This document shows, in pieces, positions 1 to 64,000 of a stretch of DNA of 64,000 nucleotides. The notes under the pieces are model-generated. The model did no database searches. It had not been told where the DNA came from and saw only the letters and a list, made by a program, of their open reading frames with translations. Position 1 is the first letter of the stretch. Every line of letters begins with the position of its first letter. The position numbers and the translations under genes were made by a program. This stretch comes from Candidatus Heimdallarchaeota archaeon. Lineage in GTDB: Archaea; Asgardarchaeota; Heimdallarchaeia; JABLTI01. The stretch spans positions 96,001 through 160,000 of the forward strand of contig JABCTZ010000046.1 in the NCBI GenBank assembly GCA_018238155.1, in the 5' to 3' direction.

Positions 1-1
1 G

Positions 2-937
2 AAAATTTCTCTGAAAGGTTCACTCGTAAGTGAAATAACTCAAGAACTAATTTTTAATACCTTTAAAGAAGTAAACGAAAAACGAGACAAGAGAATAGGT
101 AAATCAAAAATAATCATTGAAACAATATTCCGGTTTTATAGAGATTTACCTAGAATAGATATCACTACTAAACTTGTCAATACAGCAAAGGACCACAGAT
201 TTAGAATTTGTTTTCCGATGCCTTTTGAAACAACAAATACTTTAACATCAACACATTTTGGTTACATAGAAAGGCTTGGAGAAGCGATTGAAAACAAAGA
301 TGTAGTTGAACAACCTTCAGGAATACAACCACAGAAACGATTCATTCGAGTGGAGTCAGAAGAAAAAGATCAAACTGCATTCACACTTATAAACAAAGGA
401 TTGCCAGAAGTTGAATTGATAGGTAAATCGATTTTAGCATTAACTCTTATCCGATCTATCGGATTTCTCTCGAGATCAGATTACCCAGAGAGGCCAATGC
501 ATGCAGGTCCTTATTTAGAAACACCAGGTGCCCAAGAATTAGGACAAGAATACCAATTTAGATACAGCTTCTTATGTCATTCTAAAGAAAAACCAATGAC
601 GTTTAGTATAGATCACTCTGAAGCATTCTGTCTAGAAGGACAAAGCGTTGTTTTCAAAGATAGTAGTCCATTAAGAGATCTAACAAATCCACTAATTGAA
701 ATCGAAAACCAGAATTTAAGATTGTCCTCAATGAGGATTCGAGATGAAAAACTTCAATTGCTAATTTTCAACTTGACTTCAGAGAATATACAATCTGAAA
801 TAAAATTAGACAAGCAGTTCAGCAAATGCACTGATGTAAAAATTGATGGAACAATAAAACAAAGCTTTGTAATTTCAAAGAAGAAGATCATATTAACATT
901 CGAGCCTTTCGAAATTAAATTATTACAAATCAAATAA
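2..937 (+). CDS. Glycoside hydrolase family 38 (alpha-mannosidase-like), C-terminal part; 5' end lies outside the window
   Basis: The frame is open from base 2 (…RIDITTKLVNTAKDHRFRICFP). Motifs NKGLPEVE, LTLIRSIGFLSR and TPGAQELG are typical of the GH38 C-terminal region. Confidence 0.8.
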   Translation, partial: KISLKGSLVSEITQELIFNTFKEVNEKRDKRIGKSKIIIETIFRFYRDLPRIDITTKLVNTAKDHRFRICFPMPFETTNTLTSTHFGYIERLGEAIENKDVVEQPSGIQPQKRFIRVESEEKDQTAFTLINKGLPEVELIGKSILALTLIRSIGFLSRSDYPERPMHAGPYLETPGAQELGQEYQFRYSFLCHSKEKPMTFSIDHSEAFCLEGQSVVFKDSSPLRDLTNPLIEIENQNLRLSSMRIRDEKLQLLIFNLTSENIQSEIKLDKQFSKCTDVKIDGTIKQSFVISKKKIILTFEPFEIKLLQIK

Positions 938-1010
938 AATCAACTGAAAATGATTTTTCTTCCAATCCCTTTGAAATCTATTTTAATTAGAATTTCTAAC
1001 AATTCTTTGA

Positions 1011-1054
1011 TGGTCACTATCCCCCATACTATTCTTATTGTGTGACCACTATAT
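1011..1054. other. Intergenic element: 7-bp inverted repeat plus a motif shared with 35181-35195
   Basis: TGGTCAC (1011-1017) and GTGACCA (1042-1048) form the inverted repeat. The minus strand of 1040-1054 reads ATATAGTGGTCACAC. Confidence 0.4.
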
Positions 1055-1218
1055 TAGTAATTGAACTTAAAATAAAGTTCATTGAAAATAATTAAGGTGA
1101 AAGAAAAAATGGTAACACAAAAAGAAAAAGTGAGAAGAAAAGTAAAGAAAGACATAGAAAAAATACGTAATGAATCATTATTGACATTAGATATATAATA
1201 ATTATAGAACACTAAGGA

Positions 1219-4200
1219 TTGAAAGTAATGACTGATAAAATGGGCTTAATTAAAAAATATGAACCATCTATGGCAAAAGCTGCAGCTGAGATGTTTAATT
1301 CATTCAAAGAGCTTTGGCCAGGAGGTTTCGGTGGTAGTGTTCCTTATACAGAACAGAGAGTTCAAGATTGGTTAGATAAAACGTCTGCGTATGCAGATCT
1401 AATTGCTGTAGATGAAGAAGGAACTTTAGCAGGATATTGTGGTTTGTATCCACATTGGCGAGACAAGAAAGCAGCATATATTTCTATCTTAGGTGTTACA
1501 CCTAAAGCACAAGGTAAGAAATTTGGAAAGAGATTATTATTAAAAGCTCTCGAGATAGCTTTAGAAAATGGTTTAACTCGTGTAGATCTCAATACATGGT
1601 CTGGAAATCTTGAAGCCGTACCATTGTACAAGAAGATTGGTTTGTTTTGGGTGCCAGAGACTGAAGTATATATGCAAGATTTTATTCCAGGAATATTGCA
1701 ATTACCTTTAGCCAAAGATTATTTTGAAAAACATCCAGATTGGTATAGTAGTTTCAAACGAGAGCTAACTCAAGCACCTGATGAGCATATAGTAGAAAAT
1801 ATGGAAATTTATTCTTATGTTTTCGAAAATGGAGAGGATAGACTTGAAGCAGAAGTTGATCGATATGGTTGGGGTTTTTGTAGTTTTAAAAGAATGTTAG
1901 ATGGAAAGAAAATTTCTATCGAAACGCGAATGAAATCACATAAGATATTTATTGGTATTCCAAATGCTATGACTATTCGAGTGCAAAATGAAAATGATCA
2001 AGATGCTAAAGTAAAACTGAAAATAGAAGCTTTTAAAGGATTGATATGGAAAGAACCCTTCCCCAAATCATTTGAACTTAAAAAAGGAGAAACTCTTGAT
2101 ATCACTCGAGAGTTTACTGTTGACAATACTACTACAGTATTCAAAGATAATAATAGAAGCTGTGAAAGAATAAAATCAACAATTTCCATTGAAGATCAAT
2201 CCATTGAGCTAATAACTAGTGGTAAAATACAATCTGCTATTGATCTCCGATCAATAAATGAAAACCGATTCATGTTTGTTCCTGTTGGGATAGAATCAGT
2301 TATTTCAATGGACCTCATCAATCACACCGATTTAGAATTAAAAGGAGAAATCAATATCAATATTCCAGGACTTGAGAATAGCAATCAATTAATTGATTTT
2401 GTAATACAACCAAACGCCATCTCTGGAATTCAAGTACCAATCACTTTTCCAATAAATATGAAGATAGATAAACTTACAATTGAAGCAACATCGTCATTTT
2501 CTTTCAATAATAAAATGGAGAAAATGCCTTGTTTTTATCATCCAATTATTGTGAAGAAAGATAATGTTATTGAATTGCTTGAATTTGAAGATACAAAAAG
2601 ACTCTACTTGGTAACAGACAAAGTTACTGTAAGAGCTGATCTTGAAGGGGGGAATCTTCGTGTTTATCAGCAAGATAATCAAGGAAATGTTCAATTACAA
2701 CATCAAGCAGGTCCACCTTTCGGACTTTCATTAGATAGAACGCTTCTACACACATACGAACTGAAGCAAAGTGGAAATTATACAACGTTAATTCTTAGTG
2801 CTAAAAGTCTCCAAGTCAAAGGTTTACATGTTAAGAAATATCTTAAAGTATCTCCTAGTTTAGATGAAGTAGAATATTGGGTTGAATATACTAATCAACT
2901 ACAGAATGGTTCCATTCATGTTTGTGGAAGAACATCATCAATTAGTGGAGGCATTACTCTCAGTCCAATGGCAGCAAAAGGAAAATCCTTTACTCCGATA
3001 AAAGGGAAAATCATTGAATGTGACTCAATTGCAGAATTTATTACAAGCCCATTGATAACCGAAGATACGAAAGATTGGTACGAAACTTGGACAGCTACAG
3101 AAGGTTTAATCTATAAAGATTTATCAACTTGGATCTGGAAACCAAACAATATTGAAAAAGTCAAAGTAAATAAAGGATCCCTTTCAAGACTTGATAGCAT
3201 AACCAAAGAAGTGAATTCAGGAGAAATCTTCAAACCAGTTCATTTGTGGTACTGTTTCGGAATGGTATCTCTACAAGAAGTTAGAAATCGCTGGAATCAG
3301 CTTGTTGGTAATACACACTTCAATTATCAAGAAGATTTTTTGGGTCCAAAAACAATCAAGTTAATTGAAGCGGAATTTGTAGATGGAAATATTGTTCGCT
3401 CAGGACAAACACATCTCAAAACAATAACATTAAATTTCAGCTCTTCATATCCGCTACAAGGTGCACTTACTCTGAAAGCACCCAAAGGGTGGCAAATTAA
3501 ATTCGTTGATGAAAAAGAAAAGAAAGAAACTATTCAACTGCCAAAATTTGTGCCTTTTATACCTATTCCAATACAAATCGAAATAATTGTCCCGGAAAAT
3601 TGCAAAGCATCTATAGAAAAATTACAATTACATCTTAGTTCTGAATTTGAACTTGATTTTAATCTTCCTGTACTCATTGCTTCAGGTGGAGAAGTTAAAA
3701 TTACAGAATCAGCTATCGGAGAAAGAAAGATCTACGAAGTATCAAACGGTTCGCTCTCATTCGTTGTACCAAGAGATATTGGTGGAAACTTGCTCAGACT
3801 AAAAGATGCAAAAGGAAAAACATTCCTAATTGATAATTTCCCAGAATTACAACCAAGATTCTTTTTCACACATAATATTGGTGGTATGCAACCAGCAGTA
3901 ATTCATTTCACAGCAAACAATCCTTTTTACAGACCAGAAATAACAACAACAGAAATAGAAGAAGATGGTCTGTGGAAGGGCATTAAATCCTCTTGGACAA
4001 TAACCAATGATAAAAAATACCTAATGGGATTAGGTGTTGAAACAACTTACCTTACTCTACCAGGTAGCAACATCATTAGAACGATAATCACTCTGAACAA
4101 CAAAACAGCAAGGAAAATGCCTTGTGGTTCAGGACTAATGGTTGACATAGGTCTAGATGGTTCTAGAGATAATAATGTAATTGAAGCTACTAGTGGAAGT

Positions 4201-4494
4201 GGTTTGTGGACACGCAATCCAGTTAAAAATCAATTTGTTGCAAATAGCTCATTTGATGAACCTTATTGTCGAGTAACGAAAGGAAAACAATCACTAGCAA
4301 TAATTATACCAGATGGCTATCCCGGATCAGCTATCTCTGTTGATCTTGTGATGATGCTATTAAATTGGATTATAAACTACACTTACGTCGAACCAAACGC
4401 AAAAACCACAACAGAAATGGCTATAATGATAAATCAACCTCGAGAGAAAATGGAAGAAGTAAGAATAGCTCTCAGGAAAAAAGTGACATTTTGA
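1219..4494 (+). CDS. Large protein with an N-terminal GNAT acetyltransferase domain and long beta-rich C-terminal regions
   Basis: Acetyl-CoA motif V.P.AQGKKFGK and N..AVPLYKKIG in the first ~150 aa. The true start may be ATG 1228 or 1240. Confidence 0.75.
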   Translation: MKVMTDKMGLIKKYEPSMAKAAAEMFNSFKELWPGGFGGSVPYTEQRVQDWLDKTSAYADLIAVDEEGTLAGYCGLYPHWRDKKAAYISILGVTPKAQGKKFGKRLLLKALEIALENGLTRVDLNTWSGNLEAVPLYKKIGLFWVPETEVYMQDFIPGILQLPLAKDYFEKHPDWYSSFKRELTQAPDEHIVENMEIYSYVFENGEDRLEAEVDRYGWGFCSFKRMLDGKKISIETRMKSHKIFIGIPNAMTIRVQNENDQDAKVKLKIEAFKGLIWKEPFPKSFELKKGETLDITREFTVDNTTTVFKDNNRSCERIKSTISIEDQSIELITSGKIQSAIDLRSINENRFMFVPVGIESVISMDLINHTDLELKGEININIPGLENSNQLIDFVIQPNAISGIQVPITFPINMKIDKLTIEATSSFSFNNKMEKMPCFYHPIIVKKDNVIELLEFEDTKRLYLVTDKVTVRADLEGGNLRVYQQDNQGNVQLQHQAGPPFGLSLDRTLLHTYELKQSGNYTTLILSAKSLQVKGLHVKKYLKVSPSLDEVEYWVEYTNQLQNGSIHVCGRTSSISGGITLSPMAAKGKSFTPIKGKIIECDSIAEFITSPLITEDTKDWYETWTATEGLIYKDLSTWIWKPNNIEKVKVNKGSLSRLDSITKEVNSGEIFKPVHLWYCFGMVSLQEVRNRWNQLVGNTHFNYQEDFLGPKTIKLIEAEFVDGNIVRSGQTHLKTITLNFSSSYPLQGALTLKAPKGWQIKFVDEKEKKETIQLPKFVPFIPIPIQIEIIVPENCKASIEKLQLHLSSEFELDFNLPVLIASGGEVKITESAIGERKIYEVSNGSLSFVVPRDIGGNLLRLKDAKGKTFLIDNFPELQPRFFFTHNIGGMQPAVIHFTANNPFYRPEITTTEIEEDGLWKGIKSSWTITNDKKYLMGLGVETTYLTLPGSNIIRTIITLNNKTARKMPCGSGLMVDIGLDGSRDNNVIEATSGSGLWTRNPVKNQFVANSSFDEPYCRVTKGKQSLAIIIPDGYPGSAISVDLVMMLLNWIINYTYVEPNAKTTTEMAIMINQPREKMEEVRIALRKKVTF

Positions 4495-4570
4495 AAGGGA
4501 ATACCCTTTTACCTCTTTTTTTCACGAATATTCCTAAAGCTAAACTCTTTTTAATTGTTTTAAAGATTAG

Positions 4571-7500
4571 AATATTATCGATATCAATGGATCAGCTATA
4601 TCCAAAATTCATGCAGTAGAAATTGCGGAAGCAGATCAAGATAGCTATAACTTTTTTGAAATTCTTATGTTATCACAATTTTCATCAAATGATTCAATCT
4701 CTTCTACAGGACTGCAAATTTTTGAATCTTTTTCAACTGTAACTGATGACTATATTTATGATAATCCAACATATAGTGATGATGATTTACCTGGAGCTTC
4801 ACATTCAAATACCTTTGATAGTTTTGGTCATACGATTATTGTTGACGATGTTGATAATGATGGTATACACGAAACGATTATTGTTGGAAAAGATTATCTG
4901 AAAATATTTGGCTATGATACTTTCAATGATACGGCAATTCCATTAGTTTTGGATATCAATGATGAAACATACCCATTAATGGGTGGAGGTGCAGGAGTCT
5001 TTGATATAGATGGGGATTCCTATAATGAATTAATTGTTGGTTGTAATAATGGTACAACTTTGATTTATCAAATTGCTGATTTAAATTCCAATGATGCAAT
5101 TGAGGATTTATTAGCTATCACGGAATGGAAAGGTGATTTAGGTACCATGCCAGGTAAAAGAGGTTCAATAATAGGTTTGGATGTTGATGGAGATGGAGTA
5201 GATGAAGCAATTATTGGTGACCAATTTGGTCAAATAATCGTTCTAGGTTTAGGTGAATTGCCGACTTTTTCAATTACTTCTCCAATTGAGGGATATACTT
5301 CTAATCAAGAAACTATCTTATTTGAATGGGAAACCTCAAATGATACTTTGCCAATAATGTTCTACGAAATTTACATTAATGCTACATTTTCTTTAAGAGT
5401 TGGTGGAGCTCAAACTGGTGCAGTGATTCCTCTAGAACTGGGGAGCAATTCTATAACCATTGTTTGTACAGATATTCAAGGTAAAACTGATTCAGACAGT
5501 CGAATAGTGATATATAATGTAGGAGCACCAGTAATCGAAATAACAAAACCCGAGAACGGCTATTTGACAGATCAATCATCTATTACCATTTATTGGGTTG
5601 CATTTGATCCTCAATCAGATATACTGACGTATGAAATATATGCTAATGGTACTCTTAAAGGAACACCAACAACGTCACTACATACTTTTATTTTAGATTC
5701 AGAAGGTATTTGGAATATTACTATAATTGCAGATGATGGAGCTGGTGATAGAGTAAAAGATATGATTTATGTTATTTTTGACCGAACAGGTCCAGTCATC
5801 ACTATTACTTTACCTGCAGATGATTCTTTTGTAAGTACCGATTCAATTCATCTTCAATGGTCAGCACATGATGAGTTTACTTCTATTGATTATTATGAAA
5901 TTTATCGTGATGGATTTCTACAAGGAAATACAACATCGAAATTTTATGATGTCGATATTGCAGTAGATAAGATATATACTTTAGAAGTAATAGCCTATGA
6001 TGTTTTAGGCAATTATGATTCAGATTCAATCCAGATTACTCGAGATATGATCAACCCTTTTGTTTCCTTAGAAGCTTTAAGCTATCCAACAAATTATGAT
6101 GGTTGGTATGTTACTGATTTGGGTGATTTATTTATTGAATGGAATGGTACTGACACAGGAAGTGGCATAGACTATTTTGATGTCTTAGTAAATGATGAAC
6201 AATATGGCATCTATCCAGCTACTGCTGAGAACGACACAGTTACTCTAACAGAAGGACCAAATGATGTTGAAATAATTGCCTATGATAAAGCAGGTAACTC
6301 AGCCTCTGCTTATTACATTGTTGCTTATGATGTATCGAATCCTCTAGTAACGATTATTTCTCCAGAGAACAATCACTTAACTAGTGCAGAAAATGTAACC
6401 GTTTTCTGGGATGCTTCAGATGTAAGTTCTGGATTAAAAGAAATTTCCGTTATTGTTGACGGTTTCATTCAAGCTACTTTTACAGATTCTTCAATTAATT
6501 CATATTTAGTCAATATCTCTGAAACAAAAATTTACTCCATAACCATTCAAGTCATAGATTTTCTAGATAATTTAGCAGAAGACACTATTAATGTTGAACA
6601 TGACCCTATTTCACCAATTTTAATTGTAACTAGTCCATTAGCTGAAACTAGTTTTATCAATTCAACTTATGTAGAAGTATCTTGGGAAACTATAAACATC
6701 TCCCCAGATGAATTCGCCGTTTTTATTAATGGAACAGCTTACAATTATACTGCAACCATTTTTGATGCTATTATCAATTTAGAAGACGTATTTGGAACAA
6801 TTGATGAAAATACGTATCCAAAAGTGAATATAACTGTAGTAGCTGTTATCGGTGGCCAATATCAATATCCTAATACAAAATATGTTACTGTTGATTTAAA
6901 GAGCCCACTTGTAGCCATTAGCTCTCCTATTAATTTTGCAACGATTTCTGATGATTCAGTTGTGATAACTTGGACAGGAAGCGATATTGGTTCTGATATC
7001 AGTAGTTATACATTATGGGTAAATGATACATTAATTGGCAGCTGGGATAAGACGATTACTGTACGAGAGATAAATGTTGAAAGTTATTCTGATGGAGTAT
7101 ATATGATAATACTGGAAGGTCGAGATTTCGCGGGTAATGGTTTTAATTCAATCATTTACATCAATCTTTTCTCATCTGATCCTGAATTCACTCTTAATAT
7201 CCCAATTTCGTTACTAACTAATGACCCAAGTTTCCCATTCATAATCTCAATTACTAATCCTAGTTCAGGCATACAAGAAGTATCTGTTTTAGCAGATAAT
7301 TCAGAAATTGTTTATTATATCAATTACAATGAGAGTTATCAAGTTAATCATTTTGATATTGCGATTAATGTAGAAGAAATGAATTTTGTTTCACCAACAA
7401 ATGAACACAATTTAACAATAACAATATATGATCGTGGTGGACGAAGTGCAACTACAATAGTAAATGTTATTGTTGATAAGGAGAATCCAAATATAATCGA

Positions 7501-8623
7501 TCCAATAATTGATAGCACTTTACTAGGTCCTTATGGATTTACTATTGAAATTTCAGAAAATAGAACGGATACACATAATTTTACTTTGAAAACAACAGAT
7601 TCAAGTGGAATCCAACAAGCCAATTTACTCATCTTTAATGAAAACTACAGTTTCTCTTACATGATGACATTAGACACCGAATTTGTATCTTCTACTTTGT
7701 TTAAATTTGATGCATCCGTTAATTTTGATGATTACATTGCAGTAGTATATAGTATACAAATATCGATTACAGATAACGCTGGTAATACACATTCACAAAC
7801 ATATCAGTTACAAATCATTTTAGAAGAACAACAAATTATTTCAACACCACCAACTAGCCCTGGAGAGGTGAATCAGTGGTTAAAAGATAATCTCTTTACC
7901 ATTGTCATCCCAAGCGCTGCAGGATTACTATTAATGCTCATTTTAGCAATTATCATTTCTGTTGCAATTCGTAAGAGAGGAGTAAATCATGGTTGGCGTG
8001 ATGTTGTTAAAGCAGTCGCATATGTTACCAAAACTGGATTAACTGTCGCATATGTTCGGTACACTGAAGATATATACACTGATGAACAACTGTTTGGCGG
8101 TGCATTAACTGGTATTGTAGGTATCTTGGGAGAAATAACAGGTGAAGAAGAAGTTACTATGAAAGTTCAAACGATGGAATACGGTGGTAAACGTCTTCTT
8201 GTTTGTTCAGGAATTTTTGGAAACGCTATTCTATTAGCAAGTGAAACAAAACCCATTTTGAAAGAATTACTCAAAAAGTTCATTCTCGAATTTGAATTAA
8301 CTTACAAGTTTAATCTTGCTCAAGATATGCTTGATTTAAATGATTATGAGGCTGCTCCCTTAATGGTTGAAAGTTACTTTGGAGTGGGAATTGAGAATAT
8401 TAGAAATGATCAAGAAGCTCCTCTTACAATGGAAGATTTTGATCAAAACACCTCTGATTTTTCTCTTTCAGAGGTGCATATTGAAGAAAACTCTGAAGAA
8501 TTATCAACGAACTATAATCAAACAACTGAAACCTTAGATGAAACTCTTCCTGCTGAAGAAGTAGAACATGGTGAATCTTTTGATAATAATCAAGATTCAT
8601 TTGATGAAAACAATAATGAGTAA
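4571..8623 (+). pseudogene. 5'-truncated paralog of the FG-GAP/Ig-repeat single-pass surface protein with cytoplasmic longin-like domain (ORF 4667-8623)
   Basis: Collinear with 9045-14567 from propeller blade 4 onward. In-frame homology continues upstream of the ATG (KIHAVEIAEADQDSYNFFEIL) to a TAG at 4568-4570. No signal peptide. About 9 Ig-like repeats, a TM helix, a longin-like domain and an acidic tail follow. Confidence 0.65.
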
Positions 8624-8658
8624 ATGAAATACAAAACGTATTTCATATTACTTTTTTT
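8624..8658 (+). terminator. Hairpin plus T-tract terminator
   Basis: ATGAAATAC-aaaac-GTATTTCAT (8624-8646), then T7, directly after the stop at 8623. Confidence 0.6.
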
Positions 8659-8887
8659 AAAAGTTCTTCGCAAGCTTTCTCACAGAATCCATTGATGCCA
8701 AATCGGCAACCATTAATTCTACTGCCGAATTTCCGCTTGAACTTTTAATTTCCTCTACTTCTTCTTTTCCTTTTGTGGCATCTCGACATACGAGAATTAC
8801 TTTTGCATTCATTTCCGCAAGCTCTTGGGCAACTGCTTTTCCGATTCCAGAATTAGATCCAGTAACCATACAAATTTGGTCTTTCAT
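8657..8887 (-). pseudogene. Truncated short-chain dehydrogenase/reductase (N-terminal Rossmann fragment only)
   Basis: MKDQICMVTGSNSGIGKAVA…ADLASMDSVRKLAKNF* has TGxxxGIG but stops after ~76 aa, before the NNAG and YxxxK motifs. Confidence 0.75.
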
Positions 8888-9044
8888 AATAAATACCATC
8901 AATCTTCTTTCAAATAACCAAGATTTCAAATCATTTAACAAAATAAAACCATTAAAGTTGTCGGTCAAAAACAAATGTGAATAATCTATAGAAATTTTCA
9001 ATATGAGTGTTAGATTGATTCACTTTTTTCATTTTTGAGAGAAA

Positions 9045-12000
9045 TCAGATATCAGACCATTTTTCAGCTATCTCATTGAACCAAATTTTAGTTGAATTTT
9101 CAATTGCTTGCTTCAACCTAAAATTGTTATTTTGTCGTCCTGCATCAATAGCTACTCTTATTTCATTGGTAATTGTTCTCATATTTTCAATAAACAACTG
9201 TAATTCAAAATTCGTTCTCTCTAATTGACGTATTAAATCTAAATCCATAATCACAGATTGTAAATGAAAATCTGCCTCATCAAAATTCTGTTCGGTTAAT
9301 GCAATTATTATAGTAGGAGTAGATGAGATTATTTTCATAAGACTTCTATTTGCTTCTCGAGATAATTGGCTTACTAGATGATCTATAGGGGAATCACTTT
9401 TATGAATTAAATCAAAATCTTTCTTATCCTTTTCAGTTGAATGGGTTACTTCAGGTTCAATATCATTGATAACATTTTGTAATTGATTTGTAATTCCAGC
9501 TTCTGGGGTTATCTCTTTTACTGAGCCAAAGATTTTTTCTACAAGTTCTTCACTACCAGAAAATGAACTACTATCCACAAAGTATAGATTTTCCAATGCA
9601 TTAGAATATTTCTTGACAAATTTGTTGTCAAATTTCTTTAGCAATTTTACATGTATTGGTTTAACTTGATTAACCATTAAAACACTAATCCCATGTTCAC
9701 CTAAGAAAAGAAACATTGTTTTGTCACCTAATTCCAAAGTTTCGATTGTTCCTTTCAGCTTCCGTCCTGAAATTTCTGTAAGCATACTTTGAATTGCTAC
9801 CATTGCACCGCCAATCAATTGTTCTTCTTGAATCAATTTAGTAACATAGTTGACACTAACACATGTTAGTCCGGTCTTCTTAACATATAGCACGGCAATA
9901 ATTTCTTCTCGCCAGTTTTTGTTTTGTATTGGTCCTCTAGTTACCGCTGCTAATAATATTGAAATAATTACGAATCCACTAATCCCTATGGAAAGATAGA
10001 GAGCATTATTTCCTTGTTGCAACCATGAATTACCTGCTTCTGGAACAATTGCCAAATTGTATGATAAACTTTGATTATTGCCTGCAAAATCAAATGTGGT
10101 GAAAATAATTGTATATTCACCTATTTCAAAATCAGCCAAACTTAGATTTAGAGAGTAAATTGCAATCTGAACTCCTTCTGTTTCAGTAATCATATCATAT
10201 GTTACAGATGAATCATCACCAAGAATAGTCATTGTAACTCCATCTAGCCCAAAATTATCTGTAACCGTTATTAAGATGGATAGAATCTTTTCGCTTCCAT
10301 TTAGTACTTCCAAACCATCTGCGGTCAATAATACAGAATTGATTGTAATATCAGGTAGTATTGTTGGTGCTTCTGTGTCGATATTAATAATATATAATTG
10401 AATCAATTCACGATTGTAATAATCAAGTACTGCAACTTCAAGTTCGTGGCTATCATCAAATCCGATAAATGATGATACATTAAAATCATATGAAATGGTA
10501 AATGACTCATTTCGTATTGATAGTTCATAATTCTCATTTACTATTTCATCATTATCTAACAATATGATTAAACCCTTTACACCGGATTGTGTATCTGTTA
10601 TCGTAAACTCAAATTGGAAATCACCATCTTGTGTATAATAAATAGTAGGGATATTTGCTTCATAGTCAGGCATTAAGATATTCAGAAGTAGTGTGATATT
10701 ACTAGTAACCCTGTTAGAAGCCAAATCTAAAACTTCAACAGTTATTAATTGTTCTCCATCTTCCTCATCAAATATTAGATAGAAATAATTCTTATCACAA
10801 GAGCAGAAATTAAGATATTGACCATTTATCAAAATTCTGTAACTATATACACCTGATCCTTGATCATTTGCTGTCCACTGAATATAAACAATATCTTGGA
10901 AATAAGTAGTATAATTTGTTGGAGTAGTTATTATAACTGTAGGTTCAGATTGATCCACAATTATCCATTTTGTATCTGAAATATTGTTACTCAATGTCTG
11001 AATAATAATTGTTAGATTAAAGAGAGGATATTCATCAATTGCGATATCACCCAAATCAATAACAGTATTTCTTGTTGAAATCTCACTAATAGTTTGATTA
11101 AGTATCTCGTTAACATAAATACAGTATGAAATGAAATTTTGAATATTTGATACATCCCATTCAATTGAAATTTGTGAATCAGAAATGTAAGATAAATTTG
11201 CTTGTGGTGTAACCAACGCAATTGAAGGGAGTGTAGAATCTTGAGTTACAGTAATCGTATCATTAAATGCGTAACCGTAAAGATCAACTACACCAATAAT
11301 TATCGAGGATGTGTGATCAAGGGCTAAAGGAACAATTGTGGTAGTTACTAGTGGATTACTTATTATTTCAATTAATATATTATCAACATAGATATTATAT
11401 TCAGATATTCCAGAACCAGTATCATTACTATACCAATTAGCAATAAAATAATCCAAACCAGTTGTGAAACCTGTTTCGGGAGAAATAATCTCAAGATAAG
11501 GAATAGTATTATCAACAAAAATGATGATATGATCAGAATCAATATTTCCTGCTAAATCATAAGTAGTTACAATGATATCTTTAACTCCTTCATTTTCTAC
11601 TGAAAATGTAGTTGTTGTTGCACCTATACCAGAATATTTTGTTTGTTGATCAACAACCACTTCAGTATGGTGAATACCTGTACCACCAATATTATCCTCT
11701 GCATCCCAATTAATAGTAATTTGATCTGATGAAGTTTTATAGCCATCAATTGGATCAGTAATCGAAATTGATGGTTTTGCTGTATCCTTCACAATTGTAA
11801 TAGAATCTATTCTTGAATTACTTAATTGATCGTATGCAGTTACTCGTAAACTGTATGTTTTATCTGTATCCAATGCTACCAATTGTGAAAGTGTGGAAGT
11901 AGTTGCATACACTTGTCCATCTTTTTCTATTACAAAATGTGATAAACCACTAAGAGCATCAGATGCTGACCATTGCATCTCAATTATTGCTAGTTTCATT

Positions 12001-21371: not shown

Positions 21372-22508
21372 ATGGATGAAAACAAATACATACATTTAGT
21401 TGTTAAAGAAGAACCTCTTGGAGGATTCACAATATCTAACGCTCTAAGAGTTTTATGGCAAAATAAATTCAGAATACATATTAAATATTGGCCTCGATTT
21501 TGGTATGCATTACTCATAATCTGGTTAACAGCACCATTAGGATGGATTGAGAGAATACGTTTTAACAGAAAGATTAAGAAAACAAAAATAAAAACAGATC
21601 CATTATTTATTATTGGTCATTATAGAACTGGAACAACATATCTTATCACATTGCTTGCTCATGATAAAAATAAAGGGTATGTATCCAATTTAGAAGCTTA
21701 TGCACCTCATTACTTCTTGGCATTTGCGAAATTTACTAAGAGTCTTTTAGATTTCTCATTACCAGAAAGTAGACCAATGGATGATGTAATAATGGGAAGC
21801 GATGAGCCAACAGAAGAAGAGTATGCAATTGGTGCAACAGACAAATTCGGATTCTATAATGGATTCATTTTCCCAAAGAATTTCAAACTATATTCTCAAT
21901 ACAATTCCTTTGACAAATGTCCTCCAAAGGACCTGGTGAATTGGAGAAAAAGATATGATTATTTTGTTAAGAAGATGACTTTAAAGTATGATGGAAAAAT
22001 GCTTTTCCTAAAAAATCCTGCAAACACATACAGATTGAAAACGATTTTAGACATGTATCCAAATGCTAAATTCATCCACATTTATCGAAATCCCTACGAA
22101 ATGTATTCTTCAACAGTAAGATTTTTCAGAGAAGTATTTGCAATTTACGCTTTGCAAACATGGAAAGATGAAGATTTACAAGAAGGGATTTTGGAAAATT
22201 ACAAAGAAATGTATGAAAAATTCAATGTGGACCGACATTTGATTCCTAAAGAAAATCTCGTAGAAATTCAATATGAAGAATTTCTTAAGAAACCAATGCA
22301 CTTTATTGAGAAGGTTTACAAGGATTTACGAATTGATGGATTTGAAGAAGCTAAAGATAGATTCGCCAATTATGTTGAATCTCAAGCATCGTATAAACCA
22401 AACAAACACACCATATCTGATGATATAATTACTCGAGTTAACAAACACTGGGATTTCATCAGAGAGCAACACGACTATAAGAAATTAGAACCTAATAATC
22501 AAAAATGA
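21372..22508 (+). CDS. PAPS-dependent sulfotransferase, tandem paralog
   Basis: GHYRTGTT, LKNPANT and YRNPYEMYSS. Start set at ATG 21372 (MDENKY) from alignment with the paralog and an upstream AGGTGG. Confidence 0.9.
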   Translation: MDENKYIHLVVKEEPLGGFTISNALRVLWQNKFRIHIKYWPRFWYALLIIWLTAPLGWIERIRFNRKIKKTKIKTDPLFIIGHYRTGTTYLITLLAHDKNKGYVSNLEAYAPHYFLAFAKFTKSLLDFSLPESRPMDDVIMGSDEPTEEEYAIGATDKFGFYNGFIFPKNFKLYSQYNSFDKCPPKDLVNWRKRYDYFVKKMTLKYDGKMLFLKNPANTYRLKTILDMYPNAKFIHIYRNPYEMYSSTVRFFREVFAIYALQTWKDEDLQEGILENYKEMYEKFNVDRHLIPKENLVEIQYEEFLKKPMHFIEKVYKDLRIDGFEEAKDRFANYVESQASYKPNKHTISDDIITRVNKHWDFIREQHDYKKLEPNNQK

Positions 22509-22582
22509 AACCATTAAAAATTGAGAAAGAGAAAATAATATTTCATCTCTTCAAAATACTGCTGGTACTTGAAAGAATAGAT

Positions 22583-22610
22583 TTGTCTATGAATAGACTA
22601 TCATAGACAA
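22583..22610. repeat. Perfect 10-bp inverted repeat with 8-nt spacer
   Basis: TTGTCTATGA-atagacta-TCATAGACAA. Confidence 0.6.
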
Positions 22611-22664
22611 TAACTTTCGAGTACTCTTATTGTTTAATAAAGATCAAGTGTTTTCAAATCTAAG

Positions 22665-22722
22665 ATTCAGTAGTGAATGATGGTCTTCTGATGCCAATTT
22701 AGAAAAGATATATTAATAAATG
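22665..22722 (+). repeat. 58-bp direct repeat, copy 1; includes the putative BRE/TATA of the LRR gene
   Basis: 48/58 identical, ungapped, to 23661-23718. Contains GAAAAGATATATTAA ~45 bp before the start codon. Confidence 0.8.
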
Positions 22723-22758
22723 TTATTTTGCATTAAAACAATGTTAATTCTTTGAGTA

Positions 22759-23541
22759 GTGATTTCAATGAAAACAAATCAACGGAAAACTGGAGAGATC
22801 ATCAAATACCATGACACGCCTATAATTCGACTAGAAGGCGAATTTTTATTGAAACTTGAATCAATAATAGGTGAACCAATACCTGTTTTATCTGAGCTGG
22901 TTCACGATATAAATAATGTATTTGGATTCGCTATACAAGAAAATCAAATCATTCAACTTAGATTACATGGAAAAAAATTAACCTCTCTCCCAAAGACAAT
23001 TGAGAACTTGATAGGACTTAAAGAACTAAATTTAGAAGATAATCAATTGACTTCCCTACCTGAGACAATAGGAAACCTAACAAAACTTAAAGAACTAAAT
23101 TTATCAGATAATCGATTGACTTCTCTCCCTGTAACATTTGGAAACCTTACAAAACTCACAAAACTAGATTTGTCTGGTAATCCTCAATTAACTTCCCTCT
23201 CTAAGGCAATAGAAAACCTAACAAAGCTTAAAGAACTAAATTTAGAAAGGAATCAATTGACTTCCCTCCCTGAGACAATAGGAAATCTAAAATCACTTGA
23301 ATCACTTGATTTAAGTTATAATATTCAATTGACTTCCCTACCTGAGACAATAGAAAATCTGACAACACTTGAATCACTTGATTTATCTGATAATCAATTA
23401 TCCTCTCTTCCAGAAACAATCGGAAATCTAACAGAACTTAAAGACCTAAATTTAGAAGATAATCAATTGACTTCACTCCCAGAGACAATTAAACAATGGT
23501 TACAAAATCTCAAGGAGAATAGGTGTGAACTCAAACAATGA
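22759..23541 (+). CDS. Leucine-rich repeat protein
   Basis: About 8 tandem 23-24 aa repeats with consensus LTSLPETIGNLTKLKELNLxxNQ. Confidence 0.95.
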   Translation: MISMKTNQRKTGEIIKYHDTPIIRLEGEFLLKLESIIGEPIPVLSELVHDINNVFGFAIQENQIIQLRLHGKKLTSLPKTIENLIGLKELNLEDNQLTSLPETIGNLTKLKELNLSDNRLTSLPVTFGNLTKLTKLDLSGNPQLTSLSKAIENLTKLKELNLERNQLTSLPETIGNLKSLESLDLSYNIQLTSLPETIENLTTLESLDLSDNQLSSLPETIGNLTELKDLNLEDNQLTSLPETIKQWLQNLKENRCELKQ

Positions 23542-23660
23542 ACTACTTTCTATTTCGAAATTGCTGAATTTCTTAAGTAAATTAGAACCATTGCTTTTGG
23601 TTTCACTTAAGGTTCTCCACTTTTTTTAAAATTAAACAGAGTTCATTCTTCACTTTTAAA

Positions 23661-23718
23661 ATTCAGTAGTGAGTGATGGTCTCATGACACTAATCTCAAA
23701 AAGCTATATTAATAAATG
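23661..23718 (+). repeat. 58-bp direct repeat, copy 2; no + strand gene follows
   Basis: ATTCAGTAGTGAGTGATGGTCTC…AAAAGCTATATTAATAAATG matches 22665-22722. Confidence 0.8.
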
Positions 23719-23772
23719 ACAAAATAATAACTCAGAAATAAAAATGAAATGGGTTCTTTCCCCATTAGAAGA

Positions 23773-25944
23773 TCATTTTTCTTTCTGAAGATCCTTCATT
23801 TTTTCATGAAGTTGTTCAAAAGCTTCTTTCTTTAATTTTTCTGTTGCTTTCTTCAGCTTTACAATAGAATGATATTTCTCTGGTTGGCAATATTTATTAA
23901 ACCACTCAATAATTTTCTCCAATCTATCAAGACGTCTTGTTGGTTGCCCTGATCGAGATAATTCATGACCTTCTCCAGGATACCTAATAAATTCAACATC
24001 TAATTCAGGATTAGAACGTTTTATTCCTTGGAAAAGCATTTCAGCATCAGGTATGGGTGCACGATAATCTTGATCGCTATGAATTATTCTTAGAGGAGTA
24101 GTGATATTTTCTGCAAAAGCAGCAGGAGATCGTTCCCATAAAAATGGATTATCTTCAAGTGGAGATACACCAAATTCATCATCAATGAGCACTCGAGCAC
24201 CATCAGATGTTGCCCAAAAACTTGATAGGAAATATACACCTCTTTGACTGACTGCAGCAGCAAAACGATTGTCATGCCCCACAATCCAAGCAGTCATGAA
24301 TCCGGCATATGAACCACCTGTTATACACATTCGTTTTTCATCGATGAAACCTCTTTTAACAACTAAATCTACTCCATTTAGGATATCCTGTGAATCATTA
24401 TCTCCCCAAGCTTTCTCAATAGCTTGGAAAAATTCTTGACCGTAGCCATCACTTCCACGAGGATTACAATAAAAAACAACATATCCTGCTGCAGCTAACA
24501 ATTGAAATTCATGGAACATTGGGATTGATTGGTGGTTTGACCACATAACATGAGGACCACCATGCATATTCAAAGCAAGTGGATATTTCTTACTTGAATC
24601 AAATTTGTGTGGAGTCATAATCCAACCTTGGATTTGGAAGTCAGCATTATTTCCATCGTACCACACTTCTTCTGTTTTTCCAAGCTTCTTTTTCTTAAGG
24701 TATTTTTCATTTGGAGCATCAAGTAATTCTTCTTTCTCAGACGGTATATGATATCGATAGAGTTTTGATGGGTCATTTACATGGAAAGCATGATATGTTA
24801 ACCATTCCTTATCTGTTGAAATATCAAAACCTGCTATAACTTTTTTTCCGCCTACTATTTTCTCAATTTCATTTGTATCCACTTTTACTCTCCAGATTGC
24901 TTCTAATCCTTTTTCTGGAACAGTGAAATAGATGTGTTGATCATCCTCTGACCAAATAGCCATATTTTTGTGATTATCTATTTCTTCAGCTAAGAGTGTT
25001 CGTGTTCCATCAGTAAGATCATAGACACATAATCTTTCTTGAGCCAATGTTCCAAGGTTTTCATCACTAATAGTGGAGATTGCTTTTTTACCATCTGAAG
25101 ATAACTCAAAATTAAGTCCCCAACCATAGTGATCTTTGATTATTACAGATACCTTTCCTTTTGGAGAAATTTTCAATAGTTCCCAATTTCGGGTTTCATC
25201 TCCTTCCCCTGGTTTTTGGCGAGCAGTTACAACATAAGAATTATCTGATAAAAGATAAGCAGAATTATAATCATCTTCGATGGAATTTGTCCATCTTTTT
25301 ACTTCTTTACTTTCTAGGTCAATGACATGAATTTGACCTTTTTTATCATCTTTGTATGAAGTTCCAGATCGATATTCAGTTCTAGTAATTACTCTTGGTT
25401 CTGTTTTCTTTTCCTCAAATTTCTTCTTTTCCATATTCATCAGAGCAATTTCATCTGGGAGCATTTCTTTTTGTTCTTCTTCAGAAGGTGCTTCTAGCTC
25501 GTCCTTATTCAATTTGGAAATAAAAACAATCTTTGTTCCATCGAGACTCCATTCAAAATTATTTACTCCATTTGATATTTTTGTTAATTGGATAGCTTCT
25601 CCACCATCAAAAGGAATCAAATAAATCTGTGGTTTTGGTGATTTGTTTTCTAGACTTGGTTTGCTACTCTGGACTCCTCGTACTGAAATAAATGCTAGTA
25701 ATTCTCCATCAGGAGACCATTTGATATTATAATCGTTTGGTAATCCCTGTGTAAATTGTTGTGGAATATCAGCTATTTTCCAAATTGTATTTCTGTAACC
25801 ATTATCTTCTTTGTTGGCTTGATTAATCGAATAATAAACCTCATTTGTATTAGGTCGAAAAGTAGGGTTTGATATTTGTTTTAATTGATAAAGATCTTCT
25901 ACAGAAATAGAACTCTTTTTTGTTCCACTATCTTTTTTCGTCAT
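23773..25944 (-). CDS. S9 family peptidase (acylaminoacyl/dipeptidyl peptidase-like) with N-terminal beta-propeller
   Basis: HGGPH, NPRGS.GYG, nucleophile GGSYAG, Asp in D.RAP and His in GEGHEL. WSPDG-type repeats. Confidence 0.93.
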   Translation of the reverse strand: MTKKDSGTKKSSISVEDLYQLKQISNPTFRPNTNEVYYSINQANKEDNGYRNTIWKIADIPQQFTQGLPNDYNIKWSPDGELLAFISVRGVQSSKPSLENKSPKPQIYLIPFDGGEAIQLTKISNGVNNFEWSLDGTKIVFISKLNKDELEAPSEEEQKEMLPDEIALMNMEKKKFEEKKTEPRVITRTEYRSGTSYKDDKKGQIHVIDLESKEVKRWTNSIEDDYNSAYLLSDNSYVVTARQKPGEGDETRNWELLKISPKGKVSVIIKDHYGWGLNFELSSDGKKAISTISDENLGTLAQERLCVYDLTDGTRTLLAEEIDNHKNMAIWSEDDQHIYFTVPEKGLEAIWRVKVDTNEIEKIVGGKKVIAGFDISTDKEWLTYHAFHVNDPSKLYRYHIPSEKEELLDAPNEKYLKKKKLGKTEEVWYDGNNADFQIQGWIMTPHKFDSSKKYPLALNMHGGPHVMWSNHQSIPMFHEFQLLAAAGYVVFYCNPRGSDGYGQEFFQAIEKAWGDNDSQDILNGVDLVVKRGFIDEKRMCITGGSYAGFMTAWIVGHDNRFAAAVSQRGVYFLSSFWATSDGARVLIDDEFGVSPLEDNPFLWERSPAAFAENITTPLRIIHSDQDYRAPIPDAEMLFQGIKRSNPELDVEFIRYPGEGHELSRSGQPTRRLDRLEKIIEWFNKYCQPEKYHSIVKLKKATEKLKKEAFEQLHEKMKDLQKEK

Positions 25945-26029
25945 AAATATGACATAGATTCACTTATTTATTTTAGTTTTGCTATATGGAAAAATAAAAA
26001 TGAGAATTTAGAATGAATAGTTGAACAAA

Positions 26030-26512
26030 CTATTTCTTCTTCTTCTTCTTGAACAATTTAATGAGTTCTGTTGAATCGCAACAATCATATTTTTCTGCTA
26101 GTTTGCTTAAAGCTTCTGTTGCAGCTTGTCGAACTTGCGTGCTTTTGTCATCGAGTCTTGCCTTATCAAGTATGGATACAACATCGATTGTTGATTCGCT
26201 CATTGATTGAAGTACAATAGCTGCACGCTCTCTTACTTTTTCGCTTTGATCTTCTTTCAGTGCTTTACACAATGAGGGTGCTGCTTGTGATGCTTTTGCA
26301 CCAATCCATTGTAAAGAAATAGCTGCTTCTACACGAACGTTCTCACTTTTATCATCTAGGAGAGCTTTAATTAATTCAGGAACAGCCTCATCAGCAACAT
26401 CTGCACCAATCCAACCTAAATCTCGTGCTGCTTCTACACGGGTACTTTCTCCCCAACCTTCTCGAAGCTGCCAGATCATTTTATCTAGCTTTTTCTTATC
26501 TGGTCCGCTCAT
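26030..26512 (-). CDS. HEAT-repeat (PBS-lyase-like) protein
   Basis: Repeats of D.S..VR..AA..L..IG. Confidence 0.85.
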   Translation of the reverse strand: MSGPDKKKLDKMIWQLREGWGESTRVEAARDLGWIGADVADEAVPELIKALLDDKSENVRVEAAISLQWIGAKASQAAPSLCKALKEDQSEKVRERAAIVLQSMSESTIDVVSILDKARLDDKSTQVRQAATEALSKLAEKYDCCDSTELIKLFKKKKKK

Positions 26513-26809
26513 TCTTGCAAATCCTTTAACTTTAATTAGAATTATATCCGTATTAAAACGCTCTGTTTAATCGAACGATATAATTTAAGACAAAAACTTC
26601 TTAATAAGTCTAATTGTTTAACCAAATGCTTGATAAATACAATGATGACCTATTTTAGAGAGATTTTCATGCGTCTCTTAATACGGTAGACGAACAATAG
26701 TAATGGTTTATATGTTTTGGCATAGATATTTAACGTATTAATTTAAACAAATCTATTTAACAAAACTAAAGATTATCTATTATCATAAACAGTATCTGGT
26801 GCATCTACC

Positions 26810-28432
26810 TTGAATAAGCGTATGTTTATTGTTAGAAAAATATTGATAATGCTTACTTATTTAGTAATATGTAATGTATTTGTACCTAAAATTGAAAATG
26901 GCTTTTCTTCAGCAAATACTAATAATCAAACCATAATTTCAAATGGAATATTACAAGGATCAAAAAATACCAATATTCATTATCTGTTTGGGAAAACAAT
27001 CACTTGGCGAGATTCATTTGAAATTGAAGGAAAATCAATCACATTTGATAAGCAAGGGAACAGTTACTTTACAGGAACAATTCTAACTGACTTTTTAGTG
27101 GGTACCTCAGACATATTTTTAGGAAAACTAAATTCAAATGGAACACTTGTTTGGTTAAATATTTATGATTATAAAACAGCAGATGTGGTCTATGATCTAT
27201 GTTTAAATGAAGTAACAAATCTCATCTATATTGTTGGTTCAACAATAAATTCATCTCGAGTAATTAATACAGATTTCTTAATTGGTTGTTATGACACTAT
27301 TTCTGGAATTGAAATTTGGAATACTACCTTTGGTGTTGAGAATTACTCTGAAATCGGTTATTCAATTGATTTTTTTGAGAACAAATTATTCATTACCGGT
27401 ACTAGAACAGAATATATTGAAATTGATACAAATCCGGATATAATTTTAGCTTGCTTTGATTCCCTTACAGGAATAGATATCTGGGTTAAAAATTTCGCAA
27501 CTGAAAATTATGATTATGCTCCAAAATTAATTTTAGATACAACCAATGAAGAAATGTACTTTGTTTTCAACAGCAAGAATAATAAAGATACTACAGAAAA
27601 CAACCAATATTCCATTAAGAAATTGTCCTTAGAAGGAAACCAAACTTGGGAAATAAATTCACTTTTATCTGAAAATATAATTCTCAATGATTTTTCCATT
27701 GATACATCAAATAATTTACTTGTTATTGTGGGAGAATTTACAAATTTTGAAGTTAGCAATAATAAAGATACAGTCATTGTTTCTTATGATTTAACTGGAA
27801 ATGAAAAAAAGCGAATATTCTTTGGTACAAAGGAATTTGATGAAGTTGGCTTGACTATAGCAATTGACAAATCGGGAAATTTTATTATTGCAGGGTATTC
27901 AACTTCCGATTTGTTCAACAAGAACGTTGCTTTTATGACCAAAATTGATTCTACAGGAAAAGTAATTTGGACAGGAAAAATGGAAAAGTATCTTAGAAGT
28001 AGAGTAAACAATTTAGCTATTAATGATTTAGGATTTATAGTTACTACAGGATCCGCAGAAGGAAGACATGATTATATTTTCATAAGGCTTTTAGTCGGTT
28101 TTACCGTTGATGAAGATGATGATAATTTGAGTACTTATTTTGAAGTAGAAATTGGAACAGATCCTACTTTATTTGATACCGATCAAGATGGTTTTTCAGA
28201 TGGACAAGAATTTCTGCATAACACTGATCCATTAAACAAATATAGCAATACGACTAATAGAAGTATTTTGTTTAATTTTGGTATAGCATTCACTTGTATA
28301 ATTATATTCCTTTTTCTTGTAGTTAACTTCTTTATCAAAAAGAAAGGTAATGATGAAACTTCAGCAATAGTAAAAGTATACGATAAAATCATTTCTACAT
28401 TTAAAAGGAAAAGAAGGATAAAACATGATTAA
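26810..28432 (+). CDS. Membrane-anchored beta-propeller (SBBP-like) surface protein with Asp-rich Ca-binding-like repeat
   Basis: N-terminal hydrophobic segment, repeats D..GN.Y.TG…D..L.K….G…W, TDP…DTDQDGFSDGQE, and a C-terminal TM followed by KKK. Confidence 0.7.
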   Translation: MNKRMFIVRKILIMLTYLVICNVFVPKIENGFSSANTNNQTIISNGILQGSKNTNIHYLFGKTITWRDSFEIEGKSITFDKQGNSYFTGTILTDFLVGTSDIFLGKLNSNGTLVWLNIYDYKTADVVYDLCLNEVTNLIYIVGSTINSSRVINTDFLIGCYDTISGIEIWNTTFGVENYSEIGYSIDFFENKLFITGTRTEYIEIDTNPDIILACFDSLTGIDIWVKNFATENYDYAPKLILDTTNEEMYFVFNSKNNKDTTENNQYSIKKLSLEGNQTWEINSLLSENIILNDFSIDTSNNLLVIVGEFTNFEVSNNKDTVIVSYDLTGNEKKRIFFGTKEFDEVGLTIAIDKSGNFIIAGYSTSDLFNKNVAFMTKIDSTGKVIWTGKMEKYLRSRVNNLAINDLGFIVTTGSAEGRHDYIFIRLLVGFTVDEDDDNLSTYFEVEIGTDPTLFDTDQDGFSDGQEFLHNTDPLNKYSNTTNRSILFNFGIAFTCIIIFLFLVVNFFIKKKGNDETSAIVKVYDKIISTFKRKRRIKHD

Positions 28433-28521
28433 TCTTTAATTTTATGATGCAAAAAGATTTGGTTTTTTTGTAAAAATTTAAGAATGGAAATCTTTCCTTG
28501 AATAACAAGTGTTGATTATCT

Positions 28522-29361
28522 ATGCCTATTTGCACAAATTGTGATTCTACTGTTGATGACGATGCATTCATTTGTCCTTTCTGCGGGATGAAATTAGAGC
28601 AAAAAGATAAGCAAGATAACAATGAAGAACTGTCTTCGAATTTCATTGTTAAATTAGATTCTTCGAGCTCTCCAAATTTAATTGTAGAAAAACAATTAGT
28701 ATCTCCACAATCTATTGGAGAGCCAATTATTAGTGAGGATCAAATATTTCATTCTCAAGATATCGAAGAAATCGAAATGGAAGAATTCCAAAATCAAAAT
28801 GTGCCAATTTCTTTATCACCAGTACCAGAACGAAATTATCTCGTTTGGTTTCTTTTAGGCATTGCGTCACTTGGTATTTGTTTTCTAATTTACCTTTATC
28901 TCAATTTAGAAGATTTAGAGAAGCATTCACATTATCCTCTTGAATTAAAGGCAAAACCTATCAAAGTTAATCCTTCTTCACTTTTGATACTTTTCTTTAT
29001 TTCAATCTGTTTTCTGTTCATACCCATTTTTTGGTATATGTATTATATTAAATATGCTAGCTTAACTAATCATATCCGAGAACAAAAAATAGATACTGCA
29101 CCAATAAAACTTCTTCATCCTATTTATTACATGATTCCTTTGGTACTCTCTCATATTTTTGCTGTAATTCCATTTATTATTAAACTAATTTCTAAAATAG
29201 ATATCAGAACTTCTATTCCAGAATTATTTTGGTCTATTTTTGCATTAATCATTGTTCTTACCTTGATAACATCTGTCATGGATTATTACTGGCAAAAAGC
29301 GTTCAATCACCACTGTAAAATTGCAATGATAAATTTGAATGTGATAAAAAATTCAGCCTAA
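28522..29361 (+). CDS. Zinc-ribbon membrane protein (DUF4234-like TM region)
   Basis: CTNC…CPFCG at the N-terminus, an acidic linker and four hydrophobic segments. Confidence 0.7.
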   Translation: MPICTNCDSTVDDDAFICPFCGMKLEQKDKQDNNEELSSNFIVKLDSSSSPNLIVEKQLVSPQSIGEPIISEDQIFHSQDIEEIEMEEFQNQNVPISLSPVPERNYLVWFLLGIASLGICFLIYLYLNLEDLEKHSHYPLELKAKPIKVNPSSLLILFFISICFLFIPIFWYMYYIKYASLTNHIREQKIDTAPIKLLHPIYYMIPLVLSHIFAVIPFIIKLISKIDIRTSIPELFWSIFALIIVLTLITSVMDYYWQKAFNHHCKIAMINLNVIKNSA

Positions 29362-29432
29362 ATTATTCAAAAACCGGTTATTTCCACATAAAAAAAATAG
29401 GTATTTTAATAGTTTGTTTCAAATATCTTGAT

Positions 29433-29645
29433 ATGTTTCCCAATAAAGAACGTCCTTGTTGCCAAAATTGTGATCATTTAAGAATTGATAATTTTTGTTT
29501 GGTTAAAGGCAAATACATTCTTTCTAAAAATATCTATAAAAATCGTGACTGTGTTGATTTCTCTTTAATTTTGTTTAACAATATTATTCCAGAAACCAAG
29601 CAACAATCAAAAGAAATCATTGCTAAATTAATGAATGAGGAGTAG
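29433..29645 (+). CDS. Small Cys-rich hypothetical protein
   Basis: CCQNCDH…C…C..F pattern; the ORF fills the intergenic gap. Confidence 0.55.
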   Translation: MFPNKERPCCQNCDHLRIDNFCLVKGKYILSKNIYKNRDCVDFSLILFNNIIPETKQQSKEIIAKLMNEE

Positions 29646-29665
29646 AGCAATTTTAGATTGAATAA

Positions 29666-30274
29666 TTATACAATAACTAATTTTACTGAAGTAAGATACG
29701 CATGAACGCCGGTATAACTTAATTCACTTAATTGACTATTCCATTCCCAAAGCTCAAAAATTATTTTATAGCTGGTTGAACTAGTTCCAAGTTGATTCAA
29801 AATTTTCGCTGAAAACATAAACCTAAATTCAGTTTCTGTTGAAGGTATCCATTGTTCTCCGACAGCAAGTACTTTTTGTTTCCAATGAGTTTTATGGAAA
29901 TATGTTGTATCATTTGTTCCATAAATATCCTGATTTATTAGGACAGATTGGAGGCCGATTTTTAATCTTACTTCAAAAAATTTGACTTGTTCGTAATGGT
30001 TGCCTAGAAGAATATAAAGAGAAATGATTTCAGAAGCTCCTTCTGTATTGTTATAATCAATATTTTGAGGGTAGCCTTCTGCTTCATATTTATCTTCTGC
30101 TGCATTGTATGTTAGTAATCCTAATTCGGCATAACCTTCTCCACTAATAGAAGGAGTAAAAATCAATGTTGTGGAAATTATAATACCAATTACAGTTAAA
30201 ACTAAAATAATTTTTGCTGCTAACTCAAAGTTGACTTCTCGTTTTGCTCGATTTTTACTATTCTTCTTAGACAT
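29666..30274 (-). CDS. DUF1616-like membrane-anchored protein (extracellular beta domain)
   Basis: N-terminal TM followed by EGYAELGLL…YP…LGNHY…KIIFELW. Confidence 0.6.
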   Translation of the reverse strand: MSKKNSKNRAKREVNFELAAKIILVLTVIGIIISTTLIFTPSISGEGYAELGLLTYNAAEDKYEAEGYPQNIDYNNTEGASEIISLYILLGNHYEQVKFFEVRLKIGLQSVLINQDIYGTNDTTYFHKTHWKQKVLAVGEQWIPSTETEFRFMFSAKILNQLGTSSTSYKIIFELWEWNSQLSELSYTGVHAYLTSVKLVIV

Positions 30275-30285
30275 GACTATTCACC

Positions 30286-30810
30286 TTACTTAGCAGCTTT
30301 TTTATCATTTCCCTCATTCAGGACATCTATTTCATAAACTATTTCCAAGTCTAGATATTCTTCATCACGCTTTCTTTTAAACCAACCCAAGATATTTCTA
30401 CCAAAAAAGACTATTATTGCAGCGATTACAATGATATTTATAGGGATAATAACATAAGGAAATATCTTACCCCATCGAGCATTATTAATTATCTCAGTTA
30501 CTTCATCTCTAATGGTTTCAGCAATAGTATATGCTTGATTATATAAGCCTACGCGATATTTTTCTAAAGCAATATTCAAATTATCAATGTAACTTTGAAC
30601 GTCAATTCCTTCCAAAGTGGCTTGCTCAATTTTCTCGAAAGCACTAACTATTAAATCGAAAGTCTCATCTTTGGTTGCAGCAGTAACATGTGTAACGGTT
30701 TTGAAGTTCACTAAATTTACTGTATTAATAAGCACAAGTAAAATCATTAAACTAAACAGAAATTTCCTTACTAGTACAATATTTCCGTTTATACTGACTA
30801 ATCTTTTCAT
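30286..30810 (-). CDS. Exported helical protein with C-terminal TM and basic tail
   Basis: Signal-like N-terminus, helical core AFEKIEQA…G.DV…L..A, TM then KRKR. Overlaps the upstream gene by 4 bp (ATGA). Confidence 0.65.
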   Translation of the reverse strand: MKRLVSINGNIVLVRKFLFSLMILLVLINTVNLVNFKTVTHVTAATKDETFDLIVSAFEKIEQATLEGIDVQSYIDNLNIALEKYRVGLYNQAYTIAETIRDEVTEIINNARWGKIFPYVIIPINIIVIAAIIVFFGRNILGWFKRKRDEEYLDLEIVYEIDVLNEGNDKKAAK

Positions 30811-31523
30811 TTTTCTGCAACCTCAAAAACCAATGTTTGATCTTCTTTTTTCTTGAAAATATATCCATCTCGACTGAGTTTAATTCGTAAACCAATCGAA
30901 ATTGCTGTACATACTAAAATGAAAATTGACAAACTTAATGCTATTGAAAGTGTATTGAATCTAAATGTATAATTCAAAAATAATCCATCTAGCAACAAAA
31001 CAACAATACTTAATCCAATAGCAGTTGCTATTCTCTCCAGAAAACGAAGATTATCATCTAATTCAGGGAATATTGCAGAAGTTAATGCCCAACCAGATAG
31101 AAATAACATAAAGAAACAGACAAAAATATACCTTACATAGAAGAAAAAACCGGAGCGAACATCAATTAAAACTAAAGTTAATACTAACATTATTGTAGCA
31201 ATGGTTATCCAAAACTCATAGGCGAAATAATTTCGTGCGAAGAAATAGTCTTTAAATTTCTTTGGAGGATCTATTGGTTCAAAAATTGGTTCTTGTAAAA
31301 ATAAATCCTTTTCATATTCCATTTCACGAATAATGGGGAGAATTTCCTCTCGCGTTAGAGCAGAATCAATTTCAAGAGATTCAACTAAAGCTCTTACATC
31401 AAATGGTTTCTTCTTCTTCAGAATAGCACTTAATTTCTCTTTGATTGCTTGTTTGTCTTTCTCATTTTCTTGACGTTCTTTGTGCTTTTGTTTTCGCCTT
31501 TTATCTTTAGGTGACATAAACAT
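30807..31523 (-). CDS. DUF1616-like membrane protein
   Basis: RY.F…LFLSGWAL…FP…LERIA.AIGLS pattern and four TM segments. Confidence 0.7.
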   Translation of the reverse strand: MFMSPKDKRRKQKHKERQENEKDKQAIKEKLSAILKKKKPFDVRALVESLEIDSALTREEILPIIREMEYEKDLFLQEPIFEPIDPPKKFKDYFFARNYFAYEFWITIATIMLVLTLVLIDVRSGFFFYVRYIFVCFFMLFLSGWALTSAIFPELDDNLRFLERIATAIGLSIVVLLLDGLFLNYTFRFNTLSIALSLSIFILVCTAISIGLRIKLSRDGYIFKKKEDQTLVFEVAEK

Positions 31524-31552
31524 CGCTCTTTGTTAGATATTCAGGAGGTAAT

Positions 31553-33067
31553 TTAATTGGTAGGCTCTTTCTTAGGTTGTTCGTTTACTTCAATAAATTC
31601 TTTTTCCTCTTCAATCTCTTCACTAAAGATTTCATCTTTACTATGGCTTTTACGAATACCGACAGTTTGAAGGAAGAACAAATAAAATTTGTGAAGCCAA
31701 GCATAGACCAGATAAAGTGCTTTGATATCAAGAGCATGATAGATTATTAGCAATAGTGTAAAACCTAGTATCCAGAAAACAAATGGTAAAGAAGAAACAA
31801 GTATATCTGCTAAATTTACATATAATAACGGATGACTTTTTTTGAATACATCATTAGAAGCTAATGAATATACCCAGGATTTTTGTAAACCAAGAGTAAA
31901 GATGTATAATGGAAAGATTGTAACAACGGTTATGATAGATGCCCATACTTTCTTTTTCCATTCTCCTGGTGTAGCAACTATTAAACCAATCATAAATGCA
32001 ACAAGACCAAAACCTGTACCAAATAAACCAATTTTGAAATCTACATTACGTGCATTTTTGAAAATTGAAACCCACCAATAATCAACTTGGTCAAAGAATT
32101 TCCTTTCAGCACCAAACCAATTGATAGCAACCATATCTGAAGAGCTTGCAATCAGTTTACTAAATCCCGGAATAAAACCAAACAGTAATATGACACCAGA
32201 TACTATAGCAAAAATACCAAAGGTTTTACCAACAAATTGCCATTTGTCTTTGTTCAATTCTTTACTTGGATAAAAAAATATTTTTTCGATGTTTGATTTA
32301 GTAACCTCACTTTGTTCTATTTCAGCAGAAACACTTTTCTCTGGATTAGAGTTATCAATAGATGATGTTATCGAATAAAATGATCGACCTTCAATTTTCC
32401 ATGTTAAACGTTTTACTCCTTCACCTATTGCATCCATCCAAGCTCCAAATGTCGATACAATTTTGACACCTGTTCGTTCAATTACTAGAGTAAATATTAC
32501 AATACCAATAAAACCAAACACTTTACTAAGCATATCATGTGCCCAGAAAAATGCAGTATGAGCTTCCATACCACCTTGATAGAGGTAATTAGTAAACCAG
32601 AAGTGAAATGAGACTCTGAAAGTATTACCAATATGCATCATCAATAAATTGACAACTTGAGCAATTGTTTTTTTGTGCCACTTTGCAGGAGTAACTAAAA
32701 TTAGAGCCATTAAGAGTGCACCTGCTTCCATTCCTGTACAAGCTCGAATAATTAGAAGAGTAATTGGATATCCATCTAATTTAATTCCTGGAAAATCTTC
32801 GCCGAATTGGACTAGTCCATTATTTAAAATATCATCATCAATTCTTTCATAATATCCACGAACAAAATCATCATAGTTCATCCCAAAAATAACCTTCATT
32901 AACCAAGCAGAATTTTCTCTTACTAATAATTCAAGGAATTCAAATGCGCCAAGCCAATCAAGTCCGAAATATAGGAACACTACCAAGCCAATAAAAATTG
33001 GAAAACTTCTCAAGAAAAAGTTCATTCTACTTCGGGGGTTAGAGGGATACCATGACACTTGTGACAT
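31553..33067 (-). CDS. Archaeosortase/exosortase family protein with duplicated domain
   Basis: Catalytic Cys (IIRACTG), Arg (GNTFR) and His (WAHD) in the first half. The second half is homologous but lacks all three. Confidence 0.8.
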   Translation of the reverse strand: MSQVSWYPSNPRSRMNFFLRSFPIFIGLVVFLYFGLDWLGAFEFLELLVRENSAWLMKVIFGMNYDDFVRGYYERIDDDILNNGLVQFGEDFPGIKLDGYPITLLIIRACTGMEAGALLMALILVTPAKWHKKTIAQVVNLLMMHIGNTFRVSFHFWFTNYLYQGGMEAHTAFFWAHDMLSKVFGFIGIVIFTLVIERTGVKIVSTFGAWMDAIGEGVKRLTWKIEGRSFYSITSSIDNSNPEKSVSAEIEQSEVTKSNIEKIFFYPSKELNKDKWQFVGKTFGIFAIVSGVILLFGFIPGFSKLIASSSDMVAINWFGAERKFFDQVDYWWVSIFKNARNVDFKIGLFGTGFGLVAFMIGLIVATPGEWKKKVWASIITVVTIFPLYIFTLGLQKSWVYSLASNDVFKKSHPLLYVNLADILVSSLPFVFWILGFTLLLIIYHALDIKALYLVYAWLHKFYLFFLQTVGIRKSHSKDEIFSEEIEEEKEFIEVNEQPKKEPTN

Positions 33068-33351
33068 CTATTTTTCAACCATCTTTAGGTTTGCAATAGT
33101 TATTCAAAAATATTTGCTTTAATTTTTTTAGGCAATCTTTTATTTTCAACATCTCTCTGCAAATAATTTATGCTTGATATATTTTCAACTCATTTATCGT
33201 TTATTTATAAAATTTACTGGAGATGGCAACTCTCAGAATTCATTTTAATCATTTAATTTTTAAAAAATATTAATATTATTTTAATCAAGACTCAATGAAA
33301 TAGAAGATGGGATAATACTGAACATTGGAATACTATTTTTTGTTTAGTAGT

Positions 33352-33717
33352 TTATTGATTATTATTTTCTAACCATTTCTTAATTGTTTGTTGACCATAA
33401 CCAGTTATCTTCCAAAAAGATTTTCTTGCAATAAGGGATTTTACAACTACTTCTTCATCAAACATACTTTTGAGATGATAATTCACAATATGATAACTTA
33501 GACCTATACTTTCAGCTATTTGAATCGTTGATACACGTTCATTTGGTAGTTCGTATAAATATATGAGAATTTTATTTCTCATTTGAAGTCCTTTTTTAGT
33601 ATTTCTTTTTTTGCGAAGGATTGCTTCAGAACGATCAATCTTTTCTTTTGACAAAGATATTTCAACACCAAAAATGACTGTTGTGTAAAGTATCACACAA
33701 GGCATCAAATTTATCAT
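33352..33717 (-). CDS. Winged-helix (ArsR-like) DNA-binding protein
   Basis: R.KIL..L…ST.QIAESIGLSYH.V.YHLK.M..E.VV. The true start is probably downstream of 33717. Confidence 0.75.
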   Translation of the reverse strand: MINLMPCVILYTTVIFGVEISLSKEKIDRSEAILRKKRNTKKGLQMRNKILIYLYELPNERVSTIQIAESIGLSYHIVNYHLKSMFDEEVVVKSLIARKSFWKITGYGQQTIKKWLENNNQ

Positions 33718-33816
33718 TCGATTTAATGTTTAAAAAGAAGTTGGTTCGGATAGTATACTTTTAAAGGAACTTCAATGAGATGAGATAATTATTTTACAAC
33801 CACTTTTGTGATGATA

Positions 33817-34929
33817 ATGACTCCAATAAACGGATCAAAAAAACAAATAGAAATAACAAATGGAAGTGGAGCAATTACATTCGAAAAGAAGTTCCGTTTT
33901 GCATCTATTAAGAGTCCCTTGGAGAATTTCGAAACTGTAGAACAAAAAATAGAATTTAGAAAAGATCCACTACTCAACCATTGATCTAGAATTAATACTC
34001 TTAGAGCAGAACGTATTAAACAAGCTGCAAGTTCAAATGAAAGCTTTCAAACAAATTTAGAAGATTTAATAATGAAATCTGGCCAAGAGTGCTTCTTTTG
34101 TCCTGAAAAAGTTTCAATATCTACTCCAAAATTCCCTGAAAAATTAGGTTTAGGAGATCGTGTTATTGTCGACAATTTCACTTTATTCCCTAATCTATTT
34201 GTTTTCTCTGAATTTCATGCGGTGGGAACATTGGGTGAACAACATTTCACTCAATTAAATGAAATTAATGGAACAACTTGGAAAAATGCTATTTTAGGTT
34301 CGATTAAATATTTTAAAGCAGTTTATAATTCAAACAAACAAGTAAAATATCCATCTTTTAATTTTAATTTTCTACCACCATCAGCATCCTCTATTCTGCA
34401 CCCCCATATTCAAATAATACAAGATATCAAACCAACTAAAATAATTGAAGAATTATTACTGAAATCAGAACAATATTACAAAGAAAATGGTAGCAACTAT
34501 TGGTTGGATCTAATCAATTCTGAAAAGTCGTTGAAAGATCGTTTTATTTCTGAAAATGATTTTATGTGTTGGATTGCAACATATTCTCCATTCGGTAAAA
34601 ATGAATTAACAGGTATAGTGAAATTAAATAAAACTGATTTAACTGAATTCACTGAAAAAGAAGCAGAGCTCTTCGGATTAGAAATTACAAAAGCATTATC
34701 AGCGCTATTTAATGGAAGAAATGCAAGATCAATTAACATGGCCGTTTTCTTAGGTCCTGTTGGAGAAAATCATTCAAATCATTATAAAATTAACGTGAAA
34801 ATTGTAACTAGACCAATATTAGTTCCCAATTATACTGCTGATGTTGGTTTTATGGAATTGCTTCACAATGAACCAATTACTGAAACCTCTCCTGAAGATA
34901 TTGCAAAATCTGTTAAAGAGTTCTTCTAA
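33817..34929 (+). pseudogene. galT: Galactose-1-phosphate uridylyltransferase family gene interrupted by an in-frame TGA at 33982-33984
   Basis: One continuous frame reads …IEFRKDPLLNH*SRINTLRAER…CFFCP…FPNLF…SILHPHIQ. The stop replaces the usual Trp of the RxDPLxxxW motif. Confidence 0.75.
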
Positions 34930-35170
34930 GAGTTCCCAGAAAATAATTGACGGTTTTATTATATTTGCTAGAAAAAAAACCTGATATGAGTGGATATCAC
35001 GAGCATTAAATCCAAAAGTCAAAATCAATTTTTTTCTATCTCCATTTCATTTACTCAAAATGTGGAGAGGTTATTCCCGTCTCTCGATTAAGGGCTTCCC
35101 AGGATGATAGAGAATAAGAGTAAAACAAAGTCTTCTAGCTAAATGAATTAAAAAGACTGTTTATTTTAGA

Positions 35171-35195
35171 AGGGGTGGGAGTGTAGGGGTCACAC
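35171..35195 (+). other. G-rich intergenic motif at the start of a purine-rich tract
   Basis: AGGGGTGGGAGTGTAGGGGTCACAC in an otherwise AT-rich region. Confidence 0.4.
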
Positions 35196-35374
35196 GCCAA
35201 AAAAATAGAAAGAAAAATGGAAACGAATAAGAAAAAGAAAAAAGAGGATAGCTAAAGACTTTTTAATCATAAAAAAAACAATAAACAATCAAAAGAAAGA
35301 AGAAATTCTTATTAAATGAAAAACGTAAAAGATAATAAGATAGACAGCGTAAAAAAAGAAGGAGATAAAAAGAA

Positions 35375-36334
35375 GTGAGTTTCCTAAGAAGATTAATCAG
35401 TGCCGATAAAAAGAAAAGCGGTGAGGATATAAGCTCAAAACAACACGTAGCAATAATAGGACTAGACGCAGCAGGGAAAACAACAATAGTAAAAAGAATA
35501 CTGCGGTCAGAATATACGCTGTCAAAACCAACGTTTGGAGTAAATATCGAAGTTTACAGATATAGAACATTGGAATTCATCGTTTGGGATTTAGGTGGTC
35601 ACGCCCCGATTCGCAAGACTCTTTGGAAGAAGTTTGTTACAAAAGCTCAGACTATTGTTTTTGTTGTTGATGCTTCTGATCAGAAGAGATTTCAGTTAGC
35701 CAAAGATGTTTTCTATGAAACTTTAGAAAACACTGATCCCAAAGCTCCTGTTCTTTTCTTGGCTAATAAATCTGATAAAGAAGATGCTGCCTCTTCTGTT
35801 GAGGTTATGGAAGCTTTAGATCTTCAACAAATGATTCGTCTTGATCGTCCTTTTAACATGTTTCGTTGCTCTGCTCTTACTGGCGAAGGTTTATTTCCCG
35901 CCTGGGATTGGTTAGTTGATATTGGAGCCAAGGATCAAGCTATTCCCACTTGGCATGTCAAAATCTTTTCAGCAGTTGTTTTTGATTCAAATGGTAAAGA
36001 ATTGGATCAATGCATTTTTGGCAATCCTACTCAACAAGCAAATGTTGCCACAGCTTATCGTGAATCTATAAGAGAAACTGAACGCTTTGCTAAACAAATG
36101 CGTGATTATAACGAAGCAGTTACTGTTCTTGAGATAATGAAAAATTATCAACTAGTGATTACTAAGAATAAGCTCTTTGTAATGGGTGTATTAATTGATG
36201 TCAATGACCCCGTTAGTAGAGTTTTAACAATTTCTAGCAGAATTTTCGAAGCAATTGAGATGGAATATCTTAAAGGTTTAAGTATTTCACTTCAAGAAGT
36301 TATCTCTAATTATTTTCCATTAGACTCTATTTAG
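35375..36334 (+). CDS. Arf-family small GTPase fused to a C-terminal longin/roadblock-like domain
   Basis: G1 GLDAAGKT, G2 PTFG, G3 WDLGGH, G4 ANKSD, G5 CSALTGEGL, and a ~120-aa beta-beta-alpha-beta-beta-beta-alpha tail. Confidence 0.9.
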   Translation: MSFLRRLISADKKKSGEDISSKQHVAIIGLDAAGKTTIVKRILRSEYTLSKPTFGVNIEVYRYRTLEFIVWDLGGHAPIRKTLWKKFVTKAQTIVFVVDASDQKRFQLAKDVFYETLENTDPKAPVLFLANKSDKEDAASSVEVMEALDLQQMIRLDRPFNMFRCSALTGEGLFPAWDWLVDIGAKDQAIPTWHVKIFSAVVFDSNGKELDQCIFGNPTQQANVATAYRESIRETERFAKQMRDYNEAVTVLEIMKNYQLVITKNKLFVMGVLIDVNDPVSRVLTISSRIFEAIEMEYLKGLSISLQEVISNYFPLDSI

Positions 36335-36483
36335 AGTCTTTTTTCATTTATCTCTTCTTCAAAATCTTTATTTTGTGTTATTGATAATATATACCGATAA
36401 GCATTTATTTGGTACTACAATTCATCAATATGAGAGCACTTTTTGTTTATTGAAAAATCAAGGATGAGAATGGACGTAGTAAT

Positions 36484-37449
36484 ATGAAGGCATCAAAAAA
36501 AGCGATTGAATCATTTGCAAAATACTTGAGCAAGGATAATCATAAAGTTCCTTGGGTGCTTCTTATTGGTGAGAAAGGTTCTGGAAAAACAACTGCACTT
36601 TATTATCTCCTTTCTTCAAACAGAGACAAAATCTTTCCTGACACAGTCCTTAATTGGATTGATATTTCTTATGGTCAAGAGTGGTTTAAGCTCATCGATA
36701 TTGGAAATGAGATTTTAAACGATGAGAGTGTAATTGATTATTTTCTTTCAATTGCAGATGGCATTGTCTACGTTTTGAATGGAGAATCCGATGAGTCTCT
36801 TAGAAAATCTGTTGAACCCTTCCATGCTATTGTGGAGAAGATACCTTCTAATGTTCCCTTACTAACATTAGTGAACAAAAAAAGCCCTGAAAATAAAGTT
36901 AATCTTAGCCGAGTTTTAAGTTATTTTAATTTAGCTAAAATTTCTTCTCCAACGGACCCTCGTTCCTTTCATTTCGAAATTTGCACTATTTTGACTGGAG
37001 AAGGCATTTATCGTGGATTTGATTGGTTTATTTCAAAACTAATGCACTACGAAGGTTATCATGAGTATGTCACTATCCACCGTGTGTTAATTTATGATGT
37101 TAATGGCTTACTTGACTTTGATGCCCAGTTCTCAAATATCATGGATGATACGCAAGATGCTGTTCTTATAACAGGTTTGCTTTCTGCATTAAATTCAATG
37201 ACCAGGACACTCTTCAAAGATTCAAGTTTCTTGGATGTTGTAACTGTAGGTGATTATTCTATGGTTCTTGTTTCTCGCAATCAAAAGATCTGTTGCCTTT
37301 TTGTTGAACGAGGTGGAGCTATTGGTAAAGCAAAACAAATTGCTGAAATGATATTAGATATTTTCCTCATTGAGGGCGAGGAAGGAAGACTTGCTATTGA
37401 GAACCTTATTGATGAAAGTAAAAATAGTGATGAAACAATATCCGTTTGA
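36484..37449 (+). CDS. Degenerate Arf-like GTPase fused to a C-terminal longin/roadblock-like domain
   Basis: G1 GEKGSGKT, altered G3 (DIGN), altered G4 (NKKS), CTILTGEGI..GFDW, and tail VLIYDVNGL…DAVLITGLLSALNSM. Confidence 0.8.
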   Translation: MKASKKAIESFAKYLSKDNHKVPWVLLIGEKGSGKTTALYYLLSSNRDKIFPDTVLNWIDISYGQEWFKLIDIGNEILNDESVIDYFLSIADGIVYVLNGESDESLRKSVEPFHAIVEKIPSNVPLLTLVNKKSPENKVNLSRVLSYFNLAKISSPTDPRSFHFEICTILTGEGIYRGFDWFISKLMHYEGYHEYVTIHRVLIYDVNGLLDFDAQFSNIMDDTQDAVLITGLLSALNSMTRTLFKDSSFLDVVTVGDYSMVLVSRNQKICCLFVERGGAIGKAKQIAEMILDIFLIEGEEGRLAIENLIDESKNSDETISV

Positions 37450-37542
37450 GGAATTTTTATTAAGGACGAGTTATGTTTTAATTAAACTAGAAAGCAAGAG
37501 AAAGAAGATTAGAAACTAATAATTAATGGAAGAAGATTTGAT

Positions 37543-38346
37543 ATGGTAGGAATTGAATCACAGAAGGAGCATTTACTTGGGATTGTTTTTGTGACATTTG
37601 AAGATACAGGTCCAGCTGTCCCGTATAATGATACTCCACTTACTGATGAACAGACACTCACATTAGCAGTAGAAGGTATGACAATTGTAGGTCTTGATGA
37701 AGGTTCTTCAGGAAAGACTATGGAAGAAAAGAAAAACCAAATGTTTGATACTATGGATGATAAAAAGTCATTTGGTCCTCTCCCAGTTCCGGGCGAACCA
37801 ACTTTTCGAGCAATGGCAATTACCTTTGATGTTGAAGCAGAGGCTTCATCAGACAATAGAATTCAAGAATTCGGAAGAAAATGCATTCTCTTCTTACTCT
37901 TTAAGGAAGACTATACTCGAGAGATTCTTGATGCTTATGGACTTATTAAACCCTATTTCTCAGTAATTGTACGAGATATCACTTCTGAAAAAGATTTAAC
38001 ATTCGCGAACCTCCAAGAGCTTTCAAAGAAAATGGGTATGCTCTTTTCTGGAAAACTTCCACGAATCTTCACCCTCTTAGAAGATGGCTCACCTAAAGAA
38101 TTAATTGGTAAAAAGATACCTGCTGGCGACGTTTTCTTAGTTGCTGATAAAAATAAATGTACTCTTTCCATTCTCTTCTATCACCCTGACCCTACTGTTT
38201 GGCGGAGAAGGCAAATATACAAAAGTGCTTCAGAGCTGAACTCGAGTGTTTTTAGAAATAAACTTAAAGTTATTTCAGTAACTGAAATTGCAGAAATGTC
38301 AAAAATACTTGATAGATTAAATGTTTCAATAGAAAAGATCCACTAA
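37543..38346 (+). CDS. Putative uDENN/longin-like domain fused to a gelsolin-like domain
   Basis: N-terminal GIVFVTFEDTGP…FGPLPVP…F.V……D.R…ILFLLF. C-terminal GDVFLVAD…L.I.F……RRQIYKSASEL. Confidence 0.55.
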   Translation: MVGIESQKEHLLGIVFVTFEDTGPAVPYNDTPLTDEQTLTLAVEGMTIVGLDEGSSGKTMEEKKNQMFDTMDDKKSFGPLPVPGEPTFRAMAITFDVEAEASSDNRIQEFGRKCILFLLFKEDYTREILDAYGLIKPYFSVIVRDITSEKDLTFANLQELSKKMGMLFSGKLPRIFTLLEDGSPKELIGKKIPAGDVFLVADKNKCTLSILFYHPDPTVWRRRQIYKSASELNSSVFRNKLKVISVTEIAEMSKILDRLNVSIEKIH

Positions 38347-38511
38347 GTTTTTTTAGCCGATTTTTTCTTCTCTTTCTCTTTTATTGTTTTTTTACCTAAA
38401 CTTTTTTATTTATGATAAAAATGAAATGCTTGAACGAATAGCTTTATATTTTAATAAATTACATTAAAAAACATTATAATTTAAACTTGGTGGAAATCTG
38501 GTGGAAGATTA

Positions 38512-39033
38512 TTGAGCAAAATAATAGCTAAAGTTGTTTTTGGTGGAGACGGAGGAGTTGGAAAAACAACTCTCATTCAGAGATACCTTACTGGAGAATT
38601 CATTGATACAACGAAGCTAACCATTGGTGTAGGTTTTCATATTCACCAAATGAGCTATCAAGAAAGAGATATTTCACTTTCTGTTTGGGATTGCGGTGGG
38701 CAAGAACAATTCAAACAAATGGGCATTTTCGATAATTACTTTCGAGGAGCACTTGTAGCTATCTTAATGTTTGATTTAACAAGAGCACTTTCTGTTAAAG
38801 GATTAGATACATGGTATGATTTTGTTGATAAAAATTCTAAGACATCCATTATTCTTGTTGGTGGTAAAAGTGATCTTCCAAGAGATCCACTTCTAGATGA
38901 AGATGTAATTGCAGAAACAATAAAACAGTATGAAGCCATTCGTTATGTTGAGACTTCTGCATCAAATGGTTTAGGAGTAAACCTCGTTTTCAATGAAATC
39001 GCTCGTTTATCATTGGATAAAATTCCAAAATAG
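38512..39033 (+). CDS. Rab/Ras-like small GTPase
   Basis: GDGGVGKT, TIGVGF, WDCGGQEQF, YFRGA, GKSD and ETSASNG. Confidence 0.92.
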   Translation: MSKIIAKVVFGGDGGVGKTTLIQRYLTGEFIDTTKLTIGVGFHIHQMSYQERDISLSVWDCGGQEQFKQMGIFDNYFRGALVAILMFDLTRALSVKGLDTWYDFVDKNSKTSIILVGGKSDLPRDPLLDEDVIAETIKQYEAIRYVETSASNGLGVNLVFNEIARLSLDKIPK

Positions 39034-39051
39034 GAACAAAAAACACTCCAT

Positions 39052-39555
39052 CTATAATTCAATTTTCAATAATTCTGATATTCGACGAATTACTTTGGGT
39101 ATTGCAGATTCAACCTCTGAAGATAAGTGTATTCCTAATCCTTCAATATCTTTAACTTGAACACCAATTATTCGTATTTCAGATGGTATATCATATTCTT
39201 GCAAAGAAAAAGCTAATTTTAATGCAGTTATCGCATCGAATCCGTGTGTTGAGCTTAGTCCTTTAATCTCAGGTATATCCTTATTCTTCACACAATATTC
39301 AACAATAGCACCTGGATGTAAATAATCTAAATCTACTGCATCAATAATTATACCCATCGACCATCCATCTAAAGCTAAAATGATATCAATACCTCCAGTT
39401 CCAAGATCTGTAATCTTCACATTAGCGGGGATATTCTTTTTTCTTAATTGCTCAATTATTCGTATTGCAACTCCATCATCAAGGCGTGTTAAATTTCCAA
39501 TGCCAATTATATGGGCATATTTCTCTTTTTGAAGTTTAGAAGATAATTTAGTCAA
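39052..39555 (-). CDS. [NiFe]-hydrogenase maturation protease (HyaD/HybD/HycI family)
   Basis: IGIGN..R.DDG, D.GT.G, IIIDAVD and STH. Confidence 0.9.
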   Translation of the reverse strand: MTKLSSKLQKEKYAHIIGIGNLTRLDDGVAIRIIEQLRKKNIPANVKITDLGTGGIDIILALDGWSMGIIIDAVDLDYLHPGAIVEYCVKNKDIPEIKGLSSTHGFDAITALKLAFSLQEYDIPSEIRIIGVQVKDIEGLGIHLSSEVESAIPKVIRRISELLKIEL

Positions 39556-39600
39556 TATTCTTTCAATCCAAGATAATTATAAAAAGAAGAAGAAGAAGAA

Positions 39601-41439
39601 TTAATATTTCAGATTCTTACTATCTTCTTTATAGTAATACATTTTCAGAGAGAAGTTTATTATAACGCTAATGATTTTAATAATTCCAATACCCCAAAAA
39701 CAAGCAATAATAAAGGCAGTGATACCCGCTATCCAACTTGCACCTGCTTCTTGAGATAGAGCCAATAAACCAATACAGACATTATTGCTTACATGAATAA
39801 ATATTGCCGATTCTATACCATATTTTACAAATGCATAGCTTAGAATTAAACCTGCTACTCCTGCTTGAAAGATTTTCCATGCACCCCAGCTTCCTGTCCA
39901 TTTCTCCCAATGTGCAAATCCAAATAAGGTTGATGAAATAATTATTAGTGTCCATTCTGGATAACTAATTTTTTTATATTTACCCCTAATTGCAAGTGGA
40001 ATATCCCATATTTTGATTTTGGCAGGAAAGCTTTTCTCAGTTTTCGTTAATACTTCCATCCGATCATCAGCTATTCGTGATTTAGGTTCTAAATTCTTAT
40101 TTTGTTGCATTAAATATCTGATTAGCATAATGAAGATCATTGGTATTCCAATAATAAATATACGGAAGCTTATTTCCTCTGAAATACCTGCCCAAGCCAA
40201 TAAGAGTACACTAATGAAAGGATTGATAGGTTCTCCTGATGCTGGAGTTCCATTATCTCCGCCGATAAATGGTGATAAAATAAAAATGATAATTACTGAT
40301 AGAACAAAGGAAAGCCCAAGTAGTTCTACAGAACCAACTACTGGATTATTTTTTAGAATATAGAATAAGCTATTTAATTGTCCTTTTCTCTTTTCAAACA
40401 CAGATAATTTAACACCTGATTCTTCAGGAAAATTTTTCTCTTGTTCTAATTCTATATCTATCGATTTTTCACTTGAATGAACATCAGGAGTTACTTCATC
40501 TGAAATTTTTCTCTTCTTTTGAAATTTCTTATATAATCTTATTGATGTTGGTAAAACCATTGATACAACACAAAGTAAAAATACTGTAGTAATAATAGAC
40601 ATCAACGCAACTATTTTGAAATCGACTATTGGTATTTTTATCATAACAAATAGCCAAAATGGTATTGAACCATTAATACGTGTAGAGGGATTATAAAAAA
40701 TCCATGAACCAATACTGAGTACGATTAATACTGCTAAAATAGACGAAAACCCAACGAATAGATATCTCAAAGTATAATAAAACCCTTTCCAAGCATTTCC
40801 TTCAGGTCGATATTTTATTAGCGATATACCTATAATAAATGTACCAATAATCGATGGGATAAATATTGCAATCAAGAACCCATAATAACTGGCTTTACTC
40901 TCGCTTGGTACCACATCATCAACACTCGCTACAATCATAAATAGAATCAAGCTTATAAATCCAGAAAAAATCAAAAGAGCTCCAATAACAGTTCCTATTG
41001 TGTTATATGTTTGATATTTTGATAATCTCTTTTGTTCTTGGAGTTTTTGGAAATTCACAGGAGGTGGTGCTACATAGTATCTTTGTGAATCAACAATCGG
41101 ATGTCCACTCGCAGGCAGAGATATAGAGGTATTACCTGATGTCTGTTGAATTCTTGGGATGTTTTGTTTCAAAACCCCACCACATTTTGAACAAAAGGAA
41201 TTATAAACAGGCATTTCAGCATTACATTGTTGACAAAAAACCTTCTGAACGAAAGGGGCACCACAGCTTTTGCAAAAAAGATTTGATTTAGGGTTTTCCT
41301 CTCCACAACTTGAACAAGTAATTTTTGGTGGTTTATCATTTTCTGTTTGAATCTCATCTTGAGATTTCTCTTGTACCTCTTCTTCCGTGTTCTCGTCCCC
41401 TAAAATTCCTTCATTATTTTGTTCCTTATCATTAGACAC
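39601..41439 (-). CDS. Double zinc-ribbon plus CPBP (Abi/CAAX protease-like) intramembrane protease
   Basis: Four CxxC pairs, EEISFR, FGFAH and HVSNN. Start set at GTG 41439 behind GGGAGT; the ORF is open to 41523. Confidence 0.85.
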   Translation of the reverse strand: MSNDKEQNNEGILGDENTEEEVQEKSQDEIQTENDKPPKITCSSCGEENPKSNLFCKSCGAPFVQKVFCQQCNAEMPVYNSFCSKCGGVLKQNIPRIQQTSGNTSISLPASGHPIVDSQRYYVAPPPVNFQKLQEQKRLSKYQTYNTIGTVIGALLIFSGFISLILFMIVASVDDVVPSESKASYYGFLIAIFIPSIIGTFIIGISLIKYRPEGNAWKGFYYTLRYLFVGFSSILAVLIVLSIGSWIFYNPSTRINGSIPFWLFVMIKIPIVDFKIVALMSIITTVFLLCVVSMVLPTSIRLYKKFQKKRKISDEVTPDVHSSEKSIDIELEQEKNFPEESGVKLSVFEKRKGQLNSLFYILKNNPVVGSVELLGLSFVLSVIIIFILSPFIGGDNGTPASGEPINPFISVLLLAWAGISEEISFRIFIIGIPMIFIMLIRYLMQQNKNLEPKSRIADDRMEVLTKTEKSFPAKIKIWDIPLAIRGKYKKISYPEWTLIIISSTLFGFAHWEKWTGSWGAWKIFQAGVAGLILSYAFVKYGIESAIFIHVSNNVCIGLLALSQEAGASWIAGITAFIIACFWGIGIIKIISVIINFSLKMYYYKEDSKNLKY

Positions 41440-41590
41440 AAATGTACACTCCCAATTTTTGGATAACTCATTATTTAAAGATACAATAATCTCATTGGTA
41501 AACCATATATTAAACCATTTCATTCAAACTAAAATTTAGTAGAAAAAAGTAATATATGACCAACAATTAGCATTTATCAAAAAGATAACA

Positions 41591-43504
41591 TTAAGTATCA
41601 ATAGACATTGGTAATTCTACAGTAATTTTGATTCCCATACTAGGATTACTAGAATCTCTATCTTTTACAGAAATAAATCCATTATAACTTTCAACTATTT
41701 CTTTTACCAATGTTAATCCAAAACCAGAACCATGAACTGTTCCTTTGCTACGAGCATATCTATCGAATAAATTCTTCTTTAACTCATCATCTATACCCGA
41801 GCCGTTATCTGAAAAAACTATCTTCCAATAATCGATATTTTCTTCACTTTTTTGAATAGTTACTTCAACATTGGCTTCTGGGTTCTTATCATATCTTACC
41901 GCATTGTCAAGAATATTGAAAAAGATATCCTCCAACCAATCATTTGCAATAGTTAGGTATTTTCCTTGTTTCATATTATGTTCAATATTTATCGTGCGAG
42001 GTTCAAATTTTAAATTTATTTTTTCTATTGCTTTCATGTATGGATTATAAAGATCAATTGAATAAAGATCGTAATCCGTCCTTCTAGTTTTGAAAAATTT
42101 GTCAATATTTGAAATGAGTTCACCTATTCGCAGAATTTCCAAACGACCTCTATTTTGTTTTCGAATTGATTCTTCAGGAGAAGCTGATTCAACCATAGAT
42201 AAATCAATTTGCAGGACAGCGTTTTGGCATAAATTTCTAACGTCATGAAATAACAAATCACTATAGAATTCAAGCTGATTTTTTTCATCACGCAATTTAT
42301 TAATGAGCTTTCTCAAATCATCATTTGGTTCAAGAAAGAGAAGCATTCCTGATTTCTGACTGTAATTTTGAGAAAACGCTCTAATATTAAATCCAATTGG
42401 CATTCTGTCTTTACGAATACAAACGATTTCACTAACGAAATTTCTTTTTGCGATATTACAACGATTTATTTCACTAGTTAGTGATTTAACAGCACTTTTC
42501 GTTTGAAAGAGGATTCCAAGGTCCTTTCCAATTATTTCTTCTTTCTCATAATGCAAAATTTCTTTCACATAATCGTTTATCCAATTTATTTTATTATTCG
42601 TAACTTGAATGAGAATTATTTCTATGTTACTTAAAATTGAATCATAGAAATTTAGTTTTGTTTCATTTTTCACTTCTTTGGCAATGCTTTCAGTCACATC
42701 TGTGAAATAAATAAGCATCCCTTGAGAGAGATTATTTTTATTAATTGCACGAACATTGATTTTTGCTTGAAATTTGTTTTTTCTATTTCCTTGTAACGTA
42801 GAATAGAATTCGATAGTTCCTTTTTTCTTAAGTGATTTTTTGCATTTAAATAAAAATTTTGCAAAATCATTTTGATTTGAAAACAGAAAACCTATCGGTT
42901 TATTCACAACACTTTCTTCTGAATAATAAAAAAACTCACACCAATTTTTGGTGGCCCAAATGATTTGATGGTTCTTAGTATAAAGAAGAGGTTGAGCGTT
43001 TAGCTCTATTAATCCTTTTAAAAGAGATTCATCTGTGGATGAATCATCACCTTTATCTTGTTCCTTTGAAATATCGAATTCAATCAAAAAATAACCTATT
43101 TGTTCATCAGTTTTCGTGTTAACGAAATTGTGAGCTATTCCACACATCCATTTGAGTTCTCCATTTGGATTGAAAATGCGGTAATTATAAGTATCAGTAA
43201 AATCAGATTTCTTAAAAGTAGATAATTTCTTCTTCGCTTTTTCACGATCATCAGGGTGAATATATCCGAATGTATTAAGATATTTGAAATCATCAAATGT
43301 ATAACCGATTACTTTCTCAGAATTCTTTGAAGTATAAAGTAATTCATTTTTCATATCTATGAGAGAGATTCTTACATTGAAGATATTTAGAATGTTCTCT
43401 GTTAGGCGCATGATTTCAGAAACATCTGATAGTTTTGAATTAAGATTATTGACATCATTATGAGATCTAGAAGTCTCAGATTCATTATTATCCCCTAACG
43501 GCAT
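41591..43504 (-). CDS. Cytoplasmic PAS-domain sensor histidine kinase
   Basis: Three PAS-like domains (IHPDDR), H-box FHDVRN, N-box NILDNA, and G-boxes DNGSGI and GSGFGL. Confidence 0.92.
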   Translation of the reverse strand: MPLGDNNESETSRSHNDVNNLNSKLSDVSEIMRLTENILNIFNVRISLIDMKNELLYTSKNSEKVIGYTFDDFKYLNTFGYIHPDDREKAKKKLSTFKKSDFTDTYNYRIFNPNGELKWMCGIAHNFVNTKTDEQIGYFLIEFDISKEQDKGDDSSTDESLLKGLIELNAQPLLYTKNHQIIWATKNWCEFFYYSEESVVNKPIGFLFSNQNDFAKFLFKCKKSLKKKGTIEFYSTLQGNRKNKFQAKINVRAINKNNLSQGMLIYFTDVTESIAKEVKNETKLNFYDSILSNIEIILIQVTNNKINWINDYVKEILHYEKEEIIGKDLGILFQTKSAVKSLTSEINRCNIAKRNFVSEIVCIRKDRMPIGFNIRAFSQNYSQKSGMLLFLEPNDDLRKLINKLRDEKNQLEFYSDLLFHDVRNLCQNAVLQIDLSMVESASPEESIRKQNRGRLEILRIGELISNIDKFFKTRRTDYDLYSIDLYNPYMKAIEKINLKFEPRTINIEHNMKQGKYLTIANDWLEDIFFNILDNAVRYDKNPEANVEVTIQKSEENIDYWKIVFSDNGSGIDDELKKNLFDRYARSKGTVHGSGFGLTLVKEIVESYNGFISVKDRDSSNPSMGIKITVELPMSIDT

Positions 43505-43791
43505 TTAAATTTCATACCTCACTATTATTACTTAATCATATACATTCGCAATGTTTACATATTTTGTTAACTCTGATAATTATTTAACTTTTCTTTCACA
43601 TTTTACTGTGTAGTAATAAAGAGAAATTATTTTACTATGAAAATTTCAAATATTATTATTTAATAATAATCTATTTAAGGAGATTTGAATCATTTAGTTA
43701 TATTAAAAAACGAAGAAAGCATTAACAAACTAAGATAACTTTAGGTTTCTAGCTATAGCGAATTTAGCTGTCTATTACAGAGGTGTAACAG

Positions 43792-44778
43792 ATGAGTATA
43801 AAAAACGAATTGATTTACGTAGATGGTTTAACTAAAACTTTTGGTGTTTCGAATTCACAAAATGTTATCGCTTTAAACAATATCACTTTTAATTTGTCAC
43901 AAGGAGCTAATTCAATTCTTGGACCAAATGGTGCAGGTAAGAGTACCCTCATCAAAGTATTATTAGGATATATTAAAGCTGATTCTGGCGAAGCCCAAGT
44001 TCTAGGTTACGATATAAAATCAGAAGGAAGAAAAATAAAAGAGTTCATTGGGTACATGCCAGAACATTATACTCTTATACCAGGTGTAAACGCTGTTAAG
44101 CAAGTTTCTCTTCTAGGGAAAATCGCAGGTTTACCAGCTGCTGAAGCAATGCAAAGAGCGCATGAAACGTTACAATATGTAGGATTAGATGAAGCAAGAT
44201 ATCGAAAAGTAAATGAATTTTCTACTGGAATGCTTCAAAGATTGAAACTAGCTCAAGCTTTAGTTAACGACCCTGAATTACTAATTTTAGACGAGCCTAC
44301 AAATGGCTTAGATCCTAGAGGACGAATTGAAATGATCGATCTTATTCGTGAAATTAGTCAAGACCATTCAATCAATCTACTTGTATCTTCACATCTTTTA
44401 CCAGATATAGAAGCAACTTGTGAGTTTGCAACTATCTTGGATAAAGGACATCTTATAACACAAGGAAGAATTGAAGACTTAACAGGTCAAGAAGCAGGAT
44501 ATTCTGATAGTCGAAAGATGAATGTCCAAATAAAAGGTTCATTAAATGATTTCCTAGTTGGTCTTAAAAAACACGGACTATCATTTGAAATAATTGATAA
44601 AATAGTCCAGATTCCATATAAAGAAAAATCACCTGCAGAAATCATTTTACAAGTAGCTTATGAAGCTAACATACAAATTCGTTCAATGACGCCTAGAAAA
44701 GCAATTTTGGAAGATGTATTTGTACATCAGATTGAAGGAGCTGAAAATATGCAAGCAACAGGAGGAAAAACTAAATGA
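43792..44778 (+). CDS. ABC transporter ATP-binding protein
   Basis: GPNGAGKST, FSTGM, LILDEP and SSH. Confidence 0.95.
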   Translation: MSIKNELIYVDGLTKTFGVSNSQNVIALNNITFNLSQGANSILGPNGAGKSTLIKVLLGYIKADSGEAQVLGYDIKSEGRKIKEFIGYMPEHYTLIPGVNAVKQVSLLGKIAGLPAAEAMQRAHETLQYVGLDEARYRKVNEFSTGMLQRLKLAQALVNDPELLILDEPTNGLDPRGRIEMIDLIREISQDHSINLLVSSHLLPDIEATCEFATILDKGHLITQGRIEDLTGQEAGYSDSRKMNVQIKGSLNDFLVGLKKHGLSFEIIDKIVQIPYKEKSPAEIILQVAYEANIQIRSMTPRKAILEDVFVHQIEGAENMQATGGKTK

Positions 44779-45692
44779 GTGTCTTCGACCGTAGCTATAG
44801 ATCGTATGAAGGTGAATTAAAAGGAAGATGGTATAAAATTTGGGCAATAGCAAAAAGTACTTTTCGAGTGCAATTTTCCGGGAAAAAAGCTATTTTCCTC
44901 ATGATCTTTTGCAATTTACCTGTTCTTGCATTTACTCTAATGCTGGTTTTTATGGCGATTTTTATTCCGGCAGGAGTAGGAAATATGGTTTTAGGCGGTC
45001 TCTTTGAATCTCTTGATCTAGCACTCTATCTGATAATTATGTTTTCATTTAATGCCGGTTCAATCTTTATGCCAACAGTTTTTATTGCAGCATTAAATTC
45101 TGGTACGATTGCTAATGATAAGAAACATAATGCTTTAGCTTTGTATATGGCTAAACCAATAGACAGACTTGATTATGGTTTAGGAAAGTTCATTTCAGTT
45201 CTTATGGTATCTTCATTTGTTACCTATATACCTTGGTTTATGTTTATGGTTTCTTTCACACTTCTTGCAGGAGTTTCTGGAGCTGAATTCATTCAAACAA
45301 TCTGGGTATATTTTGCAGCATTTGGAGCAGCAATGGTTATAAATTTCTTCTTCGGATCAATCACACTTTTATTTTCTTCAATGACAAAACAAAGCATTCT
45401 CGGTGGAATTTTGATGATTTTGATTATTTTTCTACCATCGATTATTTTAAGTTCAGTAAATATGGTCTTTGAACAAAACTGGTTGAATTATTTCTCAGTT
45501 TCATCGCTTATTGCGTCAACTGTCTATGTTATATTTGGAAAACCATCCGCAGGGGCGTTTTTGGGTGAAGCATCAAATTTCTTTGGTTTCAATATCAATG
45601 GTTGGATTTCATTAACCATACTCCTAGTGATATCAATTATCGCTTTACTACTAACACTTAGAAATTTGTACAAGGAGGATATCAGTGGATGA
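44775..45692 (+). CDS. ABC-2 type permease
   Basis: About six TM helices; overlaps the flanking ATPase genes by ATGA. Confidence 0.85.
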   Translation: MSVFDRSYRSYEGELKGRWYKIWAIAKSTFRVQFSGKKAIFLMIFCNLPVLAFTLMLVFMAIFIPAGVGNMVLGGLFESLDLALYLIIMFSFNAGSIFMPTVFIAALNSGTIANDKKHNALALYMAKPIDRLDYGLGKFISVLMVSSFVTYIPWFMFMVSFTLLAGVSGAEFIQTIWVYFAAFGAAMVINFFFGSITLLFSSMTKQSILGGILMILIIFLPSIILSSVNMVFEQNWLNYFSVSSLIASTVYVIFGKPSAGAFLGEASNFFGFNINGWISLTILLVISIIALLLTLRNLYKEDISG

Positions 45693-46627
45693 AAAGTTAC
45701 TTTATTGAGACCTATGATTTAAACAAATGGTACAAAGAAGTTATGGCTTTGAATAAATTAACCATCAAAATTGATCGTGGCATTGTTGGATTGCTTGGAC
45801 CAAATGGTGCAGGAAAATCAACTTTCTTGAATATTGCCACAGCTCAACTCCGTCAAAGCTCTGGTGAAATTTACATAGAGGGACAAGAAGTCTGGAATAA
45901 CCCTGACATACTCAAAAATATCGGTTTCTGTCCGGAACAAGAAAAACTCTTTGAATGGATGACAGGTAGAAAATTTGTTCGTGAACTTGCTCAAATAAGT
46001 GGTATTCCTCGTGAAGTTGCTAATCAAGCAGCAATTGAAGTGATTCAACTTGTTGGCTTAAAAGATGCTATGGATAGACCAATTTCAGGCTATTCAAAAG
46101 GGATGAGACAAAGAATAAAGATTGCCCAAGCAATTGTTCATGACCCACAAATTTTGTTTCTTGATGAACCTTTGCAATCAACGGATCCAATTGTTCGAAG
46201 AGAACTAGTTACTTTGATTCAAAAACTTGGCAGAGAATACGGAAAGGATATCTTAATTTCAAGCCATATTCTCCACGAAGTTGAACGAGTAACATCCAAT
46301 ATTTTACTAGTTTATGCTGGACGAGCTATCGCTCAAGGCAACCTTAGTGAAATAAGGGATTTAATGGATAAATTTCCTCACACTATTCGAATTAAAACCA
46401 AAAAACGAAAAGAATTAGCCCAGATATTATTTGATTATGATTATATTATAAGTATAGAATTGGACCATCTATCTGATGATTACATGAAAGTTCGGACAAA
46501 GAAACCAGACGATTTTTATCAAATGATAACAAAAATCGCTATTGAATCAAAAATAGATATTACAGAAATAGATAGTCCAGATGCTAATCTTGAGTCAGTT
46601 TTCTCGTATCTGACTAGAAAATGGTAA
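45689..46627 (+). CDS. ABC transporter ATP-binding protein
   Basis: GPNGAGKST, YSKGM, LFLDEP and SSH. Confidence 0.95.
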   Translation: MKSYFIETYDLNKWYKEVMALNKLTIKIDRGIVGLLGPNGAGKSTFLNIATAQLRQSSGEIYIEGQEVWNNPDILKNIGFCPEQEKLFEWMTGRKFVRELAQISGIPREVANQAAIEVIQLVGLKDAMDRPISGYSKGMRQRIKIAQAIVHDPQILFLDEPLQSTDPIVRRELVTLIQKLGREYGKDILISSHILHEVERVTSNILLVYAGRAIAQGNLSEIRDLMDKFPHTIRIKTKKRKELAQILFDYDYIISIELDHLSDDYMKVRTKKPDDFYQMITKIAIESKIDITEIDSPDANLESVFSYLTRKW

Positions 46628-46645
46628 AATCAAGGAGGACAAAAA

Positions 46646-48376
46646 ATGGAAGAAATATATTCAAAACTAACACAATATGAGAAAAAAAGTAATTGGTCAT
46701 CAAGGTTTAGTTCTATTTATCGTTTATATTTAGCCAAGCTTTGGGCTGTGCTCGTAAAAGACAAAAAAACATGGATATTCAATACTCTTATGATCTTACC
46801 GGTCATAACAGGACCAATTATAGCACTATTCACTAGAGATTCCATCCCCTATTATGATTTCTTTTCAATCTATTCAGACATCATGTTTGTTGGATATTTT
46901 GGTTTGATAATACCATTATTTACTATGTATATTGCTTCTATGATGTTCAATGATGAACTAAATGATAGAACGCTTACATATCTCACTACGCGACCGATTC
47001 ATAGATTTGAATTGATTGTAGTAAAATATTTATCATTTCTAACTATTGTTCCAATATTTACTGCTTTAACAACAGGGTTAGTTTATCTTTCCTTTGGGAT
47101 TTTTGGTGGTTTCCGATATTGGCAGGCAGCACTCTGGTATTTCCTAGCAGCAATAATCGCTTCAATAGTTTATGGGGCATTCTTTATGTTTATTGGATTA
47201 TTATTCAAAAACCCACTCTGGTTTGGTTTATTCTTTGTCTTTATTTGGGAATTCGTTCTTGCTAGTTTTTCCCAAACACTGAATAGTATTACTATTGCAT
47301 ATTATATTAAATCGCTAATTGTTTATGATATCCACCCCGATGTTCCGTTTGAAGAATCACCGGTAATATTTACAGGAAATCAAGCTGACACTTTTTCATT
47401 TTTAGGTAATCCTGCAAATGCACTAACTTTTTCCTTAGTTCTTACTGTAATTGTTATCGTATCTCTTACACTAGCTTGGTCACGACTTCAAGGAGATAAA
47501 TTCAAAGTTCCATATAAAGCCGGACGAAGACCTGGTGGCTGGAAATATTATCTCAAAGAAATTAGATCGTTCCTAATAACCTTTGGAATTATGTTTATCA
47601 CCATTGGCTTAATTATTGGACCTGTTAATGGAATAACAAAATCTGTTCGAAAAAACATTAACACCTCATTAAGTGTTTCTGATTATCCAGATTGGGATCG
47701 AGGAGTATCCCCAAATTTAAATGATATGGGTTTTGCTAGTAAAAATTCCTTTACCTTTTCAAAAGGAGATACGTTATCCGTTCGATCGACGAAAAATCAT
47801 GCATCAATCTTGACCCATCAAATTTATTCTATTTTTATTGAGAAAGAAATCTTTGATGATTTTGTTATAGAAACTCAAGAACTTTGGTCGGATTATCAAA
47901 AAAATTATTTTAATGCTGGTGGATATGAGGGCTCGTATTTTCCAAATCTTATAATGAATTTTTCCATTTTAGCTAATAATATTGTTAATAAAGCAGAAAG
48001 AAATGTTCTATTAAATAATATAAGTACACCACAAACGTTTGACTTTACAAGTACACAACGTGGAACATACTATATTGTTGCAATTGTAACAGATTTTAAC
48101 ACAACAGCATCTTTCAATTTCAATGCACAAGTTAATTTTGATATTAGTGGAGAAGCTCATCGAACAACAGGATATACTTTTGGATGGATATTATTTGGTT
48201 CTGGTTTAGTAATCGGTGGTATTTCCATTTATTCATTAGCTACTTATTCAAGTGCAGATGAAATAAAAAGATATGAAGAACAGCTAAAGATAGTTTCTTC
48301 TAAAGTAGAAGAATCTCAGAATTTTGCTGAAGATAACGAAGAGCAATTGGAAAAAGAAGCACCTCCAATAAAATAA
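46646..48376 (+). CDS. ABC-2 type permease with C-terminal TM-extracellular domain-TM extension
   Basis: DE..DRTL.YL.TRPI.R permease motif plus a ~290-aa extension. Confidence 0.8.
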   Translation: MEEIYSKLTQYEKKSNWSSRFSSIYRLYLAKLWAVLVKDKKTWIFNTLMILPVITGPIIALFTRDSIPYYDFFSIYSDIMFVGYFGLIIPLFTMYIASMMFNDELNDRTLTYLTTRPIHRFELIVVKYLSFLTIVPIFTALTTGLVYLSFGIFGGFRYWQAALWYFLAAIIASIVYGAFFMFIGLLFKNPLWFGLFFVFIWEFVLASFSQTLNSITIAYYIKSLIVYDIHPDVPFEESPVIFTGNQADTFSFLGNPANALTFSLVLTVIVIVSLTLAWSRLQGDKFKVPYKAGRRPGGWKYYLKEIRSFLITFGIMFITIGLIIGPVNGITKSVRKNINTSLSVSDYPDWDRGVSPNLNDMGFASKNSFTFSKGDTLSVRSTKNHASILTHQIYSIFIEKEIFDDFVIETQELWSDYQKNYFNAGGYEGSYFPNLIMNFSILANNIVNKAERNVLLNNISTPQTFDFTSTQRGTYYIVAIVTDFNTTASFNFNAQVNFDISGEAHRTTGYTFGWILFGSGLVIGGISIYSLATYSSADEIKRYEEQLKIVSSKVEESQNFAEDNEEQLEKEAPPIK

Positions 48377-48395
48377 ATAACAAAATACAATAATA

Positions 48396-48432
48396 TATCA
48401 AGGTTGAATCCTTGATAATAATCTCTTTTTTT
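48396..48432 (+). terminator. Hairpin plus T-tract after the ABC operon
   Basis: TATCAAGG-ttgaat-CCTTGATA followed by a T-run. Confidence 0.6.
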
Positions 48433-48573
48433 GCAAATTGAACTTTGTTGCAATTTATTCATAGAAATATTGGTTATGAACCTCATTGATTTGAACAGTT
48501 TGTCTAATAGATGGAAAGATTTTTGATAAAGTGTTTAATATTATTAAGTAATTCTAACAAGAGGTAAATAATA

Positions 48574-49017
48574 ATGATTGATGAAAAAGATAGATTGATT
48601 TTAGAAGAATTGCATAAAGATGCTCGAACTCCTACAAAAAGAATAGCTCAAAATCTTGATATCCCTCGAGTTACGGTTCATACGCGTATTGAGAAAATGA
48701 AAAAAGAGGGTGTAATTCTTGGATTTACTGTTAGAACTGATTATATAAAAATTGGTTTGCCTGTTACTGCTTTTGTATTTGTGTCTTTTTCATCACAGGA
48801 AAATTTCACTCAGCGAGAAGTAGCAGAACTAATAGCTAAAATAAACAATGTTTTTGAAGTCCATCTCATTTCTGGTGAGTGGGATATTTTAGTGAAAATA
48901 CGAGGAGAATCATTGGATGGAATAGGTAAAACTGTTATAAATGAAATCCGACCTCTTGAAGGAGTATCAAAAACAATCACCTGTCCCTCTTTCGCAAATG
49001 TTAAAAATGGTGTCTAA
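48574..49017 (+). CDS. Lrp/AsnC family transcriptional regulator
   Basis: D..D..IL.EL.KDAR…RI.KM..EGVI HTH and RAM domain with SGEWD. Confidence 0.95.
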   Translation: MIDEKDRLILEELHKDARTPTKRIAQNLDIPRVTVHTRIEKMKKEGVILGFTVRTDYIKIGLPVTAFVFVSFSSQENFTQREVAELIAKINNVFEVHLISGEWDILVKIRGESLDGIGKTVINEIRPLEGVSKTITCPSFANVKNGV

Positions 49018-49040
49018 GAAGAAGAGTTAGAGAAAGCATC

Positions 49041-50279
49041 CTAATTCTTTTGGAAATTAATGAAAAGTTGGGCAAAAACAGTAGCAGCTGGAACCAAACT
49101 ATCTATTTCAACGAATTCACCTGCTGCGTGGAGATTCCCACCACGAGGACCAAATATTACTGTTGGAATATTACCTTCTCCCATGAAGGTATTAGCATCA
49201 GTTATCATTTTGGAATATGTAGTATAGGGTTCTTTTTTGAAAATGCTAATAAATGATTCTTCTAAAGATTTGAAAAGCGGATGATCCTTAGCAATTTTGT
49301 AAGGGAGATAGAAAGGTGGAATGACCTCAATTGAAACATTTGATTTAAGTTGCATTTGCTTGATAAACTGGTTAAAGTCTTCTTTAACTGACTCTTTTGT
49401 TTCTCCTGGAACCGTCAAGCGATTTAATTCAAAGTTGCAATGTTCAGGAACAACAACAGAATAGGTTTTGTAACCACCTTCGATTTTCAAAACACAAAAT
49501 GATCCTTGCCCAAAATCCTCCTCTATTGGTAATGGAAATTTCTTAATTGAGGGGTTCTCACCTATGATATCCATTGCAGCTAGAATTCGAGATGCATCCG
49601 TTACAGCATTTACTCCTTTTTCTGGAGTAAAAGCATGAGCAGATTTACCAATAACAGTGATTTTATACAGAACTTTCCCAGTCATTCCTAAAGGTAGGCC
49701 ATTATCAGGCGAATGTCCAAAACAAGGTTCTGAGATAACAATCCCCTCTGTAGCCCCCTTGCCGAAATTAGAATTGCCAAGCATTTTCTTTGCACCTGTG
49801 CCATATCCTTCTTCATCTACAACTGCAGTAAAATGAATGGTACCTTGCAAATTCAAATCGGATTCAATTAACGCCTTAACTGCAGCAAGTTGACAAGCTA
49901 AACCGCCTTTCATATCAACAGAACCTAATCCATAGAGCTTGCCTGATTTTTCTGTTGGTTGAAATGGATCTGTGCTCCACCCTGTACAAATATCTACAGT
50001 ATCTAAATGACCATTTAGAGTCAGTGTTTTTCCTTTTGAATGAAAATTATATTCAGCATAAATATTTTCTCTATTTTGAGATACCTCTTCAAGTTCAACA
50101 TGCATACCTAATTTCTTTATTTCATCAAATAGAAAATGAGCTAAATTTGATTCTTGTCCAAGTATTGAATTAATCTTTATCATTTCTTTTAGAAGTGAAA
50201 AGAGATATTGTTTGTCAATTACTATTGATTCAAATTCAGTCAAGTCAAAATCCTCTAAATAAGAGAATAATATGAACAT
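49041..50279 (-). CDS. M20 metallopeptidase (ArgE/DapE family)
   Basis: NGHLDTV, G.GSVDMKGG, DEEG, GKSAH and H…EFV. The start may be slightly downstream. Confidence 0.92.
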   Translation of the reverse strand: MFILFSYLEDFDLTEFESIVIDKQYLFSLLKEMIKINSILGQESNLAHFLFDEIKKLGMHVELEEVSQNRENIYAEYNFHSKGKTLTLNGHLDTVDICTGWSTDPFQPTEKSGKLYGLGSVDMKGGLACQLAAVKALIESDLNLQGTIHFTAVVDEEGYGTGAKKMLGNSNFGKGATEGIVISEPCFGHSPDNGLPLGMTGKVLYKITVIGKSAHAFTPEKGVNAVTDASRILAAMDIIGENPSIKKFPLPIEEDFGQGSFCVLKIEGGYKTYSVVVPEHCNFELNRLTVPGETKESVKEDFNQFIKQMQLKSNVSIEVIPPFYLPYKIAKDHPLFKSLEESFISIFKKEPYTTYSKMITDANTFMGEGNIPTVIFGPRGGNLHAAGEFVEIDSLVPAATVFAQLFINFQKN

Positions 50280-50309
50280 CAGTTAAAAAAATTGTTGAAA
50301 CTTGAAATT

Positions 50310-50340
50310 AAAAAGAGGCTGGTAAAGAGAAATTACCAGC
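50310..50340 (-). terminator. Hairpin plus T-tract after the MFS gene
   Basis: GCTGGTAA/TTACCAGC stem (50318-50340), followed on the minus strand by CTCTTTTT. Confidence 0.6.
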
Positions 50341-50369
50341 TAATCACTATTCAATTGAGTAGTACTAAA

Positions 50370-51881
50370 TCATTCAATTTGATCGAGTTTTTCTGATGTT
50401 TTAACATTCTTATCGTATAATCCTTCATATGGAGCTCGTTCTCCAGTATTGTAACGCTTGTAAGGGTCTTTGATAAAGGAAACAAACAACATTCCAATTA
50501 TGAAGAACAGTACGAGTGATCCTAGCGCAATTCTAAAAGAATCATTCTCATCTAAGAGAAATGTCTTGGTTCCAAGAAGCATCATCCCAGCAAATATTAA
50601 TGGAGAAACTATTGCACTTACTCTTCCAGCGATTTTTTGGAAACCATTGTATTGAGCTAGTTTGTCAGGGGGAGCAAGAACCATGATAAATTGTCTACCG
50701 ATAATCCAAATGCTTCCAAAACCAATTCCAATACATACTGCACCAAAGAACATTATCCACCAAGGAGTGGTAATACCAAAAAGCTGCCACCCTGCAGCCA
50801 TGGTGAAACCTACACCACCAATCCATGCTAATCCACTTATCAGGAAAGTCTTCTTAGGACCAACGCGCTTCAAAACATGACCCGTTATGAAACCAAATAC
50901 TACTGAGAGTAAAATAGCTACTATAATAATAATGTAGGTTAAACCTGTATCAACTCCAACAGCACCTTCTATTACCGGCACCATAAAGAGAATAGTTGTA
51001 TTTGCAGCATCTACTAAGAAAAACCAACCAATAATAAATAGAATAGAATTACGATCTTTAAAAACGGTTTTAAAAGAATCAATTAGAGCCCTACGAGATT
51101 GCTTAAGATTTTCTCTGGGTTTTAGACCACTTGGAGTTTCTTGTTCCTTGTGGAAAAGATAAGGAATAGACATTAGAATGATAAGAATACCTGCTACTAG
51201 AAAGAGCCAACGCAAGTTTCCTAATTCAATATCAGGAATTGATGTCGAACCAATTCTCCAAATACTTGGTTCAGTTTTAGACCATTTAGGTGAGCCTCCA
51301 ATACCATTAACAACCATTCCCAGAACAACTCCTACTATAGAACCAATTGCTGCAAGGGCTCCACCAATTGATTGAACAATACTCCGATCCTCTGTTTCAG
51401 CTATAAATGGAATTTGAGAATCATATAACATTCTTCCAGTTTGATACATAAAATTGGCTATCACGAAAAGAATGCATGCCCACCAAAAGTTTTCCCAGAT
51501 GGTTATGAGCATCGTTACTGTTACCATTATTGATGCAACGATAATAACAACAGGTTTTCTCTTTCCAAGAGTATCAGAAATTGCTCCGATATATGGACTA
51601 ATAATTGCAACCAACAAATTTGAACCAGCCATAAAAGCTGAAACAATGACGAAAGTTGTTACATAATCCCAACCTTTCAGTGCTCCTAAAAGCAATGCGA
51701 ATGGTGTGAATGCCAAGCTAATAACAGTTTGAGAGAAAAACGTATCAGCCATATCATAGCTGTACCATAGAAAAGCATTTCTTCTATCGGTTTTCTTTGA
51801 CTCTATTGAAGTTGCTTCATCTTCTTCTATAACCAATTTTGAATTTGACATTTTTATCTTACCTCGTATACATCTAATCAA
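50370..51881 (-). CDS. MFS transporter (UMF1/Atg22-like)
   Basis: W..YD.A…F, P..GA.SD..G.RK and about 12 TM helices. Confidence 0.85.
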   Translation of the reverse strand: MIRCIRGKIKMSNSKLVIEEDEATSIESKKTDRRNAFLWYSYDMADTFFSQTVISLAFTPFALLLGALKGWDYVTTFVIVSAFMAGSNLLVAIISPYIGAISDTLGKRKPVVIIVASIMVTVTMLITIWENFWWACILFVIANFMYQTGRMLYDSQIPFIAETEDRSIVQSIGGALAAIGSIVGVVLGMVVNGIGGSPKWSKTEPSIWRIGSTSIPDIELGNLRWLFLVAGILIILMSIPYLFHKEQETPSGLKPRENLKQSRRALIDSFKTVFKDRNSILFIIGWFFLVDAANTTILFMVPVIEGAVGVDTGLTYIIIIVAILLSVVFGFITGHVLKRVGPKKTFLISGLAWIGGVGFTMAAGWQLFGITTPWWIMFFGAVCIGIGFGSIWIIGRQFIMVLAPPDKLAQYNGFQKIAGRVSAIVSPLIFAGMMLLGTKTFLLDENDSFRIALGSLVLFFIIGMLFVSFIKDPYKRYNTGERAPYEGLYDKNVKTSEKLDQIE

Positions 51882-51918
51882 TTAATTTGTAAGTTAATAC
51901 TCTTGATTTCTCTCTCTG

Positions 51919-52953
51919 TTAAATCCTAGTCAATTTCTTTTCAAACTCGCGCAAAGATTGTGGAATATTTGTTTTCCCATCAACTAGAGCAAATTCCCGA
52001 AGAACAGCAGTTACCATTCGTTCTCTTTTGGATTCATCAGTATTCAAATAGAAGAATCGTCCATTTGGGAGTTCTTTTGCTATTTTAGGATATTCAATTT
52101 GTTCGTGAACTTTATCTGTTGTTCCATTAAAAACAAGAATCTCTTTTTGTATTTCATTTAGTCTACCATACAGATTCAATTTTCTTGCTTGATAAGCTGC
52201 TTTTTTCCATTTTCTAGCATCTGCATTATCAAGAAAATCTTCTGATCTTTTTTTCTGAGTTTTCTCTTTCATATTACCAAATAGAACCCACTTGAAAAGT
52301 GGTTTCAACCAATTAACAAGAAATGCTGGAACAATTGGCGCTATATCTAAAAGAAATCTATTAAACCATAATTTATGCATTGGATCAAAAGTAATCATTG
52401 TTGGGGCATGGAGTGTTTTTTCCAACAATCCGAGAAGCTGTATCGTTGCACCCCAACATGGACCTGCGATAATAAAATCAGTATTTTGTAACTCTAAGAA
52501 ATTAATTGTGGATTGAATATCTTTTGCATTTTGTGAAATAGACATATCAGCTTTTCGGATGGGGTTGATTCTGCTTGAACCTTTCTCTCGAGTTTCAACA
52601 TAATAAAATTCTATAGAATCAAATAATCCTTCATACAAGTCTTGAAATCCATCAGCAATAACTCCCCAACCAGGAATAAATAAAATGATTCTTTTGTTTT
52701 TAGGTTTCTTAGGAGTAACATGAAGAACGCGAATTTTCCCACCGTCTACTGGAACAAATATTTCTTCTGTTATTTCCTTATCCCAGTATTTTACCCCTTC
52801 TTTACGTGTTGAATCTATTAATTGGTCTATTTTCATCTGTTGTTCTTCAGTTACCTGTAGCTCTTGTGATTTCTCTTGAATATCATCTGAATCTATTTTC
52901 TTCTTCTTTTTCATACCTTGAGCCCCAAAGTATTTTTGCTGATAAGTTGCCAA
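51919..52953 (-). CDS. Alpha/beta-hydrolase fold protein with Cys at the nucleophile elbow
   Basis: ILFIPGWG oxyanion loop, RE.GSS, GPCWG elbow and G..D.V. Confidence 0.75.
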   Translation of the reverse strand: MATYQQKYFGAQGMKKKKKIDSDDIQEKSQELQVTEEQQMKIDQLIDSTRKEGVKYWDKEITEEIFVPVDGGKIRVLHVTPKKPKNKRIILFIPGWGVIADGFQDLYEGLFDSIEFYYVETREKGSSRINPIRKADMSISQNAKDIQSTINFLELQNTDFIIAGPCWGATIQLLGLLEKTLHAPTMITFDPMHKLWFNRFLLDIAPIVPAFLVNWLKPLFKWVLFGNMKEKTQKKRSEDFLDNADARKWKKAAYQARKLNLYGRLNEIQKEILVFNGTTDKVHEQIEYPKIAKELPNGRFFYLNTDESKRERMVTAVLREFALVDGKTNIPQSLREFEKKLTRI

Positions 52954-53082
52954 ACTTAAGATTATAAAACTATATGAGATTAAAATGATTTTCCCTAAAT
53001 TGACCCTTTTTTCTACTTATTTTTGTCATTAAAACAAGAAGAAGTCTTAAATCCTACTTCAATAATTTTAGAGCTGGTTAAT

Positions 53083-54735
53083 ATGACAAGCACTCTAAAA
53101 ACTCGAAAGGAAAATTTAGCTCTTTTAGCGAAAGAGCACTATGATGTTTTAATTATTGGTGCAGGTATTACTGGAGCAGGAATTGCTTGGGATGCTGCTC
53201 TTCGGGGTTTGAAGGTTGCAATAGTTGATAAAGAGGATTTTGGAGCAGGTACAAGTAGTGGTTCTTCTAAACTTGCCCATGCAGGTATTCGTTATCTCGC
53301 TTATGGTGAATTCAGCTTAGTACGACATGCATCTCGAGAGCGCATATGGATGTTTACACATATTCCACATCAAACGGCTCCTCTTCCATTCCTTATTCCC
53401 ATTTACAAAAAAGGAAAAAATAGTATGATAAAGATGATCTTTGCCGGTGCAATGTATGATATCTTGTCTTTTTTCAAGAATACTAAAACACACAGATTTC
53501 TTTCGAAAAAGAAAACTCTCGAAAAAGTTCCGAATCTTAAAAGCGGGACATTGAAACGCTCACTCTTCTATTACGATGGGACGATGGATGACGCTCGGGT
53601 AACCCTTGAAACTATCCTTTCTGCTCGAGAGTGTGGTGCTCTGTGTTTAAATCATGTCAAAGTTGAAGAATTAAACAAGAAACAAGGACCAGATGGTTTA
53701 AATCAAATCTCAACAATTCTCGCAAGGGATTTGCTTTCTGGGGAAGAAATTAAGATACAAGCAAAAATAATAGTAAATGCAACAGGTCCTTGGACAGATG
53801 AGCTCATTAGCAAAGCTATGGACAGAAAAAGTAAAATTTTACGTACTACAAAAGGAATTCATATAATAACAAAACGAATCATAAAAGAAGATGTTATCAC
53901 AGTCATTACAGCAGATGATGATCGTGGAATGTTTATTATTCCATTTAGAAAAGATTATTCATTAACAGGCACTACAGATACTTTTTATGATGGTGATTTT
54001 AATCATGTTGATGTAGTACAATCAGATATTGACTATGTTATTTCTGCAATCAATAATGACTTTCCTGGAAGCGTTACGAAGGATGATGTTATTAGTGCTT
54101 ATTCTGGCATTCGTCCCTTATTGATTTCTCCAAAAGCTAAAGCTGAAACAGACACCTCTCGAGGATTTGAAATCATAAAAATGCTACCTAATTTTTTCAC
54201 CATTACAGGTGGTAAGTACACCATTTTCAGATATATGGCAGAAAAAATGGTTGATCGTTTAGTTAAAGAGCTTCAATATAAGAAAAAAGATTTCAAATGC
54301 ACAACCAAAAATTCTTTTGTTCATGGTGGCGAAGGAATTGAAGATATAAAGGATTATATAGCTAATAATGTTCCAAAAATAAGCAAAAAATACAAGTTAG
54401 AAGAAGATATTGCTGAGCACATTATCAACACTTATGGAACAATGCATACTGAAGTCTTGAAATTCATTGAAGTGAAAAAAACTTTAGGAAAAAGAATAGC
54501 AAAAGGTAGACCACATATTTTTGCTGAAGTGCACTACTCTGTAGCTAATGAAATATGCTTAACTTTGAGTGATTTTATGCTTCGTCGGTCACAATTACAA
54601 TTACTTGATCATCAAGGTCTTGATTGTGCAGAAAAAATTGCTAAGGAAATGGGTAAAATTCTTGCTTGGGATGAAGCTGAAATTAAGCAGCAATATTCTA
54701 ATTACAAGAAGGAATTGGTTTGGAATCCAAAATAG
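53083..54735 (+). CDS. glpD: FAD-dependent glycerol-3-phosphate dehydrogenase/oxidase (GlpD/GlpA family)
   Basis: IIGAGITGAG, GTSS.SSKL.H.G.RYL, DDAR, NATGPW, GTTD, G.RPL and GGKYT..R.MAE. Likely start ATG 53083. Confidence 0.92.
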   Translation: MTSTLKTRKENLALLAKEHYDVLIIGAGITGAGIAWDAALRGLKVAIVDKEDFGAGTSSGSSKLAHAGIRYLAYGEFSLVRHASRERIWMFTHIPHQTAPLPFLIPIYKKGKNSMIKMIFAGAMYDILSFFKNTKTHRFLSKKKTLEKVPNLKSGTLKRSLFYYDGTMDDARVTLETILSARECGALCLNHVKVEELNKKQGPDGLNQISTILARDLLSGEEIKIQAKIIVNATGPWTDELISKAMDRKSKILRTTKGIHIITKRIIKEDVITVITADDDRGMFIIPFRKDYSLTGTTDTFYDGDFNHVDVVQSDIDYVISAINNDFPGSVTKDDVISAYSGIRPLLISPKAKAETDTSRGFEIIKMLPNFFTITGGKYTIFRYMAEKMVDRLVKELQYKKKDFKCTTKNSFVHGGEGIEDIKDYIANNVPKISKKYKLEEDIAEHIINTYGTMHTEVLKFIEVKKTLGKRIAKGRPHIFAEVHYSVANEICLTLSDFMLRRSQLQLLDHQGLDCAEKIAKEMGKILAWDEAEIKQQYSNYKKELVWNPK

Positions 54736-54792
54736 TTTTCTAAACCATCCAAAATTCTTTTTATTATAAACTAGTTCTATTAATTGATTATC

Positions 54793-56055
54793 ATGAAAGC
54801 AATTATTTGTGGAGAAATAATTCCCGTTACAAGTGAACCAATTAAAAATGGTCATATTCTCATTGATGATAAAGGGAAAATAAAAGATATACGAGAAGGA
54901 TTAGCTGTACCAAAAGGTGTAGAAATTATAAATGCTAGAGCTATGGTTGCTTTTCCTGGATTAGTAGACCCCCATTGTCACGCCTCAGTTTTTGAGGAAA
55001 GTATTGGAATGGGAATGCAAGATGGAAACGAAGGAACAAATCCTCTTACACCTCAAATTAGAGTTATTGATGCTATCAACCCTGCAGATAAAGGATTAAG
55101 ACGTGCTCTTGCCGGAGGGATGACTACTATCTGTGTTTCCCCTGGAAGTGGCAATGTTGTTGGAGGACAGATGACAACTATCAAAACTCATGGAAAGATA
55201 GCTGATGAAATGATTATCCAAGAACTATCTGGAATGAAATGTGCCTTTGGAGAGAATCCAAAAAGGAGCTACGGTAGTAGAAATATCACTCCCTCAACTA
55301 GAATGGGAAGTCTTGGTTTATTCCGCCAGTTACTAATTGAAACACAAAATTACATGAATAAATGGAAGGAATACAAAAAGAAATTGAAACAGTACAAAGA
55401 TGATTTAAAGGAATTTGATTCGAAGAAAAAAACTGGTATTGATACTAATCTGAAGAAACCTGAAGAACCTTCTCTTCCAGAGAAGAATATCAAATATGAA
55501 GCAATGATACCTGTTTTTGAACGAAAAATACCTTTACGAGCACATGCTCATCAAGCTAACGATATTATTTCTGCAATCCGGTTAGCAAAAGAGTTTGAAC
55601 TTAAAGTTTACATTGATCATTGTAGTGAAGGTCACTACATCCTTGATTATTTAGTTGAAAACAAAATTCCAGCAATTGTTGGTCCTACTTTGAGTTACAA
55701 ATCAAAGATTGAAACTAGAAATAAAACATGGAAGACTTTAGGTATATTGTATAATGCCGGTATATTAGTCGCTTTAACTTCTGATCACCCAGTAACTCAT
55801 TGTCAATATCAAATGATTTATGCGATTTTGGCTCACAGAGAAGGCTTATCAAGACAAGGAACCTTTGAAGTTATCACCATCAATGGTGCAAAAATCTTAG
55901 GGTTACAAGACCGCATTGGTTCACTTGAAAAAGGAAAGGATGCTGATATTATACTATTTACGGGTGACCCACTTGATGCTCGTTCTAAAGTAGCTAAAGT
56001 GTTCATTGATGGTCAACAGGTATTTGATATCCAAGATGAAGAAGAATTATTTTAA
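54793..56055 (+). CDS. Metal-dependent amidohydrolase
   Basis: PGLVDPHCH, K.AFGENPK, HAH, DHP and GSLE.GKDAD. Confidence 0.92.
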   Translation: MKAIICGEIIPVTSEPIKNGHILIDDKGKIKDIREGLAVPKGVEIINARAMVAFPGLVDPHCHASVFEESIGMGMQDGNEGTNPLTPQIRVIDAINPADKGLRRALAGGMTTICVSPGSGNVVGGQMTTIKTHGKIADEMIIQELSGMKCAFGENPKRSYGSRNITPSTRMGSLGLFRQLLIETQNYMNKWKEYKKKLKQYKDDLKEFDSKKKTGIDTNLKKPEEPSLPEKNIKYEAMIPVFERKIPLRAHAHQANDIISAIRLAKEFELKVYIDHCSEGHYILDYLVENKIPAIVGPTLSYKSKIETRNKTWKTLGILYNAGILVALTSDHPVTHCQYQMIYAILAHREGLSRQGTFEVITINGAKILGLQDRIGSLEKGKDADIILFTGDPLDARSKVAKVFIDGQQVFDIQDEEELF

Positions 56056-56100
56056 GCTTCTTCACATCACTCTTTTTTTATTAATAGATGATTAAAGTAG

Positions 56101-56150
56101 AGTCTATTTTGAACGTTCCAACAAAAATTGGACTACAAAAGATTTATTTT
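56101..56150 (+). promoter_or_regulatory. Putative operator plus BRE/TATA, similar to 57700-57752
   Basis: AGTCTATTTTGAACGTTCCAA (palindromic core GAACGTTC) upstream of CAAAAGATTTATTT. Confidence 0.45.
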
Positions 56151-56196
56151 TCATAATTTCAACCTATGGAGTGTAATATTTGATTAATTAAATAGG

Positions 56197-57567
56197 TTGA
56201 TTATAATGAGCGAAAAAACTCCAAATGTAAAAGAACCTCTAGCAACTTTTAAACAAAGAGCTTTGGCAGGACTTGTTCCAGATTTTTTGGTTCCAGTTCT
56301 TTTAATGATTTGTGGTGGTATTCTTATAGGAATAGCCTCTGATGCCTTTACAATTGTGGGCGGTGTTATTTGTCAATTAGCAGCATTGATGACATTTATT
56401 GGAACCTTCATTTTCCTCCCTTACAAAAGAAGAGGGCAATCAAATGGCAAAATTAGGCAAAAGATTACTGTAAAGAAAATTGTTGATAAAGACAAGTGGA
56501 TATTAGCTGATTTAGGTGAAGGAGATGTTGGATTAATTGTTGGCAGAGCAATTGTCAATTGGATTGAAGTTTTCTTCATCATACCTTCATTAGTTTCATA
56601 TTTTATGATTAGTAGCAGTAATAATAACCAAACATTGACTGATCGTCTTTTTGGTACAGTTGTTATACAAATCGATCCAGAAGAGTACGATATGAAAAAG
56701 GAAGGAGAAGAAAAGGAAAGCAATAATTGTAGTAATTGTGGAACGCCATTTAAGAAAGGAAAACAATTCTGCTCAAAATGTGGTTCTGAAGCATCAAGCA
56801 GTAAAAAAACAATTGCAACAAAGAAAACAGCTCCAACCCAAGAAGGTGAAACAAATACTCCTGCTTTGATAAGCAAATTTATTCTATTGGGTGGTTCAAT
56901 ATTACCAATAATTACTCTCTTTCTGAGTGTTATATTAAGTCTACTAGTAACAATAAGTTTCAGTATTAATGCATGGGGTGGTTTTTGGCCTTTTAGTGGA
57001 TACTTGTTTTGGAGAGCAACTAAAGGTTTTCTGGTAGTAAGTTATATTTGTTTCTTCATAATGACAGGTGCAATAATTGTGTTAGCCTTTCAATATTCAG
57101 ATAAAGAAAGTATAAATTTGTTAGTTTCCAGTGGTTTATTTGGTGGATTTACTATTTTTTGGATCATATTTTATGAAGCCGGATGGAATTTTGCGCCTTT
57201 CTTGTTTCTTAATGGTAATCTAGTTAGTATTACTATTGGAGGTGTTATATTCTGGATATTAGCTTTAATTTTATTGATTCTGTCTTTATCTTTCTTCAAT
57301 AAATACATCAAACAAATAAATGAAGAACACAATCAAAACATACCAAAATTTTTTGGTCAATTCGTTTTGATACCTGTGATAGTTTTAAGATTAGTTTTCT
57401 TAATCATTGGTGTTGCTGCTATACCAGATCTTGCATTTGGAGCAATAATATACTACTTTAACAAAATATTTGTTTGGGTTGCATTGTTTACTATGATGGG
57501 AATATTTATCGGATTCATTTTTAGAGCGTTAAAATTCAACGCTAAACTAGTACCTACTAAAAGTTAA
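56197..57567 (+). CDS. RDD-family domain plus zinc ribbon plus multi-TM membrane protein
   Basis: R..A…D…GQS.GK…R…QTLTDRLFGTVV and CSNCG…CSKCG. Confidence 0.8.
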   Translation: MIIMSEKTPNVKEPLATFKQRALAGLVPDFLVPVLLMICGGILIGIASDAFTIVGGVICQLAALMTFIGTFIFLPYKRRGQSNGKIRQKITVKKIVDKDKWILADLGEGDVGLIVGRAIVNWIEVFFIIPSLVSYFMISSSNNNQTLTDRLFGTVVIQIDPEEYDMKKEGEEKESNNCSNCGTPFKKGKQFCSKCGSEASSSKKTIATKKTAPTQEGETNTPALISKFILLGGSILPIITLFLSVILSLLVTISFSINAWGGFWPFSGYLFWRATKGFLVVSYICFFIMTGAIIVLAFQYSDKESINLLVSSGLFGGFTIFWIIFYEAGWNFAPFLFLNGNLVSITIGGVIFWILALILLILSLSFFNKYIKQINEEHNQNIPKFFGQFVLIPVIVLRLVFLIIGVAAIPDLAFGAIIYYFNKIFVWVALFTMMGIFIGFIFRALKFNAKLVPTKS

Positions 57568-57699
57568 TAAAAATTCGAAAGAAGGTAATTCTTCTTTCCT
57601 TTTTCTTTTTATAGCTTTGATAATCCATTTCTTTTGTTTTTCTTTTTATGAGAACCAAAAATAAACGAGCAATATAATCTATAATAAATCAAAGCTATC

Positions 57700-57752
57700 A
57701 GTTTATTTTGAAGGTTCAATAGAATTTGAAGTTTCCAAAATCCTTAATAATT
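57700..57752 (+). promoter_or_regulatory. Putative operator plus BRE/TATA
   Basis: AGTTTATTTTGAAGGTTCAA (palindrome TTGAA-GG-TTCAA, 57708-57719) upstream of CAAAATCCTTAATAA. Confidence 0.45.
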
Positions 57753-57782
57753 CTGAAGTAAAAAGAAAATTGTGATTTTTAT

Positions 57783-59039
57783 ATGAAAGCAATACTATGT
57801 GGAAAAATTATTCCAGTTACAAAAGAAGTCATCGAAAATGGTCATATTCTTATTGATGATAAGGGGAAAATCAAAAAAATCGGCAAAGGTTTTGATGTTC
57901 CCAAAGATGCAGAAATAATTGATGGGAAAGATTTAGTTGCTTTTCCAGGTATTATCGACGTTCATTGCCACGCTACAGTTTGGGAAGAAGAAATTGGTAA
58001 TAATCTTCAAGATGGTAACGAAATGACTGATCCAATTACTCCTCAAATCAGAGTGCTTGATGCAATCAATCCAATGGAAAGAGGTCTGCGAAGAGCTATC
58101 AGTGGAGGTGTTACTTGTATCTGTGTTTCTCCAGGTAGTGCTAATGTCGTAGGTGGTCAAATGACAACCATCAAAACACATGGCAAAATTGTTGATGATA
58201 TGGTCATCCAAGAAACAGCCGGAATGAAATGTGCCTTTGGTGAGAATCCAAAAAGAGTTTATGGTAGTCGCAATGTCATGCCCCAAACTCGAATGGGAAA
58301 CTTGGGTCTTTTTAGACAGCTAATGATCGAAACCCAGAATTATATGAACAAATGGGATGACTATACAAAGAAACTAAAACAATACAAAGAGGACTTGAAG
58401 GAATACAAAGCAAAAGAGGCAAAAAAGGAAAAGGATCTTAAGAAACCTCAAGAACCAACCAAACCAGATAAAAATATCAAATTTGAAGCAATGGTTCCCG
58501 TTTTTAAGAAAAAAATCCCATTGCGTGCTCATGCCCACCAAGCTAATGATATCATTTCTGCAGTTCGTTTAGCAAAAGAATTTGATGTTGATGTCTGCAT
58601 CGAACATTGTACTCATGGTCACCAAATAATTGACTTTCTAGTAGAAAATAAAGTGCCAGCAATTGTTGGTCCGACTTTTGGTTTTAGAACAAAAATCGAA
58701 TTGAATGACATGACTTGGAAAACCTTAGGTGAATTGTACAAAGCAGGAATTCTCGTTTCTCTTACAGCAGATCATCCAGTAGTTCCACTTCAATATCAAA
58801 CAATTTATGCAGCTTTGGCACATCGCGAAGGTTTACCACTTCAAGGTGCTTATGAAGTCCTCACTATCAACGGAGCAAAAATCTTAGGAATTGAGGATAG
58901 AGTTGGTTCCTTAGAAGAAGGCAAAGATGCTGACTTCTCACTCTTTACTGGCGATCCTTTAGACATTCAATCTAAACCTGCTAAAGTGTTCATTGATGGT
59001 GAATTAGTCTACGATATGAATGAAGAATACTTATTCTAA
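57783..59039 (+). CDS. Metal-dependent amidohydrolase, close paralog of 54793-56055
   Basis: PGIIDVHCH, AFGENPK, HAH and DHP; collinear with the upstream copy. Confidence 0.92.
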   Translation: MKAILCGKIIPVTKEVIENGHILIDDKGKIKKIGKGFDVPKDAEIIDGKDLVAFPGIIDVHCHATVWEEEIGNNLQDGNEMTDPITPQIRVLDAINPMERGLRRAISGGVTCICVSPGSANVVGGQMTTIKTHGKIVDDMVIQETAGMKCAFGENPKRVYGSRNVMPQTRMGNLGLFRQLMIETQNYMNKWDDYTKKLKQYKEDLKEYKAKEAKKEKDLKKPQEPTKPDKNIKFEAMVPVFKKKIPLRAHAHQANDIISAVRLAKEFDVDVCIEHCTHGHQIIDFLVENKVPAIVGPTFGFRTKIELNDMTWKTLGELYKAGILVSLTADHPVVPLQYQTIYAALAHREGLPLQGAYEVLTINGAKILGIEDRVGSLEEGKDADFSLFTGDPLDIQSKPAKVFIDGELVYDMNEEYLF

Positions 59040-59050
59040 AAAATAATGTT

Positions 59051-59082
59051 AGCCACATTGTGTGGCTTTTAATTTTCTTTTT
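59051..59082 (+). terminator. Hairpin plus T-tract between convergent genes
   Basis: AGCCACA-ttg-TGTGGCT followed by a T-rich run. Confidence 0.6.
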
Positions 59083-59086
59083 CAGC

Positions 59087-60664
59087 TTACCAATTACTAC
59101 CTATGAGTGCTAAAAAGAGCAAACTTACTACTGACATGACTGTTACAACCACGCCTTCAAGCAAATCAAATTTATTATCATCCATTATCATTGAGTGAAC
59201 AATTAAAGACATTACAAAAATACCTCCCGTTACAAGAGTTATTTCTAATGTTATTGGTATACCAATTGCAAATAATCCACTCAGTAGAAATGGCACTCCA
59301 AAGAGTATGTAAAATGTTTGATTTATTGCAGAAACTTGGTGTACTAGTCCAACCTCTTGTAGTTCTTTATCTTTACTCAACAATCCTCTGAAAGTTACTA
59401 CTAGTTCAGGAGAAGAGGATACAATTCCAACTAGTACAGCGTAAACTAATACAGGTACTTCATCTAAGATTAATTCGATTGTGTCAAAACCTTGTTCGAT
59501 AGATCTAGCTAGAATAAAACCACCCAGGATGATTCCTCCTAAACCGAAGAGAAATAGTGCAATAATAATAATCCATGGCCATCTTCTCAATGTATCAAAT
59601 GCGTGTTCTTCTCCACGACTTTTTCTATTATTCTTATTTGAAGAATCAAGTTCTTTTGTAGAATTATCACCATTACCATTTTCGTGATTTGTTTCAATTA
59701 ATCGTAATTGTAGTGGAGGTGATTCAGAATCAACTAGTATTACATCATCTTCATCAGGAAAGAATTCAGATATCAAAGTTTGTGGTGTAGATGTTTTCTT
59801 GCCTAATTGTCTTATTAAAAAGAAAATAAAGAAGAAGTAAACCAAGATAAGGGCTATTCCAATGACAATTTCAAATGGAGTTTGATATGTTATTGATTCT
59901 GATGGTGTGTCACCCTGCAGATTTTTAAACTCAAAATAAAATCCGTAGATCATTACCACAAAAGAGAACACAACCATCCCTTGTATTAGGTTTGTTTCAT
60001 AAAATGTTAATTCTTTTGGCAAATCGAAAGGTTCATTTTTTGATACATAAATCATTGATATACCAAGAAAGAAGATATTGATTATTACGGTAGTAAGAAT
60101 TAATACTATTGCAGCTGTTGCTAAATCCTCATTATTATGAGTTTTTGAGTTTACTAACAAGATAATAACTACTACAAGTTCTGCTAATGCTGCTCCAATT
60201 GCTTGAATAATGCCTGCAAGATATGGGTTCCAATTCATTTTATCTTGTATTCCTTTTACACCCATAATAATCAATTCTGCTGCTCCAAAAACAATTAGAA
60301 CACCGGCTATAAAGCCAATAATCATATAAATTAAACCCCAGACAATGGAATGTTCTATTTCAACCTTCATCACTCCACCAATTATGAAGAATGCAATCAT
60401 AAAAACTATACCAAGTATTAGAGAGATGATTGTGGATAAATGTAAATTTGAAAATAAAGTTTCTATTGCTTCTTCGGCTTCCACATCTTCCAAAATATCT
60501 GGAGAGTCATCTTCTTCAAAAATTGTTGTTGGCATATCCCAATCTTCGGGTTCTTGATAATCATCTATCTCTTTAACCTGTGTAGGCGGGGGTTTGCTTC
60601 CCTCGTCGTTCTTGTTCATCTGTTTTTGATTACCTCTGTAGGGAACTAATAATGAATAGTTCAA
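59087..60664 (-). CDS. Ca2+/cation antiporter (CaCA superfamily)-like membrane protein
   Basis: Two TM bundles separated by an acidic loop, with alpha-repeat-like GAALAE and VSSSPE. The real start is probably the internal MNKND. Confidence 0.75.
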   Translation of the reverse strand: MNYSLLVPYRGNQKQMNKNDEGSKPPPTQVKEIDDYQEPEDWDMPTTIFEEDDSPDILEDVEAEEAIETLFSNLHLSTIISLILGIVFMIAFFIIGGVMKVEIEHSIVWGLIYMIIGFIAGVLIVFGAAELIIMGVKGIQDKMNWNPYLAGIIQAIGAALAELVVVIILLVNSKTHNNEDLATAAIVLILTTVIINIFFLGISMIYVSKNEPFDLPKELTFYETNLIQGMVVFSFVVMIYGFYFEFKNLQGDTPSESITYQTPFEIVIGIALILVYFFFIFFLIRQLGKKTSTPQTLISEFFPDEDDVILVDSESPPLQLRLIETNHENGNGDNSTKELDSSNKNNRKSRGEEHAFDTLRRWPWIIIIALFLFGLGGIILGGFILARSIEQGFDTIELILDEVPVLVYAVLVGIVSSSPELVVTFRGLLSKDKELQEVGLVHQVSAINQTFYILFGVPFLLSGLFAIGIPITLEITLVTGGIFVMSLIVHSMIMDDNKFDLLEGVVVTVMSVVSLLFLALIGSNW

Positions 60665-60795
60665 ATCCGAGTATCTAATGTGAAAAAGGTAGCGCTTGTT
60701 TTTAAATGATTTGTAATCGCTTTCTTTTTATTACTTTGATACTAATTTCTACGGAAAAAGCAAGTAAAAATGACAAAAATGAGCTATTTTTTGAT

Positions 60796-62529
60796 CTATT
60801 GTAACAACTCAAAATATTTGGAGAATTTCAAGAGGTATTTAATACCACGAACCTTCAATTTACTCGTAATAATTGCTTTTACTGGATTAATTTTGCCTAA
60901 TCCAAATCCTAAGAACGTTGATTTTGTGGTTATAATAGAGCCATTACAATTTTTTTTCTCAACATTAATTTTTGCATGAGAATTTTCAATTTGAGTGAAA
61001 TGCACTCTTCCTTCAGCAAAAGATACTTTCATTGCATATGGGTCATCCTTTGCAACTAGTAATAAAGAATAATTATCATCTTTGAATTTAGTTGCAAATT
61101 CTTTATTGAGATTTAGAGACTTTAGCATAACATAAATTATTGCAGCAAATCCCTCATATTGTTTTACATCCTCATAAATTGGTATAACCATTTCCATTGA
61201 TTTCTTAAATCGTACAACAATTTCATCAATAATTTTTTCATCCATTGGTGTTGATAGAATAAAAGCTGTAACACCTCGAGATACAGTATACAGACCGTTT
61301 ATTGCCATCGCAACTTGCAAATATTTACCTAGTTCTAGGTATGGAATTGTATCAAATGACAACTTCTTTGCATTCACAGGTGATTCTTCTGTTAAGTGAA
61401 CATACACTAAAGATTGCATACAACCTACAGAACATTTAACGCCCAATGAATCCATTGCTTCTTTTAGTCCCTTTTGTAATCTTGTCCCTAATTCAGATAA
61501 TCTTTTTACCTCAGTTTCATCATATAACTCGAGAGCTATTTTGCCTGCGACCATTGTCATTGCATTTCCACTGAATGTTCCAGAATGAGTTATGAAATTT
61601 TTATTAATTGGATTAAATTGCTCTATTAATTCTCTTTTTCCACCAAAAGCTCCAACAGGGAATCCTCCACCAATGGTTTTTCCAAAAGCAGTAAGATCCG
61701 GAGTAACACCAACTAATTTTTGCATGCCACCTGTGGATAAACGATATGTAATTACTTCATCAAAAATCAATAAAATATCATATTTTGTGGTTAGTTTTCG
61801 CAGACCTTTGAGGTATTCTGTAGAAGCAACTATACCTCCTGCAGAACCCATTAAAGGTTCTAAAATCATAGCTGCAATTTCCTTGTTATGCTTTTTCATT
61901 ACCATTTCTGCTGCTGATAAATCATTGTAAGGGACAACAAAAACATCTTTGAGTAGCGTTTCGGGAACTCCTTTTTCAACTGTTGGTATTGGATTACCTT
62001 CTGAAAATAAATCTGAATTAATATTTACTTCAACATAATCATGAGAGCCATGATATCCCCCATCAATTTTTATTATTTTGTTCTTTTTTGTATAATAACG
62101 TGCGGCTCGTATAGCAAACATTGTTGCTTCTGTTCCTGAATTGCAAAATCTTATCTCTTCCACAGAGGGTGTTCTTTCACAAATAATTCTAGCAAGTTCA
62201 TATTGAACTTCCATTGGTGCAGCATGAGCGGTACCTTTTCTAGCTTGCTCTTCAATCTTCTCCACTATTTTTGGATGTGCATGTCCATGAATTAGAACAG
62301 TCATATTATTAAGGATGTCAATATAGCGATTGCCATCGACATCTTCTAAGTAACACCCTTCTCCTTTTGATATATAGAAAGGATATGGATAAAAATAAGC
62401 AATATTCCTTGTTCCTCCTCCAGGCAACCATTTTTGAGCCTTATTAAAATGTCTTTTCGATGAAGGTGTTTTTGCTTCATATTTTGCTATTATTTCATTT
62501 TTCACTTGTATTAAGTCCTTAGATGCCAC
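60796..62529 (-). CDS. Class-III PLP aminotransferase (GSA-aminomutase-like) fused to a C-terminal SCP2-like domain
   Basis: SGTEA, GGYHG, FDEVIT and FGK.IGGG.P.GA; tail LGKINPVKAIITSKLKVRG. Likely start GTG 62529. Confidence 0.85.
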   Translation of the reverse strand: MASKDLIQVKNEIIAKYEAKTPSSKRHFNKAQKWLPGGGTRNIAYFYPYPFYISKGEGCYLEDVDGNRYIDILNNMTVLIHGHAHPKIVEKIEEQARKGTAHAAPMEVQYELARIICERTPSVEEIRFCNSGTEATMFAIRAARYYTKKNKIIKIDGGYHGSHDYVEVNINSDLFSEGNPIPTVEKGVPETLLKDVFVVPYNDLSAAEMVMKKHNKEIAAMILEPLMGSAGGIVASTEYLKGLRKLTTKYDILLIFDEVITYRLSTGGMQKLVGVTPDLTAFGKTIGGGFPVGAFGGKRELIEQFNPINKNFITHSGTFSGNAMTMVAGKIALELYDETEVKRLSELGTRLQKGLKEAMDSLGVKCSVGCMQSLVYVHLTEESPVNAKKLSFDTIPYLELGKYLQVAMAINGLYTVSRGVTAFILSTPMDEKIIDEIVVRFKKSMEMVIPIYEDVKQYEGFAAIIYVMLKSLNLNKEFATKFKDDNYSLLLVAKDDPYAMKVSFAEGRVHFTQIENSHAKINVEKKNCNGSIITTKSTFLGFGLGKINPVKAIITSKLKVRGIKYLLKFSKYFELLQ

Positions 62530-62651
62530 TTGAGACCAATTCCCATAAATAAAAATCAACTAAGATTTATGAAATAAGAGTATTAATATTAAACATACTT
62601 AAAAAAAGTTCTTGTTTTAACTTTGTAACTCAAACTATTTTGTACATCTTC

Positions 62652-64000
62652 TTAGTTAAGCAGAGTCCCCATTATACCTAAGGCAATTAAACTTGTTATT
62701 GAAGTAATTACTATTAAAGCCCCTTCAACACGATCGAAATGGTTGTCATCAATAATCGTTAGATGGAGAGATAACGAAAGAGCAAATATTCCTGCAAATA
62801 CTAGTGTCGTATCAAAAGCAACTGGAATTGCAACATTAATTATTGAAGCTAGTAGAAATGGAAAACCAAAGAGTAAAAAGAACGTTTGATTAATTGAGGA
62901 CACTTGATGAACTAATCCTATTTGTGTGTCTTCTTTATCAGAATCGAATAATGCTCTCATTGTAATGGTAGTTTCAGGTGCAGATGAGACGAACCCGACA
63001 ATGACACAATAAACCAGAATAGGCACATCAAAAGTTTCAATACTGGTTTCAATTGAATTGGATATGAGATTTCCACCGAGATAAATTCCCACTAAACCAA
63101 TTAAAAAGGCAATTATAAGTAAATATAAAGGAAATCTTCTAAGAGCTATAAATTGCTCTTTGTCTTCATCTTCATCATCATTTTTCTTAAAGATAGATTC
63201 TCTTATTTTTCTGAACGTGCTCTTCTCTTTCATAACATAGTCATTTTTAACTGAATCAAATACGGCTATTTCATCATTTTCATCTTCTGGGAAAAATTCT
63301 GTTATAAGTGTTTGTGGACCAACTCTTTCGGTTCGTTTTTGTTTGGTATCACCAATTAAAAACAAAATGAACATCAAATAGAATAACAAAAGAGCTACTC
63401 CAATAACGCCTTCAAATAAACGGTCAAATTGAGCTATTTCAATGGCATCATGTGTAAAACCAAAAGACATCATTATAAAAGAAAAGATTGTCATAGCTAG
63501 TACTAAGTTTGCTTCTGTTTGAGTTAATTCATTGGGTAATTTGAATGGTTTCTTTTTTGAAACAATAATCATTGTTACTCCAAGAACTAAAATATTAATT
63601 AGCACAGTGGTTAAGATGAATGTAATACTGGTTAGCGCCAATCTATTTGCTAACTCAACATTTCCCCCATCAGTGAGTTTTTTTGCTCTCATAAGTAGAA
63701 TTGATACGACAATAATATCACTTGAATCTGCACCTATTGCAGCAATTATTCCCATAAAATAATCTGACCAATCAAATTTCTTCCCAATACTCTTCACACC
63801 AAAAATAATTAGCTCTGAACAACCAAAGATAAATGCTAAACCGCCGGCAAAACCAACCAAAATAACCCATACAGGATAACTTGCTAAAACATTTGAATAA
63901 CTGATTATTAATAGAATAATGCCAATTATAACAGAGGGAATTGTTAATGGACTTATTTTTTCAAACAATTCACCTAAAGCTTCTTCTGCTTCTAATTGAT
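62652..64000 (-). CDS. CaCA-like antiporter paralog; 5' end lies outside the window
   Basis: The frame is open to the window edge (QLEAEEALGELFEK, cf. paralog DVEAEEAIETLF). GADSSD and VSSAPE; shared PQTLI.EFFP. Confidence 0.75.
   Translation of the reverse strand, partial: QLEAEEALGELFEKISPLTIPSVIIGIILLIISYSNVLASYPVWVILVGFAGGLAFIFGCSELIIFGVKSIGKKFDWSDYFMGIIAAIGADSSDIIVVSILLMRAKKLTDGGNVELANRLALTSITFILTTVLINILVLGVTMIIVSKKKPFKLPNELTQTEANLVLAMTIFSFIMMSFGFTHDAIEIAQFDRLFEGVIGVALLLFYLMFILFLIGDTKQKRTERVGPQTLITEFFPEDENDEIAVFDSVKNDYVMKEKSTFRKIRESIFKKNDDEDEDKEQFIALRRFPLYLLIIAFLIGLVGIYLGGNLISNSIETSIETFDVPILVYCVIVGFVSSAPETTITMRALFDSDKEDTQIGLVHQVSSINQTFFLLFGFPFLLASIINVAIPVAFDTTLVFAGIFALSLSLHLTIIDDNHFDRVEGALIVITSITSLIALGIMGTLLN

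Follow-up and report, generated by a model that had tools for sequence, protein, structure and literature searches.

Prominent among the 'eukaryotic signature' components of Asgard archaea are longin domains and small GTPases; to our knowledge, their role in Asgard cells is largely unknown. In longin SNAREs, the longin domain is followed by a SNARE motif and a tail anchor, whereas the other longin proteins considered below are soluble subunits. Dimers of longin and roadblock domains serve small GTPases as platforms, and the sets of longin and GTPase-longin proteins are expanded in Asgard genomes (PMC10933270, PMC4917890). The described Asgard longin and roadblock proteins, including fusions of Arf- or Rag-like GTPases to longin domains (PMC10933270; PDB 8yqg, 9jue, 7f8m), are either soluble or fused to a GTPase. 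The receptor that we describe here, from a Heimdall-group archaeon (Heimdallarchaeia), has superfamily and phylum in common with these proteins, but its longin domain is tethered by a transmembrane (TM) helix. For Asgard archaea, the open-access papers and preprints searched do not describe a longin domain fused to a signal peptide, an ectodomain and a TM helix, or an integrin-like longin protein.

The receptor gene, P0001 (9045..14567, minus strand), lies in a window of 64,000 nucleotides, which is the whole stretch of DNA that was analysed. It encodes a type I membrane protein as judged from the open frame and its translation, and the order of parts is signal peptide or anchor, N-domain, FG-GAP repeats, Ig stalk, TM helix and a tail of 297 aa. 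The multi-part architecture proposed in a preliminary description of this DNA is confirmed, and the minus-strand frame is open for 1840 aa. The hydropathy profile contains only two hydrophobic segments (residues 9-35 and 1521-1547), which bears out the signal or anchor segment and the single TM helix. Identity to a close orthologue is 83-88% for most domains; in the comparison of ectodomain and tail it is 82-88% and 85%, respectively. The values fall to 63-77% in the signal peptide, in Ig repeats 8-9 and in the TM segment, and to 66% in a linker of the tail.

At the N-terminus, a Lys-rich stretch with the hydrophobic segment 9-35 (residues 1-39; 14451..14567, minus strand) is, from its hydropathy, a putative signal peptide or signal anchor. 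All full-length relatives have the same N-terminal layout, followed by a conserved [AG]-H-S motif. The conserved N-terminal ectodomain that follows (residues 40-285; 13713..14450, minus strand; alignment A2) comprises about 245 aa, with 36-46% identity among 10 relatives. This domain had been assigned to the DOMON/CBM9 type. The assignment did not hold up, as the match to CBM9_1 reaches 16.3 bits and stays under the cut-off of 23.4, and one of the 10 family members matches at E < 0.1, which makes CBM9 a weak lead at most. The N-domain profile found nothing significant in the PDB, single-sequence PDB searches with the N-domain and with the propeller gave no match, and the leads from an Atlas feature search with the N-domain were all below 0.9.

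Residues 286-672 (12552..13712, minus strand) consist of seven FG-GAP/VCBS-type repeats, which are presumed to form a seven-blade propeller. The curated FG-GAP_3 model (PF13517) is passed with 47.8 bits (cut-off 26.9, E 2.2e-12, three stretches). Ca-loop-like motifs of the D-x-D-x-D-G type are found at residues 300, 357, ~412, 466, 530, 583 and 638, spaced by 53-64 aa; the loop at ~412 is degenerate in the receptor itself and intact in the family consensus. The seven repeats are thus supported by both the model and the loops. The propeller is followed by a stalk of about nine Ig-like repeats (residues 673-1512; 10032..12551, minus strand), delimited by Big_7 matches and by the repeat period of 88-95 aa. 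Here the curated Big_7 model (PF17957) is passed with 80.6 bits (cut-off 24.1, E 1.3e-22, five stretches). Seven clear repeats start at residues 664, 752, 843, 931, 1022, 1113 and 1208, and two divergent ones extend to residue 1512, in agreement with the roughly nine repeats counted earlier. Matches of the stalk to Glucodextran_B and Big_13 are both below threshold.

A similar layout is known from integrin alpha, which is likewise of type I, with seven FG-GAP repeats carrying Ca-binding-type loops, placed membrane-distally on an Ig-like stalk, and one TM helix. The two differ in the stalk (thigh and calf domains in integrin alpha, Big_7 in the receptor), in the N-terminal domain, which is extra in the receptor and absent from the integrin alpha layout, and in the tail, which is folded and 297 aa long in the receptor whereas integrin alpha has a short GFFKR tail. 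When the family profile A3 of the propeller was compared to the PDB, the best matches among these proteins were CRTAC1 (E 4e-9), the PL11 lyase YesX (E 1e-4) and ITFG2 (E 2.5e-4), whereas integrin alpha-V (E 0.14) and alpha-IIb (E 0.7) showed no significant relation. CRTAC1 is secreted and ITFG2 is cytosolic, as part of KICSTOR; neither has the stalk, the TM helix or the longin tail of the receptor. The likeness to integrin alpha noted in the preliminary description therefore stands for the layout and not for the sequence or the type of stalk. In the 91%-complete genome, neither Integrin_beta (PF00362) nor Integrin_A_Ig_1 (PF08441) was matched, and the control genomes likewise had no match to either model. 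Judged from its domains, the ectodomain, with its N-domain, its propeller with putative Ca loops and its stalk, has the build of an adhesin or a ligand-binding receptor.

The single TM helix (residues 1521-1545; 9933..10007, minus strand; hydropathy) is preceded on its outer side by a conserved motif similar to P-W-x-x-Q-G-x-N-L. In the flanks of the helix, summed over 37 relatives, there are 16 Lys and Arg residues before it and 100 after it. By the positive-inside rule the tail is thus cytoplasmic, where the preliminary description had placed it. The tail consists of a longin-fold domain of about 140 aa, a linker of about 35 aa and a helical bundle of about 115 aa. An earlier estimate of about 130 aa for the cytoplasmic part thus fits the longin-fold domain and falls short of the whole.

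The longin-fold domain starts about ten residues past the TM helix, behind a juxtamembrane N-x-x-W motif (residues 1546-1690 for both; 9498..9932, minus strand). With alignment A1 (40 sequences) as input, AlphaFold2 (AF2) predicted the structure of the first ~140 tail residues with a pLDDT of 86.4 and a pTM of 0.81. The topology of the model is bb-a-bbb-a-a, with strands at 13-20, 25-30, 65-70, 73-79 and 83-89 and helices at 39-57, 94-116 and 123-137 (model numbering). This corresponds to the longin arrangement of a five-stranded antiparallel sheet in the order b1-b2-a1-b3-b4-b5-a2-a3, with two C-terminal helices and no N-terminal helix. All 50 Foldseek matches listed are longin or roadblock proteins, including MglB, AP sigma and TRAPP Bet5/Trs23. 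In the VIA comparison, the model matched the longin domains of VAMP7 (Z 12.3, 120 aa, rmsd 3.5), CPLANE (Z 11.8) and Sec22 (Z 11.6, 117 aa, rmsd 2.8), the Lokiarchaeal longin 8yqg (Z 11.3, 129 aa) and MK-D1 Roadblock3 (Z 11.3). With these results from AF2, Foldseek and VIA, the longin fold suggested for the tail was recovered in the prediction. A roadblock/LC7 assignment, for which a helix ahead of b1 and no more than one C-terminal helix would be expected, was rejected: only short helical turns (4-12) precede b1, two helices follow b5, and the roadblock alignments in VIA end near model residue 113, whereas the longin alignments (Z 11.6-12.3) span residues 12-141 and include both C-terminal helices.

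At the sequence level the domain is divergent. None of the curated Pfam longin and roadblock models (Longin, Sybindin, Fuz_longin and others) reaches its cut-off for the tail domain; the best longin models below threshold are Fuz_longin_1 (E 0.044) and Intu_longin_1 (E 0.14), each in one of the 40 members, and Robl_LC7 matches a single member under the cut-off (E 1.9e-4). A comparison of the tail family profile to the PDB gave TRAPP Bet5 as the best match (E 0.01 and 0.027). On the basis of the model, we assign the tail domain to the longin fold, as a divergent sequence family outside the curated models. Fold and order of strands and helices in the predicted model are like those of eukaryotic longins (VAMP7, Sec22b, Ykt6, Bet5/Trs23, Fuzzy-Inturned, Mon1-Ccz1, AP sigma), with Z of 10-12 over 117-123 residues and 7-14% identity. 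Both the eukaryotic longins and the receptor tail are cytoplasmic and located at membranes. In the receptor, unlike in the eukaryotic longins, a giant ectodomain and a TM helix come first and the longin domain follows on their C-terminal side, and the receptor tail contains no SNARE motif.

Invariant or near-invariant positions in the longin domain are occupied by W, G, L, E and F, and the near-invariant residues of surface type are W9, E55 and E108. There is no conserved Arg in the alignment, which makes an Arg-finger GAP mechanism of the FLCN/NPRL2 type (PMC12290439) unlikely for the tail domain. A complex prediction with two copies of the longin domain (alignment A1), run without controls, gave a score of 0.02 (mark 0.42), which counts neither in favour of a dimer nor against one. 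Behind the longin domain, residues 1691-1725 (9393..9497, minus strand) form an acidic linker that is poorly conserved and has low pLDDT. The tail ends in a conserved four-helix bundle (residues 1726-1840; 9048..9392, minus strand; alignment A4, 21 relatives), which terminates in I-W-F-x-E-I-A-E-K-W. A fold search with this helical end and a search with profile A4 returned generic helical bundles and designed proteins and no specific family. AF2 applied to the entire 297-aa tail without an alignment gave a pLDDT of 43 and was used for the helical end only.

The receptor tail belongs to a large, Asgard-wide longin-like family, whose domains also occur in fusions with Arf-like GTPases and with many other membrane proteins. 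The longin-like domain profile has matches in 197 of 201 Asgard genomes. About 39 proteins of the source genome carry the domain, 16 of which are membrane-tethered, and it stands at the end of many unrelated membrane proteins, of polytopic as well as single-pass type. Among the structural neighbours in the Atlas are 376 Arf/Ras-fused proteins that form one Asgard cluster, and a cluster of Fuz/Mon1-type longins. Within the window, the C-terminal domain (37078..37446, plus strand) of the Arf-like fusion at 36484-37449 (Arf domain E 6e-15) is a distant member of the same superfamily according to profile searches and hhalign. When the ORFs of the genome were searched with profile A1, this tail was found with E 6.6e-4, and after one iteration of the profile, before the tail itself was included, with E 6.9e-9. 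The hhalign comparison of the two tails gave 83.5% probability (E 8.3e-6, 73 columns). The parallel between them that had been drawn from the sequence is thus real, and in the same register, but distant. BLASTP gave no match between the receptor tail and the C-terminal part of either Arf-like fusion, and the tail of the other fusion, at 35375-36334, was not detected by the receptor-tail profile.

The best explanation overall is that the protein is a type I surface protein whose tail serves as a longin docking platform for a cytosolic partner on the inner face of the membrane; we hold this proposal to be evenly poised between right and wrong. The tail would present its docking surface flat against the membrane, and through this surface the receptor could recruit the partner or be recruited by it. 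By analogy with TRAPP, Mon1-Ccz1, Ragulator, SRX-SRbeta and MglB, the most plausible partner would be a small GTPase or another longin/roadblock protein. Giant surface proteins that have Ig-like stalks and exist in several copies are typically coat or adhesin proteins, and the receptor may instead be a structural protein of that kind, in which longin domain and bundle only anchor, oligomerise or sort it (e.g. in protrusions or membrane patches) and no GTPase signalling takes place. The three to five paralogues per genome are consistent with such a role, as is the missing linkage to a GTPase at every paralogue, and a domain shared by many unrelated membrane proteins would suit a general module for membrane-protein handling. 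Moreover, some longin domains, for example in longin SNAREs, function in sorting rather than in GTPase control (PMC10933270). We nevertheless consider a purely structural role rather unlikely, as conservation in the close orthologue is as high in the tail as in the ectodomain, W9, E55 and E108 are near-invariant, and this and other Asgard genomes encode direct fusions of the domain family to Arf-like GTPases. A further reading, in which the ectodomain is a carbohydrate-binding or carbohydrate-active module anchored at the surface and the protein mainly captures substrates rather than serving adhesion or signalling, appears very unlikely. The CBM9_1 and Glucodextran_B matches, the matches of the propeller profile to the PL11 lyases YesX and YesW (E 1e-4 to 1e-3) and a nearby GH38 fragment and sulfation module point weakly in this direction. 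However, the CBM9 match is under the cut-off, the lyase matches cover single FG-GAP repeats and so reflect a repeat common to both, not a catalytic site, the best propeller match is the non-enzymatic CRTAC1, and the conserved tail is left unexplained.

The preliminary description had tentatively connected the receptor, by longin-longin contact, to the Arf-longin fusions of a GTPase cluster at 35375-39033. The common superfamily of the receptor tail and the 36484-37449 tail would allow such a contact, and longin and roadblock domains often pair (PMC10933270). We found no evidence for this connection and regard it as barely plausible: the cluster is 21 kb away and not co-oriented, and with 43 Arf-like matches in the 4.08-Mb genome, the chance of finding one within 25 kb of any gene is about 40% by a rough estimate. 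No GTPase match lies on the contigs of the two remaining full-length paralogues or within 5 kb of them. Nor does any of the four paralogues adjoin a gene for a GTPase, a roadblock protein or another recurrent cytosolic protein, which also counts against the docking platform. Furthermore, the pair has no special claim because about 39 proteins of the genome carry the domain, and in the tree of these domains the receptor tails form their own long-branched clade (100/100), apart from the tail of the fusion.

In the receptor, a longin domain is fixed under the membrane, where an adhesin-like ectodomain ends, and many more membrane proteins of the phylum terminate in this domain. Its folded tail of about 300 residues offers a clonable handle for a partner search. 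If a GTPase binds the tail, a receptor-to-GTPase link would be established for the first time in the prokaryotes most closely related to eukaryotes; if none does, the longin fold would have had a role in membrane proteins that is independent of GTPases. We consider it unlikely that there is a whole Asgard class of membrane proteins with a cytoplasmic longin platform, in which the giant propeller receptors of this Heimdall family would be outside-in or inside-out transducers from surface adhesion to Arf/Rag-like GTPases or the cytoskeleton. If true, these receptors would be a prokaryotic precursor of GTPase platforms anchored in the membrane, such as Ragulator, SRalpha/SRbeta and the longin SNAREs.

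Lastly, we surveyed the architecture across Asgard genomes, as had been suggested. In contrast to the near-universal domain, the giant form was detected solely in the organism's own family, where longin-carrying ORFs of at least 1750 aa occur in 3-5 copies per genome. Carriers of about 860 aa in sister families were considered for an FG-GAP, TM and longin build; this was wrong, as they are polytopic and have no Pfam match. A search with the whole tail matched only 44 representatives among 1.84 billion proteins, and a single-protein scan for related loci found one relative, L013. Next to the receptor gene, and convergent with it, lies a paralogous receptor gene (4571..8623, plus strand), which in the assembly is truncated at its 5' end and has its own TM helix and longin tail (7970-8389) without the four-helix bundle. 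It matches profile A1 with E 3e-48 and aligns to residues 453-1800 of the 1806-aa L013 orthologue with 76% identity. Because this neighbour is truncated, individual receptor copies appear to be dispensable, which speaks against the docking platform. Convergent pairs are also present in G005, G008, G009, G010 and L013. The two genes are full-length paralogues of the same build, apart from the truncation seen here, with 35% identity; a heterodimer similar to integrin alpha and beta was set aside, as the two are of the same build and the partner is truncated here. In the public record, a protein identical to the receptor is present without a name, and one paralogue is annotated as 'hypothetical protein'.

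In the receptor gene (9045-14567, minus strand), we found a single uninterrupted frame of 1840 residues. The genome comprises 4.08 Mb on 46 contigs with ~32% G+C, and among named relatives, a 'Candidatus Heimdallarchaeota archaeon' MAG comes closest to the locus. In public records the protein is unnamed and one paralogue is labelled 'hypothetical protein'. Only two segments reach the hydropathy of a membrane helix, residues 9-35 at the N-terminus and residues 1521-1547, the latter being the one transmembrane (TM) helix of the preliminary description. Across 37 relatives, Lys and Arg add up to 16 in the 15 residues before this helix and to 100 in the 15 after it. FG-GAP and Ig domains are typically extracellular. 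Together with the Lys-rich N-terminus and its hydrophobic segment, this charge bias places the tail in the cytoplasm, as had been claimed. On the extracellular side, just ahead of the TM helix, most relatives share the conserved motif P-W-[IF]-x-Q-G-x-N-L (10008-10050, minus strand; residues ~1507-1520).

The repeats of the ectodomain agree with the earlier counts, and its N-terminal domain matches the earlier assignment only below threshold. For the seven FG-GAP-type repeats, we counted seven Ca-loop-like D-x-D-x-D-G motifs between residues 300 and 638, spaced by 53-64 residues, and the protein passes Pfam FG-GAP_3 (47.8 bits); the third motif is degenerate in the receptor and intact in the family consensus. 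The roughly nine Ig-like repeats correspond to seven clear ones from residue 664, with a period of 88-95 aa, and two divergent ones, to residue 1512 (Pfam Big_7, 80.6 bits, five stretches). The N-terminal domain of 245 residues is kept in all full-length relatives. It had been described as DOMON/CBM9-like; the CBM9 match is below threshold and was seen in one of ten family members, and the family profile of the domain has no match in the PDB. When comparing the family profile of the presumed propeller to the PDB, CRTAC1 was nearest (E 4e-9), followed by the PL11 lyases YesX and YesW and by ITFG2, whereas integrin alpha-V reached an E of only 0.14.

The tail had been described as a domain of ~130 aa with a longin-like fold. 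The fold is borne out by the predicted structure; the length is not, since the 297-residue tail is over twice as long. An exhaustive HMMER search among 1.84 billion representatives returned only 44 relatives, of which 40 were aligned over the first ~145 tail residues (alignment A1). The whole tail folded without an alignment gave a poor model (pLDDT 43), in which the C-terminal ~110 residues form four helices (pLDDT 60-80). The check by AlphaFold and Foldseek that had been proposed beforehand yielded a longin fold once A1 was supplied: AlphaFold2 reached a pLDDT of 86.4 and a pTM of 0.81, with the order b1-b2-a1-b3-b4-b5-a2-a3, and the 50 Foldseek matches listed are all longin or roadblock proteins, including MglB, AP sigma subunits, TRAPP Bet5/Trs23, zeta-COP and Sec22b. 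In the VIA structural search, which is independent of Foldseek, the top rows are the VAMP7 longin (Z 12.3, 120 aa), CPLANE (Z 11.8), Sec22 (Z 11.6), the Lokiarchaeal longin 8yqg (Z 11.3) and MK-D1 Roadblock3 (Z 11.3). By Z score alone, longin and roadblock rows nearly tie. Alignments to longins reach residue ~141 of the model and so cover both C-terminal helices, whereas those to roadblock proteins end near 113; furthermore, roadblock is defined by an N-terminal helix (PMC10933270), which the model lacks. We thus conclude that the modelled domain is a longin rather than a roadblock fold. It begins ~10 residues past the TM helix, behind a near-invariant Trp. None of the Pfam models captures the family, and the best PDB match of the A1 profile is TRAPP Bet5 (E 0.01 and 0.027). 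The last 115 tail residues form a conserved four-helix bundle ending in I-W-F-x-E-I-A-E-K-W, for which searches returned generic bundle matches only.

The preliminary description had noted a parallel between this tail and that of the Arf-like GTPase fusion at 36484-37449. A BLASTP comparison of the receptor tail with the C-terminal parts of both Arf-like fusions gave no match. When the A1 profile was compared to the 7704 ORFs of the genome, the tail of 36484-37449 matched at E 6.6e-4, improving to 6.9e-9 after one iteration in which this tail was not yet included. When A1 was compared by hhalign with aligned orthologues of the 36484-37449 tail, the result was 83.5% probability (E 8.3e-6, 73 columns) in exactly the register proposed earlier. 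By these profile comparisons, the parallel is real and the two tails are distant homologues; the tail of the second fusion (35375-36334) was undetected by the receptor-tail profile. When iterated, the profile settles on ~39 proteins of this genome. In a maximum-likelihood tree of their domains, the tails of the four giant receptors make up a clade of their own (100/100) on a long branch, apart from the 36484-37449 tail, with deep nodes lacking resolution. Thus, the homology does not single out this pair. The suggested signalling to the GTPase cluster found no support in gene position: the cluster lies 21 kb from the receptor, and no small GTPase or roadblock gene was found near any giant paralogue in this genome. 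With 43 Arf-like matches in the 4.08 Mb, we estimate that any given gene would have one within 25 kb with a probability of roughly 40%.

The survey of Asgard genomes that had been proposed gave a divided answer. The giant form was seen solely within the family of this organism, with tail-bearing ORFs of at least 1750 aa in 12 of 12 genomes searched (3-5 copies each), and matches to the domain alone turned up in 197 of 201 Asgard genomes of at least 80% completeness. In another class (search family f13, e.g. G094:C127:7183-7599), the entire A1 module with its juxtamembrane N-x-x-W motif is matched by ~770-aa ORFs (E 1e-36 to 1e-41), whose ectodomains (P0038, P0043, P0047) have no Pfam match. 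The combination of TM helix and longin domain thus predates the giant receptors. In sister families of the same class (L027, L028, L029), this longin-like domain forms the end of polytopic, 860-880-aa proteins (A1 E ~1e-19), for which 10-12 TM helices are predicted and Pfam gives no match. Within this genome, 16 of the ~39 carriers are membrane-tethered: the four giants, one FG-GAP/TSP3+TM+longin protein, 6-7-TM+longin proteins and longin+4-TM proteins. Further carriers are ~10 TPR+longin proteins of ~730 aa and standalone forms of ~140 aa; the standalone forms match no Pfam family (example carrier loci: C29:74475-77156, C41:178684-179862, C11:62743-63756, C8:73640-75835). Among the structural neighbours in the Atlas are 376 Arf/Ras-fused proteins that form one Asgard cluster, as well as a longin cluster of the Fuz/Mon1 type.

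Longin and roadblock domains elsewhere are membrane-proximal platforms for small GTPases or adaptors and are usually dimeric (PMC10933270). From this analogy, together with the architecture and fold found here, we infer that the protein may be an adhesin-like receptor that would offer its longin domain as a docking surface on the cytoplasmic side of the membrane; this is the most likely reading, and we give it about even weight. The main rival is a structural role as coat or adhesin, in which the tail would serve for nothing but anchoring, oligomerisation or sorting; we consider it possible and less probable than a docking receptor. Since no Arg is conserved in the domain among the 40 sequences of A1, it is unlikely to work as an Arg-finger GAP of the FLCN/NPRL2 type (PMC12290439). 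For Asgard archaea, enlarged longin repertoires, GTPase-longin fusions and extensive shuffling of domains have already been published (PMC4917890, PMC10933270, bioRxiv 10.1101/2020.10.19.343400); in the open literature searched, we came across no account of a longin domain joined to a signal peptide, an ectodomain and a TM helix.

Lastly, we analysed the gene neighbourhood. The four giant-type paralogues include the convergent neighbour at 4571-8623 (plus strand), whose alignment to its orthologue of 1806 aa at the related locus L013 is limited to residues 453-1800 of the latter. Missing from the neighbour in this assembly are the first ~450 residues (signal peptide, N-terminal domain and propeller blades 1-3), and the upstream GNAT-domain gene is just 77-173 bp away; the 5' loss reflects either a genuine deletion, which would make the gene a pseudogene, or a fault of the assembly. 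L013 shows the same succession of DAGK-like kinase, receptor, convergent receptor and GNAT-domain gene, and the convergent pair is present again in four congeners. An alpha/beta-like pairing was rejected, as both are full-length-type paralogues of the same build with 35% identity. Between the two receptor genes, a gap of 421 bp holds a 114-aa ORF (8657-9001, minus strand) whose match to a short-chain dehydrogenase is restricted to the first third of the latter (adh_short 2-69 of 195, E 7e-11); it looks like an inserted gene fragment, since the orthologous gap in L013 is only 50 bp. Divergent from the receptor, ~200 bp apart, lies a DAGK/YegS-type lipid kinase gene (14769-15677, plus strand), an adjacency kept in L013 and absent at the other paralogues. 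An ATP sulfurylase and two sulfotransferase genes (18190-22508, plus strand), 4 kb from the receptor, could serve surface-glycan sulfation. The paralogue on contig 44 is divergently paired with another large surface protein, a 1419-aa FG-GAP/PQQ-propeller protein with TSP3 repeats (L026:420-4679).

What the first reader, a model, noticed from the sequence alone, without database searches (positions are those of the whole stretch)
35171..35917. Abrupt purine-to-pyrimidine strand switch in synonymous sites of the Arf gene
Seen (hand count): in 35435-35569, 22 of 23 fourfold-degenerate codons end in A/G. In 35582-35917, 48 of 50 end in T/C. The purine tract extends upstream through the intergenic DNA to the G-rich motif at 35171-35195. 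This gives a roughly symmetric ~400 bp R-rich / ~350 bp Y-rich structure centred near 35575 that protein sequence cannot explain. Inference: a cis-acting chromosomal site or a strand-specific mutational footprint (origin or terminus, SMC/partition loading, R-loop or unwinding site).
Basis: partly seen in the sequence, partly recalled or inferred. Interest (0 to 1): 0.7.

Follow-up and report, generated by a model that had tools for sequence, protein, structure and literature searches.

The report
Purine-to-pyrimidine strand flip inside GTPase gene
Inside an Arf-like GTPase gene of an Asgard-type archaeon the freely evolving codon positions flip within about 20 codons from almost all A/G to almost all T/C; this is real, persists in several related species, and has the same polarity as flips that flank this genome's tRNA genes, so it looks like the trace of an undescribed local process that treats the two DNA strands differently.

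Summary
Fourfold-degenerate sites are 22 R / 1 Y in 35435-35569 and 2 R / 48 Y in 35582-35917 (Fisher p 1.6e-14 for the slightly wider left interval 35375-35577, 24 R / 3 Y). On a split fitted to this gene, it ranks first of 2,642 genes.

It is not an assembly chimera. Independent assemblies of three other lineages carry the same flip, at codon ~68-72 or ~41. At least seven other orthologues lack it. Silent sites are saturated between these lineages, so the pattern is being actively maintained.

The bias also covers the ~200-nt leader. It fades over the rest of the gene and the next gene, and in relatives it reaches the upstream gene.

Genome-wide, strong flips are almost all R-to-Y (19 against 2). 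Of 41 tRNA genes, 35 sit at a flip of that polarity, whichever way the neighbouring genes point. This site has no tRNA or known RNA gene.

It is not a chromosomal origin or terminus: there is no contig-scale skew turn and no Orc1/Cdc6 gene nearby.

Best reading (about 0.45): a site-anchored, DNA-level asymmetry in substitutions in which the strand running away from the anchor loses purines. The process behind it is not identified.

This scan has noted tRNA-anchored and intragenic flips before, in other Asgard genomes. I found no published description.

The parts
35171..35374 (+). Purine-rich, T-poor non-coding leader or intergenic part of the left arm (R .77, A .57). It begins with G clusters at 35171-35195.
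   Evidence: Composition. The three other flip lineages also have a longer, A-rich upstream region, with intergenic lengths of 322 to >480 nt against 174-247 nt in orthologues without the flip.
35375..35577 (+). Left arm inside the CDS, codons 1-68. Fourfold sites are 24 R / 3 Y. Arg is AGA, Ile is ATA, Leu is CTA/CTG, and C is preferred to T at twofold Y sites.
35560..35600 (.). Switch point X, codons ~63-75, at the WDLGGH (G3) motif of the GTPase.
   Evidence: The transition is complete within about 20 codons. It lies at codon ~68 in G009, ~72 in contigs L050/L051 and ~41 in G005.
35582..35959 (+). Intense right arm. Fourfold sites are 53 Y of 56. Arg is CGT, Leu is CTT, and A is partly replaced by G in Lys/Gln/Glu codons.
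35960..37449 (+). Fading right arm: the rest of the Arf-like gene, a T-rich spacer and the next GTPase-like gene, with R4 of about .28-.33.
   Evidence: The downstream gene is also Y-shifted in flip lineages (.33.30.34.43) compared with .34-.50 (mean .44) in the others.
35375..36334 (+). Arf-like GTPase gene that hosts the flip: 319 aa, GTG start, conserved GGAG ribosome-binding site.
   Evidence: Pfam Arf, E 6e-43. Start and SD are conserved in all orthologues.

Best explanation
The flip is a local, DNA-level asymmetry in how the two strands accumulate substitutions, anchored at a point about 200 nt inside the gene (window ~35575).

On both sides of the anchor, the strand that runs 5'->3' towards it stays purine-rich and avoids T. 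The strand that runs away from it is pyrimidine-rich and avoids A. The effect is strongest next to the anchor and fades over 0.4-2 kb. Purifying selection keeps the protein intact, so the bias shows at silent sites and in the leader.

This genome shows the same polarity around its tRNA genes, regardless of gene direction, and at about a dozen further sites that have no tRNA. This locus is one of those tRNA-less anchors.

What is shown: the pattern itself, its persistence after silent sites have fully turned over, its spread beyond the gene, and the shared polarity with tRNA-anchored flips.

What is inferred: the cause is a recurrent, outward-directed event at the anchor that leaves the outward-running strand single-stranded more often. 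Repeated starts or restarts of DNA synthesis would do this, because the outward-running strand would then be the lagging-strand template. Purines lost from that strand would be replaced by pyrimidines, as happens when depurinated sites are bypassed. The event and the chemistry are hypotheses.
For: - Extreme and abrupt: 24R/3Y changes to 2R/48Y, p 1.6e-14; rank 1 of 2,642 genes.
- Nucleotide-level, not tRNA-level. The left arm also prefers C over T where only T/C are allowed (L050: 9 C, 3 T). The right arm shifts Lys/Gln/Glu codons from A to G (13 A: 9 G, against 19:4 in the rest of the gene).
- Non-coding DNA follows the bias: leader R .77.
- The arms cross gene boundaries. The downstream gene has R4 .30-.34 in three of four flip lineages. 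The upstream gene has R4 .65 in L050/51 and .57 in G005. In G009 the upstream neighbour is on the opposite strand, yet its plus-strand R4 is .63.
- Silent sites are saturated between lineages. Observed fourfold identity equals the expectation from composition: G000-L050 .64 against .60, G000-G005 .51 against .54. The pattern is nevertheless kept in G000/G009, L050/51 and G005, with different switch codons.
- Genome-wide polarity: 19 R>Y against 2 Y>R at D>=0.5, and 14 against 0 with 60 sites per arm.
- 35 of 41 tRNA genes show R>Y, mean 0.129, against 0.00 +/- 0.076 at random places. Genes of both orientations follow the DNA strand: left arm .558 and .591, right arm .418 and .469.
- At C13:164.9 kb the bias climbs .65.79.94.97 towards the anchor across genes on both strands, then flips to .11 and .16.
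- Highly expressed genes (thermosome, EF-1alpha, ribosomal proteins) have R4 of only .30-.55, so codon optimisation cannot give .04.
Against: - At this locus every gene within the arms in G000 is on the + strand. Orientation independence therefore rests on one weak case in G009 (.63, about 1.3 SD) and on analogy with tRNA sites.
- In G000 the left arm stops sharply at 35171, and the upstream gene is unbiased (R4 .46). A simple distance-decay model does not predict that. A tract bounded by a transcription start would.
- Nothing recognisable sits at the anchor: no tRNA, no Rfam family, no repeat, no conserved sequence shared by the lineages whose switch codon differs.
- No reads or RNA data could be obtained, so neither a mutational spectrum nor any event at X has been observed.
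- Replacement of purines by pyrimidines on an exposed strand is a chemical argument from general knowledge. It was not tested here.
Confidence: 0.45

Rival explanations
1. Selection on the messenger RNA. The first ~400 nt of the transcript (long leader plus codons 1-68) are kept purine-rich and U-poor so that they stay unstructured and free of oligo-U terminators. The following U/C-rich stretch acts as a termination-prone or pause-prone zone, an attenuator that couples transcription to translation, or reflects preferred codons.
For: - In G000 the purine tract starts sharply where the leader starts and lies wholly within the presumed transcription unit.
- All flip lineages have a longer, A-rich leader.
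- Y-ending codons are mildly preferred in highly expressed genes, R4 .30-.35.
- Most strong flips lie inside genes. Read along the mRNA, they always go R then Y.
Against: - No highly expressed gene approaches R4 .04.
- There is no general 5' purine enrichment: the metagene profile is .51 in the first 10 codons and flat at about .475 afterwards.
- The bias acts on nucleotides, not on tRNA choice.
- It continues into the next gene and, in relatives, into the upstream gene, including one on the opposite strand.
- tRNA-anchored flips of the same polarity ignore gene direction.
- The purine and pyrimidine tracts do not pair with each other more than segment-wise shuffles do: 61 left-right pairs against 102 +/- 28.
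- At least seven orthologues do without the pattern.
Confidence: 0.25
2. Mosaic origin. One or both tracts were imported by recombination from strongly strand-biased DNA, such as the purine-rich mobile elements of this genome.
For: - The purine tract has almost the same base composition (A .50, G .21, C .11, T .18) as the purine-rich strand of the mobile-element family at C13:164875-166095 and C43:12144-13388 (A .48-.49, G .23, C .12, T .17).
- Many biased segments lie in mobile or defence islands.
Against: - The encoded protein is collinear with the orthologues and 82-94% identical to them in both tracts.
- The only other similar DNA in the genome is a 71%-identical paralogue that has no flip.
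- The pattern is present in lineages whose silent sites are saturated relative to each other, with different switch codons. One import cannot explain it, and repeated imports of two oppositely biased pieces would be needed.
Confidence: 0.08
3. A canonical chromosomal replication origin or terminus lies at ~35575.
For: Under the usual reading in which the lagging-strand template is the exposed strand, the polarity (A>T on the left, T>A on the right) is that of an origin-type skew jump (my own reasoning from the counts).
Against: - There is no inflection of cumulative GC, AT or purine skew at 131.5 kb on the 383-kb contig.
- The Orc1/Cdc6 genes are on contigs C45, C6 and C27 only.
- No repeated origin-box-like elements were found.
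- The effect fades within 2 kb rather than extending over a replichore.
- There are dozens of equivalent sites.
- The site sits inside a conserved gene, and its position differs between species.
- Published cumulative-skew analyses report no bidirectional pattern in complete Loki-, Heimdall- and Odinarchaeia genomes (PMC11291895).
Confidence: 0.03
4. Chance, or an artefact of assembly.
For: None beyond prior caution about metagenome-assembled genomes. This genome has an estimated 5.9% contamination.
Against: p 1.6e-14. The same flip is present in G009, G005 and two metagenome contigs from other projects.
Confidence: 0.01

Closest known systems
tRNA-anchored mirror-image strand skew of Asgard archaea. 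This is noted by this scan in other genomes (e1-548089, e1-1924631, e1-5395107) and shown here for this genome. I found no published description.
   Same: Same polarity (purine-rich strand points at the anchor), same R/Y axis, kb-scale fading, rewriting of silent sites and crossing of gene boundaries.
   Different: There is no tRNA gene or any known RNA gene at this anchor. The anchor lies inside a protein-coding gene. The left arm is short and sharply bounded. The local intensity is higher than at all but one tRNA site.
Skew jumps at replication origins: bacterial and archaeal oriC, and the upward jumps bounding human N-domains (own knowledge: Lobry 1996; Touchon et al. 2005; Huvet et al. 2007).
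   Same: An abrupt sign change of strand composition at a point, with A>T on the left and T>A on the right.
   Different: Those jumps are a few percent in size and persist for tens to thousands of kb, on a G/T against A/C axis. Here the bias exceeds 90% at silent sites, fades within 2 kb, runs on a purine/pyrimidine axis, and has no Orc1/Cdc6 gene or contig-scale signal.
Transcription-associated strand asymmetry at gene 5' ends (own knowledge: Green et al. 2003; Polak & Arndt 2008).
   Same: A local, kb-scale, strand-specific substitution bias linked to a transcription unit.
   Different: That bias starts at the transcription start and keeps a single sign along the gene. Here the sign flips about 200 nt inside the coding region, and at tRNA sites it ignores the direction of neighbouring genes.
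Codon ramp and unstructured 5' coding regions (own knowledge: Kudla et al. 2009; Tuller et al. 2010).
   Same: Different synonymous codon use in the first tens of codons.
   Different: Ramps are weak statistical trends over 10-50 codons across many genes. This genome has no such trend, and the effect here includes non-coding DNA and neighbouring genes.
GRINS, genetic repeats of intense nucleotide skew (own knowledge and earlier scan notes: Nivina et al. 2021).
   Same: Very intense local skew inside coding DNA.
   Different: GRINS are repeated modules homogenised by gene conversion. This tract has no second copy in the genome.

Membership tests
Archaeal chromosomal replication origin | Adjacent Orc1/Cdc6 initiator gene | tested here: not met
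   Cdc6_C matches occur only on C45, C6 (two) and C27. None is on contig C7.
Archaeal chromosomal replication origin | Replichore-scale inflection of cumulative skew | tested here: not met
   10-kb profile of the 383-kb contig shows no turn at 131 kb.
Archaeal chromosomal replication origin | Repeated origin recognition boxes flanking an AT-rich unwinding element | tested here: inconclusive
   Only short, composition-driven repeats were found in 34900-36400. No model of Asgard origin boxes was available.
tRNA-anchored mirror skew (Asgard) | R-to-Y polarity, with the purine-rich strand pointing at the anchor on both sides | tested here: met
tRNA-anchored mirror skew (Asgard) | A tRNA gene at the switch | tested here: not met
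   There is no tRNA in the whole window and the nearest on the contig is 232 kb away. There is no Rfam match.
tRNA-anchored mirror skew (Asgard) | Bias independent of gene orientation | tested here: inconclusive
   All G000 genes in the arms are on the + strand. In G009 the opposite-strand upstream gene has plus-strand R4 .63, about 1.3 SD. The feature is met at tRNA sites.
tRNA-anchored mirror skew (Asgard) | Fading over kilobases across gene borders | tested here: met
   The right arm goes .04, then .28.33 and .44. A left arm reaching into the upstream gene is seen in L050/51 and G005.
Translational codon optimisation or ramp | The same codon preference, at least as strong, in highly expressed genes | tested here: not met
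   Thermosome .32-.34, EF-1alpha .35, ribosomal proteins .30-.55, against .04 here.
Translational codon optimisation or ramp | A general 5' trend across genes | tested here: not met
   Metagene R4 is .51 in codons 1-10 and flat afterwards.
GRINS or gene-conversion module | Multiple near-identical copies | tested here: not met
   The only other match is a single paralogue at 71% identity.
Small-GTPase family trait | The flip at the G3 motif recurs across paralogues | tested here: not met
   29 paralogues: mean difference .06, 16 positive, p .26. One Rab-like gene (C45:5326-5991) does flip at the same motif.

The most novel reading that the evidence does not exclude
The R-to-Y flips, this one included, mark places where DNA synthesis repeatedly starts or restarts and moves outward. 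They occur at tRNA genes and at a dozen or more other anchors. If so, silent-site skew gives a fossil map of dispersed, possibly transcript-primed or recombination-dependent, initiation sites in Asgard archaea, a group whose complete genomes mostly lack a replichore-type skew.
Probability: 0.2. Interest if true: 0.9.

Novelty: new variant of a known kind. Interest (0 to 1): 0.66.

Why it matters
Nothing is known experimentally about how the closest archaeal relatives of eukaryotes start, restart or protect DNA replication. Published skew analyses find no replichore pattern in Lokiarchaeia, Heimdallarchaeia or Odinarchaeia.

Here a local process rewrites more than 90% of silent sites, in mirror image, around defined points. 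It recurs at tRNA genes and is kept for longer than silent sites take to saturate. A strong and long-lived cause of that kind can be looked for directly, by nascent-strand, R-loop or RNA-end mapping in the few Asgard cultures that exist.

There are practical consequences too. Such fields distort codon-usage statistics, tests for horizontal transfer and synonymous-rate estimates in these genomes. The present case shows they can sit inside a conserved eukaryote-signature gene.

Tried and rejected
- Long RNA or DNA hairpin between the purine and pyrimidine tracts. The fold of 35171-35960 is only 1.9 SD below segment-wise shuffles and has fewer left-right pairs than they do. The inverted repeat centred on X (35464-35490 / 35651-35677, 74%) is what complementary compositions give. 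Rejected.
- Known RNA families in 34800-36500 and at 13 other tRNA-less flips: none found. tRNA scans of those places and of the window: none found.
- Small-GTPase family trait: rejected.
- General 5' purine ramp: rejected.
- Codon optimisation: rejected as the sole cause.
- Contig-scale origin or terminus: rejected.
- Promoter idea. By eye, the leaders of the flip lineages carry words like AAAGACTTTTTAA that resemble the box upstream of this genome's tRNA genes, and TATA-like words lie just before X. A weight matrix built from 42 tRNA upstream regions gave no hit above the 90th percentile of all genes in G000's leader or near X in any lineage. Inconclusive; not used as evidence.
- Sigma-70 type promoter scan: not applicable to archaea. 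It did find a hairpin plus T-run at the gene's stop, 36322-36339.
- Public sequencing runs: none was listed for 34900-36400, and no RNA holder was listed. Read support and expression therefore could not be examined.
- Literature: four searches found no description of such local purine/pyrimidine flips or of tRNA-anchored skew in archaea.
- Antisense ORF 35397-35570 (57 aa, hydrophobic): treated as a by-product of a purine-rich sense strand, which lacks the complements of stop codons.

Full report
**What is there.** The window is G000:C7:96001-160000 of a 4.08-Mb, 32% GC, 46-contig archaeal genome. ORF 35375-36334 (+) is an Arf-family GTPase (Pfam Arf, E 6e-43) with an unassigned C-terminal half. 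A second, weaker Arf-like gene follows at 36484-37449. The GTG/TTG start and a GGAG ribosome-binding site are conserved in all orthologues.

**The observation.** My recount reproduces the hand count exactly. Fourfold-degenerate sites are 22 R / 1 Y in 35435-35569 and 2 R / 48 Y in 35582-35917. They are 24/3 over codons 1-68 and 15/38 after 35918. Genome-wide these sites are A .40, T .41, C .11, G .08. Fisher's exact p is 1.6e-14. The purine tract continues upstream to 35171 (R .77, A .57 in 35171-35374).

Among 2,642 genes, this one has the largest difference between silent-site purine content of codons 5-68 and codons 69-195: +0.83, about 6 SD, with the next gene at +0.52. That split was tailored to this gene. 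In an unbiased scan with 40 silent sites per arm, it ranks third in the genome.

The structure is less symmetric than described. The left edge is sharp at ~35171. The right arm is extreme to ~35960 and then fades: R4 is about .28 in the rest of the gene.33 in the next gene and .44 in the one after.

**It acts on nucleotides, not on tRNA choice.** In the left arm, Arg is AGA, Ile is ATA, Leu is CTA/CTG, and C is favoured over T at twofold sites. In the right arm, Arg is CGT, Leu is CTT, and Lys/Gln/Glu codons shift from A to G. The rule is that the left arm avoids T and the right arm avoids A on the + strand.

**It is not an artefact, and it is maintained.** Orthologues from ten related genomes and seven metagenome contigs were compared.
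- The same flip is present in G009 (94% protein identity, switch at codon ~68).
- It is present in contigs L050/L051 (83%, switch at ~72, only 1 R among the next 72 sites).
- It is present in G005 (85%, switch at ~41).
- One contig (L052) has only the purine-rich 5' part.
- At least seven others, including four close relatives of G005, have no flip.

In a weakly resolved protein tree the flip lineages do not form one clade.

Between these lineages, fourfold sites are saturated. Observed identity equals what composition alone predicts, for example .64 against .60 and .51 against .54. The pattern is therefore not a relic of common descent. A directional force has kept acting, or has arisen more than once, at this locus, and the switch point can move.

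All flip lineages also have a longer, A-rich upstream region.

**It reaches beyond the gene.** The downstream gene is Y-shifted in three of the four flip lineages (.30-.34). The upstream gene is R-shifted in L050/51 (.65) and G005 (.57). In G009 the upstream neighbour lies on the opposite strand, and its plus-strand R4 is .63. These shifts are modest, 1-2 SD of the gene-to-gene spread of .084.

**Genome context.** Sixty silent-site segments in the genome are strongly skewed. Many lie in mobile or defence islands.

When silent sites are read on the + strand, strong switches are almost all R-to-Y: 19 against 2 at a difference of >=0.5 with 40 sites per arm, and 14 against 0 with 60 sites per arm. 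In the noise range the two directions are equal, 897 against 945. Shuffling silent sites within genes leaves 9.4 against 1.7. About half of the strong switches therefore come from neighbouring genes with opposite overall bias, and half are truly intragenic.

Of 41 tRNA genes, 35 have a purine-rich left flank and a pyrimidine-rich right flank. The mean difference is .129, against .00 +/- .076 at random positions. The effect fades by 3-4 kb, does not depend on tRNA orientation, and holds for genes of both orientations in each arm (.558 and .591 on the left.418 and .469 on the right).

The strongest case is at C13:164.9 kb. There the bias climbs .65.79.94.97 towards a tRNA-Val across genes on both strands and then flips to .11 and .16. 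So this genome has a DNA-level process with exactly the polarity of the finding.

The finding itself has no tRNA and no Rfam match, and neither do 13 other strong flips.

**What it is not.**
- It is not a chromosome-scale origin or terminus. The contig shows no skew inflection and the Orc1/Cdc6 genes lie elsewhere. This agrees with the published remark that complete Loki-, Heimdall- and Odinarchaeia genomes lack a bidirectional cumulative-skew pattern (PMC11291895).
- It is not codon optimisation. Thermosome, EF-1alpha and ribosomal-protein genes have R4 of .30-.55.
- It is not a general 5' ramp.
- It is not a trait of small-GTPase genes (29 paralogues, p .26), although one Rab-like gene, C45:5326-5991, flips at the same WDxGG motif.
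- It is not a long hairpin.
- It is not a repeated module.

**Mechanism.** The geometry is this: on both sides, the strand running 5'->3' away from the anchor is depleted of purines, above all of A.

One process acting outward from the anchor explains both arms, the fading with distance, the spread over non-coding DNA and neighbouring genes, and the shared polarity with tRNA sites. Explanations by selection need a different rationale for each arm.

Among outward-polar processes, the lagging-strand template of forks that start or restart at the anchor fits the whole left arm, including the sense-transcribed leader. Exposure of the non-template strand by outward transcription does not fit, because the heavily sense-transcribed leader and 5' coding part are purine-rich on their non-template strand. 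The same holds for the A-rich leaders in front of many tRNA genes.

Loss of purines from single-stranded DNA, followed by bypass that inserts purines opposite the gap, would convert purines to pyrimidines on the exposed strand. This is general chemistry and was not tested here.

I put 0.45 on a site-anchored mutational field of this kind, and about 0.2 on the specific reading that DNA synthesis repeatedly starts there.

The main rival, at 0.25, is selection on the transcript: a U-poor, unstructured first 400 nt followed by a termination-prone U/C-rich zone. It is favoured by the sharp left edge at the start of the leader in G000, and by the fact that all genes in the arms are co-oriented in G000.

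**Novelty.** I found no published description. This scan has noted tRNA-anchored flips, and one intragenic flip in leuS, in other Asgard genomes. One of those notes was later marked as in doubt, for reasons I could not see. The tRNA effect was re-derived independently here. What this locus adds is a tRNA-less anchor inside a conserved gene, with comparative evidence that the pattern is maintained beyond silent-site saturation, is variable between lineages, and can shift in position.

Noticed in passing
G000:C13:165004-167483 and G000:C43:10740-13213 (outside the window); related pieces at C6:45353-45990, C13:175888-176666, C13:178332-178934, C42:36365-37026: A family of purine-rich mobile-element-like modules. 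Each has a 627-aa protein with an N-terminal winged-helix domain plus a ~190-aa Lys/Glu-rich ORF, and abuts the 3' end of an intron-containing tRNA gene. The C6 copy sits just upstream of an Orc1/Cdc6-like gene.
   Followed up: partly
G000:C42:22705-24888 (outside the window): An EF-2-like gene with 282 of 306 fourfold sites ending in T/C (R4 .08). It is preceded on the same strand by two genes with R4 .74 and .80. This is the second strongest flip in the genome, with no tRNA nearby. The other EF-2 family gene (C17:51937-54045) is unbiased (.46).
   Followed up: partly
G000:C45:5326-5991 (outside the window): A Rab-like small GTPase gene flips from purine- to pyrimidine-ending codons at its WDTGGQ motif, the same structural position as in the Arf-like gene. 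It ranks second in the genome for the 5'/3' contrast.
   Followed up: partly
window 35317-35379: A 20-codon Lys-rich upstream ORF whose TGA stop overlaps the GTG start of the GTPase gene (GTGA). It is not conserved in the closest relative, G009.
   Followed up: no
window 35147-35158 and 35256-35267: A 12-nt inverted repeat (11 of 12 complementary) brackets the G-rich motif and the first A-rich stretch of the leader. The repeat word resembles the promoter-like box seen upstream of this genome's tRNA genes.
   Followed up: partly
window 36322-36339: A hairpin followed by a T-run lies exactly at the stop codon of the Arf-like gene. This suggests the two tandem GTPase genes are separate transcription units.
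   Followed up: no
whole genome G000: Over half of the 43 tRNA genes found by ARAGORN carry an intron. One tRNA-Met call (C21:101013-102478) has a 1,378-nt insert.
   Followed up: no
L010 (G009:C49), upstream of the orthologous gene: In the closest relative, the upstream neighbour is a different, oppositely oriented gene. A rearrangement has therefore occurred right at the left edge of the purine tract.
   Followed up: no

Follow-up and report, generated by a model that had tools for sequence, protein, structure and literature searches.

Within the window, i.e., the whole 64,000-nucleotide stretch of DNA that was analysed, four open reading frames follow one another on the + strand (35375-36334, 36484-37449, 37543-38346 and 38512-39033), separated by spacers of 149, 93 and 165 nt. 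These coordinates reproduce the four consecutive genes, 93-165 bp apart, of the initial annotation, and the domain assignments it had made from sequence alone were all upheld by Pfam, by comparison of the tails, and by structure models and their fold matches. Judging from their orthologues, which are present at 64-96% identity in 11/11 other genomes of the window's family and, for genes 1-3, at about 30-40% identity in a second family (Heimdallarchaeaceae), the four genes are real. None of the coding sequences contains a run of at least six T. A T6 run lies 5 nt past the stop of gene 1 (36339..36344, +) and is an archaeal terminator-like signal, perhaps a leaky one; because of this run and the gaps of 149 and 93 nt, co-transcription of genes 1-3 is not certain in this genome.

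Two Arf-like GTPases with longin-type tails

Gene 1 (A1; 35375..36334, +) starts with GTG and encodes a 319-aa protein in which an Arf/Sar-type GTPase is followed by a longin-type domain at the C-terminus. Its G domain (residues 21-184; 35435..35926, +), delimited by Pfam, the AlphaFold2 model and VIA, matches Pfam Arf with an E-value of 6e-43 over residues 21-182; the closest solved relatives are Arl1/Arf1 (E about 5e-30), and the fold matches in VIA include Arf1 (Z 19.6) and Sar1 (Z 18.1). The G1 motif GLDAAGKT, T53, DLGGH, NKSD and SAL are conserved, and with G1-G5 all present and a Sar1-like catalytic His in DLGGH, gene 1 is, by its motifs, a complete Arf-family GTP switch. The N-terminus (MSFLRRLI...) is short, cationic and amphipathic, with a hydrophobic moment of 0.55 over residues 3-13, and may bind membranes. 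Like the Asgard ArfR/AArf proteins (HodArfR1 and GerdArfR1; PDB 8ouk, 8oul, 8oum), gene 1 has an Arf-family G domain (E 1e-27 and Z 17.3 against 8oul_A) and, at its N-terminus, an amphipathic helix that is hydrophobic at positions 3, 4, 7 and 8. The ArfR1 proteins differ in being single-domain, about 180 aa long and DxxGQ-bearing, whereas gene 1 has His for Gln and adds the longin-type tail.

Gene 2 (A2; 36484..37449, +) encodes a 321-aa degenerate Arf-like GTPase, matching Pfam Arf with an E-value of 6e-15 over residues 21-185. The P-loop residues G29/G34/K35 and N131/K132 are invariant, therefore nucleotide is probably still bound. DxxG[Q/H] is gone, being replaced by DIGNE in the window and EA[DGS]EE in Heimdallarchaeaceae, and as a result the usual GTP sensing or hydrolysis is probably not possible; NKxD reads NKKS in the window. 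We regard gene 2 as a pseudo-GTPase candidate, in agreement with its earlier description as a pseudo-Arf with a longin-like tail.

Beyond the G domain, each Arf-like protein extends by some 135 residues to its C-terminus. In gene 1 these form a domain (residues 197-313; 35963..36313, +), delimited by AlphaFold2 secondary structure, which was predicted at pLDDT 90-97 (83.6 for the whole model) with the longin-type order bb-a-bbb-a-a, in line with the longin/roadblock-like tail of the initial annotation. Pfam gave only faint hints for the gene 1 tail. The corresponding domain of gene 2 (about residues 196-300; 37069..37383, +) is homologous to it (hhalign probability 92.8%, E 4e-7), has faint Pfam matches to Intu_longin_1/2 and Robl_LC7 in 3-4 of 14 members, and aligns with a Heimdall protein that has a sub-threshold Fuz_longin_1 match (hhalign probability 61%, E 8e-5). 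Predicted topology, faint Pfam matches and one middling hhalign match are together consistent with tails of the longin/roadblock kind. As candidate dimerisation domains, the homologous tails may join the products of genes 1 and 2 in a heterodimer.

The longin-gelsolin protein

Although sequence searches of Pfam, NCBIfam and PDB found no family match for gene 3 (X3; 37543..38346, +), the earlier proposal of a longin plus gelsolin-like protein is borne out by a structure model (267 aa; pLDDT 80, pTM 0.70), in which a longin domain (residues 11-171; 37573..38055, +), recognised by VIA and Atlas fold matches, precedes a gelsolin-like domain (residues 172-267; 38056..38343, +), recognised by VIA. 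The top VIA match of the longin domain is the Loki Roadblock-Longin 8yqg_B (Z 13.0), followed by the longin of Lst4 (Z 11.5), which we take to be the yeast FNIP counterpart, C9orf72-SMCR8 (7o2w_A, Z 11.1), an FLCN complex (8dhb_J, Z 10.3) and GATOR1 (9o5a_H, Z 9.5), the matches to Lst4, C9orf72-SMCR8, FLCN and NPRL2 spanning Z 9.4-11.5. In the Atlas, the domain matches a C9orf72 cluster at TM 0.51 as well as archaeal clusters, some of whose labels read Folliculin or NPR2. PAS-longin-GAF fusions also occur in the sequence family of gene 3.

Two conserved motifs point to a GTPase-activating protein (GAP). The first, D21-T-G23-P24 in the b1-b2 hairpin (37603..37614, +), is the GP motif of GAP-type longins as defined in PMC12290439; it is invariant across 31 homologues, and in 150 cluster representatives G is found in 134/135 and P in 133/135. 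The second, D104-x-R106 ... R112 in the b4-b5 loop (37852..37878, +), contains a candidate arginine finger, R106, and in the same representatives D is kept in 134/138, R106 in 133/138 and R112 in 104/137, so that the GP motif and D-x-R are retained in 96-99% of the family. R106 may be the counterpart of the FLCN/NPRL2 finger, the correspondence being mapped by alignment ranges alone. According to PMC12290439, GP together with an Arg finger is specific to GAP longins and occurs in Heimdall longins, whose partner GTPase was left open there. Gene 3 shares with these Heimdallarchaeia FLCN/SMCR8-type longins (Traffic 2025) a GP ahead of strand b2 and a conserved Arg, and both with them and with the NPRL2-like longins of Liu et al. 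(bioRxiv 10.1101/2020.10.19.343400), whose partner GTPases were likewise left open, a structural likeness to FLCN, SMCR8 and NPRL2; neither report mentions a gelsolin-like domain at the C-terminus or a link to a pair of GTPases. One point runs counter to the GAP reading: the longin GAPs of eukaryotes work as heterodimers of two longin-DENN proteins, whereas in gene 3 the place of DENN is taken by a gelsolin-like domain, and the locus has no gene for a second subunit.

It is possible, though in our view unlikely, that gene 3 is instead a nucleotide-exchange factor (GEF) or a scaffold or platform for the GTPase pair, comparable to Ragulator, Mon1-Ccz1, TRAPP or DENN proteins. Its best structural match, 8yqg_B, is a non-catalytic Asgard longin dimer, and Lst4 comes second; small-GTPase regulators of longin/roadblock type are mostly GEFs or platforms (PMC3747258, PMC12290439), and Liu et al. 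suggested that an Asgard roadblock-Rab-DENN module acts as a GEF. However, the GP hairpin is not found in non-GAP longins (PMC12290439), yet here it is 99% conserved and accompanied by an Arg conserved at 96%.

The gelsolin-like domain matches adseverin (3fg6_C; Z 9.8, 93 aa, rmsd 2.7) and Thorarchaeota ProGel (7c2f_B; Z 9.7, 86 aa, rmsd 2.5) in VIA. Like the Asgard gelsolins ProGel and 2DGel (PDB 7c2f, 7c2g, 7whg, 7whf; Z 8.1-9.7) it consists of one gelsolin-type domain, about 90 aa long. It differs from them in being fused to a longin, in that its actin binding is putative, and in lacking significant sequence similarity, ProGel being the top result of a PDB profile search at a non-significant E-value of 0.28. 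This domain gives rise to a further reading, which we consider doubtful: gene 3 would be an effector recruited by the GTP-bound dimer and acting on actin filaments through its gelsolin-like domain, or that domain would supply the catalytic Arg, as Sec23 does on Sar1. The Arg finger of Sec23 sits in its gelsolin-like domain. Such a role would fit the likeness to actin-binding ProGel/2DGel and adseverin/gelsolin (Z 8-9.8), the Sar1-type DLGGH of gene 1 and the presence of Sec23 chains among the Foldseek matches of gene 3 (E about 6e-3). However, the Sec23 alignments have an rmsd of about 15 A and a TM of 0.25, thus the likeness is at domain level only, and Pfam Gelsolin does not match gene 3. 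Moreover, the gelsolin-like part is found in only about one third of the family representatives, whereas the longin motifs are in all, and its Arg residues are poorly kept (R174 in 27/69, R223 in 17/47).

Conservation of genes 1-3 and the position of gene 4

The order gene 1-2-3 is maintained in 11/11 other genomes of the window's family and recurs in Heimdallarchaeaceae, where the gaps shrink to 3 and 12 nt and identities are about 38/30/40%. The flanks of the triad are wholly different between the two closed Heimdallarchaeaceae genomes and differ again between the two families. Gene 2 is single copy, and its orthologues (E<=1e-20) were detected in 10/11 window-family and 29/31 Heimdallarchaeaceae genomes, compared with 1/40 elsewhere in the class, a weak match at 1.5e-22; in the genomes of the class surveyed they always adjoin a gene 3 orthologue, which lies directly downstream. 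In the gene 3 tree, the orthologues of both families and a dispersed window-family paralogue form one clade (99/97), and the gene 1 tree has the same duplication pattern (95/93); hence both genes underwent duplication in one and the same lineage.

Parallel linkages exist outside these families. In one genus of another family, a paralogue of gene 3 of about 350 aa with the GP motif adjoins two GTPases at 7/10 loci, and these are bona fide Gtr1/RagA proteins (Pfam E 2e-38 and 2.5e-29). A single open reading frame of a Promethearchaeota MAG encodes a 597-aa protein in which the full longin-gelsolin module (hhalign probability 99.4%) is fused to a Gtr1/RagA domain (E 4.6e-34); this fusion is a single record, with GT in place of GP. 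For more remote homologues of gene 3, from another four families (f4, f6, f7, f33), no GTPase gene was found within 5 kb.

The genome comparisons are strong evidence that genes 1-3 belong to one unit. That these genes are mere neighbours with unrelated roles is scarcely credible: chance adjacency does occur, given the dozens of paralogues of this kind per Asgard genome, and small GTPase genes of MK-D1 generally lie outside operons with roadblock or longin genes (Tran et al., PMC10933270), but strict co-occurrence and adjacency in two families despite at least two changes of flanking context, gaps of 3-12 nt in one family, and the parallel linkage and fusion elsewhere all argue against it.

Gene 4 (R4; 38512..39033, +), which neighbours the triad, starts with TTG and encodes a 173-aa protein that is indeed Rab-like, as proposed earlier (Pfam Ras E 2.5e-35; closest solved relatives Rab11/6/7 and Sec4, E about 2e-23). 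Its G4 motif is GKSD, invariant in 8 orthologues, and it has no C-terminal Cys. The initial annotation placed it under the control of the two fusions and gene 3, all four forming one unit, a relay that we consider very unlikely. In its favour, eukaryotic Rabs are regulated by longin/DENN proteins, gene 4 directly follows gene 3 in every window-family genome with a contig long enough, and its orthologues there are under strong constraint (79-96% identity, residues 1-35 invariant). However, this adjacency is confined to the window's own family, in which unrelated flanks (a 285-aa gene and HycI) are equally syntenic. In Heimdallarchaeaceae no gene 4 orthologue was found near genes 1-3, and no clear one anywhere in five genomes, the best Ras-like match having 33-39% identity among 13-17 paralogues. 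The 165-nt spacer between genes 3 and 4 is AT-rich, with four runs of 6-7 T each within 60 nt past the gene 3 stop (38348..38407, +), likely marking the end of transcription ahead of gene 4, and where members of the gene 3 family are linked to GTPases elsewhere, these are of the Rag and not the Rab type. Gene 4 is best read as a bystander next to the module of genes 1-3, with no conserved link seen.

A proposed Rag-like module and comparison with known systems

We favour, with a probability of roughly 0.55, the reading of genes 1-3 as one module consisting of an asymmetric Rag-like GTPase dimer and its own longin-type GAP. Gene 1 would be the working Arf/Sar-type switch, perhaps held on a membrane by its short amphipathic N-terminus, and gene 2 a sister copy that probably binds nucleotide without sensing or hydrolysing GTP in the usual way; pairing through the longin-type tails would give the dimer a Rag/Gtr architecture. 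Gene 3 would be the dedicated regulator of this pair, most likely a GAP, whose FLCN/NPRL2/SMCR8-like longin would place the GP hairpin and Arg106 at gene 1's nucleotide pocket, while the gelsolin-like domain could be an adaptor that contacts either actin or the dimer. On this evidence the target of gene 3 is more likely gene 1 itself than gene 4; binding by gene 3, its GAP activity and any actin or membrane role are presumed from the genes and models. A Heimdall-group Asgard archaeon holds a conserved three-gene unit of an active Arf/Sar-like switch, a disabled sister and a longin-gelsolin protein, joining an archaeal small GTPase to its likely regulator, a longin of folliculin/NPRL2 type. Our literature search found no paper describing this linkage of a GTPase pair with a longin-gelsolin protein.

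The closest parallels are the RagA/B-RagC/D and yeast Gtr1-Gtr2 systems with their longin GAPs (GATOR1 Nprl2-Nprl3 and FLCN-FNIP; SEACIT and Lst4-Lst7). As in these, two paralogous GTPases carry a C-terminal domain of, as predicted here, the roadblock/longin superfamily, and they are accompanied by a longin resembling FLCN, NPRL2 and Lst4, with a GP hairpin and conserved Arg. In contrast, the G domains of genes 1 and 2 are Arf/Sar-like by sequence, with no Gtr1_RagA Pfam match for gene 1; both Rags are active, whereas gene 2 is degenerate; gene 3 is a single protein with a gelsolin-like domain for DENN and no second longin subunit nearby; and the locus, known here from genes alone, lacks TOR pathway context. 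In Prometheoarchaeum MK-D1, one operonic GTPase-roadblock pair is predicted by AlphaFold2 to form a Gtr1/Gtr2-like heterodimer (Tran et al. 2024, PMC10933270). That pair too consists of tandem Arf-annotated GTPases with C-terminal roadblock/longin domains; a linked longin regulator is not described there, whereas the present operon has conserved a regulator-like third gene, and one GTPase of its pair, gene 2, is degenerate.

Gene order at the locus

Asgard genomes encode dozens of eukaryote-like small GTPases together with longin and roadblock proteins. Small GTPase genes generally lie outside operons with roadblock or longin genes, and the two kinds of gene rarely share one (Tran et al., PMC10933270). 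The source MAG of the window comprises 4.08 Mb in 46 contigs at about 32% GC. Its four consecutive + strand genes at 35375-39033 form open reading frames that match the placement in the initial annotation exactly, i.e., gene 1 (35375-36334, 319 aa), gene 2 (36484-37449, 321 aa), gene 3 (37543-38346, 267 aa) and gene 4 (38512-39033, 173 aa), separated in turn by 149, 93 and 165 nt. The annotation had read them as an Arf-like protein with a tail, a degenerate Arf-like protein with a tail, a longin plus gelsolin-like protein and a Rab-like protein, and Pfam, motif and fold results for genes 1 to 4 show that all four domain calls were right.

Homologues were searched for in 400 genomes of the phylum, where relatives of gene 3 were almost confined to the class of the window; a scan with the single gene 3 protein returned loci of the same family only. 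The order 1-2-3-4 is always kept in the 11 other genomes of the window's family. Genes of the flanks that are unrelated to them, encoding proteins of 121 aa and 285 aa and HycI, are equally kept there, and the synteny of the four genes within this family is therefore uninformative. In Heimdallarchaeaceae, i.e., records bearing that name, which share only class level with the window's family, genes 1, 2 and 3 are again adjacent, with gaps of 3 and 12 nt and identities of about 38, 30 and 40%, and in the two closed genomes of this family the flanks of the triad are entirely different. Gene 2 orthologues (E<=1e-20) were found in 10 of 11 genomes of the window's family, 29 of 31 Heimdallarchaeaceae and one of 40 other genomes of the class (a weak match, E 1.5e-22), sitting immediately 5' of the orthologue of gene 3 wherever contigs allow. 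As genomes within a family are kin, these counts are not independent. Only a handful of events are, namely the occurrence in two families, in three or more different flanking contexts, a single parallel neighbourhood and a single fusion. In the gene 3 tree, the orthologues of both families and a dispersed paralogue from the window's family form one clade (99/97). The gene 1 tree shows the same history (95/93), which places the duplication of both genes in the same lineage, and the additional copy of gene 1 has Gln, not His. With the triad adjacent in both families, pure chance adjacency of the genes is very unlikely.

Gene 4 is Rab-like (Pfam Ras, E 2.5e-35, 121.9 bits), its top solved relatives being Rab11, Rab6, Rab7 and Sec4. 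Its G4 motif reads GKSD in place of NKxD, invariantly in all eight orthologues, and its C-terminus is devoid of Cys, which is usual for Asgard Rabs (PMC10933270). Over residues 1-35, conservation within the window's family is 100%. The gene is absent at the Heimdallarchaeaceae triad, and among the 13-17 Ras-like genes in each of five Heimdallarchaeaceae genomes none exceeds 39% identity to it or lies near the triad. Between 34930 and 39100, runs of at least six T occur only just 3' of gene ends (35029, 36339 and 38348-38407), one following the upstream 285-aa gene, one gene 1 and four falling within 60 nt after gene 3; none interrupts a coding sequence despite the 32% GC. This pattern is consistent with transcription of gene 4 as a unit of its own. 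From these sequence comparisons, genes 1 to 3 are best described as a conserved unit and gene 4 as a lineage-specific neighbour. The initial annotation had proposed a relay of all four genes, in which the first three regulate the Rab-like protein. The order of genes 1 to 3 is shared between two families, but the adjacency of gene 4 does not extend beyond the window's own, where synteny is uninformative, and the T runs lie between genes 3 and 4. The relay is thus the least supported functional model, and regulation of gene 4 by genes 1 to 3 was not borne out.

An intact Arf-like GTPase and its probable degenerate partner

Gene 1 matches Pfam Arf (PF00025) over residues 21-182 (E 6e-43, 146.8 bits against a cut-off of 22.3), and its closest solved structures are Arl1 and Arf1 (E about 5e-30). 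The nucleotide motifs G1 to G5 are all intact and conserved (GLDAAGKT, T53, DLGGH, NKSD and SAL), DLGGH having His instead of the usual Gln, as in Sar1. An AlphaFold2 model built on a 33-sequence alignment (pLDDT 83.6) has an Arf-like G domain, for which VIA returned fold matches to Arf1 (Z 19.6), Sar1 (Z 18.1) and HodArfR1 (Z 17.3). A second domain at residues 197-313, modelled at pLDDT >90, runs bb-a-bbb-a-a, the succession of strands and helices in the model being that of longin domains. At the N-terminus, residues 1-14 (MSFLRRLI...) are cationic, amphipathic and conserved, with a helix predicted over residues 3-14 at pLDDT about 45 and a hydrophobic moment of 0.55 over 11 residues, a pattern resembling the published N-terminal helix of HodArfR1.

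Gene 2 is still recognisably Arf-like (Pfam Arf, E 6e-15). Its P-loop residues G29, G34 and K35, and also N131-K132, are invariant in 25 orthologues, whereas DxxG[Q/H] is gone, reading DIGNE in the window and EA[DGS]EE in Heimdallarchaeaceae; the NKxD position reads NKKS in the window. With the P-loop and NK kept and DxxG[Q/H] lost, its sequence therefore looks like that of a nucleotide-binding, non-switching pseudo-GTPase. The tails of genes 1 and 2 are homologous to one another (hhalign probability 92.8%, E 4e-7). The gene 2 tail gave only faint matches to longin/roadblock Pfam families, and profiles of both tails yielded no credible PDB match and did not resemble the longin domain of gene 3; whole-model fold searches (Foldseek PDB, VIA wide and Atlas) were filled by G-domain matches.

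Among the closest known arrangements is the Rag/Gtr heterodimer, which differs in consisting of two active GTPases, while in both families gene 2 has neither DxxG nor the catalytic Gln/His. Neither gene 1 nor gene 2 matched the Gtr1_RagA signature (PF04670) at E<=1, although some of their homologues have weak precomputed matches to it. In MK-D1, 26 GTPase-roadblock/longin fusions have been reported, of which one operonic pair is predicted to heterodimerise like Gtr1/Gtr2 (Tran et al. 2024, PMC10933270). Distant gene 1 homologues in Hodarchaeales likewise form tandem arrays of two or three Arf/Gtr1-like GTPases, 300-490 aa in length (L064:3838-5909, L066:5001-8560), both copies being active (DLGGQ) and having no adjacent relative of gene 3; a 394-aa neighbour of one Hodarchaeota homologue was considered as such a relative and proved unrelated.

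The longin-gelsolin protein and its family

Gene 3 gave nothing significant against Pfam, NCBIfam or PDB sequences, whether as a single sequence, as a profile or across all 31 members, and the sole match in an Atlas feature search was an unnamed Heimdall cluster. Its model (31-sequence alignment, pLDDT 80) has two domains. Residues 11-171 adopt a longin fold, with the Asgard longin 8yqg_B as the best VIA match (Z 13.0), followed in the eukaryotic set by Lst4 (Z 11.5), C9orf72-SMCR8 (Z 11.1), the FLCN complex (Z 10.3 and 9.4) and GATOR1 (Z 9.5), each aligned over 122-140 residues. An Atlas fold search returned the C9orf72 cluster (TM 0.51), NPRL3, CapG and archaeal clusters that in part bear the labels Folliculin or NPR2. 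The modelled longin fold is thus nearest to the FLCN, NPRL2, SMCR8 / C9orf72 class.

GAP-type longins (FLCN, NPRL2 and SMCR8) are marked by a GP motif that precedes strand b2 and by an arginine finger close to it, the GP being present in C9orf72 as well; a class of Heimdall longins has both features, with their partner GTPases posed as a question (PMC12290439). In gene 3, D21-x-G23-P24 sits between predicted strands 11-20 and 23-29. The GP is invariant in the 31 sequences and, among 150 family representatives, the Gly is kept in 134/135 and the Pro in 133/135. The b4-b5 loop carries D104-x-R106 (D in 134/138, R106 in 133/138 of the same set), and R112 is kept in 104/137. Over the VIA range of model 5..171 against 20..190 of 7o2w_A, which we take to be the C9orf72 chain, the published G38-P39 of C9orf72 falls on G23-P24, and over that of model 9..173 against NPRL2 chain 5..146, where the model has 22 inserted residues, R106 or R112 comes near NPRL2 residue 80; both placements follow from alignment ranges and not from residue-level superposition. 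R106 would be a candidate equivalent of the fingers FLCN R164 and NPRL2 R78.

Residues 172-267 have a gelsolin-type fold by VIA (adseverin, Z 9.8, and ProGel of Thorarchaeota, Z 9.7, aligned over 86-93 residues at rmsd 2.5-2.7), although Pfam Gelsolin (PF00626) matched none of the 31 members. When Sec23 acts on Sar1, the arginine comes from its gelsolin-like domain, and gene 3 could likewise supply an arginine from this part or act as an effector on actin. However, only about one third of family representatives have the gelsolin part, and its Arg residues are poorly conserved. Gene 3 was also rejected as a Sec23 itself, having two domains in 267 aa against five (zinc finger, trunk, b-barrel, helical and gelsolin-like), with alignments at TM about 0.25 and rmsd about 15 A.

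When 1.84 billion representatives were searched exhaustively with a profile of the gene 3 family, only 267 clusters emerged. Outside the triad, members of the family are linked independently to Rag-type GTPases. In one further family, represented by a single genus, a gene 3 paralogue of about 350 aa that shares the FxDxGP hairpin adjoins two bona fide Gtr1/RagA GTPases in seven of ten loci fetched (PF04670, E 2e-38 and 2.5e-29). In the locus L082:4511-7499 (G065:C1), where the hairpin reads FQDDGP, and also in L073-L077 and L081, the paralogue and a Gtr1/RagA GTPase of 300 aa are arranged tail-to-tail, the GTPase being itself head-to-head with a second one; the longin proteins of this family are only 42-52% identical to one another. 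Furthermore, a 597-aa protein of Promethearchaeota (P0165), one of the hits of the profile search, joins a full longin-gelsolin module (hhalign probability 99.4%, 232 columns) to a Gtr1/RagA domain (E 4.6e-34) and a further C-terminal part in one uninterrupted ORF (L083:4001-5794; GCA_048939065.1, JBHLPU010000029.1). This fusion is carried by a single record and its hairpin is GT, not GP. The genome of the window has Gtr1/RagA-like genes as well (on contigs C8 and C17), and no gene 3 paralogue lies beside them.

The family also includes PAS-longin-GAF fusions, matching the "NPRL2-like longin" fusions of Liu et al. (bioRxiv 10.1101/2020.10.19.343400). The gene 3-type longin is found between PAS and GAF, or after long TPR arrays, in P0236, P0252, P0259, P0265, P0266, P0247 and P0268, sequences that suggest its recruitment into prokaryote-style sensory proteins.

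A candidate Rag-like switch

Gene 3 has the GP motif of GAP-type longins and a conserved Arg that is a candidate finger, and we therefore propose it as the GAP of a Rag-like dimer. Genes 1 and 2 would pair through their tails into an asymmetric dimer in which gene 1 is the switch; gene 3 would bind gene 1 and stimulate it catalytically through R106, and its gelsolin-like domain would be an adaptor, to actin or to the dimer. We give a chance of about one in five to the full reading, i.e., that the operon of genes 1-2-3 survives as an archaeal counterpart to the Rag-GATOR1/FLCN switch, with a probably membrane-associated dimer of an active and a locked GTPase, a single-chain longin GAP that switches off the active one by the GP-hairpin/Arg-finger chemistry of eukaryotic FLCN, NPRL2 and SMCR8, and a gelsolin-like domain that links the switch to the Asgard actin cytoskeleton. 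A complex prediction for full-length genes 1, 2 and 3 with their own alignments scored 0.23 (mark 0.32), which weighs neither way on binding. Alternatively, gene 3 could serve as a GEF or platform, the role of most longin/roadblock regulators. Known longin GAP subunits (FLCN, NPRL2, SMCR8) differ from it in having a C-terminal DENN domain and a second longin-DENN partner. Gene 3 has a gelsolin-like domain in place of DENN and no second longin subunit is encoded in the locus; the GP hairpin and R106 are the features that point to a GAP. Should gene 3 prove to act as a GAP through an Arg finger, the principle behind catalysis by the FLCN, GATOR1 and C9orf72-SMCR8 complexes would be older than eukaryotes.

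New here are the conservation of the triad, the degeneracy of one partner and the combination of longin and gelsolin-like domains, and no paper describing a longin-gelsolin fusion, or its linkage to a GTPase pair, was found in the full texts searched. An operon described by Liu et al. differs in encoding LAMTOR1-like, Rab-like and DENN proteins, with a GTPase that is not Rag-type (bioRxiv 10.1101/2020.10.19.343400). The operon, the parallel Gtr1/RagA linkage and the natural fusion together single out this trio of small soluble proteins for the question of GP-longin partners.

Duplication of the triad as a unit in the window genome was rejected, the paralogues being dispersed without such neighbours: gene 1 on contig C15, gene 3 on C16, C41 and C20, and gene 4 on C15 (300 kb). 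A gene 1 paralogue with DLGGQ (G000:C15:87203-88150, - strand) is 49% identical and a gene 3 paralogue (G000:C16:59870-60670, + strand) 45%. Both originated within the window's lineage once it had separated from Heimdallarchaeaceae, while gene 2 stayed single, and the two paralogues may form a second GTPase-regulator pair. In another family, a gene 3 homologue that has no GTPase neighbour is followed by a 197-aa protein (L039:5051-5644) with a sub-threshold match to the first longin of Fuz/Mon1/HPS1 (E 1.2e-4), and these two may be a longin-longin pair.

Upstream of the triad, the 285-aa gene (34072-34929, +) has no Pfam match and is syntenic within the family only; it contains HPHIQII, recalling the HxHxQ of HIT/GalT-type nucleotidyl transferases. 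Downstream lie, on the - strand, a HycI-type hydrogenase maturation protease (39052-39555, Pfam E 2.6e-19) and a 640-aa protein (39601-41523) that has many membrane helices and, at its N-terminus, Cys pairs resembling a zinc ribbon.
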